This document shows, piece by piece, positions 1 through 47,067 of a stretch of 47,067 nt of DNA. This DNA is from an uncultured Methanospirillum sp. Its GTDB lineage: Archaea > Halobacteriota > Methanomicrobia > Methanomicrobiales > Methanospirillaceae. Each line of letters opens with the position of its first letter. The first letter of the stretch is position 1. Made by a program: the position numbers and the translations under genes. Under the pieces are notes generated by a model. That model worked only from the letters and a program-made list of their open reading frames with translations. It was not told where the DNA came from and ran no database searches. The stretch is from contig CAZWTX010000019.1 in NCBI GenBank assembly GCA_964637135.1, forward strand, positions 1-47,067, read 5' to 3'.

Positions 1-1
1 C

Positions 2-145
2 ATCGTCGATTCAAGCGGGGGATTATACATCGCATATATTACCGGGGATGATGAAATGACCGTGAACTATGTCAATACCGGGGATGTCAGGGCAGAAGAA
101 AATTATGCATTTGCCTTCTCCGAGGTTGTAAAACGGGTTTCATAA
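2..145 (+). CDS. 3' end of a hypothetical protein running in from the left edge
   Basis: Open frame IVDSSGGLYIAYITGDDEMTVNYVNTGDVRAEENYAFAFSEVVKRVS ending in TAA at 143-145, followed by a T-rich tract (151-158). Confidence 0.55.
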   Translation: MVDSSGGLYIAYITGDDEMTVNYVNTGDVRAEENYAFAFSEVVKRVS

Positions 146-295
146 CCCGTTTCTTTTATCCCGGCGGTGCTTCCCCGCCAGATCATGGCTCATCATGCTA
201 TCCGGCTCACCGGTTTTCCAGATCTTATCCGGGATCGCACCGGCGTCAATACCAACCATCAATACGGACGCTGTGAAAACCGGCTATAGATACTG

Positions 296-1498
296 ATGAC
301 TACCGGCTCTTCTTCCCTTGAGACATCTCTCGGACCGATTCACCTGAAAAATCCCTTCCTCCTTGCCTCCGGACCGCCCACTGCGTCTGGCGATCAGATC
401 CGCCGTGCATTCCGGCTGGGATGGGGAGGAGCAGTCACGAAGACGATCACCTCTGATGCAACGGGGATATCGGATGTTTCCCCCCGGTTTGCATCCTGGA
501 CCGGACCGGATATCCGGCTTCTCGGGTTTGAGAATATCGAGCTGCTCAGCAGGCGGGACAGCTCATACTGGACAGGTGAGATCGCGGCTATCCGAAGAGA
601 ATTTCAGGATCGGGTGATTATCGCCAGCATCATGGCATCTCCCGATCCGGCAAGCTGGCAGGATCTTGCCGTTCTCATGGAAGAAGCCGGTGCCGATGCG
701 ATTGAACTGAACGTATCCTGTCCGCACGGGATGCCGGAACGGGGACTTGGTGCCGCCCTTGGTCAGCATCCAGACCTTGTCGGGACGATCACCGGTGCGG
801 TCAGAAAAGCCGTGACCATTCCGCTGATCGTCAAGCTCACTCCGAATATTACCGATATCCTTCCGATTGCAGAGGCCGCGATATCAAATGGGGCAGATAT
901 GCTTTCAGCCATCAACACGGTCCAGTGCCTGATGGGGGTCGATCTCGCCACGCTCAGGCCGCTCCCCCCGGTTGCCGGAAAAAGCACGTACGGAGGCTAC
1001 TCAGGCCCGGGGATAAAACCGATCGGGCTGCGAATTATCTCCCAGATCGCCAGGAACACCGATCTCCCCCTTATGGGTATCGGTGGAATCTCCGGCTGGC
1101 AGGACGCCGCCGAGTACATCGCCCTTGGGGCATCTGCCGTCCAGGTCTGCACGGAGGTGATGTGGAGCGGAGCCGGGATCATCACCGGTATGAATGCCGG
1201 TCTTTCGAGATACCTCTCAGAACAGGGGTTCTCTAATCCGGGTGAACTCCGGGGCCGTGCTCTTCCTGCCCTTACAACTCATGCTGATCTTTCCCGGGAG
1301 AAATCCCTGGTTGCTGGTCTGATCTCTCCGGACCGGTGTTCATCCTGTGGCCGGTGTGTCACTGCCTGCCGTGACGGGGGTTCCCATGCAATCGCAATCC
1401 GTGACCGGGTTGCTGTGATTGACTTACGGGAATGCGATGGGTGCGGGCTCTGCAGCCTGGTCTGCCCGGAAGGAAATATCGTGCTGCAGGCCCGATAA
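296..1498 (+). CDS. preA: Dihydropyrimidine dehydrogenase subunit PreA (FMN domain plus C-terminal 2x[4Fe-4S])
   Basis: NPFLLASGP, GWGGAVTKT, GFENIEL, active-site ELNVSCPHG and VKLTPN motifs; C-terminal CSSCGRCVTAC and CDGCGLCSLVCP. Confidence 0.88.
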   Translation: MTTGSSSLETSLGPIHLKNPFLLASGPPTASGDQIRRAFRLGWGGAVTKTITSDATGISDVSPRFASWTGPDIRLLGFENIELLSRRDSSYWTGEIAAIRREFQDRVIIASIMASPDPASWQDLAVLMEEAGADAIELNVSCPHGMPERGLGAALGQHPDLVGTITGAVRKAVTIPLIVKLTPNITDILPIAEAAISNGADMLSAINTVQCLMGVDLATLRPLPPVAGKSTYGGYSGPGIKPIGLRIISQIARNTDLPLMGIGGISGWQDAAEYIALGASAVQVCTEVMWSGAGIITGMNAGLSRYLSEQGFSNPGELRGRALPALTTHADLSREKSLVAGLISPDRCSSCGRCVTACRDGGSHAIAIRDRVAVIDLRECDGCGLCSLVCPEGNIVLQAR

Positions 1499-1550
1499 TA
1501 TCCCTTTCAGTTGGCTCGTGAGATGATCCTCCGCGTCATCAGGATCCCCT

Positions 1551-2942
1551 TCAGACGGTCTCCTCCTGCGGGTGGGTCAGCGATCCACGGGCGTATGAAG
1601 CGATGATGCCAAGTACACTGATGATAATGAAGACCGAGAACGTGATCCCGATACTCTGCTCAAGACTGGCGTATACTGCCGGGGTTATCTGAACGGTTCC
1701 GATGATGATGGAGAAGACAACCATCGCGATAGCGAGACTCATCAGTTGTCCGACCGACCGCATCGTCGAGACCATCGCGGAGGCCATCCCAAGATCCCTG
1801 ATACTGACTGAACTCATGATCGCGTTCGTATTCGGTGAAGAGAAGAGTCCATATCCAAGGCCGAGCACACACAGTCCGGCGATGATCGTGGTAAGCGGGG
1901 CATGGGCATAGGTCAGGAGGAGGACAATAAGACCGATGGTCGTGGAGGCCATTCCGAGGGTGGCGATAATCCGCGGCTGGATCCGGTCTGAGAACTGGCC
2001 GGCAACCGGGGAGATAATCATCTGGATGAGCGGCTGGGCGAGAAGAATAAGGCCGGTTGTTGCCGGATCGATCCCCCGGTTGTACTGAAGGGAGAGACTG
2101 AGGAGGAACCCGACGGCAAATACCACGGCATAATTAATCATTGCGGCGAGGTTTGAGAAGAGGAAGGGATGGTTGCCGGAGAGAACACGGATATTAATAA
2201 GCGGCAGTTCCTGGTCCTTCTCCCATCTGGCAAAGAAATACGCAATGATACCTGCTGCACAAATCAGGAAAATTCCGGATGTCGCCGGCAGGATCGTCAG
2301 CCCGTACATCCCGGCAGTAAGCATCAGGCAGTAGAGGATCGCTCCCCTCGTATCGTATCTGCTGAAATTATCTGTTTTCCACTCTCCGTTCACTCCGGAC
2401 AGCGTCAGGATCATAACAACAACGGCGATCGGTACGTTCAGGAGAAAGATTGATGACCATCCGAAATGGCTGACCAGAATACCGCCCAGAACTGGTCCGA
2501 GTGAAAGGCCGGCATATACGGTGGCGGTAATGATCCCGATGGCACGGCCGCGCTCCCCGGGGGGGAAGACCGCGGTGACAATGGCAACCGAGGTTGCAAA
2601 GACCATCGATCCACCAAGACCCTGGATGACGCGGGAGAGAATCAGCCCGCTCCCTGACCATGAACATGCCGCGGCAAGTGAACCGATGGCAAAGAGGAAA
2701 TTTCCCCAGATGAAAATCCGTTTTCTCCCGTACATGTCGGCAAGCCCGCCAAGGGGCAGAATGAGTGCCGATGCCGTGAGAAGGTAGGCGGTGGTAATCC
2801 AGCCAAGCGTCACGGCATCGAGCATGAATGCCGTTCCAATCGCCGGAAGGGCAACATTGAGTGATGAGACGGTATATGGGACGAGAAATGAAGCGAGTGA
2901 TGAGACACAAAGGATGATCGTCTTTTGATCCAATCCCGGCAT
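1551..2942 (-). CDS. MFS transporter, DHA2/EmrB-QacA-like
   Basis: Many hydrophobic helices; LNVALPAI, GGLADMYGRKR (MFS motif A), RGRAIG and FSSPNTNAIM motifs; start placed at ATG 2942 (MPGLDQK) rather than 3041. Confidence 0.9.
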   Translation of the reverse strand: MPGLDQKTIILCVSSLASFLVPYTVSSLNVALPAIGTAFMLDAVTLGWITTAYLLTASALILPLGGLADMYGRKRIFIWGNFLFAIGSLAAACSWSGSGLILSRVIQGLGGSMVFATSVAIVTAVFPPGERGRAIGIITATVYAGLSLGPVLGGILVSHFGWSSIFLLNVPIAVVVMILTLSGVNGEWKTDNFSRYDTRGAILYCLMLTAGMYGLTILPATSGIFLICAAGIIAYFFARWEKDQELPLINIRVLSGNHPFLFSNLAAMINYAVVFAVGFLLSLSLQYNRGIDPATTGLILLAQPLIQMIISPVAGQFSDRIQPRIIATLGMASTTIGLIVLLLTYAHAPLTTIIAGLCVLGLGYGLFSSPNTNAIMSSVSIRDLGMASAMVSTMRSVGQLMSLAIAMVVFSIIIGTVQITPAVYASLEQSIGITFSVFIIISVLGIIASYARGSLTHPQEETV

Positions 2943-3312
2943 GGGTGTTGAGGTGGAACCTGAGAGGTGATGAATTGATGAGATCGACCGGTCTGTGATG
3001 CCCGGTGAAGTGCATGATTGAGCGCAGAATTCCGGATACATGCCTCCTGTTGACAGGAGATTTCTCCCGCACCCTGCCGGGATTTACGATCGAGATGGTT
3101 TTGATGCTCTCCGGAACAGCTCCCTGAAGGATCTGATTCCCCCCGTTTGGGCCCGGCAGTGACAGCCTGCGAATGCATGATCCTACCGTGGAGACTAGTT
3201 TTTGCCATCTATCCTGTCGCCATCACCAGATATCCCCCTTTCTGACCCTCCTCACCATGGCACCGGTATCATTACCATGCGAGCCGCAGAGAGGAATACT
3301 ACTACCAGTACC

Positions 3313-3921
3313 ATGATCACAAGTGAGGAAACCCGGGACGGCATCCGTGAACTGGTGAATATCGGCGTCGGACGGGCTGTCGGGCTGATACAGGAACTAA
3401 CCGGTGTTCATGTCGTTAGGAGGATTCCGGATCTGGATGTTCTCACCCCTGGTGAACCGGATCAGACTCATCTTTCCCAAAGCAGGGATCTCTCCGTCGT
3501 CAGGATGAAATACTGCGGAGATCTGCAGGGAGTCTGCGCACTGACCCTCCCGCATGACAGTGCCCGCCGGCTGGTATACCTGCTTACCGGGGAGGAAGCC
3601 CGGAATGATGATGCAGGCATGATTCTGGAAGAAACGCTCTGTGAAGTGGGCAATATGCTGATAAACGCGGTGATGGGATCGATTGCCAACATCACCAGGA
3701 GATCCCTGACGTATGATCTCCCGGTGTATACGGAGAACTCACTGGCATCCCTGGTATCGTCCGGAGTAAAAGAGCCGGGGGGGGATCCGGGTATCCTGGC
3801 ACGGACCGGTTTCCGGGTTACATCGCCCCTTATAGAAGGTGATATCCTGCTCTTTCTTGACAGCCGCTCGATCCTTCTCCTGGATGAAAGCATTGCCTCC
3901 CTGATCGGGCCTGTCCGGTGA
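3313..3921 (+). CDS. cheC: Stand-alone CheC-family CheY-P phosphatase
   Basis: Two ExxN-x~22-P motifs: DGIRELVNIG...RIP and ETLCEVGNML...DLP; start uncertain (3277 or 3313). Confidence 0.8.
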   Translation: MITSEETRDGIRELVNIGVGRAVGLIQELTGVHVVRRIPDLDVLTPGEPDQTHLSQSRDLSVVRMKYCGDLQGVCALTLPHDSARRLVYLLTGEEARNDDAGMILEETLCEVGNMLINAVMGSIANITRRSLTYDLPVYTENSLASLVSSGVKEPGGDPGILARTGFRVTSPLIEGDILLFLDSRSILLLDESIASLIGPVR

Positions 3922-4035
3922 ACGAAATCCTGCCGGCGGGAATCATGGCTCCGGGTCAGAAGAACCCGGAGTGAATTTCGGCTCTGGTGCACGGATTTCC
4001 TCCTGTTGAGTCAGAAAAAGACCCTGTGGATGATC

Positions 4036-4368
4036 TCATCGGCTCCTGCGACCGGTTCTCTTCCTGCTGCTCTCGGTGATATCCCTTCGCCGGTGTGCAG
4101 AATTATAGAACCGCAGAGACTCCTGGATGACGCTCCTGACCCATGGATCATCCGGAGATGTCTCTATCTCGTGCGGGGTGACATGGTAACTACATGGCCA
4201 CGTGGGAAGGTAGGTTTCGTCTTCGATCTCCCAACGTGGATGGGATGTCCCTTTCCGCTCTCCTTTCCAGAGGTTGCACCTCCCGACCTGATCATTGGTC
4301 AGGTACACAAAAAAGGCACAATCAATGCAGGGACGCACCTGTCGTTCTTCAATCGGGGCTATCGTCAT
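4036..4368 (-). CDS. Small hypothetical Cys/His protein (110 aa), putative metal-binding
   Basis: AGGTGA SD upstream of ATG 4368; CxxC-x13-C-x27-CxxH pattern; T-tract on the minus strand after the stop. Confidence 0.6.
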   Translation of the reverse strand: MTIAPIEERQVRPCIDCAFFVYLTNDQVGRCNLWKGERKGTSHPRWEIEDETYLPTWPCSYHVTPHEIETSPDDPWVRSVIQESLRFYNSAHRRRDITESSRKRTGRRSR

Positions 4369-4515
4369 TGCAATAAAGGATTCACCTGATGGCGGGCAGA
4401 CAAACCCTCTCTCTGTATCCACGTTATCAGCCAAAGGTAATGATACCATAACCTTCTTTCATCCGGCTCCATCAGGGCGATGGAGTGTTATTGCCTGGAT
4501 TACAGAGATCTGGGA

Positions 4516-5022
4516 ATGGATAGTACTCTTCTTCTCATCCTTCTTGGTATCGGATGCTTCGCCATTATTCTTGTGTTCCTTATCCTCCATTTCAGGACCG
4601 AGCAGCGTGCACGTGAACTGCATGCCCGATGGAGAGCGGATGAATTATCTGCGATACGGGAACAGGAAGCAGAATACGCCCGGAGATGTGCCGAGCAGAT
4701 CCTGAATACATGGAAGGCCGAGAACGAGGATCAGATCCGCAGGGATGCCATCTCCCGGAGCCGTGCAGTCCTGAAAGGGCATGTCACCGAGCACCTGCTT
4801 GCGTTCACCGAACTCTTCCCGTACAATCCGTCCGATGCACGTTTTCTGGGAACCCCGGTTGATCTCATCGTCTTTAACGGGCTCTCCGCGGGCAGGCTTG
4901 AGGAGATCGTCTTTGTGGAGGTCAAATCTGGCAAGCACTCACGTCTTTCTGAACGGGAAGGACAGGTCAGGGAGACGGTAACACGGCAGGCGGTCAGGTA
5001 CGAGGTGATTCATACCGGATAA
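4516..5022 (+). CDS. Membrane-anchored endonuclease related to archaeal Holliday junction resolvase (Endonuc_Holl-like)
   Basis: N-terminal TM helix, coiled coil, RRDAISRSRAVLKG, RFLGTPVDLIVF and FVEVKSG (PD-(D/E)xK) motifs. Confidence 0.85.
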   Translation: MDSTLLLILLGIGCFAIILVFLILHFRTEQRARELHARWRADELSAIREQEAEYARRCAEQILNTWKAENEDQIRRDAISRSRAVLKGHVTEHLLAFTELFPYNPSDARFLGTPVDLIVFNGLSAGRLEEIVFVEVKSGKHSRLSEREGQVRETVTRQAVRYEVIHTG

Positions 5023-5032
5023 TCAGAAAAAA

Positions 5033-6220
5033 TCAGGGATGCCTTTTTTTATAGGCAAGGCGTGCCTGGAGCCCGTAATAGTGTGAGTACCCGATGGAAT
5101 GGGTCTGATCGATCGCCGTTGAGTCAAACGAGGTGATGTCCACCGAGTAGAAGGAGTCTGGTGAATTCCTTCCGATTACCGTGACCGAACCCTTGTACAG
5201 CCTGACATCGACCGTTCCGTTCACCCGTTTCTGGGTGGTATCGATGAACGCGTTCAGGGCATCCCAGAGGGGTTCGTAAATGAGGCCATAGTAGGCGAGT
5301 TGTGCCCATTTCTGGTCAACGGACTGTTTGAATGCGTACTCCTCGCGAGTCAGGATGAGCCGTTCGAGGTCGGCATGTGCAGTGATGAGAACCGTCGCTG
5401 CCGGATGTTCATAGATCTCGCGTGCCTTGATCCCGAGCACCCGGTTCTCGATCATGTCATTCCTGCCGATTCCATGGCCGCCGGCAATCCGGTTCAGTTC
5501 CTGGATGAGCATGTATCCATCCATCCGTTTCCCGTCGAGGGCAACCGGCACCCCGTTCTCAAAGGTGATCGTGAGGATTTGGGGAGTATCCGGAGCCCGT
5601 TCAGGTGAAACGGTCCAGGCATAGATCTCTTCCGGCGGATGGTATCCCGGCTCTTCAAGCCGGCCGCCCTCAATGGACCTGCTCCAGAGGTTTTCATCAA
5701 TCGACCAGGGCTTTTCCTTGCTGACCGGAACCGGTATGCCGTGTTCCTCGGCATAGGTGATCTCCCATTCCCGCGTCATATTCCGCTCCCGGATGGGAGC
5801 AATGACCTCCAGGTTTGCCGTCCGGAAAACAACGTCAAAACGAAGCTGGTCGTTCCCTTTTCCCGTGCATCCATGTGCTACGGCCGTTGCTCCCTCTTTT
5901 TTCGCGATTTCGACGACTGCTTCAGCGATGAGCGGCCGTGCCATCGATGTTCCCATCGGGTATCCCTCGTACAGACCGTTCGCCCTGATGGATGGAAAGA
6001 GGCAGCGGCTGACGAAATCCTTCCTGATATCAATCGTGTAATGCTTATCAGCGAGTTTTTTCCCTTTTTCCTCGGCAACTGCGATCTCTTCATCCCGTTG
6101 GCCGACGTTCCCGGCCACGGTGATGACCCGATCATATCCATACATCTCTTTCAGAAGTGGAATACAGATCGAGGTATCGAGGCCCCCGGAGTATGACAGG
6201 ACTACTGTGCCCTTTCCCAT
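5033..6220 (-). CDS. argG: Argininosuccinate synthase
   Basis: [25 protein letters not shown] and SIDENLW signatures. Confidence 0.97.
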
Positions 6221-6352
6221 AATATTGTCACCAGATGATACCCGGTACTGTTAGTTGTAAAGGAAGAAAAAATCCAAGGGCCCTCTCTGCTGAACGTGCC
6301 GGGCTGGCTGAAAATAAGAAAAAGAGGGATCGGGATATCAGTAGTCAGGCAT

Positions 6353-9300
6353 TCACCGTGCTTTTCCGATATAGTGCTGCAGGGGGAGGAAGGTAAGATC
6401 CTCGATCTGGACGGCATGGATTGCATGGGCCGCTGCCTTGGCTGCCTGGATGGTAGTAATGTACGGGATACCGTAATCAACGGCAATCCGCATGATCTCG
6501 ATGTGATCGAGACGGGATGCCTTGTCCGCAAAGTTGTTGATGATCAGGCTTACTTCCCCTGCCCTCAGCATGTCGAGGATGTTTGGAGATCCTTCCTGGA
6601 TCTTCCTGACAAGATGGGCGGTAATCCCGTGTGCTGCAAAGAATTCAACGGTTCCCCCGGTTCCGTAGATGGTGAGCCCGCTTTTCACAAAGGTTTCCGC
6701 CACCGGGAGGATGGCATCCTTGAGATCGTCGGTAACTGAGATGAAGACATTCCCAGACCGGGGAATCCGGTTCTGTGCCGCGATACTTGCCTTGTAATAC
6801 GCCCGGCCGAAGTCATAGTCGATTCCCATGACCTCACCGGTACTCTTCATCTCAGGGCCGAGCACGGTATCCACCCCGGGAAGCTTGTTGAAGGGAAGAA
6901 GCACTTCCTTGACCGCGACATGATCAACGACCGGTTCATGGTATGGGAGATCTTTGAGCCGACCGCCGAGCATGATCCTTGCCGCAATCTTAGCGAGCGG
7001 AATACCGGTTGCCTTTGCAACGAAGGGGACCGTTCTACTAGCACGCGGATTCGCCTCGAGGACATAGACCACATCATCCTTGACTGCCAGCTGGATATTT
7101 ATCAGGCCGACAACCCCGAGACCGAGGGCGATCTTTTTCGTGTACTCCCGTACCCGGTCCATCACTGAAGCAGTCAGGGACTGGGGAGGGATTACACAGG
7201 CCGAATCCCCGCTATGAACCCCGGCAGTCTCGATATGTTCCATTATACCGCCGATAAGAACATCGGTCCCGTCGCATACGGCATCGACGTCAAGTTCAAT
7301 GGCATTCTGGAGGAACTGGTCTATCAGTACCGGGTGGCTTCGTGAGACCCGTACCGCTTCCCGCATGTATGTCGCAAGGTCCTCGGCATCATGCACGATC
7401 TCCATCGCCCGCCCACCGAGCACATAACTCGGTCTGACCAGAACCGGGTACCCGATCCGGTGTGCTTTCTCATGTGCCTCTTCTTCGCTGGTTGCCGATC
7501 CGTTTGGCGGGGATGGAATCTGCAGTTCTTCAAGGAGAAGACTGAACCGGTCCCGATCCTCTGCCATATCCATGGCATCGGGCGAAGTACCGAGGATCTT
7601 CGTCTTCAGGCCGAGCCGCTCGATCTCCTGCTTCAGCGGCACGGCGAGATTAACCGCGTTCTGTCCCCCGAACTGGACCATGACTCCGTAATAGTCGTCT
7701 TTACGGAGAATGACGGAGATGTCCTCTAGGGTCATCGGTTCAAAGAACAGCCTGTCTGATGTGTCGAAATCGGTTGAGACGGTTTCAGGGTTGTTATTGA
7801 CCACATGCACCTGCACCCCCTCGTCACGGAGGGCGATCACCGCATGCACCGTACAGTAATCAAACTCTATCCCCTGGCCGATACGGATGGGTCCGGAACC
7901 GAGTATCATCACCTTCTTGTCGCTGGAAGGTGTGAGTTCACAGGAACTGTCCCCGCTGGTAGAGTAGAAATACGGTGTTATCGCAGGGAATTCGGCTGCG
8001 CAGGTATCCACCATCTTAAAGACCGGGGCTCCGGTGAGTTCCTCTATTGCGGTTTCATTCTTCCCGGTCAGGGCAGCGATCTCCCCGTTGGAAAAGCCCC
8101 AGATCCGTGCCTGCCTGATCTGATCTGTCCCGCCTCCTTCTGCCAGAATCTTCTCCATCGCAACGAGGTTTGCGATTTTTTCAAGGAAGAATGGAGTAAT
8201 TTTTGTCAGGTTAGCAATCTCCCCGATAGAGAACCCTTCCCTGAATGCGTCGAAGAGCGTCTGGAATCGCTCGTCAGTCGGACGGGAGAGGATCATCCGG
8301 ATTTCTGACGGAACCGTATGCCGGTCAACATCGGTATCAAGGGAACGCAGGGCTTTTTTGAAGGCCTCTTCGACTGATCTCCCGATTGCCATCACTTCAC
8401 CGGTACTCTTCATCGCGGTTGTCAGTGTCCGGTCAGCACGTTTGAACTTGTCAAAAGGCCACCTCGGTACCTTTACCACGACATAATCGATCGATGGTTC
8501 AAAGGAAGCCGGTGTTTTCCCGGTGACCGAGTTCATAATCTCATTGAGATGCATCCCGATGGCGATCTTGGCTGCCACACGGGCTATCGGGTACCCTGTT
8601 GCCTTTGATGCAAGGGCAGAGGAACGTGATACCCGTGGATTCACCTCGATAACGCGGTATATATTATCCCGGAGATATGCGAACTGGATATTACACCCGC
8701 CCTGGACATCAAGGGCCCGGATGATCTTCAGGGACGCATTCCGCAGAACGTGGTATTCGTCATCACGAAGGGTGAGAATCGGTGCAACGACAACCGACTC
8801 GCCGGTATGGATCCCCATCGGGTCCACGTTCTCCATGCCGCAGATGGTGATACAGGTATTGTTAGCATCCCGCATGACCTCAAATTCAATCTCTTTCCAG
8901 CCCGCGACACTTTCTTCAATCAGCACCTGGTGAATACGGGATTTTCCAAGGCCGAGTTCAACGATCCTCCGGAGTTCCTCCTCGTTGGTGGCGATCCCGC
9001 CACCGGCACCACCTAGCGTGTACGCAGGCCTGATGATCGCAGGGAACCCAATCTTCTCGATAGCTTCGGGTATCTGGGCGAGCGACGAGACGATCAGGGA
9101 TTTTGGAACCGGTTCACCGATCCGGTTCATCAGGTCACGGAATTTCTCCCGGTCTTCGCCGTCATAGATTGCCTTGAGCGGCGTGCCAAGGATACGTACA
9201 TCCTTCAGGGCACCCATCTCGGCCAGTTCGGCGGTCATGTTCAGGCCGGTCTGTCCCCCCATCCCTGACAGTATCCCGTCGGGCTTTTCCTTCTCGATGA

Positions 9301-9529
9301 TCCTGGCAATAATGTCCGGCTGAAGCGGCTCAACATATATGATGTCGGCCATATCGGGATCAGTCTGGATAGTTGCAGGATTGGAATTCACCAGCACGAC
9401 CTGTATCCCCTCTTCACGCAGAGCACGGCATGCCTGTGAACCGGAGAAGTCGAACTCTGCAGCCTGCCCGATCTGGATAGGTCCTGATCCGATGAGCAGA
9501 ACTTTTTTGATCGACATATCACGCGGCAT
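6353..9529 (-). CDS. carB: Carbamoyl-phosphate synthase large subunit
   Basis: 1058 aa; GSGPIQIGQAAEFDFSG, duplicated ATP-grasp domains (IEVNPRVSRSS, EANPRASRT), C-terminal MGS domain. Confidence 0.98.
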   Translation of the reverse strand: MPRDMSIKKVLLIGSGPIQIGQAAEFDFSGSQACRALREEGIQVVLVNSNPATIQTDPDMADIIYVEPLQPDIIARIIEKEKPDGILSGMGGQTGLNMTAELAEMGALKDVRILGTPLKAIYDGEDREKFRDLMNRIGEPVPKSLIVSSLAQIPEAIEKIGFPAIIRPAYTLGGAGGGIATNEEELRRIVELGLGKSRIHQVLIEESVAGWKEIEFEVMRDANNTCITICGMENVDPMGIHTGESVVVAPILTLRDDEYHVLRNASLKIIRALDVQGGCNIQFAYLRDNIYRVIEVNPRVSRSSALASKATGYPIARVAAKIAIGMHLNEIMNSVTGKTPASFEPSIDYVVVKVPRWPFDKFKRADRTLTTAMKSTGEVMAIGRSVEEAFKKALRSLDTDVDRHTVPSEIRMILSRPTDERFQTLFDAFREGFSIGEIANLTKITPFFLEKIANLVAMEKILAEGGGTDQIRQARIWGFSNGEIAALTGKNETAIEELTGAPVFKMVDTCAAEFPAITPYFYSTSGDSSCELTPSSDKKVMILGSGPIRIGQGIEFDYCTVHAVIALRDEGVQVHVVNNNPETVSTDFDTSDRLFFEPMTLEDISVILRKDDYYGVMVQFGGQNAVNLAVPLKQEIERLGLKTKILGTSPDAMDMAEDRDRFSLLLEELQIPSPPNGSATSEEEAHEKAHRIGYPVLVRPSYVLGGRAMEIVHDAEDLATYMREAVRVSRSHPVLIDQFLQNAIELDVDAVCDGTDVLIGGIMEHIETAGVHSGDSACVIPPQSLTASVMDRVREYTKKIALGLGVVGLINIQLAVKDDVVYVLEANPRASRTVPFVAKATGIPLAKIAARIMLGGRLKDLPYHEPVVDHVAVKEVLLPFNKLPGVDTVLGPEMKSTGEVMGIDYDFGRAYYKASIAAQNRIPRSGNVFISVTDDLKDAILPVAETFVKSGLTIYGTGGTVEFFAAHGITAHLVRKIQEGSPNILDMLRAGEVSLIINNFADKASRLDHIEIMRIAVDYGIPYITTIQAAKAAAHAIHAVQIEDLTFLPLQHYIGKAR

Positions 9530-10584
9530 TATTGGAGCCTCCGAAGCATCTTGTCAAAAAAGAGTTTTTCCGTATCATGGGGACCGGCATGGGCTTCCGG
9601 ATGAAACTGGACACAATGGATATCAAGGGAAGGATCTTCAAACCCTTCGAGGGATCCATCATTGCAATTGGTAAAGGTAATCCGGCATCCCTCCGGAAGG
9701 GAAGTCCCTTCGACGATAAACCCGTGATTCTGCGATGTGATCATTATTGTCCCGTCCATGTACCGTACCGGCTGGTTCGCTCCCCGATGGCCGAACTTCA
9801 TCTTCTTTGTCTCGCCCCCAAGGGCAAGACTGCAGATCTGGTTACCCATGCATATGCCGTAAATCGGAAGGGTTCCTATGAGATCTTTGACCGAAGCGAT
9901 GGTATCTTTCGCCATAACCGGATCACCTGGCCCGTTTGTAATAAAAAGGGCATCAGGCCTGACCGAGAGGATCTCATCAGCAGGGGTGTCGTGAGGGAAG
10001 ATATGCAGATTTGTTCCCCTTTTATGAAGGCTCTTGATAATGTTTCGTTTCACCCCGAGATCCATAATCGCAACAACCGGTCCGTTTCCGGGTATCTGGT
10101 ATGGTTCGGTGCAGCTTACCGCAGGAATGAGGTTCTCGGTGGTTATATCCGGAGTCTTCCGTGCCATCTCCACGGCAGCAGGTCCGTCATCTGAGTCGGT
10201 TATCAGGGCGGCACGGATGGTTCCCTGTTCTCTGATGCTGATGGTGAGAGAACGGGTGTCCACCCCGCTGATCCCGATGAGTCCGTTCTCCTCGAAATAG
10301 TCAGAAAAGAGGGGAAGTGCAGCAGGTTTCCTGCAGAGTTCGTGAACAACGCAGCCGCGGGCCCATACACGGCTGCTTTGAAAATTATCTGTATCAACAC
10401 CGTAATTCCCGATAAGCGGGTAGGTAAAGAGAAGGATCTGCCCGTTGTAACTTGGATCGGTAAGGGCCTCCATGTATCCGGTCATCTGAGTGGAAAAAAC
10501 CAGTTCTCCACTGGCTTTTCCCTCTGCTCCAAACCCTTCACCAATACAGTATCGCCCATCTTCGAGCCCGAGAGCAGCCTTCAT
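9529..10584 (-). CDS. carA: Carbamoyl-phosphate synthase small (glutaminase) subunit
   Basis: TGYMEALTDPSY, NGPGDP, GICMGNQ (catalytic Cys), VQFHPEA; start placed at MKAALGLEDG; stop overlaps the carB ATG. Confidence 0.97.
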   Translation of the reverse strand: MKAALGLEDGRYCIGEGFGAEGKASGELVFSTQMTGYMEALTDPSYNGQILLFTYPLIGNYGVDTDNFQSSRVWARGCVVHELCRKPAALPLFSDYFEENGLIGISGVDTRSLTISIREQGTIRAALITDSDDGPAAVEMARKTPDITTENLIPAVSCTEPYQIPGNGPVVAIMDLGVKRNIIKSLHKRGTNLHIFPHDTPADEILSVRPDALFITNGPGDPVMAKDTIASVKDLIGTLPIYGICMGNQICSLALGGETKKMKFGHRGANQPVRYMDGTIMITSQNHGFIVEGTSLPEGCRITFTNCNDGSLEGFEDPSLDIHCVQFHPEAHAGPHDTEKLFFDKMLRRLQ

Positions 10585-10787
10585 AGTAAGTATCCCATAT
10601 TGATAGGCGCACAGGAGTATTAACGATACCTTCATCCGGAAAAACGGCCGGAAACCGGACAATCGCGTCATGGTTTGATATGGGATCCCCTGGTTGAGCG
10701 AAAGGATTCCGCCTGAATTTCATACCGGATAATCCGGTTATTCACGTTGGATTACCCTTATCTCTCTGTAAACCAGATATATGTGGG

Positions 10788-11333
10788 ATGGCAGTTCCCC
10801 GGAAGATCTTTTTTACAAAGGGTATTGGTATCCACAAGGACCGGCTTGCCTCTTTTGAGGCAGCACTCAGGGATGCAGGAATAGAGATGGTCAACCTGGT
10901 ATACGTATCGAGCATTTTTCCCCCCAACTGCCAGGAGATTTCGCGTGAGGACGGACTCAGGGAATTACGGCCTGGCGAGATTACCTATGCTGTTATGGCA
11001 AAGAATGACACGAACGAACCAAACCGGATGGTGAGTGCTGCAATCGGCCTGGCCCTCCCGAAAGAGTCCAATCATTACGGGTACCTCTCTGAGCATCATC
11101 CGTTCGGTGAAGATGCATTGTACGCCGGTGAATATGCAGAAGACCTTGCAGCCACCATGCTGGCCACCACACTTGGTATTGAGTTTGATCCTGACACAGC
11201 ATGGCAGGAGCGGGAACAGATCTACAAGGCAAGCGGGAAGATCATCGAGACAAAACATATCTCCCATTCTGCAACCGGTGATCCGGAAGGAAGATGGACG
11301 ACCGTGATCGCAGCAGCTGTCTTTATTCTCTGA
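10788..11333 (+). CDS. pdaD: Pyruvoyl-dependent arginine decarboxylase
   Basis: [21 protein letters not shown] (Ser-Ser autocleavage site), YGYLSEHH. Confidence 0.92.
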
Positions 11334-11336
11334 TCG

Positions 11337-11349
11337 TTTTCTTTTTTTT
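11337..11349 (+). terminator. Archaeal oligo-T terminator after pdaD
   Basis: TTTTCTTTTTTTT immediately downstream of the stop codon. Confidence 0.55.
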
Positions 11350-11461
11350 GACGTTTCATGACCTTTAAGTAATATTTTTAACATATCCCTCGAATATTCT
11401 ACTATCATCGTATGACTTTACGGGAGGGCAGCCCGTGTCGTGACGATATTATGTGATCCAT

Positions 11462-13468
11462 ATGGATACCGCAATTCGCCGGGAAGTTCGGGGTTTACTC
11501 ATTAAGGGGGAGGATGCACTTGGTCGCCATGACTATGAGCGTGCATCCGGGTATTTCAGGAAGGCATACAGCCTGGATCCGGATAATATCAAGGCGGTAG
11601 TGAACCTGGGGTTTTCATATGTGAAAATGGGACGATTATCCCATGCCCAGAAATGTTTCAGTTCTGCACTTGAACTTGATCCGGAAAATCCGGTTGCTAA
11701 AAAGAATTTAAATCTCCTGACACGGCCCCAGACCCGTGCCGGGTACCAACCCCGGTACAAACCCAGACCAGAAGAAGAACTCTATATCAGGTATATGCAA
11801 TGGGGGAACCTCCAGTTCGACGCTGGTAACTACTATGCAGCAGTCCAGTATTACCAGTCAGCAGCTGCTATACATCCTGATTTCATCGAACCATATATGA
11901 AGACCGGGCTCTGTTATGAAGAACTGAGTGAATTTTCCCGTGCCGTATCTGCATACGAAGAGGCTCTCAGTATCTATCCGAATGACCCGGTGGCAAGGGA
12001 ACACCTCGCCACCTGTATGGGACTGATCGAGGAAGAAGAGAGCAGACCCCGTCCGAAACCCCCTGAAAAGCGGGTGATTCCGAAACCTCCGGAACCAGCA
12101 CCCCCGGAGACGGCCCGTCCGTCAACTCCCCAGGCCCCCGCCAGGTCTGCCGTCCGGTCTGATGATGACATGATCGATGCCATTCTCAACCAGTACAGCA
12201 ACCTCCTCTCCGATGCAGCCGAAAAGAAAGCAGTCACTGAAAAACAGGATCCGATTGAAGAAGAAAAACCCCTGATTGCCGGCGAAGAGAAAGCCGGCAG
12301 CGGAGAACCTGCTCCTGAGGCTGCTGCCGCCCCTGCTCCGGTAAAACCCTCCGCATCTCCTGGTGGTATGGATGATGCGGTGAGCAGTATTCTGAGCCAG
12401 TTTGCAGATGAGGTCCCTGCTGGTGAGGAGAAAGCGGCCGGCGAAGAGAAAGCCGGCAGTGGTGAACCTGCTCCTGAGGCTGCTGCCGCCCCTGCTCCGG
12501 CAAAACCCCCCGCATCTTCTGGCGGTATGGATGATGCGGTGAGCAGTATTCTGAGCCAGTTTGCAGATGAGGTCCCTGCTGGTGAGGAGAAAGCGGCCGG
12601 CGAAGAGAAAGCCGGCAGCGGAGAACCTGCTCCTGAGGTTGCTACTGCCCCGGCGAAACCCTCGGGTTCCCCGGGCGGCATGGATGATGCAGTGAGCAAT
12701 ATTCTGAGCCAGTTTGCGGATGAGATCCCCACCGATGGCAGAAATAAAGAAGAAGGAACATCTCCCGCTGAACCGGAATTTCAGACCGGTGCAGCACCTC
12801 TCTCCAGCGGAGACAAATTGCCCAAGAAAAATGGAATCCGGGTAGATCTGAACGATAACCAGAAAGATGCCCTTCGCGAACTCGGTAATATCGGGGCATC
12901 CCATGCAGCCACCACGCTCTCCACGATGCTCAACACCCCGATCATGCTCAATGTTCCGGAAATTGCGATCGTGGATTTTCACGAGATCAACCGGCAAATC
13001 ACCCAGGAAAACTCAGCCATGGTCATCTTCACCATGGAAGGACAGATGAAGCAGGCAGGATATGTCATCCTTCATGTTCCCCAGGAATCGGTTGTTCAGA
13101 TGACAAGCATCATGCTTGGAATGCCGATTGAACCAAACCGGGCACTCAACGAGATGGATGAGAGTGCAATCAACGAGATCGGAAACATCATGGTATCGGC
13201 GTTCCTTGACGGCACGGCTGAGCTCCTCGGGATAATCATGCTCCCATCACCGCCGAGAACCATATTTGATCTCCCGAAAAACGTCTTTGACCTCGTGATC
13301 AACGAGAGCAATATTCTCTATGACAACGTGGTCTTCTTCAAAACAGAACTCATCTGTGATGAGCATGAACTGAACCTGAACATCTTTATGATTCCAAACC
13401 CGCCGGTTCTGACGAGCATTGTCAGGATGCTGGAGAAGATCATCGAAGACTCGGCTTCAACGGAATAA
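11462..13468 (+). CDS. TPR-repeat protein with tandem-repeat linker and C-terminal CheC phosphatase domain
   Basis: Two N-terminal blocks of TPR repeats; Pro/Ala/Glu-rich repeated linker; CheC domain with DALRELGNIG and SAINEIGNIM...PSPP; convergent with cheD. Confidence 0.88.
   Translation: MDTAIRREVRGLLIKGEDALGRHDYERASGYFRKAYSLDPDNIKAVVNLGFSYVKMGRLSHAQKCFSSALELDPENPVAKKNLNLLTRPQTRAGYQPRYKPRPEEELYIRYMQWGNLQFDAGNYYAAVQYYQSAAAIHPDFIEPYMKTGLCYEELSEFSRAVSAYEEALSIYPNDPVAREHLATCMGLIEEEESRPRPKPPEKRVIPKPPEPAPPETARPSTPQAPARSAVRSDDDMIDAILNQYSNLLSDAAEKKAVTEKQDPIEEEKPLIAGEEKAGSGEPAPEAAAAPAPVKPSASPGGMDDAVSSILSQFADEVPAGEEKAAGEEKAGSGEPAPEAAAAPAPAKPPASSGGMDDAVSSILSQFADEVPAGEEKAAGEEKAGSGEPAPEVATAPAKPSGSPGGMDDAVSNILSQFADEIPTDGRNKEEGTSPAEPEFQTGAAPLSSGDKLPKKNGIRVDLNDNQKDALRELGNIGASHAATTLSTMLNTPIMLNVPEIAIVDFHEINRQITQENSAMVIFTMEGQMKQAGYVILHVPQESVVQMTSIMLGMPIEPNRALNEMDESAINEIGNIMVSAFLDGTAELLGIIMLPSPPRTIFDLPKNVFDLVINESNILYDNVVFFKTELICDEHELNLNIFMIPNPPVLTSIVRMLEKIIEDSASTE
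12278..12730 (+). repeat. Intragenic tandem repeat, ~3 copies of a 159-bp (53-aa) unit
   Basis: Units start at 12281, 12440 and 12599 (GGCGAAGAGAAAGCCGGCAG...); units 1 and 2 are nearly identical, unit 3 lacks 6 bp and is truncated. Confidence 0.95.
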
Positions 13469-13470
13469 AA

Positions 13471-13971
13471 TCAGATCTCTTTTGATTTTCCGTCTGCCTG
13501 CCTGATGAGATACCTGCCATTCTCGCGGGGATAGTAGGTGACCGTCCGTCCCACAGTTCCCCCGATATCTTCACGGACGATCGGGATATTGCGTTCTTTG
13601 AGAAGTTCCCTGAGCCGTTCCACGTTCCGGTCCCCGATGTTGAGATTACCGGAAAAATTCTGGAACATCGAGGCACCACCGGCCAGTTTCGCCCGCAGGG
13701 TTCCCGTTCTGCACCCTTTCTGGCCCAGTTCACGGAGAAGGATTTCAACCGCCGTATCAGCATATTTTCCAACCCGCTCACCTGGTTTTCCGGTTGAATT
13801 CGGAAGCATTACATGTGCCAGCCCGCCTATCTTCCGTTCTTCATCATGGATTACCAGTCCGACGCATGATCCGAGCCCTATGGACATCATGACGTCACCT
13901 CCCACACAGTATTCACCGATCCCGATGACGATGACCTCCTGCTGGTCATGGACAATGGTAGATCCATTCAT
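13471..13971 (-). CDS. cheD: Chemoreceptor glutamine deamidase CheD
   Basis: [40 protein letters not shown] and [10 protein letters not shown] motifs. Confidence 0.95.
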
Positions 13972-13993
13972 GATATGGTATCCGTGTTATTGC

Positions 13994-14644
13994 TTACCCT
14001 GATGATGCAATGACATTTTCCATCCTGACAAAGAGTTCTTTCAGGAGGTTTTTTCCCGGGAGTAAAATGATGTTGGCAATGATTTCATATTCTGCGCATT
14101 TTAGTTCTGTCCTGAAAAGAACCACCTGGTCGAGATCATCTTCGATCTCCTGGGTGGCGATGATTGTTTCAAGGGCGGCATGCGGCATATCGATCACCAG
14201 GGATGGCGGGGAAGGTATCATGATGATGGAGAGGAGGGTTGCACAGGCATCCAGGAATGCAGATGTCATGATGTTCCCGATCTCATTGAGAGCACTCATG
14301 TCCATGTCGTCCATTACCCGGTTGACATCGGTGAGCCCGAGCATGATGTTGGTCAGCCGGATGGAACTGCTCTCAGGGATATGGAGGAGAAGGTATCCTT
14401 CACTCTTGATCTGCCCCTGGATCTTGAAGACCACCATTGCAGCCTTACTGTCATCCAGATAATCCTGCAGACTCGAGAGATTCACGAGGATAATCTCAGG
14501 TACCCGGATGGTGATGAAGGTATTGAGCATGGTGGACAGGGTTGTTGCGGCATGTGCAGCACCGATATTGCCGAGCTCCCGGAGTTCATCTGCCTGCTGG
14601 TCAGTAATCGTGAATCCCCCATCGGTAATAACGTTATTGCGCAT
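13994..14644 (-). CDS. cheC: CheC domain, possibly translated independently from an internal ATG (216 aa)
   Basis: GGAGGGTGA SD 8 nt upstream of in-frame ATG 14644; motifs DELRELGNIG and SALNEIGNIM...PSPP. Confidence 0.65.
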   Translation of the reverse strand: MRNNVITDGGFTITDQQADELRELGNIGAAHAATTLSTMLNTFITIRVPEIILVNLSSLQDYLDDSKAAMVVFKIQGQIKSEGYLLLHIPESSSIRLTNIMLGLTDVNRVMDDMDMSALNEIGNIMTSAFLDACATLLSIIMIPSPPSLVIDMPHAALETIIATQEIEDDLDQVVLFRTELKCAEYEIIANIILLPGKNLLKELFVRMENVIASSG

Positions 14645-17023
14645 TATCTTTTTCACCCTCCCGCTGGTGTTTTTTTTTTGGCCTTTCTGACCTGCTCCCT
14701 CGCGAAGGATCCCTTTTACATCAAGGACCGGAACGACTTCCCCGTCTCCCGGGATGGTGACCCCTGAAACCCCTTCACAGGTTCCGACAAACTTTGAAAG
14801 CGGTTTGATAACCACTTCCTGCTGTCCCTCGATGAGATCTGCGATGATAGCCCCCTTTTTCTGCTGGTTCTGGATGACAACGATCACCTCCTCGTTCTGT
14901 GATCGTCCGAACATGTCATCCAGGCGATAGAGAACGATGATCTCATCCCGCATCAGGATCCCTTCACCATGACCGATGTTCTGGATCGGAAATGCAGCCA
15001 GACTTGCCACTTCCCCAACATTCGTGATGGGAATGGCACAGCGGCGCCCATTGATCCGGATCATCATGACCATCACGATGGCCATGGTGGGCGGTAAAAC
15101 CAGTTCAAACCGTGTCCCCTCTCCGAGAACCGATTCAAGTTTGATCGTTCCCTGGAGACCAGCTATCGTAGTTTTCACGACATCAAGACCGACACCCCGG
15201 CCACTGATATCGGTGATCTTGTCAGCCGTCGAAAAACCGGGGAGAAAGAGAAGATCGTTGCATTCTGCATCAGACATCAGGGCAGCGGCCTCTTCGGTGA
15301 TGAGACCGCGCTCAAGAGCTTTTCTCCGGATCTTTTCGGAATCTATCCCGCCGCCATCGTCCTCGATGACGATTACGACATTATCCTTATCTCGCGATGC
15401 GGAGAGTTTCAGGGTTCCTTTGGCCGGCTTTCCGTTCCTGACCCTGACATCCGGGGATTCGATCCCGTGATCAAGGCCATTGCGGATCAGGTGGAGAAGG
15501 GGATCGTTCAGGCCATCCATGACACTCCGATCAAGCTCGGTCTCGCCACCTTCCACGATGAAATCAACTTCCTTTCCTTCTTTCGTGGCAATATCGCGCA
15601 CCGTTCGCGGGAACCGGTTAAAAATATGGTTCAGGGGGATCATCCTGATATCCATCATCATAACCTGGAGGTCTGACACCGACCTCCCGACCATGTTGAG
15701 TGTCTCGTCGAGTTCCTTGATCTTGTGCTGTTGGGCGATCTGTTCTAGTCTTCCCCGGTTTATCACGAGATCCTCAACAAGGTTCATCATGTGATCGAGC
15801 CGGTCGATATCAACCCTGATGTTCTTGACTTCCCGTTTCTTCTCCACCTTCTCCGGTGTAGAACCGGGAATATGTTCGGCGATACCGGCCGGGACGGGAA
15901 CATCAGGCTGGCTGACGGGACATTCTTTCCGGGTTTCAACGCTGACTGTGGCTGATTTGATATCAGATCCCTTCAGGAGCCCCTCAATAGTGGTTTTATC
16001 CGCGTCAGATCCGAGAACGAGTTCCATCATCCCGTCAAAGGCATCGCTATCCTCGATAATCTCCCGCCCAGGTGTTATCGAGACGATTGTCCCGGATCCC
16101 TCCAGGTTCTGGAGCAGGATCATTGACCGCAGGTTCTTCGAGTCAACCGAAGAAGAGATCTCTATGTGAATCACGTACCGGTACCGGAAATCGGGGAGTG
16201 TCTCTGTCTGCCCGGTTGCTGGTGGCTGGATCGCCTTCGATGGCTCTGGGAACTCGGGAACGATCTTCTTCTCACTGATATCAGAGACCGAAAGAACCGT
16301 TTCAAGCGCTTCCTGGCCTGCGTTGCTGGAGAGGACGAGATCGATTGTTCCGGTAAAGGAGGCATCATCCTCGACGGTCTCCCGTGCCGGGCTAATCTCG
16401 ATGATCGTCCCGAGGTTTTCGAGGTTCTGCAGGATCAGCATTGCCCTGAGATTCCTGTTGTCAACATCCGCTGCAAGGCCGATATGGATCTGGTAATCCT
16501 GGATCTCTGACTGATCGCCTGACTCGTACGGAGGAATCTCGTACATGTCCCCGGTGGTGTCCTCTATCGGGACCGGTTCACCTTTTTGTTCTGGCACGGC
16601 AGCTGCCGGCTGACCTTTTTCCACTGCCGGGCTTTTTGCCTCACCAGTCATCCAGTTCTTCAGGGCCTTGACCCGGGCATCCTTATGCTCAAGAATACCG
16701 TCTCCTCCACCCTCAATCTCATCGATCATCTGCTCGATGTCATCGGTTCCGGCAAGAAGATCGTTGACGAGTGATTTGCTTACCTCAAGAACCCCTGACC
16801 GGATCTGGGAGAAAACATCTTCAAGGGCATGACAGATCTCCTCCATGTGCATAAAACCCATGGATGCAGACATACCTTTGAGCGAGTGTGCTGATCGGAA
16901 TATCTCGTCTATCGCAGTAGAATCAGTCCCCTGTTCAAGGATAAGGAGATTGCTGACCACTGCTTCAAGGTTTTCTCGTGATTCAGCAACGTAGAGGCTT
17001 CGGTATGCATCGAGATCTGACAT
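13994..17023 (-). CDS. cheA: Chemotaxis histidine kinase CheA (Hpt, two P2, dimerisation, HATPase, CheW-like P5) in frame with a C-terminal CheC domain
   Basis: FRSAHSLKG (phospho-His), DPLLHLIRNGLDHG, EDDGGG, SGRGVGLDVV, P5 domain, then a CheC domain; GGTGA SD before ATG 17023. Confidence 0.93.
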   Translation of the reverse strand: MSDLDAYRSLYVAESRENLEAVVSNLLILEQGTDSTAIDEIFRSAHSLKGMSASMGFMHMEEICHALEDVFSQIRSGVLEVSKSLVNDLLAGTDDIEQMIDEIEGGGDGILEHKDARVKALKNWMTGEAKSPAVEKGQPAAAVPEQKGEPVPIEDTTGDMYEIPPYESGDQSEIQDYQIHIGLAADVDNRNLRAMLILQNLENLGTIIEISPARETVEDDASFTGTIDLVLSSNAGQEALETVLSVSDISEKKIVPEFPEPSKAIQPPATGQTETLPDFRYRYVIHIEISSSVDSKNLRSMILLQNLEGSGTIVSITPGREIIEDSDAFDGMMELVLGSDADKTTIEGLLKGSDIKSATVSVETRKECPVSQPDVPVPAGIAEHIPGSTPEKVEKKREVKNIRVDIDRLDHMMNLVEDLVINRGRLEQIAQQHKIKELDETLNMVGRSVSDLQVMMMDIRMIPLNHIFNRFPRTVRDIATKEGKEVDFIVEGGETELDRSVMDGLNDPLLHLIRNGLDHGIESPDVRVRNGKPAKGTLKLSASRDKDNVVIVIEDDGGGIDSEKIRRKALERGLITEEAAALMSDAECNDLLFLPGFSTADKITDISGRGVGLDVVKTTIAGLQGTIKLESVLGEGTRFELVLPPTMAIVMVMMIRINGRRCAIPITNVGEVASLAAFPIQNIGHGEGILMRDEIIVLYRLDDMFGRSQNEEVIVVIQNQQKKGAIIADLIEGQQEVVIKPLSKFVGTCEGVSGVTIPGDGEVVPVLDVKGILREGAGQKGQKKNTSGRVKKIMRNNVITDGGFTITDQQADELRELGNIGAAHAATTLSTMLNTFITIRVPEIILVNLSSLQDYLDDSKAAMVVFKIQGQIKSEGYLLLHIPESSSIRLTNIMLGLTDVNRVMDDMDMSALNEIGNIMTSAFLDACATLLSIIMIPSPPSLVIDMPHAALETIIATQEIEDDLDQVVLFRTELKCAEYEIIANIILLPGKNLLKELFVRMENVIASSG

Positions 17024-17028
17024 GTGAT

Positions 17029-18057
17029 TCACCCAGACATGGTTCGGATAAACTCTTCGATCTTGACGGGAATGCTTTTCAGCGGAACAACATGGTCTAC
17101 ACAGTTCCGGCTGAGGGCCGATCGGGCCATACCATACACAAGACAGTCCTCTTCCCTGCAGACCATCGTGATACCACCTGCACGCTTAATGAATTCAGTT
17201 CCCTCACCACCGTCGTTCCCCATCCCTGAAAGAATAACAGATACAATCCTCTGCCCGTACACCTGGCTTGCGGAAGAAAACGTCTTGTCAACTGCCGGTT
17301 TCACATTGTGCACCGGTGGCGAATCGGCAAGAACGATCTTTCCCCCCTGGACCCCGCCCTTGTCCATGAACGAGGAGACGATGGTATGAAAACCCGCCTT
17401 AGAAACCAGCACTGTTCCTTTCTTGAGGACATCCCCGTTCTCGGTCTCCTTAATCCGGAGTTGTGAGATCCGGTCCAGGCGGTTTGCCAGTGCAGCGGTA
17501 AACCCGCCTTTTGGCATGTGCTGGGTAATGATGACTGCGGCATTCAGGCTGGCGGGAAGGGTGGATACGACCACGTCAAGCATGGGCGGTCCGCCGGCAG
17601 ATGAACCGACGAGGACGATGTTTCGTGCAATCTCATCCTTGAATGTCGGTTTTGCAGTAACATAAGCGATGGTACAGATATTCTTGATCTTCTGTTTCAG
17701 TTCCCCGGAGATCTCCCTGATATTCTTGATACCCCGGGGTTTGAGCATGAAATCATCTGCACCAAGAGCAATTGCCCGCTTCGTCATCTCTGCTCCTTCA
17801 GATGTGAGGGAACTGAGCATCAGGGTTTTAGGGAAACGGGTAAAATCCTTGCGTTTTTCAAGGACACCAAGTCCGTCAAGACGGGGCATCTCGATGTCAA
17901 GGGTAATAAGATCGGGTTTCAGCTCATGGATCTTCTCGAGCGCTTCTACGCCGTCGTTGGCAATTCCGACGATCTCGATCTCGGGATCGTCGGCAAGCAT
18001 ATCCTGTACTACGGTTCTGATGAAGAGTGAATCATCGATGACAAGAACCCGTATCAT
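17029..18057 (-). CDS. cheB: Chemotaxis response regulator protein-glutamate methylesterase CheB
   Basis: REC domain (VIDDS, TLDIEMP) plus methylesterase motifs GSSAGGP, QHMP and SGMGNDG. Confidence 0.95.
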   Translation of the reverse strand: MIRVLVIDDSLFIRTVVQDMLADDPEIEIVGIANDGVEALEKIHELKPDLITLDIEMPRLDGLGVLEKRKDFTRFPKTLMLSSLTSEGAEMTKRAIALGADDFMLKPRGIKNIREISGELKQKIKNICTIAYVTAKPTFKDEIARNIVLVGSSAGGPPMLDVVVSTLPASLNAAVIITQHMPKGGFTAALANRLDRISQLRIKETENGDVLKKGTVLVSKAGFHTIVSSFMDKGGVQGGKIVLADSPPVHNVKPAVDKTFSSASQVYGQRIVSVILSGMGNDGGEGTEFIKRAGGITMVCREEDCLVYGMARSALSRNCVDHVVPLKSIPVKIEEFIRTMSG

Positions 18058-18060
18058 GTG

Positions 18061-18423
18061 TCAAGCACCAAGGACATTCGCAATTTCTTCGAGAACCTTG
18101 GGAGCCTGGAACGGCTTGACAATATAGCCCCGGGCACCACTTTTGATGGCGAGTTTTACCATCTGCTCCTGTCCGACTGCAGTACACATGATAACCCGGG
18201 CATTGCCATCGAGGGATTTTATCGCTTTTAAAGCTTCTATCCCGTTCATCTTTGGCATGACCACATCCATGGTTACCAGGTCCGGTTTTAAATCCCGGTA
18301 CTTATTCACTCCGATATCCCCATCCTCGGCCTCACCGACGATCTCGTGACCGCCGGCAGTCAGGATGTTCTTCAGCAATGTTCGCATAAAAAGAGTATCA
18401 TCGACAATTAGGATTCGTCCCAT
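18061..18423 (-). CDS. cheY: Chemotaxis response regulator CheY
   Basis: 120-aa single REC domain (IVDD, TMDVVMP, YIVKPF); GGAGG SD; adjacent to cheB. Confidence 0.93.
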   Translation of the reverse strand: MGRILIVDDTLFMRTLLKNILTAGGHEIVGEAEDGDIGVNKYRDLKPDLVTMDVVMPKMNGIEALKAIKSLDGNARVIMCTAVGQEQMVKLAIKSGARGYIVKPFQAPKVLEEIANVLGA

Positions 18424-18490
18424 GGCTGAACGGTTCCTCCTATGATAAAGAAGCTATGTAATTGTAAAAGGATTGCGGAATCCCGGGGGG

Positions 18491-19312
18491 TTATCCGGGT
18501 GGTTTGAGTGCGTCAGTAATGTACCTGACTCCTTTGGGAGTGAGCTGGACCTCTTTTCTGATCATGACCACATCGACCAGCTTGAGTTTCAGCAACGTGT
18601 CATAAATCGTGTCCAGTTCTTTAGGAGAGAGATTAAGCATATTTTCGATAGACTTGGTGTCCATGCCGCTGTAAATGAGCATGGCTACCTGGGCGGTCTG
18701 GGCATCGAGTTGATCGAGATCCGATGCCTTCATGTCCATGTCTTTTGTGGAATCACGCAGGAAATTGTATAATACCTGCAGTGTTGAAAGGGGGCAGAGG
18801 ATAAAGCTGGTTACGACCTCACCCCCCTCCAGGTGATCGATCTTCACCACATCAAGTTTCTTCTTCTGTAGTTCCCGTTTTGTCAGTTCAAGGCTGGCTA
18901 CTTCCCGGAGCGGGACGCAGATAAGTTTCTCCTGGCTGACAAACCAGATACCGGTCTTTAAGACAGCTATTGCCCCTTTCTCCCACTTGGCATTGGTAAC
19001 AAGAACGCCACCTCTGATGGCCGGAGACATGAAATGGGCCATCAACCGGTATGCGTTGCAGGACATGATGATCTTCTTGTTCAATGCCTGCACAACTTTT
19101 TCGACCGAGGCGATCTTGTATGCCTTCTCACTCTTGTCAGGTTGAGTGGAAAGGATCGTGATCATCTGGCCCCGCTGCTGGAGATCGACAATACTCCGGT
19201 ACAGGATATCCTCGTTGTATGGTTCTTTCAGACTGATACGGTCTTTTACGATATCCAGCTTGGAAGTAACCCAGGAGCCCCCTTTCTCTATTTTTACCGG
19301 TACCTCAGCCAT
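18491..19312 (-). CDS. cheF: Archaeal chemotaxis adaptor CheF
   Basis: FMSPAIRGGV...WEKGAI motif typical of CheF/DUF439; C-terminal winged-helix-like segment; lies between the arl and che genes. Confidence 0.82.
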   Translation of the reverse strand: MAEVPVKIEKGGSWVTSKLDIVKDRISLKEPYNEDILYRSIVDLQQRGQMITILSTQPDKSEKAYKIASVEKVVQALNKKIIMSCNAYRLMAHFMSPAIRGGVLVTNAKWEKGAIAVLKTGIWFVSQEKLICVPLREVASLELTKRELQKKKLDVVKIDHLEGGEVVTSFILCPLSTLQVLYNFLRDSTKDMDMKASDLDQLDAQTAQVAMLIYSGMDTKSIENMLNLSPKELDTIYDTLLKLKLVDVVMIRKEVQLTPKGVRYITDALKPPG

Positions 19313-19345
19313 ATAACCCCCTTTTTGTGTACTCTCTATGCAGTA

Positions 19346-20399
19346 TTATTTCTTCCTTGCTTTTTTGGAGATGATATCCATGATCTGCTTTAGTTCTTCA
19401 GCCAGTTCCTCAGCAGTTACGCGGATATCTTTACCGTTAACAACGAGTTTACCGTCTTTAACTCTTCTTCAGATCCTCGATATCGGCCTTGAGTGAGGCA
19501 ATGAGGTCATCGTCACCGAGACCTCCTCCCGGTCTGCCGGAAAGTTCGAACTGTTCCTCCCCTTCAGATTCACCCTCGCCTCCCCCGTAATCGTAGGGTG
19601 AGGACTCCGATGAACTATAGGATGCGAGATCAGAAGAACTGATACTGTCTCCTCCTTCCATGCTGGTAATGATATCATCACCCCCGTCTGAACCGATGTC
19701 AATGGTACTTGAGTAGATATCATCGAGATCGTCGGAGACGTCATCATTATCCAGAATGATCTCGTCCTCCTCGTCCTTGGTCGCGATATCCATCTTTTTT
19801 ACGGCATCTTCACTTGGAAGGTCATCAAGGGCGGCGGTCTCGCCATAGGGAGTCCTGATGTTGTCAAACTCAGGGTTTACCCCGTCGAGTTCTGCATCGA
19901 TGTCAAGACCTTCGTCAAGATCGAGCCCTTCAAGATCGATGTCAATATCATCATCCTTCGGTTCCTGCCGGGGCGGCGCATCTTCATCTTCTTCTGCAGA
20001 CGCGGATGAAGCTGCCGGTTCGGGTTTTTTCTTTTCAGTTTTCTGTGGTTTTTCCTTTTTTTCCTTCGGGGCTGATTTAGGAAGGGATAGTGATGGAAGG
20101 GCCGGCATCTTGAGAGAGAATCCCTTCAGCATACTCCCCTTTTCGGTACTCTTCGCCTTTTCCTTCTTTGGCTTTGGTTTTTTCTCTTTTTTCGGGCGGT
20201 TTTTGAACCTGATGAAAAGGTCATGGATCACTTCAGACAGGATCAGGGTTCCTGTGATGACGAGGAGTGCCAGTGCCAGGAAGATAACCGCCATCATCAG
20301 ATAGAGGACTGGAATATCGAAGATAAGTAAAATGGATCCCCCAAGCACGATGGTTACGAAGATAAGTAGTCGTCTGTTTGAATCTGTTAACTCCACCAT
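19346..20399 (-). CDS. Membrane-anchored Lys-rich/acidic protein of the archaellum cluster, apparently frameshifted near its 3' end (ORF stops at 19458; likely true stop 19346)
   Basis: Two N-terminal TM segments, Lys-rich then Asp/Glu-rich regions; a second frame continues ...KDIRVTAEELAEELKQIMDIISKKARKK* to 19346. Confidence 0.65.
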
Positions 20400-20402
20400 C
20401 TC

Positions 20403-22010
20403 TTATACCTCTTGAAAGTCGGGAATATTGAAGAATATTCCGATCATGATCGGAGCGATTATGTACATCATGCCGGTAATTGCGCAAAGCAGGCTCGTGA
20501 ACAGGTAGGCGAGGGATCGATCCCCCCCGGCGACGATCCTCCCCGCGATCACGTTTGCTACCGTCAGCATGGTGATGATAATGATCACATACACCCGGAT
20601 CTCGTCCTCGTTGAAATTCTGAAAGACAAAGAGGCTGCCACCCATTGCGGACGCGAGGGAAGCCCCCCCACTCCCGCCTGACAACGCTGCACCTGCCTCG
20701 GAGAAGGATGCCATTCTCTCTGCAATGGCACTGGCCATGGTATTCAGGATCTCGAAGAGGAAGAGGAATATGGCGACCATCATGGCATGCATCGGGATGA
20801 GCAGAGTCACGAAACCCATTGCCATACTCTGGCGGTGTTCTCGGAGGAGGATCTGATTCAGCATGGACGATTTGACGATCTGCCCCACAACATCGGGTTT
20901 TCCCCCCATCCGGAGGGCATCATGGTAAATGTTGAGATACTTGTAGATCAGGTAACTTCCGCTGTCGTTGACAAACCGCTGCCAGGAGCGGATCTCGTCA
21001 AGCCCGAGGTTGATCTTAGTATAGATTCCTTCGATCAGGGGGATGAGGGTGGGGAGGGATTTCTTCTCGATACCGGCAATGGCCGGGCCGATCGTCGTCC
21101 CTTTCCCTCCCTGAATGGATCCTATGCCCCCGATGAAGGTGGGAAACTCGGCATCCCGGAGCGTGATATTCCCGTCATCGATAAACGCGATCACCCCGAG
21201 CGGGAAGAGAAGCATCCCGATAAGCATGAGCACAAGCCCGTAATTCATACCCAGCAGGAAGAGGAGGAGGACAATGATAGCGAGGATAGGCACGATCTTC
21301 TTCTCCATCCGGTGAATCATGTTCTGTTCAGGTGAACCCTGGGGCAGACCATGGCTTTTCGGGTCAACCGGGACCGCCTTGAACATCGTCGTGATTCCGA
21401 TCACCGAGATGAGGAGGATGATCATGTATGACATCGCGAGGGTTCCCTGAATATTGTCAGGGGCAAAGATGGCGATCGAGACCATGATGATGATCCCGAT
21501 AAGGGCTCCCGAGAAGAGCATGGCGATATACGCATCGCCCCATTTCTTAAGCATCTCGATCCCCTGTTCATACGAAGAACGGTAGACCTCCCGTATCGTC
21601 TCAAGTTCCTGTGTCAGGAAGGCATCATCCGGAACCCCTGATTCAATCGCGTTTGCATACCGGTTTATCATCGAGAATAGCATCTCGTTCTCGATCTTCT
21701 TGGCAACATTCGTGAGGGCCTCGACATAACTGTACCCCCACCGTTTGACGAGAAGGTCGGCCCGGCGGATATATCCGGTGGAGACATACTCTCGCCGGGC
21801 GGCGGTGTAGGAAAAGATCTCCGGCCGTGATGCCTCGGCGGTAAGAATAGCCGCCATGTACGTGAGCATGAACAGGAGGTCAGAGCCCATGAACTTGTCT
21901 TCAATGAAGAACTTGTACAGCCGTGCCCTGATATCAGCCGCAGTCTCCTCAAATGGAATTTTCCCGTTATTTGATGCACGTATCCGGTCAAAGAATGCTT
22001 CCAATGCCAT
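20403..22010 (-). CDS. arlJ: Archaellum membrane platform protein ArlJ (FlaJ)
   Basis: Polytopic T2SSF/PilC-like protein (DLLFMLTYMAA, RYANAIESG) directly after arlI. Confidence 0.92.
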   Translation of the reverse strand: MALEAFFDRIRASNNGKIPFEETAADIRARLYKFFIEDKFMGSDLLFMLTYMAAILTAEASRPEIFSYTAARREYVSTGYIRRADLLVKRWGYSYVEALTNVAKKIENEMLFSMINRYANAIESGVPDDAFLTQELETIREVYRSSYEQGIEMLKKWGDAYIAMLFSGALIGIIIMVSIAIFAPDNIQGTLAMSYMIILLISVIGITTMFKAVPVDPKSHGLPQGSPEQNMIHRMEKKIVPILAIIVLLLFLLGMNYGLVLMLIGMLLFPLGVIAFIDDGNITLRDAEFPTFIGGIGSIQGGKGTTIGPAIAGIEKKSLPTLIPLIEGIYTKINLGLDEIRSWQRFVNDSGSYLIYKYLNIYHDALRMGGKPDVVGQIVKSSMLNQILLREHRQSMAMGFVTLLIPMHAMMVAIFLFLFEILNTMASAIAERMASFSEAGAALSGGSGGASLASAMGGSLFVFQNFNEDEIRVYVIIIITMLTVANVIAGRIVAGGDRSLAYLFTSLLCAITGMMYIIAPIMIGIFFNIPDFQEV

Positions 22011-22022
22011 GCTTCACCCGGG

Positions 22023-23618
22023 TCAGATATCGATCGCCAGCAGACCCTGTTTCTTCAATTTGGTGATCATGTTAAAGAGTTCGATGAAATCGGTATATCC
22101 TGCCTTATGAAGCCGTTCGAGGATTTTTGCCCGCTTTTCAACTTCCATGTAGATCATTGCCTTTTTATGTTCAGGAATACCGAGCATGGTGGCGATCTTT
22201 GTCTCGAGCATGTAACTTGCTCCTTTCCCGGTGAATTCATGAGTATCCGTGACCGGGTCCCAGGTAAAGACCTGGACGAATGAGAACCCCCCGCTTTCTG
22301 CATCGTACCCGACCAGTTCGCTCACCGATAACTGGCGACGGACATTGGATCCATCAGGCCGCCGCACTGCACTCTGGATGACCACCAGGTTCAGGTTATC
22401 GACGAACGTCTTCGGGATGAGGATCGGATCTCCGGTAAGACGCTGGATCAGTTTTTCCACCGATGCCGCGTGGAACGTACTCATACACGGGTGACCGGTC
22501 TGCATCGCACCAAAGGCAACTGATCCTTCCGTTCCACGGATTTCTCCGACCATGATCATGTTCGGCCGCTGACGGAGTGCAGCCCTGAGAAGGTCGAACA
22601 TGGTGACATCCCCGCCTTCTCCTTCGCCCTTCCCTTTCCCTTTTGAGACTTCACGTGACCAGTTCTTATGGGGAATGATGAGTTCAGGGGTGTCTTCGAT
22701 GCTGACGATTTTTGATTCGGGTGCAATAAACGCGGTCAGGGCATTCATACTGGTGGTCTTCCCGCTCGCCGTCTCCCCTGACATGAAGAGTGACATCCCG
22801 TTCTCGATGCAGATCCAGAGATACGCAGCAAGCTGGTAGCTGCAGGTCCCGAATTCGACCAGTTTGGTGATCGAGATAACATCATCCATCGCTTTACGGA
22901 TGGTGAAGTTACTCCCCTTCCTGCTGATCTCAGTCGAGTACACGATATTGATACGGGAACCGTCAGGAAGCGTCGCATCACAGATCGGGTTCCGGTAGGT
23001 GATCGGCCGGCGGGCNNNNNNNNNNNNNNNNNNNNNNNNNNNNNNNNNNNNNNNNNNNNNNNNNNNNNNNNNNNNNNNNNNNNNNNNNNNNNNNNNNNNN
23101 NNNNNNNNNNNNNNNGGATTGATTGCCTCACCCGGTTTCTTGATGTATAGAACCTGGCGAAGCAGACGCTTAAGAACGGTAGTCCGCTCTTCAGGAGTTT
23201 CCGGGTCCTCTTCAAGGGCATCAAGAAGATCTACGAGCCGGTACTCGACAGCCGGGATAAGTTTCCCGATATTATGCATGAATGACGGTTCAATCGGGAT
23301 ATAGAAGTTCCTGACATCATTCGGGTCAAAGAAGATATGAATGAAGATCGGGGGTTTCGCCGGGTATATAAGGTTTGGATCCTTGATTCCTTTCAGATCA
23401 CGCTTGAGTTCTGAAAAGAAAAGGGGGATGCCGTATTCATCTACCGGAAAAATGTGAAGATATTCAAGGAGGTGGGGATAGTTCTTGACGTATTCTTTTG
23501 CATTCGCCGGAAGCATCCTGAACAGTGCGCAGGATTCCGGGTTTATCAGGCACTCTTCAGTGTCGTGGCTCTCAGCCTCCTCAAAGGGGATTTTCCCCTG
23601 GATCTGCAGTCGTGCCAT
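22023..23618 (-). CDS. arlI: Archaellum motor ATPase ArlI (FlaI), interrupted by an assembly gap
   Basis: DATLPDGSRINI, Walker A GETASGKT, SIEDTPE, ALRQRP, Walker B VGEIRG, His-box TGH/TFHA. Confidence 0.93.
   Translation of the reverse strand: MARLQIQGKIPFEEAESHDTEECLINPESCALFRMLPANAKEYVKNYPHLLEYLHIFPVDEYGIPLFFSELKRDLKGIKDPNLIYPAKPPIFIHIFFDPNDVRNFYIPIEPSFMHNIGKLIPAVEYRLVDLLDALEEDPETPEERTTVLKRLLRQVLYIKKPGEAINXXXXXXXXXXXXXXXXXXXXXXXXXXXXXXXXXXARRPITYRNPICDATLPDGSRINIVYSTEISRKGSNFTIRKAMDDVISITKLVEFGTCSYQLAAYLWICIENGMSLFMSGETASGKTTSMNALTAFIAPESKIVSIEDTPELIIPHKNWSREVSKGKGKGEGEGGDVTMFDLLRAALRQRPNMIMVGEIRGTEGSVAFGAMQTGHPCMSTFHAASVEKLIQRLTGDPILIPKTFVDNLNLVVIQSAVRRPDGSNVRRQLSVSELVGYDAESGGFSFVQVFTWDPVTDTHEFTGKGASYMLETKIATMLGIPEHKKAMIYMEVEKRAKILERLHKAGYTDFIELFNMITKLKKQGLLAIDI
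23016..23115. other. Scaffold gap (100 N)
   Basis: Run of exactly 100 N, a conventional unknown-size gap. Confidence 0.98.
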
Positions 23619-23621
23619 AAC

Positions 23622-24389
23622 TCATACTTTTGCTAATGAGACCGGAATGATCTTCATGCCGTAACCGGGATGCACCTCGAAACTGACCAGGTTACCGGTT
23701 GTCTTTCTGGCACCACGAACCTTCACCACCTCAAGAACCATCACGTACTTGTCTCCCATGAGCTTGCGCATCATGAGGAGGTGGGCATCACAGATCGATC
23801 TGACCCGTGTCAGAACCTCGTCTGAGAAAGCGTAACTGTGCATCGTGATAAGGATGGTTTTTCCCTGGTCACAGATGTTCTTTGCCTGGGTGAGGAATGA
23901 AAGGACGGCTTCGTTTGTCGTGTATTCTGTGAATATGGTAAGAGAATCGATGATTGCCACGTCAGCATTACTGAACTTGACATGCATGATGATCCGCTCA
24001 AGGATGTCATTCATTGCATCCGGAGTCCATTTGAACTCGACAAGGTGACAGTGAAAAAGCCTGATGTAGCCCCAGGCAAAAAAATCCGAGATATCAAGGG
24101 ACATTGACTCCATCTGGGTCAGAAAACTTTTCGTAGTCAGCTCGGTAGAGAAGAGATCGACCCTGAGCTTCTGATGCATACTTCCCCAGATGAACTGCTG
24201 CGTCAGGACACTCTTGCCGGTATCGTTTTCTCCTTCGATCAGGGTAAGTGATCCCAGCGGCAGACCGTCAGCTATCTTTTTATCTATTTCTGCATTTCCT
24301 GTTGAGAGAATTGGTTTCTCTTCCTGTCCGAGAAGCTCGGAAATATCAGCTGACGATTCACTGCCACCTGAAAGATCAAAATCTACCAT
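23622..24389 (-). CDS. arlH: Archaellum KaiC/RecA-like protein ArlH (FlaH)
   Basis: STGNAEIDKK, Walker A GENDTGKS, IIDSLT, RVRSICDAHL. Confidence 0.92.
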   Translation of the reverse strand: MVDFDLSGGSESSADISELLGQEEKPILSTGNAEIDKKIADGLPLGSLTLIEGENDTGKSVLTQQFIWGSMHQKLRVDLFSTELTTKSFLTQMESMSLDISDFFAWGYIRLFHCHLVEFKWTPDAMNDILERIIMHVKFSNADVAIIDSLTIFTEYTTNEAVLSFLTQAKNICDQGKTILITMHSYAFSDEVLTRVRSICDAHLLMMRKLMGDKYVMVLEVVKVRGARKTTGNLVSFEVHPGYGMKIIPVSLAKV

Positions 24390-24453
24390 ACGATGAAGCC
24401 CCCTTATAATTTTTTTGTTCTCTGCCCTAATAGAAGTGTTGTGATTTTGCTTC

Positions 24454-24918
24454 TTACACCTGGTATGATGAACTGACTCCGGTCGGCACGACGACCTTTA
24501 TCCATGGCGGGGTCTCGGACCAGGATACCGATAGATTGAGGATCTCTCCCTCATCCCACATGCCCCGGTTCACCTGGTCGGAATAGGGAACGATCACCCC
24601 AGATCCTGAATGCCGGGTAATCTGCGATCCTGCCCCGGTCCCGCTCCCGATGAACAGGTCTATCCGCGAGAAATCATTCATCCCGAACGAGGTTGTCCCA
24701 TTGTTTGCTACACCGATCACGAGGGTTCCCGGGGTGGTCACTACATCTGCGTACAGGATGGAAACCTTACTCTGCAGGATCTTCAGATCGTTATTCTTCA
24801 CATCCTTCTGGGTCTCGATACTCGTCTCAGCAATCGAAAGTACTCCTGATGCAACGACATACCCTGCAATCAGGATGAGCAGGATGGCAATTGCCCCTGA
24901 AATTAGAGAGGATGCCAT
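24454..24918 (-). CDS. arlF: Archaellum accessory protein ArlF (FlaF)
   Basis: N-terminal TM helix; NNGTTSF, WDEGEIL and KVVVPTGVS motifs; position before arlH. Confidence 0.72.
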   Translation of the reverse strand: MASSLISGAIAILLILIAGYVVASGVLSIAETSIETQKDVKNNDLKILQSKVSILYADVVTTPGTLVIGVANNGTTSFGMNDFSRIDLFIGSGTGAGSQITRHSGSGVIVPYSDQVNRGMWDEGEILNLSVSWSETPPWIKVVVPTGVSSSYQV

Positions 24919-24919
24919 T

Positions 24920-25429
24920 TTAGAACTGGGTCAGTCCGAACGTGGTTGTTCTCCTGATACTGTTCGGCAGGGCAAAGGAGAAGTAAACGGTATCACTTGA
25001 CGTCACTGCCACTGTGCTCCCCGGGTGAATCTGGATCTCCACGGTCTCGCCGATATCCCAGAACCCGTCACTGGCTCCTGAAAGAACATACCTGAATGTC
25101 TTGTCCTGGCTGAGTGTATTATCGTACGAACAGAGATACACCTCGTTGTTGAGACCGAAGAATACGTCCCCTTTCTGAATGTCAAACACCGATATCCGTT
25201 CAGATCCGACATTTTTCAGCCATACACTTGGTAGCGCCGGGCTCGTGGAATTGACAAAGGAATTCACAATCTGGAAATCGGTCTTCAGTTTCTTTTCAGC
25301 TGAATATGCAACGGTCCCGAAGGTATCACCTGCAGAAAAGATTGCCGGAAGAATTGCAGCAATAAGGACTGCCGCCCCTAAGGCAGCCCCAATTATCATG
25401 ATCGATGACGATATTGCTTCACTTGCCAT
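24920..25429 (-). CDS. arlG: Archaellum accessory protein ArlG (FlaG)
   Basis: MASEAISSSIMII N-terminus with TM helix; KLKTDFQIV, VWLKNVGS and WDIGETVEI motifs. Confidence 0.8.
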   Translation of the reverse strand: MASEAISSSIMIIGAALGAAVLIAAILPAIFSAGDTFGTVAYSAEKKLKTDFQIVNSFVNSTSPALPSVWLKNVGSERISVFDIQKGDVFFGLNNEVYLCSYDNTLSQDKTFRYVLSGASDGFWDIGETVEIQIHPGSTVAVTSSDTVYFSFALPNSIRRTTTFGLTQF

Positions 25430-25437
25430 ACTGGCAC

Positions 25438-26328
25438 TTATTCACGGGATGGAATATATTCAAACTCCGTGTCGTCTTCGGCAAAGTTGTCGGTCTCCTC
25501 CATTTGCCCTGCCGGAGCTCCCTGGCGACGCTTATCGATGAGTACATCGAGCATGTCACGATCCAGGGCCGGGTCCTCAGGCTGGAGAATCCTGTTCAGT
25601 TCGTACAATGCGAGGACAAATTCATCTGCCCGCATCTCGTGAACCTCTCCGATGGACGGAGCCATCAGGCGTGCAATATCCTTCACCTGTTTACAGTGGT
25701 CATCAGAGATATGCCCCATCTCTTTGTACGACTCAAGCATCAGGTCGACACGGTCATGACCGTATCTTCTGACATTGTTCGTCGTCCATTCAAAGAGACT
25801 GTAAACTTTCTGAATCTTCACCTTCTCACGCGGCTTTTTCGGTTTGCTTGTTTCACGCGGTGCCTGGTCGGTAAAAAGCTGGTTACGGAGAGCTTCCAGC
25901 ATTCCTTTTTCAGCGGTAAGTGAGGAGAGTGCCGAGGAGACACCTGACATTGCTCCCCCGCTCTGCAGACCTCCCCCGAGGTCTGGCTGGCCCCCCATTG
26001 ATGAATCCATCATATCTGGTTCTTCTGACATTGAATCCCCCTCTGACATTGCCTCAACTGTCGGTTCTTCGTCGTAATCATCGATGTATCCGTCCATCGG
26101 CGTCGGCGTGGAACCCGGTTGTCCGACGAACTCCACTGGGTTTCCTTTCAGAGCCTGGACTAACGGGTTTTCCGTGTCATTCATCCGTTCCCGGATATCG
26201 ATGAGCAGGCGTTTAATCGAGGTCTTGAGCAGCTCCACCTCATCCCGGAGTTTCAGAAGTTGAATCTCCGGATCTTCGGCAGATGCCGAAGAGATGATGC
26301 TGTCAACCTGCGCCTGGTTGACTGCCAT
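25438..26328 (-). CDS. Divergent ArlC/D/E-like switch protein (coiled coil, low-complexity linker, ArlD/E-like domain)
   Basis: N-terminal coiled coil ending in DTENP; C-terminal LFEW...YG..RVDLMLESYKEMGHIS resembles the ArlD/E W...G...L.YY..IGWIS pattern; first gene of the arl run. Confidence 0.62.
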   Translation of the reverse strand: MAVNQAQVDSIISSASAEDPEIQLLKLRDEVELLKTSIKRLLIDIRERMNDTENPLVQALKGNPVEFVGQPGSTPTPMDGYIDDYDEEPTVEAMSEGDSMSEEPDMMDSSMGGQPDLGGGLQSGGAMSGVSSALSSLTAEKGMLEALRNQLFTDQAPRETSKPKKPREKVKIQKVYSLFEWTTNNVRRYGHDRVDLMLESYKEMGHISDDHCKQVKDIARLMAPSIGEVHEMRADEFVLALYELNRILQPEDPALDRDMLDVLIDKRRQGAPAGQMEETDNFAEDDTEFEYIPSRE

Positions 26329-26354
26329 AGTGAAATAATCATTGTGGTGAGAAC

Positions 26355-26374
26355 TATTTATACATTCTTTTCAT
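26355..26374 (-). promoter_or_regulatory. Putative BRE/TATA promoter of the arl-che operon
   Basis: Minus strand GAAAAGAATGTATAAATA, with the TATA box 27-34 nt upstream of ATG 26328 (implies a very short leader). Confidence 0.55.
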
Positions 26375-26582
26375 CCGGAGTATGGGGGCGTTCCCGGTGA
26401 TCAGAGAAAAATTCATTGAGAATTATAATATTGATCCATTGAAAATATCTCCGTGATGAATAATGCATTAGGATTTATATTCTTTCGATTTGATCCTGAT
26501 AATCTTCTACATCCGTCGTAGACCTCCCTCGCATGATGCCATCCTTCTGCTTTCATGAGGATATACGGAGACATAATGTATC

Positions 26583-28262
26583 ATGGGGCAATCTGATCTC
26601 ATCCCGATAATCAGGGGAGAACGGCCTGCAGACATCCTGTTTACAAATGCCCTTCTTCTCCATGTCTATACCGGAGAATGGGAAAAGACCGCATTCTCAG
26701 TGACCGGCGGGGTTATTACCGGGATCGGTGAGAGACCGGCAGCCCGCCGGGTTGATCTCGGGGGAGCTGCCGTCGTTCCCGGATTCATCGATGCCCATGT
26801 TCACATCGAAAGTAGTCTTCTTCCACCTGAAACGTATGGTTCTGTGGTTCTTGCGCATGGAACAACCACGGTGTTTGCCGATCCCCACGAGATAGCAAAT
26901 ACCTGTGCAGTCCCCGGGTTAGAATACATGTTTGCGGGAGCAGATCGGACAGAACTGGACATCTTTTACCTGCTTCCGTCCTGTGTTCCGGCAACTCCCC
27001 TGGATGAATCAGTGGCAGTGCTTGATGCCGATGCCCTTCGTCCGTTTTCACATCATCCCCGAATCGCTGGCCTGGGTGAGATGATGAACGTTCCCGGAGT
27101 GCTCTCCCGGGATCCGGAGGTGCTGAAAAAACTCGGGCTTTATCCCATCCGGGACGGACATGCCCCCCTCCTCTCCGGACCGGATCTCCAGGCATACATT
27201 GCCGCCGGGATACAGAGTGATCATGAAACCATTTTCCCGGATGAAGCGAGGGAGAAACTCCGTCTCGGAATGTTTCTCTATATCAGGGAAGGATCAGCCG
27301 AACGAAACCTCAGGGATCTCATCCCGGTGGTTACCCGGGAAACCGCCTGCCGGTGTTCATTCTGTACTGATGACCGGCACGTGGACATGCTTTTTTCAGA
27401 GGGGCATATCGATGACTGTATCCGCAACGCGATCCAGGCCGGGTGCGAACCGGAACTGGCATACCGGATGGCCTCGCTCTCCCCTGCAGAACGATTCGGG
27501 ATCCTGGACCGCGGGGCACTCGTTCCCGGGAAAATTGCTGATTTCTGTGTTCTTGATGACATTGCCGGATGCAGGGTACGGCAGACGTATAAACGGGGTA
27601 ATCCGGTCCTTTTGGTTCAGGCCCAATCTCCTGAACCGATCACGTACCCGTTCCGGTCCCGGGTTCCCGGTGAGGATGAGATCAGGATACCGGGCGAAGG
27701 ATTGGCCCGTGTTCTTGGCATTACAGAGGGACAGATTGCCACCCGCTCGCTCATCATGCCGGTAGTCGGGGAGGAGCTCGGGGATACTGAGCGGGATCTC
27801 CTGAAAGTGGTTGTTGCCTCCCGGTATCATGATGACCACGTCGGTATCGGCATTGTTCATGGATTACATATCGAAACCGGGGCTATCGCGGGAAGCATTG
27901 CACATGACAGTCATCATGTCATCGCCACCGGAGCAGATGACGATTCAATCCGTGCAGTAATGCGGGACGTGATCGTTCATCGTGGGGGGATGGCCTGCAC
28001 TGACGGAGAGATCCTCACCTCTCTTCCCCTGCCCATTGCAGGACTCATGTCAGATCTTCCGGCAGAGAAGGTATGCGGGAAGCTCGGTGATCTGAAGGTA
28101 GCGACAGAACGTACCGGAGCCATCGATGATGCGTTCATGTATCTTTCGTTTCTGTCACTGACGGTAATTCCCGAGATCCGGATAACCCCGTCAGGGGTGT
28201 TTGATGCGATCAGGTTTGCGCATGTCCCGCTCTTTGAAGAGCCGGACCAGGTATCCCGATGA
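26583..28262 (+). CDS. ade: Adenine deaminase
   Basis: PGFIDAHVHIESS, ADPHEIAN, LGEMMN, DGHAP, SDHE, IREGSA, CTDD and AHDSHH motifs. Confidence 0.95.
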   Translation: MGQSDLIPIIRGERPADILFTNALLLHVYTGEWEKTAFSVTGGVITGIGERPAARRVDLGGAAVVPGFIDAHVHIESSLLPPETYGSVVLAHGTTTVFADPHEIANTCAVPGLEYMFAGADRTELDIFYLLPSCVPATPLDESVAVLDADALRPFSHHPRIAGLGEMMNVPGVLSRDPEVLKKLGLYPIRDGHAPLLSGPDLQAYIAAGIQSDHETIFPDEAREKLRLGMFLYIREGSAERNLRDLIPVVTRETACRCSFCTDDRHVDMLFSEGHIDDCIRNAIQAGCEPELAYRMASLSPAERFGILDRGALVPGKIADFCVLDDIAGCRVRQTYKRGNPVLLVQAQSPEPITYPFRSRVPGEDEIRIPGEGLARVLGITEGQIATRSLIMPVVGEELGDTERDLLKVVVASRYHDDHVGIGIVHGLHIETGAIAGSIAHDSHHVIATGADDDSIRAVMRDVIVHRGGMACTDGEILTSLPLPIAGLMSDLPAEKVCGKLGDLKVATERTGAIDDAFMYLSFLSLTVIPEIRITPSGVFDAIRFAHVPLFEEPDQVSR

Positions 28263-28318
28263 CAGCCAGCCGGGATGGCGACACCCTTATCCATGAGCCG
28301 GAACCACGGGGGTACTGG

Positions 28319-29071
28319 ATGGTGATGCAGATACGCGCCCTCTTTTTTGTACTCGTTATGGCAGCTTTTCTTCTCTTGCCACCGGTATCCGCCGGTGAAG
28401 GGCCGGAGACGGCTGATGAACACTACCTGATGGGAAACGCCTTTTCCTCATTTGGCAGTTATGAGAATGCCAGTGCCGAGTATCAGAAGGCAGTGGAGAT
28501 GAACCCTGGTCTCGCAGATGCCTGGAATAATCTCGGGATTATCCTGACCTATCTTGGCAAATATGACGAGGCCCTTGCTGCAGCGACAAATGCCACCCGG
28601 CTGATGCCAGAAGATGCCGAGGCCTGGTATAACCTCGGATACACCTACGGGATGCTGGGCAGGTATGATGACGAGATTGCCTCCTATGAGAAGGCGGTAT
28701 CGTTCCGACCGAACATGACGCTGGCATGGAGGAATATGGGGGTCGCCTACTATGATCTCGGCCGGTATGATGAGGCCATCAATGCATACCGGAATGTCAC
28801 TGTTCATGATCCGGAATCTGCGTTCTCCTGGTATTACCTCGGGACGATTTATGAGAAGGCCGGAAGGATCACCGATGCCATGGATTCATATGAACAGGCC
28901 CTCTCCCGTGATAGCAATCTCACGGCAGCAAAAAGCCGTATTGACGCGATACATAACAACAGTACCCTGACAAACCTGCCTCAGAATGAGACCGGGGCCC
29001 CGACTCCTGCCGGTGATATGCCATCAGACAGAGATCTATTCAGTTCAATTACCGGGATACTCGGGCTCTGA
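28319..29071 (+). CDS. Secreted or membrane-anchored TPR protein
   Basis: Hydrophobic signal peptide (RALFFVLVMAAFLLLPPVSA) then ~5 TPRs (AWNNLG, AWYNLG, AWRNMG, SWYYLG); start uncertain. Confidence 0.85.
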   Translation: MVMQIRALFFVLVMAAFLLLPPVSAGEGPETADEHYLMGNAFSSFGSYENASAEYQKAVEMNPGLADAWNNLGIILTYLGKYDEALAAATNATRLMPEDAEAWYNLGYTYGMLGRYDDEIASYEKAVSFRPNMTLAWRNMGVAYYDLGRYDEAINAYRNVTVHDPESAFSWYYLGTIYEKAGRITDAMDSYEQALSRDSNLTAAKSRIDAIHNNSTLTNLPQNETGAPTPAGDMPSDRDLFSSITGILGL

Positions 29072-29077
29072 CTTTTT

Positions 29078-29818
29078 TTACAGACTGGAGGTCAGGTACG
29101 CGAGAATTCCCAGAATGACCGGCTGATGAACGAGGTAAATGATCAGCGAATGGCGACCGGGAATGATCAGCGGGTTCAGGATCCGGGCCCATGATGGTGT
29201 CAGGATCATTCTCCTCGTTCCCCCCGGGTAGATGATCGAACCAATACCCCCGCCCAGGAGAAAAAATCCCAGCCAGGGAATGACCGGGGTATAATCCACT
29301 GAATAGAAGTTATCCGGGTGGATACCGGTCCATACAAGCCAGAGGGGTCCGTGAGGGAGGGAAATTACTGCCCCGGATACAAGAACCAGCCCGCTGATAA
29401 AAGAGAGACGGGGGTATCGAAGGAGTACCGGCGAGAGGATGAGCCCGGTTCCGATCAGGCTGAGGATCCCGTATATCACGTATCCTTCACCATCAAGGAA
29501 TACCCAGGTGACCACGGTGATGCCTGCCCCGAGCAGGATGAGTTCTCCCCCGCGTGCAAGGAAAGATTTCATGCATCCGGAGATATCGGTGCATCGTCCC
29601 ATCCGGATTGATGCAGCAATCCCGGCGATGAGAATAAAAAGAGCAGCGGTACCATATCCGAAGATCCTCACCGGTCCGGAGAACGGATCCGGTCCTTCAG
29701 CTCCGAGAAATGCGATATCCACCAGGATATGGTAGACCACCATCATGCAGATGGCACAGCCACGGGCCGCATCAAGACCGGGAAACCGCTCCCGGCATGG
29801 CCATGTATCCATCCTCAC
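29078..29818 (-). CDS. DUF1624 / heparan-alpha-glucosaminide N-acetyltransferase-like membrane protein
   Basis: RFPGLDAARG..I..MVVYH, DYTPVIPW and GRHSLIIYLVHQP motifs; multiple TM helices. Confidence 0.85.
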   Translation of the reverse strand: MRMDTWPCRERFPGLDAARGCAICMMVVYHILVDIAFLGAEGPDPFSGPVRIFGYGTAALFILIAGIAASIRMGRCTDISGCMKSFLARGGELILLGAGITVVTWVFLDGEGYVIYGILSLIGTGLILSPVLLRYPRLSFISGLVLVSGAVISLPHGPLWLVWTGIHPDNFYSVDYTPVIPWLGFFLLGGGIGSIIYPGGTRRMILTPSWARILNPLIIPGRHSLIIYLVHQPVILGILAYLTSSL

Positions 29819-30666
29819 ATCTGGTTTTTACCACAAATCGGGCAGAATTTTCCTGAAGATGAAATCCTTCCGCCACAATGGATGCAGAACCGCGACGGTG
29901 CGGTTGAACCGTCCGGGCCTGTTGTTGACGGGCGGATCCTGAGGGGAGAGAAAGCCGGTCGTTCGATCATGATCCGGATCGTTCCTTCCCGCGGGGTTCC
30001 CTCCAGGGGTGGTCTCTGCCTGACCGGCCGTTCCATCTGAATTTTCGATACAATGACCGGACGGGACGGAGGAACGGTTCCGGGATCTTCACCCTGGGAG
30101 AATGAAGATTCAGGTTGAGGTTGAGGTCGAGGTTCAGGAATCGACGGAGTCGGGTTTATCTGCCCGGGATCCGGGTGCGGTTCTTCCGGCAGTTCGGGAA
30201 CGGATTCAGGAGCCTCGATGATGGGGGCAATCTCCGGTGGTTCAGGAGAGGGAGATGCGGCCGGCGGATATCCATTGATGGCAGTGAACCATTCCCTGCA
30301 CTCCGAGTCAGGATCATTCATGAGCCCGGAAAAAACCAGGCGCATGACGCGGTTTTGTTCACCGATCTCCATATTGATGGCAAGGGTCGGCCGGCCACGT
30401 TCATCGCGTTCAAGGTCGGCATGCTTGATAACCGATACCGGGATCTCCTTTGCTATCACGCCGCTTCCCTGCTTGGCACTGTCGATCAGGACGAGGCGTT
30501 CGCTGGTCAGGATGGCGAGGAAAACAAAGTCCTTGATCCTGATCCCGTCGCAGTACCTCATCATCATCTCGCCGATCTCCAGCAGCTTGAACGGGTTGAA
30601 TGTCCCCCCCCCGCCTGTTTCATCTCCGTCTCCACGGATTCCTTTGATATTATCAAGCAACGACAT
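29815..30666 (-). CDS. Hypothetical protein: PH-like N-terminal domain, Pro-rich linker, C-terminal zinc ribbon
   Basis: AILTSERLVLID...EW pattern typical of PH-like folds; terminal FCIHCG-x8-FCPICG. Confidence 0.72.
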   Translation of the reverse strand: MSLLDNIKGIRGDGDETGGGGTFNPFKLLEIGEMMMRYCDGIRIKDFVFLAILTSERLVLIDSAKQGSGVIAKEIPVSVIKHADLERDERGRPTLAINMEIGEQNRVMRLVFSGLMNDPDSECREWFTAINGYPPAASPSPEPPEIAPIIEAPESVPELPEEPHPDPGQINPTPSIPEPRPQPQPESSFSQGEDPGTVPPSRPVIVSKIQMERPVRQRPPLEGTPREGTIRIMIERPAFSPLRIRPSTTGPDGSTAPSRFCIHCGGRISSSGKFCPICGKNQM

Positions 30667-30668
30667 TG

Positions 30669-31541
30669 TTATTCTCCGATAATTTTCCTGACAAGACCCG
30701 GGATTTCTGAAAGCCGGTCAGCAACCGGCACCCCGAGATCCCTGAGCCGTGCAATCTTTGAGTTAGCATCTCCCTCACCCCCGCTTACGATTGCACCGGC
30801 GTGTCCCATGCGTTTCTCCGGGGGAGCCGTGGTTCCGGCAATGAACGAGACGATCGGCAGATCGGTTCCCTTTGCTCCTTCCTCCTCGAGGTTCCCGCCG
30901 AGTTCACCGAGAATAACGACGACACGGGTTGCCGGGTCTTCTTCAAACCGGTAGAGCACATCGGCAAAGGTCTGGCCGATCACCGGATCACCTCCGATCC
31001 CGACGACAGTACTCTGCCCGATTCCTGCACGGGTGAGTTCATGTACCACTTCGTAGGTGAGCGTCCCGCTCCGGCTGATTACCCCGACATTTCCTGGAGT
31101 GTACAGATGGGCAGGCATAATACCCAGGTTTATCTCGCCAGGTGAGAGTAACCCGGGGCAGTTCGGGCCGATCACGGCACATCCCCGCATATCGGCATAG
31201 GCTACCGCTTTCATCACATCGTGCACCGGGATATGCTCTGTGATGGCGACCACCAGGTCAAGCCCGGCGTCGGCAGCCTCCATGATAGAATCCCCTGCCG
31301 CACTCCCCGGAACGAAGAGGATGCTTGCAGCGATATCGTGTTCACAGACAGCATCCTCCACCGAGTCGTATACCGGAACCCCATGGACATCCTGTCCACC
31401 TTTGCCCGGGGTGACCCCTGCCACAATTCCTTTCCCCCCGATGAACCGGGCATACTGGTTCATCCGGTCGATATGGAATTTTCCCTGGTTCCCGGTCGCG
31501 CCCTGCACGAGCACTCCGGTTGACCGGTCTGCATAGATCAT
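30669..31541 (-). CDS. sucD: Succinate--CoA ligase alpha subunit
   Basis: VQGATG, GVTPGKGG, IGPNCPG, SRSGTLTYE and RMGHAGA (phospho-His) motifs. Confidence 0.96.
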   Translation of the reverse strand: MIYADRSTGVLVQGATGNQGKFHIDRMNQYARFIGGKGIVAGVTPGKGGQDVHGVPVYDSVEDAVCEHDIAASILFVPGSAAGDSIMEAADAGLDLVVAITEHIPVHDVMKAVAYADMRGCAVIGPNCPGLLSPGEINLGIMPAHLYTPGNVGVISRSGTLTYEVVHELTRAGIGQSTVVGIGGDPVIGQTFADVLYRFEEDPATRVVVILGELGGNLEEEGAKGTDLPIVSFIAGTTAPPEKRMGHAGAIVSGGEGDANSKIARLRDLGVPVADRLSEIPGLVRKIIGE

Positions 31542-32623
31542 CCGGCAGCCTCCACGGCGGCGTTCACTGCTTCTTCCATCGTATCCAGCATGAGATACCC
31601 GTAAGAATCGAGGATCTTCTTTCCTTCCTTCTCGTTCGTCCCGGCGAGCCGGACGATGATCTTCTGGCTGACCCCTGCTTCGATGATGCCATGGGCGACT
31701 TCATCGCACCGGGTTATCCCGCCAAGAAGATTGACGATGATGACGCGTACATCAGGCATCGCGCCGAGCAGCCGGACGGCATGAGCCACCCGCACCCGGT
31801 CGGCACCGCCGCCGACATCGAGGAAATTCGCCGGACGACCCCCGGTCCGGTTGATCAGATCGACGGTTGCCATTGTGAGGCCTGCTCCGTTTCCGATCAC
31901 CCCGATGTTTCCGGCAAGTTCAACAAAAGAAAACCCATGCTCTTCTGCTTTTCGTTCCCTATCGCTCAGGTCACGGTTTGTCGATATTCCCTGGCGGGCA
32001 AGGGCGTTGTCGTCGATGATCAGCTTGGCATCCGCGGCAACGATCCCGGTTGGAGTCATGACAAGGGGATTGATCTCAGCGAGTAGAGCATCTTTTTCCC
32101 TGAATACTTGGTAAAGGGCGTTTATGACCTGGCCGATCTCTTTCGGGGCATCGGCGAGGAGGTGACGGATGAGGTATCCGGGGACATCAGTGAGGAGCGG
32201 ATGCACGATAGCGGTGCGTATCTTTTCCGGGCTTTGCGAAGCGACTTCCTCTATCTCCACACCCCCTTCTGACGTAAAAAGGATCAGGGGTGCTCCCGAT
32301 CCCCGGTCGATGGTAATGGAGAGATAGTATTCATGCCTGATATCAAGCCGCTCCTCGACGAGAATCTCATGTACCGCAAGATCCCTGATTTTCGTCCCAA
32401 ACAGGGTGGTTATAACCGTTTGTCCGGATGCCCGGTCTGCCATGAGGATGCCGCCTGCTTTCCCCCTTCCTCCGACTTCAACCTGGGCTTTCACCACGAT
32501 TTGGTCAGCGGGTAACTGTTCAGGCCGGGGGAGTGCTTCACCCTTTTTCACGGTGATTCCACGTGGAATCCTGATACCTGCTTCCTGCAGGATTGCTTTT
32601 GCCTCGTGCTCCTTCCACTTCAT
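31538..32623 (-). CDS. sucC: Succinate--CoA ligase beta subunit
   Basis: EHEAK, VVKAQVEVGGRGKAGG, EINPL, GNGAGLTMAT and PANFLDVGGG motifs. Confidence 0.95.
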   Translation of the reverse strand: MKWKEHEAKAILQEAGIRIPRGITVKKGEALPRPEQLPADQIVVKAQVEVGGRGKAGGILMADRASGQTVITTLFGTKIRDLAVHEILVEERLDIRHEYYLSITIDRGSGAPLILFTSEGGVEIEEVASQSPEKIRTAIVHPLLTDVPGYLIRHLLADAPKEIGQVINALYQVFREKDALLAEINPLVMTPTGIVAADAKLIIDDNALARQGISTNRDLSDRERKAEEHGFSFVELAGNIGVIGNGAGLTMATVDLINRTGGRPANFLDVGGGADRVRVAHAVRLLGAMPDVRVIIVNLLGGITRCDEVAHGIIEAGVSQKIIVRLAGTNEKEGKKILDSYGYLMLDTMEEAVNAAVEAAG

Positions 32624-33156
32624 GTTCGTGTTGCTCCTGCGAGCTCAAACCCGAGCTCCATTGCATTCAGGTTGAGTTCCTCGGTCCCCTTCGGAACACT
32701 GTCAAGAATAGCCCGCTCAAGGGCTTGTTTTGGGATGACCCCGGTCACTTCGACAAGTGCCCCGAGCATGATGATATTAGCGACGATATCCCTTCCGAGG
32801 CGTTTCTTTGCTTCCGGTGTGGCCGGAATTTCGACATACCGGCAGGCCGGCCGGTCATGCACCAGGCTTGAGTCAAGTATCATGATGGCATCCGGGGCAG
32901 CATTCCGGCCATATTTCTCAAATCCTTCCTGGCTCAGAATACAGTAAATATCCGGAATCCTCACTTTCGGATAGAGGATCGGATCGTCATCGATGATCAC
33001 CGCACTCATTGAAGCACCCCCCCGTGCCTCTGGGCCGTAAACCTGTGTCTGTAGGGCATATTTTCCTGCATACAGGGCAGCAGCACGACCGAGGATCACC
33101 GCACTCAGTATGATTCCCTGGCCGCCGAATCCTGAAAACCGGATCTCATGCCTCAT
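32620..33156 (-). CDS. korC: 2-oxoglutarate:ferredoxin oxidoreductase gamma subunit
   Basis: IRFSGFGGQGII, YGPEARGG and ANIIMLG motifs. Confidence 0.88.
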   Translation of the reverse strand: MRHEIRFSGFGGQGIILSAVILGRAAALYAGKYALQTQVYGPEARGGASMSAVIIDDDPILYPKVRIPDIYCILSQEGFEKYGRNAAPDAIMILDSSLVHDRPACRYVEIPATPEAKKRLGRDIVANIIMLGALVEVTGVIPKQALERAILDSVPKGTEELNLNAMELGFELAGATRT

Positions 33157-33934
33157 GCCTGACCCCCATCACTGGTCGTGCCCGCTGTACGTATTCACCG
33201 ATGAAAAACTCATCGTCTGCAAGATCCCGTCTGGCCTTGTCCCGTTCCCAGGCCTGTTTTAGCACTGCCTTCTCTTTCAGGTAATTGATATAATCCACCG
33301 GCTGACGGTACTTGTTCCTCCTGCCGTAACTGGTGGGACACTGGCACCGTACCTCGATAAAAGAGAACCCCGGCGTCTCAAGGCCGGTCGTGATTGCCTT
33401 TGTCAGTTCCTTGACGTGGTATGAGGTCCATCGGGCGACATAATTTGCCCCGGCGGCAACGGCAAGCTCGGCGAGATCAAACGGCGTTTCGCTCGCACCA
33501 TACGGGGTTGTCGTCGAGGTTTTTCCGACCGGGGTGGTCGGGCTGCCCTGTCCCCCGGTCATGCCATAGATGTGGTTGTTCATGCAGATGACCGTCAGAT
33601 CGATGTTCCGCCGGCATGCATGGATGAAATGGTTCCCCCCGATGGCTGCAAGATCACCATCCCCGGTAAAGACGACCACCTTTAGTTCCGGTTTTGCCAT
33701 CTTGACCCCGGTTGCAAAAGCGATGGCCCTCCCGTGGGTGGTATGGAGTGAGTCGGTGAGAATATACCCGGGAGCCCGGGAAGAACACCCGATACCTGAG
33801 ACGAACACGGTGCTCTCCCGGTCCCAGGCAAGCCCTTCGACCGCCTGCAGTGCACAGTTGATGATGGTTCCGTTTCCACACCCGGCACAGTAGATGTGAG
33901 GAAGACGATCCTGCCGCAGCCATTCGTCGATCAT
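33146..33934 (-). CDS. korB: 2-oxoglutarate:ferredoxin oxidoreductase beta subunit (ThDP-binding)
   Basis: YCAGCG, SGIGCS, HTTHGRA, GDGDLAAIGGNH and YGMTGGQ motifs. Confidence 0.92.
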   Translation of the reverse strand: MIDEWLRQDRLPHIYCAGCGNGTIINCALQAVEGLAWDRESTVFVSGIGCSSRAPGYILTDSLHTTHGRAIAFATGVKMAKPELKVVVFTGDGDLAAIGGNHFIHACRRNIDLTVICMNNHIYGMTGGQGSPTTPVGKTSTTTPYGASETPFDLAELAVAAGANYVARWTSYHVKELTKAITTGLETPGFSFIEVRCQCPTSYGRRNKYRQPVDYINYLKEKAVLKQAWERDKARRDLADDEFFIGEYVQRARPVMGVRHEA

Positions 33935-35028
33935 GGTGCGTCTCCCCGGCATCGCTCCACGGCAGCAGTCAGTTCTTCGGGGGTATGGAGTTCTCCCCCG
34001 ATCTTTCCTGCCAGGATGACCGGAACGGAGGTATGGCGCTCAATTTCCCGCGATATCATGCCGAGGTTCATCTCGGGGACGATGAACGCCTTTACCCGGG
34101 GGAATCGCCTGAGCAGCTCCTCGGGAAACGGCCAGACGATCCTGAGTCGGAGGTATCCGGTTCCCGGAAGATGCTGCCGGTCGACGACTTCCTGTACCGT
34201 CCGGACTGGCGCGCCGTAACAGATGAAGACATAATCTGCATCCGGGTTGACGATCTCGTAATCGGCAATCTCGTGTCTTTTATTCTCAACTTTTGCGACC
34301 AGGCGTTTCACGAGTTCTTCGTGGCGGGACGGACTGGTGGTGTCCGGGTATCCCTTCTCATTATGGGTCAGCCCGGTGACATGGGTTGCCGAACCGGACC
34401 CGAATGGTGAAAATCCGGGAACCATATCCTGACCAGGAGTGAATGGCAGTGCACCTTCGGCCGGGGACCGTGGCCGGATGATCTGAACGGAATCCGGGAT
34501 CTCGATCTTCTCTCGCATGTGGCCGATGACCTCGTCACCCATGAGAAAGACCGGCACGCGGAATCGGTCTGCGAGGTTGAACGCTTTTACGGTGAGATCA
34601 AAACATTCCTGTACACTGGAGGGACAGAGGGCGATGATACTGAAGTCGCCATGCGACCCGAACCGGCACTGCATCATGTCGCCCTGGGCTGCCATTGTCG
34701 GCTGGCCGGTTGACGGTCCTCCCCGCTGGATGTTCACGATGACACAGGGTGTTTCAGTCATTACAGCATACCCGATGTTCTCCATCATGAGGGAGAATCC
34801 CGGGCCTGAAGTGGCGGTCATGGCCCTCGCCCCGGTCCAGGCTGCACCGATAACCGAGGCCATGCTCGCAATTTCGTCCTCCATCTGGATGAAACATCCT
34901 CCCTGTACCTTCGGGAGGTTCACTGCCATATGCTCGGCTACCTCGGTTGACGGGGTGATGGGATACCCTCCGAAGAATGTACATCCGGCCGCTAATGCTC
35001 CCTCTGCACTGGCGATGTTTCCCTGCAT
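33931..35028 (-). CDS. korA: 2-oxoglutarate:ferredoxin oxidoreductase alpha subunit
   Basis: GYPITPSTE, QMEDEIAS, ATSGPGFSLM and QRGGPSTG motifs; true start may be at 35046. Confidence 0.92.
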   Translation of the reverse strand: MQGNIASAEGALAAGCTFFGGYPITPSTEVAEHMAVNLPKVQGGCFIQMEDEIASMASVIGAAWTGARAMTATSGPGFSLMMENIGYAVMTETPCVIVNIQRGGPSTGQPTMAAQGDMMQCRFGSHGDFSIIALCPSSVQECFDLTVKAFNLADRFRVPVFLMGDEVIGHMREKIEIPDSVQIIRPRSPAEGALPFTPGQDMVPGFSPFGSGSATHVTGLTHNEKGYPDTTSPSRHEELVKRLVAKVENKRHEIADYEIVNPDADYVFICYGAPVRTVQEVVDRQHLPGTGYLRLRIVWPFPEELLRRFPRVKAFIVPEMNLGMISREIERHTSVPVILAGKIGGELHTPEELTAAVERCRGDAP

Positions 35029-35041
35029 GAAAGCGATCCGG

Positions 35042-35314
35042 CTAATACTCGATCACCACACCAGCTGGTTCATAGGGTTTTTCGGCAATCCATCTGATTG
35101 CCTGATCAGGACAGATCAGTGTGCATACTCCGCAGAGCCTGCGTCCGTAGAGTTCCGAAAGCCGGCAGTTCGGGCATCGCTCTGGCCGGTCGAGTTCGGG
35201 AACATAAATCCCCCTGCGGTTAGGACGATTCCCGGGTCTGTAAATGGTGTATGGACAGACCATGGTGCAGAGATTACACCCCTTGCACCGGGATTCGTCG
35301 ATCTCTATCTTCAT
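35042..35314 (-). CDS. korD: Ferredoxin-like delta subunit of 2-oxoglutarate oxidoreductase
   Basis: CKGCNLCTMVCP and CPNC-x10-CGVCTLICP; directly upstream of korA. Confidence 0.85.
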   Translation of the reverse strand: MKIEIDESRCKGCNLCTMVCPYTIYRPGNRPNRRGIYVPELDRPERCPNCRLSELYGRRLCGVCTLICPDQAIRWIAEKPYEPAGVVIEY

Positions 35315-35868
35315 ATTCCGTTCGTACTGGTTGGATACATACGCTGAAATACTTCATGTGCTGACTGTTCGATTCCTGCGAATAGATCCCCGCCGGCTGA
35401 ATCGATGGCAACCACTAGCGGGAGATGATCGAGCTGTATCTTCCATACGGCCTCAGCCATACCCAGTTCCTCAAAGAAGACTGCTTCCAGGTTCATGTGT
35501 GCAGCGGCGAGGTTGGCGCATCCCCCGGTGAATGCGAAGTACACTCCCCGTCCTGCGAGCTCATTCCTGACCCGTGCAGACATCCCGCCCTTTCCGATGA
35601 TCCCCCTAACCCCGGCATCAAGCATGAACCCGGTCAGCGGGTTCATCCGTGCCGAAGTAGTCGGTCCGGCAACGACGATCCGCATATCCCGGATGACCGG
35701 TCCGCAATGGTAGATGACTGCTCCCTCAGGGTTGAATGGAAACCCTTTTTCACGGATCATCAGGTGAGCCTCATCCCGGGCAGTATAAATGCTGCCACTC
35801 AGGGTGACCCGGTCCCCGGCCCGGAGTGGAAGGATTTCCGGCCCGAGCGGCGTGGTAAGATCCATCAT
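35311..35868 (-). CDS. Class I fumarate hydratase, beta subunit (FumA C-terminal/TtdB family)
   Basis: LSGSIYTARDEAH, GPTTSARM, IIGKGGM and ELGMAEAVW motifs; start at MMDLTTP overlaps the alpha-subunit stop. Confidence 0.9.
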   Translation of the reverse strand: MMDLTTPLGPEILPLRAGDRVTLSGSIYTARDEAHLMIREKGFPFNPEGAVIYHCGPVIRDMRIVVAGPTTSARMNPLTGFMLDAGVRGIIGKGGMSARVRNELAGRGVYFAFTGGCANLAAAHMNLEAVFFEELGMAEAVWKIQLDHLPLVVAIDSAGGDLFAGIEQSAHEVFQRMYPTSTNGI

Positions 35869-36701
35869 ACGGGAACCTCCACAGTTGCCCTCCTCGCTGC
35901 CCAGCACTGCACGTTTACTGCAACCGGAAGGGAGGCTGTATGGCAGCCGGTCGTCTTCATCTTCACGGCGAGACAGGTTGTCTTCCCGCCAAGACCCATC
36001 GGTCCGATTCCAAGCCGGTTGATCATGTCGCATATCTGCTGTTCTTCCGGTGTCATGGTGTGCACCGGTTCAAGAAGGGCTTCTTTCGCAGACGCCATGG
36101 CTCCGTCAGAGGTACCCCCGATCCCGACCCCGAGGATCACCGGCGGACAGGGGCGTGCCCCGGCAGAAAGAACGCTCTCTACGATGAACCGTTCAATCTC
36201 CCCGGTCTCTGACGGGGTGAACATCTTCAGGCGGGAGACATTCTCAGATCCGGCACCCTTCGGGAGGACCGTGATGGAAAGGACATTGCCCTGCCTGACA
36301 TGGATAGGGGGCATGTCTAACCCGGTATTATCACCGGTATTGTGTCTTGTGAGCGGATGAACGAGATTCGGCCGGAGCGGGACGCTCTCTGTTGCCTGTC
36401 GTACTCCCTCGTATACCGCATCAGTCACTTCTGCCACGAAGGGAACCTCCGGCGGGAGGGTGAGATAGAGGACCGGTATTCCGGTGTCCTGGCAGAGAGG
36501 TGCCTGTGCTTTTTCTGCCAGCCGGATATTCTCAATGATATTATCCAGCTCCGCGATAGCCACCGGATTTTCCTCGCTGTTTCGTGCGTCAGTTATTCGT
36601 TTTTTCACATCGTCAGGCAGGTAGATTTCAGCTGCCCGGATAGCCTGAACGGTAGCCTGAATTATCCGTTCATAGAGTCCGGAAGGAAGCGGACTGGTCA
36701 T
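35865..36701 (-). CDS. Class I fumarate hydratase, alpha subunit (Fe-S; TtdA family)
   Basis: PLCQDTG, PKGAGSEN, PCPP, GIGPMGLGG and HTASLPVAVNVQCWA motifs; start at MTSPLP. Confidence 0.9.
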   Translation of the reverse strand: MTSPLPSGLYERIIQATVQAIRAAEIYLPDDVKKRITDARNSEENPVAIAELDNIIENIRLAEKAQAPLCQDTGIPVLYLTLPPEVPFVAEVTDAVYEGVRQATESVPLRPNLVHPLTRHNTGDNTGLDMPPIHVRQGNVLSITVLPKGAGSENVSRLKMFTPSETGEIERFIVESVLSAGARPCPPVILGVGIGGTSDGAMASAKEALLEPVHTMTPEEQQICDMINRLGIGPMGLGGKTTCLAVKMKTTGCHTASLPVAVNVQCWAARRATVEVPV

Positions 36702-36843
36702 TTCACTACTATTTCCATGGAAATGAGATGTATCTTTCCAGAGACATGTGCAGGAAGGGAGTGAGAATGTCGTCCGGCCGGGAAGTGTCACCTTCCGTGA
36801 CTGAATGCGTAAAAAAAGTGACCTTGGTATCCGGATGAGGAGG

Positions 36844-37356
36844 TCAGGCCTCGTTTTTAATCTCGACGTCGAGATGGGTCGAGGAGGGGAGCTTCTGGCC
36901 GCCATGCCACAGGGCATCCTTGACCTTGTCAAGGTACTGCGGGGTTGTGTAACAGGTGTAAATCTTCTGGTTCGGCCGTACCCGTGCAGCGGTACCGACT
37001 GCCTTGCCAAAAGCAAGGCGCATACCCTGTGAAACACGGTCTGCTCCCGCACCGGTTGCCTGCTTGTTCTCCCTGAGGACGTGATGGGGGTAGGTCCGGA
37101 GCTTTAAGTGGAAATTGCTCCTCCCGACATCCTTGGTGAGTTTCCTGTTGATACTCATACGGGCTGCTTCGAGTGCGGAATGACGAATCTGGCATGCCTC
37201 GTCGACAATTAAGTGAACCTCCATCGGGAATTCAGCAGTGAGATTGCCCATGTCAAACTGGACAACCTTGATTCCCGGGATACCACCCATGTATTCCTTT
37301 CGGGTGTAGGCCTTTTTTGCCAGGTTCCTGTACATACAGTTTGGTTTTCTGACCAT
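36844..37356 (-). CDS. rpl10e: 50S ribosomal protein uL16 (L10e)
   Basis: [21 protein letters not shown] and [17 protein letters not shown] motifs. Confidence 0.96.
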
Positions 37357-37407
37357 CGCTCAATACTCCTCAGATATATGTGCTCTATAAAATGGTCTGA
37401 TAGATAA

Positions 37408-38154
37408 TTAAGGGTTTCTCTGACATTCCTCTTCATCGATCAGGCATAGCACCTCTCTACGTAATGCAGCAAATTCAGGTGCTGTCCGCTCCCTTGGCCG
37501 GGGAATGGTGACCGGAACAACGGTTCTGATGCGACCCGGGCGGGAACTGAGCACTACGATCCGGTCAGAGAGAAAGACCGCCTCGTCAACACTATGGGTG
37601 ACAAAAACGATGGTTTTCAGCAGTTCTGCCTGCATTTTATTCCGCGTCTGTGCATCAAGGGCCCCGAACGGTTCATCCATGAGAAGAATATCCGGATCGT
37701 TTGCGAGGGCCCGGGCGATGGCGACCCGTTGTTTCATCCCGCCGGAGAGTTCATACGGGTAACTCTTCTCAAACTGGGATAATCCGACGAGATCGATGAA
37801 CTGCCTCGCAACGGCATGGCGCTCCTCGTGTTTCACCCCCCGCATCTCAATTCCGAATGCTACATTATCAAGGACATTACGCCAGGGAAAAAGCGAGTAT
37901 TCCTGGAATACCATGCCGACTTTTGGATCAGGACCGGTGATCGCGGTCCTGTCGACGAGGATTTCCCCGCGATCTGCGTGATCAAGGCCGGCAATGATCC
38001 GGAGAAGGGTTGTTTTTCCGCATCCGGAAGGACCAACAAGGGAGATAAATTCATCCTCCCTGATAGAGAGGGAGACATCTTCGAGCGCCCTGACTTCAAC
38101 ATCATCATCACGGGTGAAAACCCGTGATACGGAGCGTATCTCAACACTTCCCAT
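37408..38154 (-). CDS. ABC transporter ATP-binding protein (NrtD/SsuB/TauB family), with an apparent short internal deletion
   Basis: GPSGCGKT, LSGGMKQ, LLMDEPFGALD and FVTH motifs; ATG overlaps the permease stop (TGATG). Confidence 0.9.
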   Translation of the reverse strand: MGSVEIRSVSRVFTRDDDVEVRALEDVSLSIREDEFISLVGPSGCGKTTLLRIIAGLDHADRGEILVDRTAITGPDPKVGMVFQEYSLFPWRNVLDNVAFGIEMRGVKHEERHAVARQFIDLVGLSQFEKSYPYELSGGMKQRVAIARALANDPDILLMDEPFGALDAQTRNKMQAELLKTIVFVTHSVDEAVFLSDRIVVLSSRPGRIRTVVPVTIPRPRERTAPEFAALRREVLCLIDEEECQRNP

Positions 38155-38942
38155 CAGTTCACCTCTCCTTCCCGCCATTTCAGTAGGCTCCGCGTCATCG
38201 CCGTCCTGAAGAGATAATCAATGAAGAGTCCGACGAATCCCAATACGAGCATGTATACAAGGACATTGTCCATCTGGTGAAGGTTATAGTACCACCATAT
38301 CTTCTGCCCGAGTCCGAACCGTGAGACCCCGAACATCTCGGCGGCGACAAGACACATCCAGGCCACTCCGCTCGCTACCCGGAACCCTGCAGCGAGCTGG
38401 GGGAGTGTTGCGGGGAGGGCAATGTACCGGATGAGAGAGAGACTGCTTCTGCACCCGAGCATCCGGCCTGCCTCGACGAAGACCTTCGGGATATTCCGGA
38501 ATCCTTCATAGGTATTGATCAGGATGGGAAAGACCGAACCGATGAAGATGACAAACCCTGCCGAGAAGTCAGTCAGCCCGAACCAGACGATTGCGAACGG
38601 GATCCAGGCGAGCGGGGGAATGGGACGGATGATCTCAATAATCGGATCCAGGAAACGGTTCACACGTTCAAACCAGCCCATGATGATCCCAATAGGTACC
38701 CCTATTACCAGGGCTAGGATCAGTCCGATGAAGAAATGCACCATGCTGATGGTGAAATCATTCAGGAGCGTACCATTTCCGATCAGGCTGACAAACGCAT
38801 CGACGACATCCACGAACGACGGAAGGATGAACGGATTCTGTACGACATAGATCGCCAGCACCTGCCAGAACAGAATGACGGTAATGAGTGAGACAGCCAG
38901 GTATCCGAAGTTGTTTTGGGTTCGGTGGTGTTTTGTACCCAT
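38154..38942 (-). CDS. ABC transporter permease (SsuC/TauC family)
   Basis: RPIPPLAWIP, EAA-like VEAGRMLG and LVAAEM motifs; multiple TM helices. Confidence 0.92.
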   Translation of the reverse strand: MGTKHHRTQNNFGYLAVSLITVILFWQVLAIYVVQNPFILPSFVDVVDAFVSLIGNGTLLNDFTISMVHFFIGLILALVIGVPIGIIMGWFERVNRFLDPIIEIIRPIPPLAWIPFAIVWFGLTDFSAGFVIFIGSVFPILINTYEGFRNIPKVFVEAGRMLGCRSSLSLIRYIALPATLPQLAAGFRVASGVAWMCLVAAEMFGVSRFGLGQKIWWYYNLHQMDNVLVYMLVLGFVGLFIDYLFRTAMTRSLLKWREGEVN

Positions 38943-39020
38943 GTGTGATGCTCACGTGTCTGTTATTCCGGGCCGTCCGGAAATCTTCCGGTACAGCTAA
39001 GGCATTCTAAAAAAGAAAAG

Positions 39021-40055
39021 TTATGGGTTCAGTTGATCCCAGAAACCGGTATCGATAAGGTCGCTAGCAGTGACCTCGGTCTTGATGTATCCGAGGGCAT
39101 GCTGCTCGGAAGCATATTCCTCGACTGACGGACTGATGGCATTCGGATCAGAGACCCACTGCCCGTCCCATTCATCGAGAGACTTCAGGATGACATCTTT
39201 TTCCATGCCGGTCAGCGCCACCATGTATCCGGCAGCCTCGTCCGGGTTCTCCTTGTTGAACTCGGTTGCACGGTTGTTTATCGCAAGCACTTCCCTGACG
39301 ATATCGGGATGGTTGCGGATCATCTCGCCGCTTGCCACGAGAACACAGCATGCATGTCCCGGTGCCATCTCACCAGAATGGACGATGACCCTGCCTGCGC
39401 CGGCCTGCTCAATGGTCGTCGGAGAAGGTGCCGGAAGGAAGACGGCATCCACTTTACCTGCCATGATGGCGGTCGTGGCGTCGCCCGGGCCCATGGCAAC
39501 GATCTTGACATCGGTATCCGGGTTGAGTCCCTGGTTCTTTAGCCAGGTCCGGAGAATGGTGTCCTGGATGGTTCCGGCCGGGAAGGTTGCAATGGAGAGT
39601 CCCTTCAGATCCTGCGGTCCGGAATAATTCAGGGCGGTTCTGATGACAAGATCTGATCCCTGGGTCTGAACGGCACCGATGATCTTGGCATCAAGCCCCG
39701 TTGCCACCGCGGTGACGAACGGTGCGGATCCGACATACGCAAAGTCGAGATCGCCGGCAAGCATGGCCTGCATTTCGGGTGCCCCGGTTGGGAAATTAAA
39801 TGCCTTAACTTCCCTGATGCCCATGGAGCTGAGGGTCTCATTATAGAATCCCTTCTGATATGCTGTCATGAAGGCCATCTGGTGGGTGCTTGGCTGGTAT
39901 CCGATATTCAGGACAGACTTTTCGCCTGCAGAACCTGCTCCGGCAGTTGATGCCGGTACATTCTCCTGGGGTGCCGAGGTGCATCCACACAGGAGCACAA
40001 GTCCGGCAATGAACAGGAGACTGAAAAGTGCATAGATGGACTGTCTCATACTCAT
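39021..40055 (-). CDS. ABC substrate-binding lipoprotein (nitrate/sulfonate/bicarbonate type)
   Basis: Signal peptide with lipobox-like LLCGC; IGYQPSTHQ, FPTGAPEMQAM and HACC motifs. Confidence 0.88.
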   Translation of the reverse strand: MSMRQSIYALFSLLFIAGLVLLCGCTSAPQENVPASTAGAGSAGEKSVLNIGYQPSTHQMAFMTAYQKGFYNETLSSMGIREVKAFNFPTGAPEMQAMLAGDLDFAYVGSAPFVTAVATGLDAKIIGAVQTQGSDLVIRTALNYSGPQDLKGLSIATFPAGTIQDTILRTWLKNQGLNPDTDVKIVAMGPGDATTAIMAGKVDAVFLPAPSPTTIEQAGAGRVIVHSGEMAPGHACCVLVASGEMIRNHPDIVREVLAINNRATEFNKENPDEAAGYMVALTGMEKDVILKSLDEWDGQWVSDPNAISPSVEEYASEQHALGYIKTEVTASDLIDTGFWDQLNP

Positions 40056-40245
40056 CTTCAGTAGAAAATACGGGGTGACATATGAAAAAAATATCCCTTA
40101 TTAGCGAGTGATTAAGATTATGGGGAAATTTAATCCATAAAAATTGCCCGTTAAAGGGCAACAGATCTCTTCTTTCCCGACCTGGTTCCTATCAGGTGTC
40201 ATCCGAGGGATTATGCGGCCAGGAGGCGCACCTTTCTCCGATTTC

Positions 40246-41727
40246 ATGCAGAAAGATCTGGTCAGGGCAGGACGTCTGTCCGGGGTGAGAACCCGGGATA
40301 TTGAGACGTTTCTCTCATCCATGGATGCCGATCGTCATATTGCTGATGCGGATATCCTGGTTGATATCGCCCATCTTACCATGCTTGCGGACCAGGGCAT
40401 TGTCGGCCCGGAGTATGCGGGTCCCCTGATGCGTTCTCTTCTCTCCCTGTACGAGAAGGGCGTTCCCGCCGAGGCGTTCGATTCCTGTCATGAGGATATC
40501 CATGCTGGTATCGAGGCATTCCTGACCCGTGAAGCAGGACAGGAGGCCGGTGGGCGGCTGCATATCGGAAGATCGCGGAATGACGAGGTGGCCACGTGTC
40601 TCCGTGTCAGAACCCGTGCGGATTTGCTCGGTCAGATGAAGGCTCTGACCGGGCTTCGGAAGATCCTTCTTACCCTTGCTGCAACCCACACCGGTTCAGT
40701 CATGCCAGGATTCACCCACCTGCAGCATGCCCAGCCGACAACCCTTGCCCACCACCTCCTCGCATACGAACAGGTATTCAGCCGCGATTATGGCCGGCTG
40801 TACGATGCATATGCCCGGTTGAATCAGTCCCCGCTCGGCAGTGCCGCCTTTGCCACGACCGGCTACCCGATTGACCGGGAACAGACAGCCGGGTACCTCG
40901 GGTTTGACGGACTGGTCCTGAATACGATGGATGCCGTTGCATCCCGTGATGTCTTCATCGAGGTACTTGCTGCAGATACCCTCCTCCTCATGTCAATATC
41001 GCGATTTTGCGAGGAACTGGTACTCTGGAGTTCCCTGTTTGTCCGGTTTGTTGATCTCGACGAGATTTACTGTTCGACGAGTTCCATTATGCCCCAGAAG
41101 AAGAATCCGGATGTCGCAGAGATTCTCCGCTCACGGGCAGGAACCCTGCTCGGGCGCCTGGTTTCAGCGGTCACGATCATGAAAGGACTCCCGATGTCAT
41201 ACAATCGTGATATGCAGGATCTCAATCCCCATCTCTGGGAAGGGATCTGTGACGTAAGAAGGGATATTGACCTCCTTGCCGGGATGTTGGAGACGGCTTC
41301 CTTTGATCTGCACCGGATGGAGGAGGAGGCAGGATGTGGTTTTTCAACCGCTACCGAGCTTGCCGATACCCTTGTCAGGAGATATGGGATTGCCTTCAGA
41401 ACGGCCCACCATATTGTCGGTCGGGCAGTCAGGAACCGGTCGCTGGATCTTACAACCCTTGATGCAGCTGCGGAGCAGTTCCTCGGGAAGAGCCTGAGTT
41501 CTCTTGGGGTGACAGAAGCGGATATCAGGGATGCCCTTTCGGTACAGACCGGGATTGCCGTCAGGAACCATCCGGGCGGCCCTGCTCCGGATGCCGCTTT
41601 AGATGCCATCAGGCAGCAGGAACACCTCCTGACCGGGGATCTGACCCGGCTGACGGATTTGATTGCCCACCTGGACAAAGCGACAGAGAAACTTTTCACC
41701 GATGCAAAAAGGATAGCAGCGTTATGA
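40246..41727 (+). CDS. argH: Argininosuccinate lyase
   Basis: HEDIH, GRSRNDEVAT, MPGFTHLQHAQP, SSIMPQKKNPD and YNRDMQ motifs. Confidence 0.96.
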   Translation: MQKDLVRAGRLSGVRTRDIETFLSSMDADRHIADADILVDIAHLTMLADQGIVGPEYAGPLMRSLLSLYEKGVPAEAFDSCHEDIHAGIEAFLTREAGQEAGGRLHIGRSRNDEVATCLRVRTRADLLGQMKALTGLRKILLTLAATHTGSVMPGFTHLQHAQPTTLAHHLLAYEQVFSRDYGRLYDAYARLNQSPLGSAAFATTGYPIDREQTAGYLGFDGLVLNTMDAVASRDVFIEVLAADTLLLMSISRFCEELVLWSSLFVRFVDLDEIYCSTSSIMPQKKNPDVAEILRSRAGTLLGRLVSAVTIMKGLPMSYNRDMQDLNPHLWEGICDVRRDIDLLAGMLETASFDLHRMEEEAGCGFSTATELADTLVRRYGIAFRTAHHIVGRAVRNRSLDLTTLDAAAEQFLGKSLSSLGVTEADIRDALSVQTGIAVRNHPGGPAPDAALDAIRQQEHLLTGDLTRLTDLIAHLDKATEKLFTDAKRIAAL

Positions 41728-42953
41728 ATACCAGTATAGATTCCGGTGACCTCGTACAGTGCAGTATTGACGACTGTTCCTGTGAAGGCACCTATATCAC
41801 AAGCCGCGAAGGTATGGCAATCGTCAAATTGTCGTCAGGATACAATATCGGCACGCCGGAAAACACCCTCGTTCTTCTCGAAAAACGGGAGGCACTTCCT
41901 GCCGCGGTTTCTGATGTTCCCCAGGATGAATCCCTCCCGAAGGTGACGATCATCTCTACGGGGGGCACTATTGCCAGCAGGATAGACTACCGTACCGGGG
42001 CCGTGACCAGCCAGTTCCGGGCAACAGATATCCTTCATGCCATTCCCGGTCTAACCGGCATCGCCCGATTCGGTGCTGTCCAGTTGAGCAACATTCTCTC
42101 AGAGAACATGACCCCTGCTATCTGGCGGCAGCTTGCCTGGGCGGTGCACGACGAGATACAGGCTGGAGCACAGGGAATCATCATCACCCACGGAACCGAT
42201 ACGATGGCATACAGTGCTGCTGCGATCAGTTTCATGGTGAAAACCCCGGTCCCGATTATCTTTGTCGGTTCCCAGCGTTCTGCCGACCGGCCGAGCAGTG
42301 ACAACGTGATGAACGGCCTGTGTGCAGCCACAGCCGCGGTGTCAGATCTCGGGGAAGTGGCGGTCGTGATGCATGCCGGAACAAGTGATGATCTCTGTGC
42401 CCTCCACCGGGGAACCCGGGTCAGGAAGATGCATACCTCGCGGAGGGATGCGTTCCGAAGCCTTGGCCACGAGACGCTCGGCACCATCGCTTACCCGTCG
42501 CTTGATCTCACGATCTCTGCCGGTGCCGTAAGAAGGGGGGTGCATGAACTGGCCCTTCATGATCGGCTCATGGATAAATGCGGACTCATCTGGTATTATC
42601 CCGGGATGGATCCGGCAATCCTTTCTGCGTACCAGGGATACCGGGGACTCGTGATCGCCGGGACCGGGCTTGGGCATACCGGCACGTCCCTCATCGATCG
42701 GCTGAGAGCCCTGAGCGCGGACGGCACGCTCATCGTGATGACTTCCCAGTGCCTGAACGGCCGGGTCTGTGACCGGGTCTACGATACCGGCCGGGATCTT
42801 CTTGATGCCGGGGTGATCGAGGGCGAGGATATGCTTCCCGAGGTTGCCCTCGTCAAGCTCATGTGGGTACTCGGCCAAACCGGGGACCGGGATACTGCCG
42901 TTCAGATGATGCAGACCGATCTTGCAGGCGAACTGAACCGGAGGTCGATCTGA
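41724..42953 (+). CDS. gatD: Glutamyl-tRNA(Gln) amidotransferase subunit D
   Basis: N-terminal KLSSGYNIG domain, asparaginase motifs STGGTIAS and HGTDTM, GSQRSADRPSSD, KMHTSRRDAF. Confidence 0.96.
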   Translation: MNTSIDSGDLVQCSIDDCSCEGTYITSREGMAIVKLSSGYNIGTPENTLVLLEKREALPAAVSDVPQDESLPKVTIISTGGTIASRIDYRTGAVTSQFRATDILHAIPGLTGIARFGAVQLSNILSENMTPAIWRQLAWAVHDEIQAGAQGIIITHGTDTMAYSAAAISFMVKTPVPIIFVGSQRSADRPSSDNVMNGLCAATAAVSDLGEVAVVMHAGTSDDLCALHRGTRVRKMHTSRRDAFRSLGHETLGTIAYPSLDLTISAGAVRRGVHELALHDRLMDKCGLIWYYPGMDPAILSAYQGYRGLVIAGTGLGHTGTSLIDRLRALSADGTLIVMTSQCLNGRVCDRVYDTGRDLLDAGVIEGEDMLPEVALVKLMWVLGQTGDRDTAVQMMQTDLAGELNRRSI

Positions 42954-44794
42954 TGACTTTTGATTATGAAGCCCTCGGACTCATCGCGGGGATCGAGATT
43001 CACCAGCAGCTGAATACGGGCGAGAAACTCTTCTGCCGGTGCCCGACGGTGATCCGGGACGCCGGCGAGTCAGACGGAGAGTTTTTCCGGTACCTCAGGG
43101 CAACGAAGAGTGAACTTGGCCAGATTGACCAGGCAGCAGCCGAAGAGATGATGCAACAGCGCCGGTTCAGGTATCTTACCTACCCGACGACCTGCCTCGT
43201 GGAGAATGATGAGGAACCCCCGGGCCCGTTAAACCCGGAGGCACTTGATATCGTTCTCACGATTGCGAAGGTCTGCGGGATGAGAGTTGTGCCCGAGATC
43301 TGCACGATGCGCAAGCTGGTCATCGATGGCTCCAATACCTCGGGGTTCCAGCGGACCGCGATGGTGGCAATGAATGGAACCGTGCCGTCCGGTGCGATCA
43401 TCGAGACGGTCTGTGTCGAGGAAGAAGCAGCACAGCGGATAGAGGATGCCTGTTTCTCCCTTGACCGGCTCGGTATCCCGCTTATTGAGATCACCACTGC
43501 CCCGTGCCTCCATACTCCTGAAGCGGTGTATGATACTGCAGCGCAGATCGGGATGATCCTCCGGTCTACCGGCAAGGTAAAGCGTGGAATCGGGACTATC
43601 CGACAGGATATCAATATCTCTATCCGCGATGGGGCCCGTGTCGAGATCAAAGGGGTCCAGGAGTTAGACCTCATCACCGAGGTAGTGAGCCGAGAGGTAC
43701 AGCGCCAGGTTACCCTTCTTGAGATCAGGGATGAGCTCATCAGACGTGGGGCATCAGTTTCGGATGAACCGGTTGATGTGACCTCTCTGTTTAGATCAAG
43801 CGGGAGCAGGATACTCCAGAAAGCGAAGATGATCCTCGCGATCCGGCTGAACGGATTTGCCGGCCTTGTCGGGAAGGAGATACAGCCGGGACGTCGTCTT
43901 GGCAGCGAGATGTCTGATTATGCAAAGAAATGTGGTGTCGGCGGTCTCTTCCACACCGACGAACTCCCGGCATACGGGGTGACTGACGAGGAGGTCTCTG
44001 CCCTGAAGAACGCCTGCTCGGCCGGGGAAAACGACTGTGTCATCCTGGTTGCCGATTCTCCGGAGAAATGCCGGTGTGCAATCCGACAGATCATCCGTCG
44101 GAGCCGGATGGCAATGGAGGAGATCCCCAAGGAGACGAGGAAGATGCTTGAAGGCGGCTCCACTGCGTACATGCGGCCCCTTCCGGGTGCTGCCCGGATG
44201 TACCCGGAGACTGATGTGCTTCCGGTCCGCATATCGAAAGAACACGTCGATGCACTCGTGGTTCCGGAACTGATCACCGACCGGATTGAACGGTACAGCC
44301 GGGAATACACCCTGACGAAAGAAGTTGCACGGCAACTTGCCTACTCTGAACGCGGGCCGGCATTTGAGGAAGCGGTTGCAGCAGGAATCAAGCCTAGCCT
44401 TGCCGAACGTGCGTTCAACTCGACGCTCCGTGAGATCAGCCGTTCAGGGGTGGTGACTGCCAATATCGACGACGATGCCATCCTGGGAGTTCTTGGAGCA
44501 ATCCAGGAGGGGAGGGTTGCAAAAGAAGCGATCCCTGTGATCCTGTCCTCCCTTGCCGGAGGGGCGGATCTTGAGCAGGTTCTGGCTACCGCCGCTCCGC
44601 AGGTGACTGCCAGAGACCTTGAGAGAATTGTTGCCGATATTGTTGCCGAACGGATCGCCTTTGTCAGGGAGAAAGGGCCGGGAGCAGCAGGACCCCTGAT
44701 GGGGGTTGTCATGAAAGAGGTCAGGGGCTCGGTTGATGGAAAACTGGTAAGCCAGGCTCTGACGGCAGCGATCAGGAAGGCTCTCTCTCCCTGA
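42953..44794 (+). CDS. gatE: Glutamyl-tRNA(Gln) amidotransferase subunit E
   Basis: GIEIHQQL, KLFC, IDGSNTSGFQRT, LDRLGIPLIEI and RPLPGAARMYPETD motifs; ATG overlaps the gatD stop. Confidence 0.96.
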   Translation: MTFDYEALGLIAGIEIHQQLNTGEKLFCRCPTVIRDAGESDGEFFRYLRATKSELGQIDQAAAEEMMQQRRFRYLTYPTTCLVENDEEPPGPLNPEALDIVLTIAKVCGMRVVPEICTMRKLVIDGSNTSGFQRTAMVAMNGTVPSGAIIETVCVEEEAAQRIEDACFSLDRLGIPLIEITTAPCLHTPEAVYDTAAQIGMILRSTGKVKRGIGTIRQDINISIRDGARVEIKGVQELDLITEVVSREVQRQVTLLEIRDELIRRGASVSDEPVDVTSLFRSSGSRILQKAKMILAIRLNGFAGLVGKEIQPGRRLGSEMSDYAKKCGVGGLFHTDELPAYGVTDEEVSALKNACSAGENDCVILVADSPEKCRCAIRQIIRRSRMAMEEIPKETRKMLEGGSTAYMRPLPGAARMYPETDVLPVRISKEHVDALVVPELITDRIERYSREYTLTKEVARQLAYSERGPAFEEAVAAGIKPSLAERAFNSTLREISRSGVVTANIDDDAILGVLGAIQEGRVAKEAIPVILSSLAGGADLEQVLATAAPQVTARDLERIVADIVAERIAFVREKGPGAAGPLMGVVMKEVRGSVDGKLVSQALTAAIRKALSP

Positions 44795-44861
44795 AGACTG
44801 GAAGAGAACCTTTAACTGAATATATTGGTAAATAGTAAAGGCATTCCACGGATGTGATATC

Positions 44862-45188
44862 ATGGGTAAGACAGGAACCACTGAATGGAACCAGGTAAAA
44901 GGGAGCAAAGGCCAGATCAGACTTGTTCCCCGGAAAGAAGCCAATGCAAAGAAGCCCGGGCCAAACCAGCGCTTCAAATCCCAGTCGACAATTCGTAAAA
45001 TTGAACGCAGTTCTTCGCGTGGCGGCCGTGACGCAGGTCGTGGCCCGGCACGTGGCGGCCAGCGTGGCGGACGAGGCGGACGCGGTGGCAGACCAGGCCA
45101 GGCAGTCCCGCTGCGGACCATGGCAGCCCGCCGGCGGATTACCCGTGCAAAGACATCTGTGCTCGGAGCAAAGCAGCGCTCCAAATAA
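44862..45188 (+). CDS. Small basic protein (DUF5350-like) with an RGG-rich middle
   Basis: MGKTGTTEW..VKG N-terminus and PGPNQRF motif recalled from this methanogen family; very Arg/Lys/Gly-rich; AT-rich promoter-like region upstream. Confidence 0.75.
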   Translation: MGKTGTTEWNQVKGSKGQIRLVPRKEANAKKPGPNQRFKSQSTIRKIERSSSRGGRDAGRGPARGGQRGGRGGRGGRPGQAVPLRTMAARRRITRAKTSVLGAKQRSK

Positions 45189-45257
45189 TCGAATAATTAT
45201 ACCCTTTTTTCTGCATAACGCAGGTCTATAGATTAATCATTGCGTCAAGTACGTACT

Positions 45258-45614
45258 ATGGATAAAAAGGGAGCTTTATCGGCCTATCAGTTCGGGGAAC
45301 GATCGAAATCCGAACTGATGATAGCATCCCAGCTGATAACGAAACTCTCCGGACTGAAGGATCAGGAGCGATCAGGCGGGGTAAAGATCGTCATGCAGTG
45401 TCTTGAATCGGTCAGGATGGAGATCACGTTTGCGAACCGGATGACCGGCCTGACCGAGTTCCAGAAGGCTGTTGAAGGCCTGAACACGGTTATCAGTCTT
45501 GTCGAGAGTAACGATCTCGATGGTGCCGTCAGACAGGTGGGGACTGCGATGACCCATGTCACCACCGTTGCGGCACAGGCATGGCAGGAACTTGAAAAGC
45601 ATGAACTTGTCTGA
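45258..45614 (+). CDS. Hypothetical helical protein
   Basis: 118-aa ORF filling the space between neighbours and overlapping the next ATG; predicted all-alpha. Confidence 0.7.
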   Translation: MDKKGALSAYQFGERSKSELMIASQLITKLSGLKDQERSGGVKIVMQCLESVRMEITFANRMTGLTEFQKAVEGLNTVISLVESNDLDGAVRQVGTAMTHVTTVAAQAWQELEKHELV

Positions 45615-46134
45615 GTTCGATAGGTTTCTTTCAGGAAGAGTGTCAGTCCGTCAGTATGACGACCGTGAGGTATCCGATGAACTGGTGCATGAGATCATCC
45701 GGACAACCCGGTCTGCCCCCTCTGCCGGAAACCTTGAGTCATGGGATGTGGTTATTGTTACAGAGGAGGGACAGCGGGAGCTTCTCTCTGATGCTGCATT
45801 AAACCAGCAGCATGTCCGTGATGCACCGGTTACGCTGGTTATCTGTGCAAATTATGTCAGATCCATGTCCCGGTACCAGGAACGCGGTATCCTGTATGCG
45901 CTCGAAGATGCATCCATCGCCGCCACTTACCTGATGCTCGCTGCACATGCCGCCGGACTTGGATCCTGCTGGACCGGGGCCTTTGACGATGAGACTGTCC
46001 GTGAGATACTCGGGCTGCCTCCCCATATCAGGCCGGTTGCCCTGCTTACCGTTGGTTATCCGAAGGAAGCACCACGGGGACCTGAGCGGATGACCACCGG
46101 CGAACACCTGCATTACGAATACTGGGATACCTGA
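45601..46134 (+). CDS. Nitroreductase family protein
   Basis: [36 protein letters not shown] and LTVGYP motifs. Confidence 0.92.
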
Positions 46135-46145
46135 ATAGAGGAATT

Positions 46146-46484
46146 ATGGGAGATTATCTGGTGCGACTCGAATCGGCATGGCTGATCAAGGATGTCGATT
46201 CAGTGGATGACGCGATTGGCATCGCGATCAGCGAAGCGGGCAAACGACTGAATCCGACGGCAAAATATGTTGAGATAGAGGCAGGCGAACTTGCCTGTCC
46301 GTTTTGCGAAGAAGAGCTTCCAAGTACCCTTGTGATAGCGCATACCGCCCTCGTAGGGATTCTTCTCGAGATGAAGGTCTACAAGGCCGAATCAGAAGAA
46401 CACGCAAAACGGATTGCACGTTCAGTTATCGGGAAAGCGCTTCATGATATCCCCCTTGAAGTGATCGGGGTAGAAGTCCTGTGA
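46146..46484 (+). CDS. UPF0212/DUF555 family archaeal protein
   Basis: [20 protein letters not shown] and [11 protein letters not shown] motifs. Confidence 0.85.
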
Positions 46485-47067
46485 TACACGTTGTCGGGCA
46501 CACTGCCATTGATCACATCTCTGCCGTATCCCACCTGCCTGAACCCAACGCATCGGCCTCGGTGCTGGAGAGAAAGATCTACTATGGCGGGGGAGCAGCA
46601 AACATTGCTGCAGGCATCGCGATGCTCGGCGAAGCGGTGACCCTTGTCAGTGCGGTCGGCGGTGACTTTGCAAACAGCCCGTATGATCTCTGGATGGAAA
46701 AACTTGGCATCACCCGTGAGTTTTACCTTGTGGAGGATGCCAATACCGCAACGGCGTTCATGTTCACCGATCCCGGTTCTGACCAGATGACCTTTTTTGA
46801 ATGGGGAGCTTCCTCTATCTTTGCCCGGGAATCTCCGCGGTCATACCCGATGGTACACATGGCGACCGCAGACCCGGAATATAATGTCCAGGTCGCCGAG
46901 AAAGCAGGTTTTTCCTCGTTTGATCCCGGCCAGGATCTTCACCGGTATACCCGGGAACACCTGGCCCGTATTTTTGCAGTTATCGATATTCTGGTTGCAA
47001 ACCACCACGAGTATGCAGGGATGTGCCGGACGATGGATATGACTCATGACGATCTCATTGCCGGCCT
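46481..47067 (+). CDS. PfkB/ribokinase-family (nucleoside) kinase, truncated by the window edge
   Basis: Not in the ORF track; GTG start overlapping the DUF555 stop reads [12 protein letters not shown]...[17 protein letters not shown]...SAVGGDF...FDPGQD...ANHHE, open to the end. Confidence 0.88.

Follow-up and report, generated by a model that had tools for sequence, protein, structure and literature searches.

To our knowledge, archaea have neither FliY nor CheZ, and the question raised by the present locus is whether a CheC-family protein joined to tetratricopeptide repeats (TPRs) could do the work of FliY in Methanospirillum. The locus lies in a stretch of 47,067 nucleotides, called here the window, and an earlier note on this DNA had presented the encoded protein as a candidate archaeal FliY analogue. 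The idea of an archaeal CheC in the role of FliY is not new, having been proposed for the CheC2 protein of Halobacterium in the accessible text of PMC2666748; what is new here is a CheC-family architecture of narrow range for which a FliY-like role is plausible. As far as the available sections of the reports go, archaea are without a FliM homologue, and archaeal CheY-P has one site at the motor, on CheF (PMC9126983, PMC7289035, PMC6718144, PMC12488501). The same kind of partial text gives the contact between CheF and ArlCDE as unmapped (PMC9126983) and no catalytic function as confirmed for Halobacterium CheC (PMC7289035). Our search of the archaeal chemotaxis literature, with supplements and most subscription papers lying outside it, found no fusion of CheC to tetratricopeptide repeats, and queries on EIDALL, FliM or CheY-P together with ArlD or ArlCDE found only the known CheF and ArlCDE work.

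The fusion gene (11462..13468, + strand) runs from an ATG at 11462, a start backed by the alignment of homologues, to a stop at 13468 and encodes a TPR-linker-CheC protein of 668 amino acids, which was delimited by Pfam and by full-length fusion homologues (P0002-P0060). Its TPR region comprises two helical-repeat blocks (residues 1-194; 11462..12043, +), where Pfam places the TPRs at residues 14-184 and the model pLDDT exceeds 85, while the CheC family PF04509 matches the protein twice above the cut-off. In the AlphaFold2 model, the folded parts are the TPR region (1-194) and the CheC domain (465-666), and the linker, of 270 residues rich in Pro, Glu and Ala, is predicted to be disordered with four isolated helices at residues 234-257, 304-313, 359-368 and 409-419. 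This agrees with the earlier note, which had proposed a disordered linker with short helices between the TPRs and CheC and had listed four motifs at positions 12161, 12368, 12527 and 12680, where all of them lie. The single-chain model has no confident inter-domain contact (pTM 0.40; helix pLDDT 55-73; only 48 related sequences), and an ESM Atlas look-up with residues 225-330 gave no usable match. Public databases already label the protein as CheC plus TPR, and the source records of its homologues carry the name Methanospirillum.

The CheC domain (12848..13459, +) contains two copies of what we take to be the CheC catalytic motif, [DS]-x3-E-x2-N-x22-P, namely D469/E473/N476/P499 and S568/E572/N575/P598, and all eight residues are invariant (48/48 aligned sequences). 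Foldseek matched the domain to 2F9Z/1XKR with an E value of 1e-14 and TM scores of 0.85-0.88, the nearest folds being Thermotoga CheC (TM 0.87) and then FliY (TM 0.77). By fold and motifs, the fusion belongs to the CheC/CheX/FliY phosphatase superfamily. The previous description of its CheC domain as intact holds for both catalytic motifs but not for the helix after the second catalytic segment (13268..13300, +), presumably the CheD site in the 2F9Z structure, which reads DLPKNVF where other CheCs have D-M-x-x-A. This helix reads DMISAIF in Thermotoga CheC and D-M-x-x-[AS] in most of the 26 archaeal CheCs used for a docking matrix, from which 6 further loci not fitting the anchor were left out. 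The 26 other archaeal CheCs score a median of 18.8 bits on the matrix (leave-one-out) and the CheA-CheC fusion encoded in the window 19.0; the median of the TPR-CheC fusion proteins is 0.0 bits (58 of 60 scorable), and seven divergent fusion homologues are also without the docking-helix Asp. Judging from these residues, the fusion likely no longer docks CheD. In Bacillus, according to the accessible part of PMC3513319, an Asp lies at the CheD interface of CheC and mutation of this residue class weakens CheD binding; the same source gives a five-fold boost of CheC by CheD and a CheC activity of 6% of that of FliY. Given this low activity and the boost by CheD, we infer that a CheC without CheD would need a boost of another kind. 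The degenerate CheD site, which was unavailable to the earlier note, is the best support for the FliY-analogue reading.

The fusion gene faces cheD (13471..13971, -), with which it is convergent, and is opposite in direction to the che operon. The local CheD keeps the catalytic Cys/His and a Met-Phe pair, the pair being used in CheC binding in the available text of PMC3513319. It is followed by cheA (13994..17032, -), whose product carries two P2 domains and ends in a CheC paralogue with its CheD-docking helix retained. Altogether, the minus strand of the window carries arlD/E-like, arlG-like, arlF, arlH, arlI and arlJ genes, a gene for a membrane-anchored acidic protein (19458-20399), cheF, cheY, cheB, cheA and cheD, among which cheF (18491..19312, -) was assigned by Pfam to the archaeal CheY-to-motor adaptor and cheY (18061..18423, -), identified by Pfam and by alignment of its groove face, encodes the presumed substrate. 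By analogy with Bacillus, there may be a split in which a CheD-coupled CheC sits on the kinase and a CheD-independent phosphatase lies elsewhere.

As to its distribution, the fusion is present in 23 of the 24 other genomes of the genus, and in the 24th cheD sits at a contig end. It was found in none of 16 genomes of other families, where the CheCs are plain, and a search of 200 further genomes of the order for its TPR part gave two positives, both from one sister genus. Among the genomes searched, the TPR-linker-CheC architecture is limited to Methanospirillum and this one sister genus. In a tree of CheC domains (57 archaeal sequences, no bacterial rows, midpoint-rooted, no clade test), the fusion groups on a long branch with the CheA-CheC fusion and the second stand-alone CheC of the genome (support 1.0). 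A bacterial origin of the domain was considered and rejected, as this tree, of archaeal sequences only, nests it among Methanomicrobiales CheCs. Most simply, the fusion would be a duplicate of a local cheC whose job has changed.

The linker begins its series of helices with one of type A (helix 1, DDDMIDAILNQY; 12161..12196, +), located by motif scan and by the AlphaFold2 model. The other three are of type B and are multiplied by a 159-bp (53-aa) tandem repeat (12278..12729, +; 2.9 copies, 89% matches): helix 2 (12368..12403, +) in copy 1, helix 3 (12527..12562, +) in copy 2 and helix 4 (12680..12715, +) in copy 3, helices 2 and 4 being located by motif scan and repeat analysis and helix 3 having a core identical in DNA to that of copy 1 over 48 nt. 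The earlier count of four helices is right for this sequence, but since helices 2-4 are copies of one recent tandem-repeat unit, it is a strain-level number, and the family ranges from 1 to 5. Among 60 fusion proteins (the query plus 59 matches at 90% clustering, some of them partial), two helices are found in 49, one in 3, three in 3, four in 4 and five in 1. The expansions arose separately in M. lacunae, in a divergent group and in the present lineage, and ancestrally the genus had a type A helix with one of type B after it. One homologue, P0053, has a duplicated CheC start together with two linker helices. In four public runs, the region is covered by separate contigs, none spanning the whole repeat, and the copy number given here is that of this assembly; depth over the repeat unit is raised in two of these runs but not in the remaining pair.

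Over 109 distinct instances, including two false matches that were later dropped, the helix consensus is D-D-[IPMVL]-[VI]-x-S-I-L-x-Q-[YF]-x-D, and the motif occurs in 60/60 fusion homologues, a count that is partly circular as the matrix comes from the same set. The check set by the earlier note, that orthologues keep the helices while the spacers diverge, came out in its favor: in 42 of 43 two-helix orthologues, one being left out for a missing anchor, mean pairwise identity is 70% and 79% in the two helices and 20-24% in the four spacers, which argues that the helices are selected features. In the same orthologues the identity is 71% for the TPRs and 87% for CheC. The first spacer varies from 31 to 102 aa, while the two spacers between the last helix and CheC measure 16-23 and 10-14 aa. 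Outside the family the motif is rare. Among the genome's 8,248 six-frame ORFs, its matrix matched only the four linker helices themselves, and when 1.84 billion proteins were searched with a profile there were 6 matches, five of them family members, and no FliM, FliY or CheZ; the sixth, P0198, was rejected as an unrelated repeat protein in which 9 positions matched.

A third conserved linker motif, missed in the earlier note, reads FQTGAAPL here (12779..12802, +). Its family consensus is [IV]-P-x-T-G-x-A-P-L, with 75% identity in the two-helix orthologues and presence in 51 of 60 homologues, and it lies at a near-fixed distance ahead of CheC.

Whether the helices are CheY-binding peptides of the FliM/FliY/CheZ type, as first proposed, was approached by BLOSUM62 comparison with one bacterial peptide per kind, the 11-mers of E. 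coli FliM and E. coli CheZ, with no FliY peptide in the set. The proposal was not borne out by sequence at the level of the family, where the likeness is near background. Helices 1-4 score 20, 6, 7 and 5 against FliM and 20, 17, 18 and 15 against CheZ, and scores of at least 20 are reached by 225 (FliM) and 371 (CheZ) of 1,613,399 genome windows; the family medians are 5 and 12, respectively. CheZ scores of 24-31 occur in four divergent homologues, for five helices in all. The FliM motif's Gln and Asp are not conserved, Gln standing at the cap place in 5 of 109 instances. A single divergent subgroup has the S-Q cap and the Asp ahead of the Leu pair, and the FliM and CheZ peptides do not contain the Gln-[Tyr/Phe] that is conserved in the helices. 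An NCBIfam scan of the linker and of four 30-mers matched no FliM, FliY or CheZ model. The linker helices are acidic-capped and amphipathic, with hydrophobic residues at i, i+3, i+4 and i+7, which is the spacing of the CheZ and FliM peptides, and helix 1 here reads IDAIL.

The presumed receiving surface, the alpha4-beta5-alpha5 face of the local CheY, is nearly invariant in Methanomicrobiales and equally conserved in genera without the fusion. The protein keeps the groove hydrophobics and has basic residues K90, K94, R98 and K109 around the groove, and the positions of E. coli CheY K119 and K122, which we take to be contacts of the bound peptide, are Glu and Asn. According to the available text of PMC9126983, CheF binds CheY near the phosphorylation site, outside the FliM groove, which would leave that groove open to a tether. 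Helix 1, CheY and CheD were also modelled together as a complex; the score was 0.01 against a mark of 0.32, in a run whose controls were unfolded and whose three-chain design lies outside the calibration, and it weighs on neither side.

As far as sequence likeness can tell, the linker helices are surpassed as candidates for an archaeal FliM-like peptide by the N-terminus of the ArlD/E-like archaellum protein (25438-26328, -), which starts MAVNQAQVDSIISS, matches PF04659 weakly (E 0.005) and has homologues that some sources name FlaD/FlaE. Its residues 3-13, VNQAQVDSIIS (26290..26322, -), score 28 against the FliM peptide, a value reached by 8 of 1,613,399 windows, and 27 against CheZ, and they form a separate helix ahead of the coiled coil. 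In the reverse direction, the best site of E. coli FliM on the ArlD/E matrix is its N-peptide, with 10.4 bits (33 of 1,616,359 windows). The genome itself has no FliM, and no NCBIfam model matched the ArlD/E 30-mer. The pattern cap-Q-x-x-[IV]-D-x-hydrophobic pair is found at the N-terminus of 114 of 120 ArlD/E homologues, the six others being three fragments and three proteins with Glu for Asp.

The helix follows the chemotaxis genes. This type of ArlD/E is present in 49 of 151 genomes sampled from across the phylum, 41 of the 49 with CheA and CheY and 8 with neither, and the strict pattern is present in 30/41 of the former and 0/8 of the latter; the median FliM score of the N-terminus is 19 in che-positive versus 6 in che-negative genomes, with the coiled coil kept in all. 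The 11 che-positive misses consist of seven recognisable variants, two eroded peptides and two proteins without the segment. When the peptides were cut at a fixed offset with no motif search, a scoring that covered 46/49 genomes, 27 of 29 distinct che-positive peptides scored 15-34 bits (leave-one-out) and the 7 che-negative peptides that could be cut scored -34 to 5 bits. The eight che-negative genomes belong to four families, four being 96-100% and four 70-86% complete. One of the four less complete genomes has a CheC match, and its che genes are probably missing through assembly gaps; in its family, a che-positive sister genus also has an eroded peptide. Since kin are not independent, the losses of the helix amount to about three independent ones rather than eight.

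As to the partner of the ArlD/E helix, CheF accompanies CheY in the genomes checked, including three that seemed to be without it by Pfam and in which a protein search found it; one genus had been supposed to retain the peptide without CheF, which would have pointed to CheY, but such a search detected CheF there and the idea was rejected. Co-occurrence therefore cannot separate CheY from CheF, which may be an equally possible partner, and direct binding of CheY-P by the helix falls just short of an even chance in our judgement. If it did bind CheY-P, the ArlD/E N-terminus would act as a tether giving a two-step capture beside CheF. The linker helices fit the local ArlD/E-peptide matrix poorly (median -3.6 bits, with about 28 for the members of the matrix), which counts against a partner common to both; should the groove here be taken by the ArlD/E peptide, another partner is probable for the linker helices. 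The same matrix gives 17.1 to the fusion's own catalytic helix, and none of these likenesses names the partner, because short capped acidic helices mimic one another. It is unlikely, in our estimate, that archaella of Methanomicrobiales, Archaeoglobi-like and related archaea use FliM-style CheY-P tethers of both kinds, at the ArlD/E N-terminus and in the Methanospirillum linker.

The best reading of the linker helices, going by their conservation and setting, is that they are docking motifs of a predicted CheD-independent CheY-P phosphatase. In the proposed mechanism, the predicted CheC-family enzyme would dephosphorylate CheY-P without CheD docking, and, in the manner of FliY and CheZ, the conserved helices would capture CheY-P and keep it close to the active sites. 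Their site on CheY-P would be the alpha4-beta5-alpha5 groove, used neither by CheF nor by the CheC active site, and extra helix copies would raise the local concentration of CheY-P. The TPRs would fix the enzyme at the motor or pole. Labour would be divided, the CheA-CheC fusion keeping CheD feedback at the receptor array and the TPR-CheC protein ending the signal. In Methanospirillum, such a multivalent helix set on a CheD-independent, TPR-anchored CheC would be a convergent FliY. Drawn from analogy with FliY and CheZ, the whole of this reading, with CheY-P caught by the helices, is put forward as a tentative possibility, and its weakest parts are CheY-P as the partner of the helices and the fixing of the TPRs at motor or pole.

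The same evidence was weighed against other functions of the helices. Helices and TPRs may together be address tags for a motor or pole protein, such as CheF, the ArlD/E-like protein, ArlH or the acidic membrane protein at 19458-20399, which would place a CheD-independent phosphatase at the archaellum and make it FliY-like in place and job and not in peptide. The family-specific helix motif, unlike those of FliM and CheZ, would suit this, as would the fusion of other methanogen CheCs to localisation domains, to CheA here and to CheW at 9 loci of another methanogen family, and, in the accessible text of PMC2666748 and PMC7289035, the interaction of Halobacterium CheC2 with CheF and its proposal as a motor-localised equivalent of FliY. 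No partner limited to the same two genera was identified, however, and the constrained distance from the last helix to CheC is more what one would expect of a substrate tether than of an anchor, and we regard address tags as doubtful. A neutral origin, in which repeats expanding in a low-complexity linker brought the helices along, is in keeping with the variable copy number and the recent tandem repeat behind three of the four, but on sequence grounds it is already largely refuted by the identity of the helices against their flanking spacers (70-79% versus 20-24%); with at least one copy in 60/60 homologues, it is very improbable indeed.

It is also conceivable, if improbable, that the helices copy the CheD-docking helix at a new place, or mimic it, and form a multivalent CheD tether or sponge whose Gln may be deamidated. 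Helix 1 (DMIDAIL) reaches 18.0 bits on the 26-CheC docking matrix, as do 4 of 1,649,351 genome windows, aligns with DMISAIF of Thermotoga CheC and fits the CheD-docking helix better than it fits FliM, and the domain's own docking helix is degenerate next to an adjoining cheD. A near-invariant Gln (101/109) stands eight residues after the Asp, in a register occupied by Glu in Thermotoga CheC and by Gln in some CheCs of Methanomicrobiales, and CheD deamidates a Gln engineered into CheC according to the available part of PMC3513319. Against this, true members have a median of 18.8 bits and the family one of 3.8, the scores of helices 2-4 are 5.3, 5.3 and 0.9, Pro replaces the Met after the Asp in 26/109 instances and Asp or Asn the small residue four after the Asp in 18/109, and CheD already has two intact CheC partners in the genome. 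TPR grooves commonly bind short helices, and the acidic helices might bind the protein's own basic TPR groove, either in cis as autoinhibition or in trans as a multivalent network or polar cluster. Consistent with this, every full-length member has both TPRs and helices, the net charge is +7 in the first TPR block and -21 in the linker, and a copy number of 1-5 resembles that of multivalent assemblies; the single-chain model has no confident packing of helices on TPRs, a weak argument given its 48 related sequences, and self-binding of this kind also seems to us improbable. To a helix partner outside all of these readings we give a slight chance.

The reading of the fusion as a CheD-independent CheY-P phosphatase with docking helices gives Methanospirillum the interest of a natural split, with one CheC on CheA that has a CheD site and one on TPRs that has none. 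With a cultured genus, three small proteins and four peptides, the FliY-analogue idea is directly testable. The ArlD/E helix matters more widely, as a second, FliM-like CheY-P site or as a CheF docking site, and either partner for this 11-residue helix, lost with the chemotaxis genes, would fill a stated gap.

Among known systems, CheC (Thermotoga; PDB 1XKR, CheC-CheD complex 2F9Z; NF041093) is the best match of the fusion in sequence (E 1e-20) and in fold. The fusion has the catalytic motifs of CheC and likewise adjoins cheD, whereas its CheD-docking helix is degenerate, it has 460 extra N-terminal residues and its gene runs against the che operon. With CheZ, it has in common that an acidic amphipathic helix is tethered to a phosphatase, the C-terminal helix of CheZ having 7/9 identities in one divergent fusion subgroup, but the catalytic fold of CheZ is unrelated and the helices of the fusion are not terminal. 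CheC2 of Halobacterium salinarum is an archaeal CheC paralogue proposed for the FliY role from its interaction with CheF, and its description in the accessible text of PMC2666748 mentions no TPR or helix-bearing linker. The FliM N-peptide resembles the ArlD/E helix in its place at the extreme N-terminus of a switch-complex protein and in its hydrophobic residue, cap, Gln, [IV]-Asp and two hydrophobics in register, on a host protein that is unrelated to FliM. As regards FliY (Bacillus/Thermotoga; NF005995, PDB 4HYN), the fusion differs in having no FliN/SpoA domain by Pfam or NCBIfam and ending with CheC, in its TPR N-terminus and its internal, multiple helices without EIDALL, and in its descent from a Methanomicrobiales cheC; it scores 58.5 bits on the FliY model NF005995 (cut-off 218), in a match limited to the CheC domain. 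The proposal of a FliY analogue is supported in part, by the conserved helices on diverging spacers, the invariant catalytic motifs and the lost CheD-docking helix, and is unsupported as to helices of the FliM/FliY/CheZ type. Like FliY, the fusion combines a CheC fold with two catalytic motifs, Thermotoga FliY also being without the D-M-x-x-A docking helix at that place, and like FliY it has a short helical motif on a flexible segment ahead of this domain. According to our analysis, the fusion is not a FliY, but its sequence makes a FliY-like role plausible.

In the archaellum switch protein encoded by the ArlD/E-like open reading frame (window positions 25438 to 26328, minus strand), we located an N-terminal helix resembling the CheY-P-binding peptides of bacterial FliM (26290 to 26322, minus strand). 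A strict form of this FliM-like pattern occurs at the ArlD/E N terminus in 30 of the 41 genomes that have CheA and CheY and in none of the 8 genomes that lack them, while the ArlD/E coiled coil is retained in all genomes compared, with or without CheA and CheY. The helix is a candidate for a further archaellum site binding CheY-P or, alternatively, for the unmapped docking site of the adaptor CheF. In one family (loci L227, L231, L235, L236, and L238), the ArlD/E N-terminal helix starts with MDQSAIN and is also similar to a CheC segment starting with MDESAINE, around residues 570 to 575 of the TPR-linker-CheC protein P0001. This segment is the second of the catalytic helices of CheC and touches CheY close to the CheY phosphorylation site. 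This resemblance may be a coincidence between capped helices. CheA, CheY, CheC, and CheF were not detected in G092, G025, G048, G097, G134, and G142 despite the presence of an ArlD/E-type archaellum gene in these genomes, whose archaella are possibly nonchemotactic.

Between arlJ and cheF, positions 19458 to 20399 (minus strand) encode a highly acidic, membrane-anchored, and mostly low-complexity protein, which is conserved in Methanomicrobiales, including its small C-terminal helical part, and gave no family match. It is a candidate motor or pole scaffold. Its frame stops about 40 codons early in this assembly, and the remainder runs on in a different frame; the arlI reading frame is broken by a run of N representing an assembly gap (about 23020 to 23120, minus strand).

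The same genome carries additional genes of this kind: a CheX-like gene in the window (3202 to 3921, plus strand), an unfused CheC gene paralogous to the CheA-type CheC (G000:C8:29733-30320), and a distant CheC/CheX-like gene (G000:C9:69220-69816). The two cheC domains fused to TPRs and to CheA oppose each other around cheD and have near-identical starts. P0050, a homologue of P0001, joins the TPR-linker protein to a CheC half of the CheA type; since the facing domains share this start, P0050 is either a chimera created during assembly or the product of a genuine inversion, which would have swapped the CheD-docking helix between the TPR-linker-CheC and CheA-CheC proteins.

A CheW-like domain, assigned by eye, is fused to the N-terminal side of CheC at nine loci from a different family of the same phylum (L151, L154, L156, L158, L160, L162, L163, L165, and L168), some of which have a long Pro/Ala-rich linker. 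The cheA gene of the window (13994 to 17032, minus strand) encodes a protein with two P2 domains; the CheC domain at its C terminus has intact catalytic motifs and an intact CheD-docking helix. This fusion was seen across the genus Methanospirillum, whereas other Methanomicrobiales have a separate cheC.

What the first reader, a model, noticed from the sequence alone, without database searches (positions are those of the whole stretch)
14634..14690. A10 tract decides whether CheA and CheC are fused; CheC keeps its own SD and ATG
On the coding strand the linker reads GGC CAA AAA AAA AAC ACC AGC GGG AGG GTG AAA AAG ATA ATG. The A10 run (14670-14679) contains an in-frame A-AAA-AAC slippery heptamer. 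With 10 A the kinase reads into CheC. With 9 A, CheA stops at TGA 14655-14653, inside the SD GGAGGGTGA. With 11 A, or a -1 ribosomal shift, it stops at TAA 14636-14634, just past ATG 14644. Either shift gives an ordinary cheA, cheC gene pair (all seen). The locus could therefore yield CheA, CheC and a kinase-phosphatase fusion through transcriptional slippage, frameshifting or phase variation (inference). A homopolymer sequencing error, or a recently fixed fusion, is equally possible.
Basis: partly seen in the sequence, partly recalled or inferred. Interest (0 to 1): 0.75.

Follow-up and report, generated by a model that had tools for sequence, protein, structure and literature searches.

The report
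Hidden CheC start inside fused cheA
In Methanospirillum archaea the chemotaxis kinase CheA and the phosphatase CheC are one fused gene, and a ribosome-binding signal with a start codon is conserved at the junction across the genus, so the gene likely also makes free CheC, while the A-run that drew attention is not conserved and is likely a side feature.

Summary
The A10 run, both out-of-frame stops and the SD/ATG are real. The run is not an assembly error and not a conserved switch. The fusion is in frame in 22 of 23 other genus genomes covering the linker, and only 3 of the 23 have a run of 9 A or more. The fusion architecture is already listed in a 2023 supplement.

What is conserved is the internal start signal. 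In 25 fused sequences, AGG (R792) and GTG (V793) are the only columns with no synonymous change, of 76 six-fold and 127 four-fold columns. All 25 have an in-frame ATG or GTG with anti-SD pairing of -8.5 kcal/mol or stronger, and one lineage moved both start and SD. A stand-alone paralog begins at the matching Met.

Best reading: one gene yields the fusion plus free CheC by internal initiation (inferred, untested). The sister genome G011 is split by a frameshift at this run, so breakage here seems tolerated. A review-level precedent exists in bacteria; one 2025 paper claims the first proven archaeal case.

The parts
13994..17023 (-). cheA-cheC fusion ORF (1009 aa from ATG 17023, about 110 kDa; ORF open from GTG 17032): Hpt-P2-P2-dimer-HATPase-CheW-linker-CheC
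14670..14679 (-). A10 run inside the Q-K-K-N codons of the linker; not conserved; homologous run is the break point in split sister genome G011
14653..14662 (-). Internal Shine-Dalgarno-like element GGGAGGGTGA; core AGG GTG (14659-14654, R792-V793) has no synonymous change across 25 fused sequences
14642..14644 (-). Internal in-frame ATG (M797), inferred start of free CheC
13994..14644 (-). Inferred free CheC (216 aa, 23.7 kDa) with both D/S-x3-E-x2-N sites (D815-E819-N822, S913-E917-N920)
14653..14655 (-). Out-of-frame TGA reached if the run lost one A (789-aa CheA)
14634..14636 (-). Out-of-frame TAA reached if the run gained one A (796-aa CheA)
13471..13971 (-). cheD, 22 nt downstream of the fusion stop; textbook partner of CheC
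17029..19312 (-). Upstream operon genes cheF, cheY, cheB, next to the archaellum genes

Best explanation
The locus is a genus-wide, in-frame cheA-cheC fusion that keeps a conserved Shine-Dalgarno-like element and start codon at the domain boundary, so ribosomes likely start both at the cheA ATG (110-kDa kinase-phosphatase fusion) and inside the gene at M797 (24-kDa free CheC). Shown: the fusion, its age, the nucleotide-level constraint on AGG GTG, a start codon 6-9 nt after it, strong anti-SD pairing and intact CheC motifs. Inferred: that ribosomes use the internal start; that the fusion tethers phosphatase to the receptor array while free CheC works with the adjacent CheD in adaptation. The A10 run is a by-product of AAA lysine codons. 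Because CheC has its own start, an indel in the run would cost only the tether, which would explain why the sister genome G011 persists as a split pair.
For: Fusion in frame in 23 of 24 genus genomes covering the linker (G000 included), including complete genomes of M. lacunae, M. stamsii and M. purgamenti; 15 of 15 genomes examined from other families are split. In 25 non-redundant fused sequences, with synonymous sites near saturation (median third-position identity 0.345), V793 is GTG in 22 of 22 and is the only one of 127 four-fold columns with 0 changes (next lowest 3); R792 is AGG in 22 of 22 and the only one of 76 six-fold columns with 0 changes. Control: cheD in 19 of those sequences has 0 of 42 and 0 of 26 such columns. 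Amino-acid changes keep the SD: R>K gives AGGTGA, R>G gives GAGGTG, V>G gives AGGGGG. 25 of 25 have an in-frame ATG/GTG at -8.5 kcal/mol or stronger against the genus 16S tail; this site ranks first of 32 two-column windows with a conserved start codon (24 sequences at <= -8.4, next best 7). L010 lost the ATG but has GTG at the neighbouring codon; L049 lost it and gained an ATG three codons upstream with a new SD at -9.1. The genome's stand-alone CheC paralog (C8, 55.6% identical) has a Met aligned to M797 with its own SD at -7.1. G011, sister to G000 (support 98, 0.997), is split at the homologous run and keeps the ATG.
Against: No protein, ribosome-profiling or RNA evidence. In the window the GGTG-to-ATG gap is 9 nt, at the long edge of the 4-8 nt peak among operon starts (11 of 81 GGTG-bearing starts have 9 or more). 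The genome has three other CheC/CheX-family genes, so free CheC is not obviously needed from this locus. Some more distant fused lineages have no or a weak internal start (L099 none, L056 -4.8), so the fusion can exist without it. The 25 sequences are kin; the test counted changes on a tree but is one natural experiment. The 'true start' set is a crude automatic one (418 ATGs).
Confidence: 0.7

Rival explanations
1. The A10 run is used in this lineage as a switch (transcriptional slippage, -1 ribosomal frameshift or phase variation), giving short CheA plus CheC as well as the fusion. This can coexist with the internal start.
For: A10 exceeds the nine-A length at which selection against slippage is evident in many bacterial genomes, and T. 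thermophilus dnaX uses A9 (PMC1088944, passages). It is the longest homopolymer in the window. The sister genome G011 has A10 at the same place and is split; its 781-aa CheA is held by both NCBI and Logan. Runs of 9 also occur in G008 and G010.
Against: Run of 9 or more in 3 of 23 other genomes; heptamer in 4 of 23. K786 is Arg in 14 of 25 and its third position changes 6 times. No downstream structure (z = -0.33). Contigs from 4 studies show A10 only, though contigs drop rare variants. A10 frequency in the genome is at chance.
Confidence: 0.12
2. AGG GTG is conserved for another nucleotide-level reason, such as an SD-type ribosome pause between domains or a protein or RNase site, and only the fusion is made.
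For: The motif lies at a domain boundary; spacing to the ATG is long in the window's clade; other CheC-family genes exist.
Against: A pause or binding site does not need a start codon, yet 25 of 25 keep one; the start shifts between two codons and in L049 start and SD move together. The paralog's N-terminus matches M797. No TATA-like element in 14640-15300.
Confidence: 0.12
3. The SD and ATG are an unused remnant of a recent fusion.
For: Split cheA, cheC is the state in 15 of 15 genomes of other families, so the signal descends from a real cheC start.
Against: The fusion predates the genus radiation and synonymous sites are near saturation; an unused element would have decayed as neighbouring codons did (4-12 third-position changes at most nearby columns).
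Confidence: 0.05
4. A10 is an assembly error and the genes are separate in this organism.
For: The genome is a 116-contig assembly and its sister G011 is split.
Against: An independent study's contig (X4) bridges the run with 0 differences; no indel in any of 4 runs; in-frame fusion is the genus norm.
Confidence: 0.01

Closest known systems
F1-class CheA-CheC fusions (Berry et al. 2023, PMC10782961)
   Same: Same architecture. [quoted passage not shown] The text proposes a dual kinase/phosphatase role for such fusions.
   Different: The main-text passages I saw name only Leptospirae for this fusion ('methano' 0 hits) and say nothing of an internal start or secondary splitting.
Haloferax volcanii Cas11b inside cas8b (PMC11899642)
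   Same: Internal in-frame Met with an SD-like element yields the C-terminal domain as a separate protein in an archaeon (abstract and section 4.1).
   Different: Cas11b is proven by experiment and serves complex stoichiometry in CRISPR; here the case is comparative only, is in chemotaxis, and comes from a fusion of two genes that are separate in related families.
E. coli CheA-L / CheA-S (review PMC13515050)
   Same: A cheA gene makes two products through an internal start, and the short one is tied to CheY-P dephosphorylation (passages).
   Different: CheA-S starts at AUG98 near the N-terminus and recruits CheZ; here the internal product would be the phosphatase itself.
SpaO-L / SpaO-S type tandem translation (review PMC13515050)
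   Same: Full-length protein plus its C-terminal domain from an internal start (passages).
   Different: Structural subunit stoichiometry in a bacterial secretion system, not signalling enzymes.
T. thermophilus dnaX A9 transcriptional slippage (PMC1088944)
   Same: Long A-run late in a gene, upstream of a C-terminal domain (passage).
   Different: Here the run is not conserved and no slipped transcripts were examined.
B. subtilis / T. maritima CheC-CheD adaptation system (PMC3513319; PDB 1XKR, 2F9Z)
   Same: CheC domain matches T. maritima CheC at E 2.7e-23; cheD is the next gene.
   Different: CheC is a separate gene there; catalytic roles were not confirmed in Halobacterium as of the 2018 review (PMC7289035, passage).

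Membership tests
CheA histidine kinase | Hpt with phospho-acceptor His, dimerisation, HATPase_c and CheW domains | tested here: met
   All four above Pfam cut-off; His in SAHSLKG (its role is recalled)
CheA histidine kinase | Autophosphorylation and transfer to CheY/CheB | not testable with these tools
   No assay
CheC phosphatase | Two D/S-x3-E-x2-N sites (motif recalled) and homology to solved CheC | tested here: met
   D815-E819-N822 and S913-E917-N920; alignment to 1XKR/2F9Z
CheC phosphatase | CheY-P hydrolysis and CheD binding | not tested
   No assay; no complex prediction was run
CheA-CheC fusion (Berry 2023) | Single ORF Hpt,P2,P2,dimer,HATPase,CheW,CheC | tested here: met
Internal in-frame translation initiation (Cas11b, CheA-S, SpaO-S kind) | In-frame start codon at a domain boundary with a ribosome-binding site | tested here: met
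   M797, -11.8 kcal/mol; paralog starts at the aligned Met
Internal in-frame translation initiation (Cas11b, CheA-S, SpaO-S kind) | Signal conserved beyond what the protein requires | tested here: met
   0 synonymous changes at R792 and V793; start in 25 of 25
Internal in-frame translation initiation (Cas11b, CheA-S, SpaO-S kind) | Short product detected and lost when the start is mutated | not testable with these tools
   Needs proteomics or a reporter
Programmed -1 ribosomal frameshift | In-frame X XXY YYZ heptamer | tested here: met
   A AAA AAA and A AAA AAC in the window
Programmed -1 ribosomal frameshift | Conserved slippery site | tested here: not met
   4 of 23 other genus genomes
Programmed -1 ribosomal frameshift | Downstream stimulatory structure | tested here: not met
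   z = -0.33, 65 of 200 shuffles fold as well; pseudoknots not tested
Transcriptional slippage site (dnaX type) | Run of 9 or more A/T in the coding strand | tested here: met
   A10
Transcriptional slippage site (dnaX type) | Run-length heterogeneity in RNA but not DNA | not tested
   No RNA reads over the linker were examined
Phase-variable homopolymer tract | Length variants within the species or population | tested here: inconclusive
   Only A10 in contigs of 4 runs, but contigs drop rare variants; a split form exists in the sister species G011

The most novel reading that the evidence does not exclude
Methanospirillum cheA-cheC is a 'gene within a gene': a selected internal ribosome-binding site makes free CheC alongside an array-bound kinase-phosphatase fusion. 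It would be one of very few archaeal cases of internal in-frame initiation and, as far as my searches reach, the first in archaeal chemotaxis. The retained start makes the fusion reversible, so it has split again (G011 at the A-run, the L058/L059/L104 lineage, perhaps P0048), and in A9/A10 lineages slippage may add untethered CheA as a third product.
Probability: 0.6. Interest if true: 0.7.

Novelty: new variant of a known kind. Interest (0 to 1): 0.55.

Why it matters
[quoted passage not shown] This locus offers a candidate second case, backed by genus-wide selection, in cultured species (M. hungatei, M. lacunae, M. stamsii, M. purgamenti), with a cheap test: a 24-kDa band or an N-terminal peptide. 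It would show one gene supplying both array-tethered and diffusible CheC, which bears on the open question of how CheC's phosphatase and CheD-binding roles are divided. It also gives a sequence-level account of how a fusion can stay reversible. Gene callers annotate only the fusion, so the short product would be missed.

Tried and rejected
1) Assembly error: rejected. 2) Recent fusion: rejected. 3) Conserved -1 frameshift: rejected; heptamer in 4 of 23 other genomes, no structure. 4) The 'open_frame_aa' values of 860-1060 for G026, G027, G031 and G038 suggested fusions in other families; the DNA shows a stop between cheA and cheC in each. 5) X2 and X3 contigs both end near 14660; I did not count this as a sign of polymorphism (depth 3-6, ends about 10 nt from the run). 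6) Internal promoter: no TATA-like motif in 14640-15300, none exact in the window; the sigma-70 scan does not suit an archaeon. This is a weak negative. 7) No 16S gene in G000, so the anti-SD came from three complete genus genomes. 8) AlphaFold model of residues 654-1012: mean pLDDT 55, with 1-141 (CheW and linker) below 50 and CheC mostly above; too poor to use as evidence about the linker. 9) P0048 (769 aa, ends in the linker) may be a further split or a truncated call; its DNA was not seen, so it is not counted. 11) Literature: 'CheA-CheC' gave one work; 'CheC + internal start + Methanospirillum' gave 0; Mhun_0109-0111 gave 0 (tags guessed). Subscription journals are mostly missing from the library. 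12) Earlier scan findings: none. 13) The tree is the quick version; the careful search did not finish; L023 and G011 rows are short or long-branched. G007 was dropped (linker off the contig); 12 near-duplicate loci were dropped before the count. 14) No complex prediction was run: CheC-CheD is a textbook pair.

Full report
OBSERVATION. The window is contig C19 of a 2.8-Mb, 116-contig genome, 97.7% complete. Its closest named relatives are Methanospirillum. On the minus strand lie archaellum genes, cheF, cheY, cheB, a 1009-aa cheA-cheC ORF and cheD. The shifted products would be 789 and 796 aa. The CheC part has both D/S-x3-E-x2-N sites (motif recalled) and aligns to T. maritima CheC at E 2.7e-23.

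THE RUN IS REAL BUT ORDINARY. Contigs from four runs of four studies show no indel; X4 bridges the run with no difference, X1 may be the window's source, and X2 and X3 cover it with 9-10 letters on one side. Contigs drop rare variants, so minor A9/A11 alleles are not excluded. The genome has 5 A/T runs of 10 or more on a smooth decline, and coding A>=10 runs number 2 against 4.6 expected. Of 24 other genus genomes, 23 cover the linker: 22 are fused in frame and one is split. The run at the homologous site is 9 or more in 3 of 23, and a slippery heptamer is there in 4 of 23. The sequence downstream folds no better than shuffles (z = -0.33). So the tract is not a conserved recoding site.

THE FUSION IS OLD AND ALREADY LISTED. 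All 15 genomes examined from other families have separate cheA and cheC. Fusions also occur in lineages outside the genus (L056, L099-L102, P0042-P0046). Of 48 proteins found with the junction region, 46 cover it fully and 2 end in the linker (only lengths 556-1771 were searched). Berry et al. 2023 (PMC10782961; I saw main-text passages and supplement rows) discuss CheA-CheC fusions for Leptospirae and list the Methanospirillum ones in supplement file 3.

WHAT IS CONSERVED IS THE INTERNAL START. I aligned codons of 25 non-redundant fused sequences (37 taken, 12 near-duplicates dropped) and counted synonymous changes on a tree. Third positions are near saturation (median identity 0.345). V793 is GTG in 22 of 22 and is the only one of 127 four-fold columns with no change; R792 is AGG in 22 of 22 and the only one of 76 six-fold columns with no change. 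In cheD, from 19 of the same sequences, 0 of 42 and 0 of 26 columns are invariant. Where the amino acid changes the SD survives: AAG GTG (AGGTGA), AGA GGT GTG (GAGGTG), AGG GGG. The genus 16S tail ends GAUCACCUCCU. All 25 sequences have an in-frame ATG or GTG pairing with it at -8.5 kcal/mol or better; the window's site is -11.8, stronger than 96% of 418 operon-internal starts and matched by 0.7% of sampled internal Met codons. It ranks first of 32 conserved start-codon windows in the alignment. The start sits at either of two adjacent codons; L010 uses GTG; L049 lost it and gained an ATG upstream with a new SD. The genome's stand-alone CheC paralog on C8 has a Met aligned with M797 and its own SD, which shows that this is a workable N-terminus. 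Against: the GGTG-to-ATG gap here is 9 nt, on the long edge of the genome's distribution; three other CheC/CheX-family genes exist; and L099 is fused with no internal start.

A NATURAL SPLIT AT THE RUN. G011 has A10 at the homologous place, but one base out of frame. CheA ends at C5:39030-39028 and CheC keeps an ATG at 39014 with a -6.0 SD. Its CheA tail is homologous to the fused linker, and it is sister to the window's genome, nested among fused sequences (98, a quick tree; 0.997; long branch). The neighbouring genes in 19 kb are intact apart from an N gap. The 781-aa protein is held by NCBI and Logan as a one-member cluster. It is most likely a real secondary split, but an error at the region's only A10 is not excluded. 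L058/L059/L104 are split and also fall inside the fused clade.

MECHANISM. Shown: fusion, conserved SD, conserved start, intact CheC, adjacent cheD. Inferred: ribosomes start at ATG 17023 to make the 110-kDa fusion and at ATG 14644 to make 24-kDa CheC. The fusion would hold phosphatase at the receptor array through CheA's CheW domain. Free CheC would bind CheD in response to CheY-P, as in B. subtilis, where that binding matters more than catalysis (PMC3513319, abstract; PMC7289035, passages). With CheC independently started, an indel in the run costs only the tether, so long runs are tolerated and the gene can split. I put this at 0.7; functional slippage or phase variation at 0.12; another nucleotide-level role such as a pause at 0.12; unused remnant 0.05; error 0.01.

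COMPARISON. [quoted passage not shown] It is a member of the CheA-CheC fusion class by architecture. It meets the sequence criteria for internal initiation, but the product is undetected. It fails the conservation and stimulator tests for programmed -1 frameshifting. Slippage of the T. thermophilus dnaX kind (PMC1088944, passages) meets the length criterion only. Other papers seen as passages added nothing on the fusion (PMC5847659, PMC2666748, PMC4704411). Searches showed no report of an internal CheC start in Methanospirillum; most hits were seen as listings only, and subscription journals are mostly missing.

VERDICT. Observation confirmed; interpretation partly supported. The A10 switch is not the conserved mechanism. 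The conserved internal start is, and it is a new variant of a known kind with a simple test. Interest 0.55.

Noticed in passing
window 11453-13468 (+): TPR repeats, a long Pro/Ala/Glu-rich region with three repeats of a short acidic helix-like motif, then a full CheC domain with both sites; it converges on cheD with stops 2 nt apart. A homolog lies in the same place in most genus genomes. A second CheC fusion in one locus.
   Followed up: partly
G000 C8:29703-30347 (L120): Stand-alone CheC paralog, 55.6% identical to the fused CheC, away from any che operon; its first site lacks the leading D/S.
   Followed up: partly
window 3277-3921 (+): A further CheX/CheC-family gene (Pfam CheX).
   Followed up: no
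L101, L102 (P0045, P0046): A distant fused lineage also has AAG GTG followed by an in-frame ATG at -8.5 kcal/mol, so the internal start may be older than the genus.
   Followed up: partly
L099, L056/L100, P0042-P0044: Fused lineages outside the genus with no internal start (L099) or a weak one (L056, -4.8): natural 'fusion only' comparators.
   Followed up: partly
P0048: 769-aa CheA ending inside the linker, nested in the genus next to fused P0033; seen on 3 contigs. Possible further split; DNA not seen.
   Followed up: partly
G015 C212 and C300 (L003, L042): One genome bin holds two near-identical copies of the fusion on different contigs, perhaps a strain mixture.
   Followed up: no
G000 C82: The genome's only other sense-strand coding A10 lies at 98% of its ORF's length, where an indel would also cost little.
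   Followed up: no
window about 22745-23221: A run of N interrupts the flaI-like gene (ORF 22023-23618 is shorter than the 639-aa G011 counterpart).
   Followed up: no
window 19458-20399 (-): 313-aa membrane-anchored acidic protein between the T2SSF-family gene and cheF with no Pfam match; a counterpart is present in G011.
   Followed up: no
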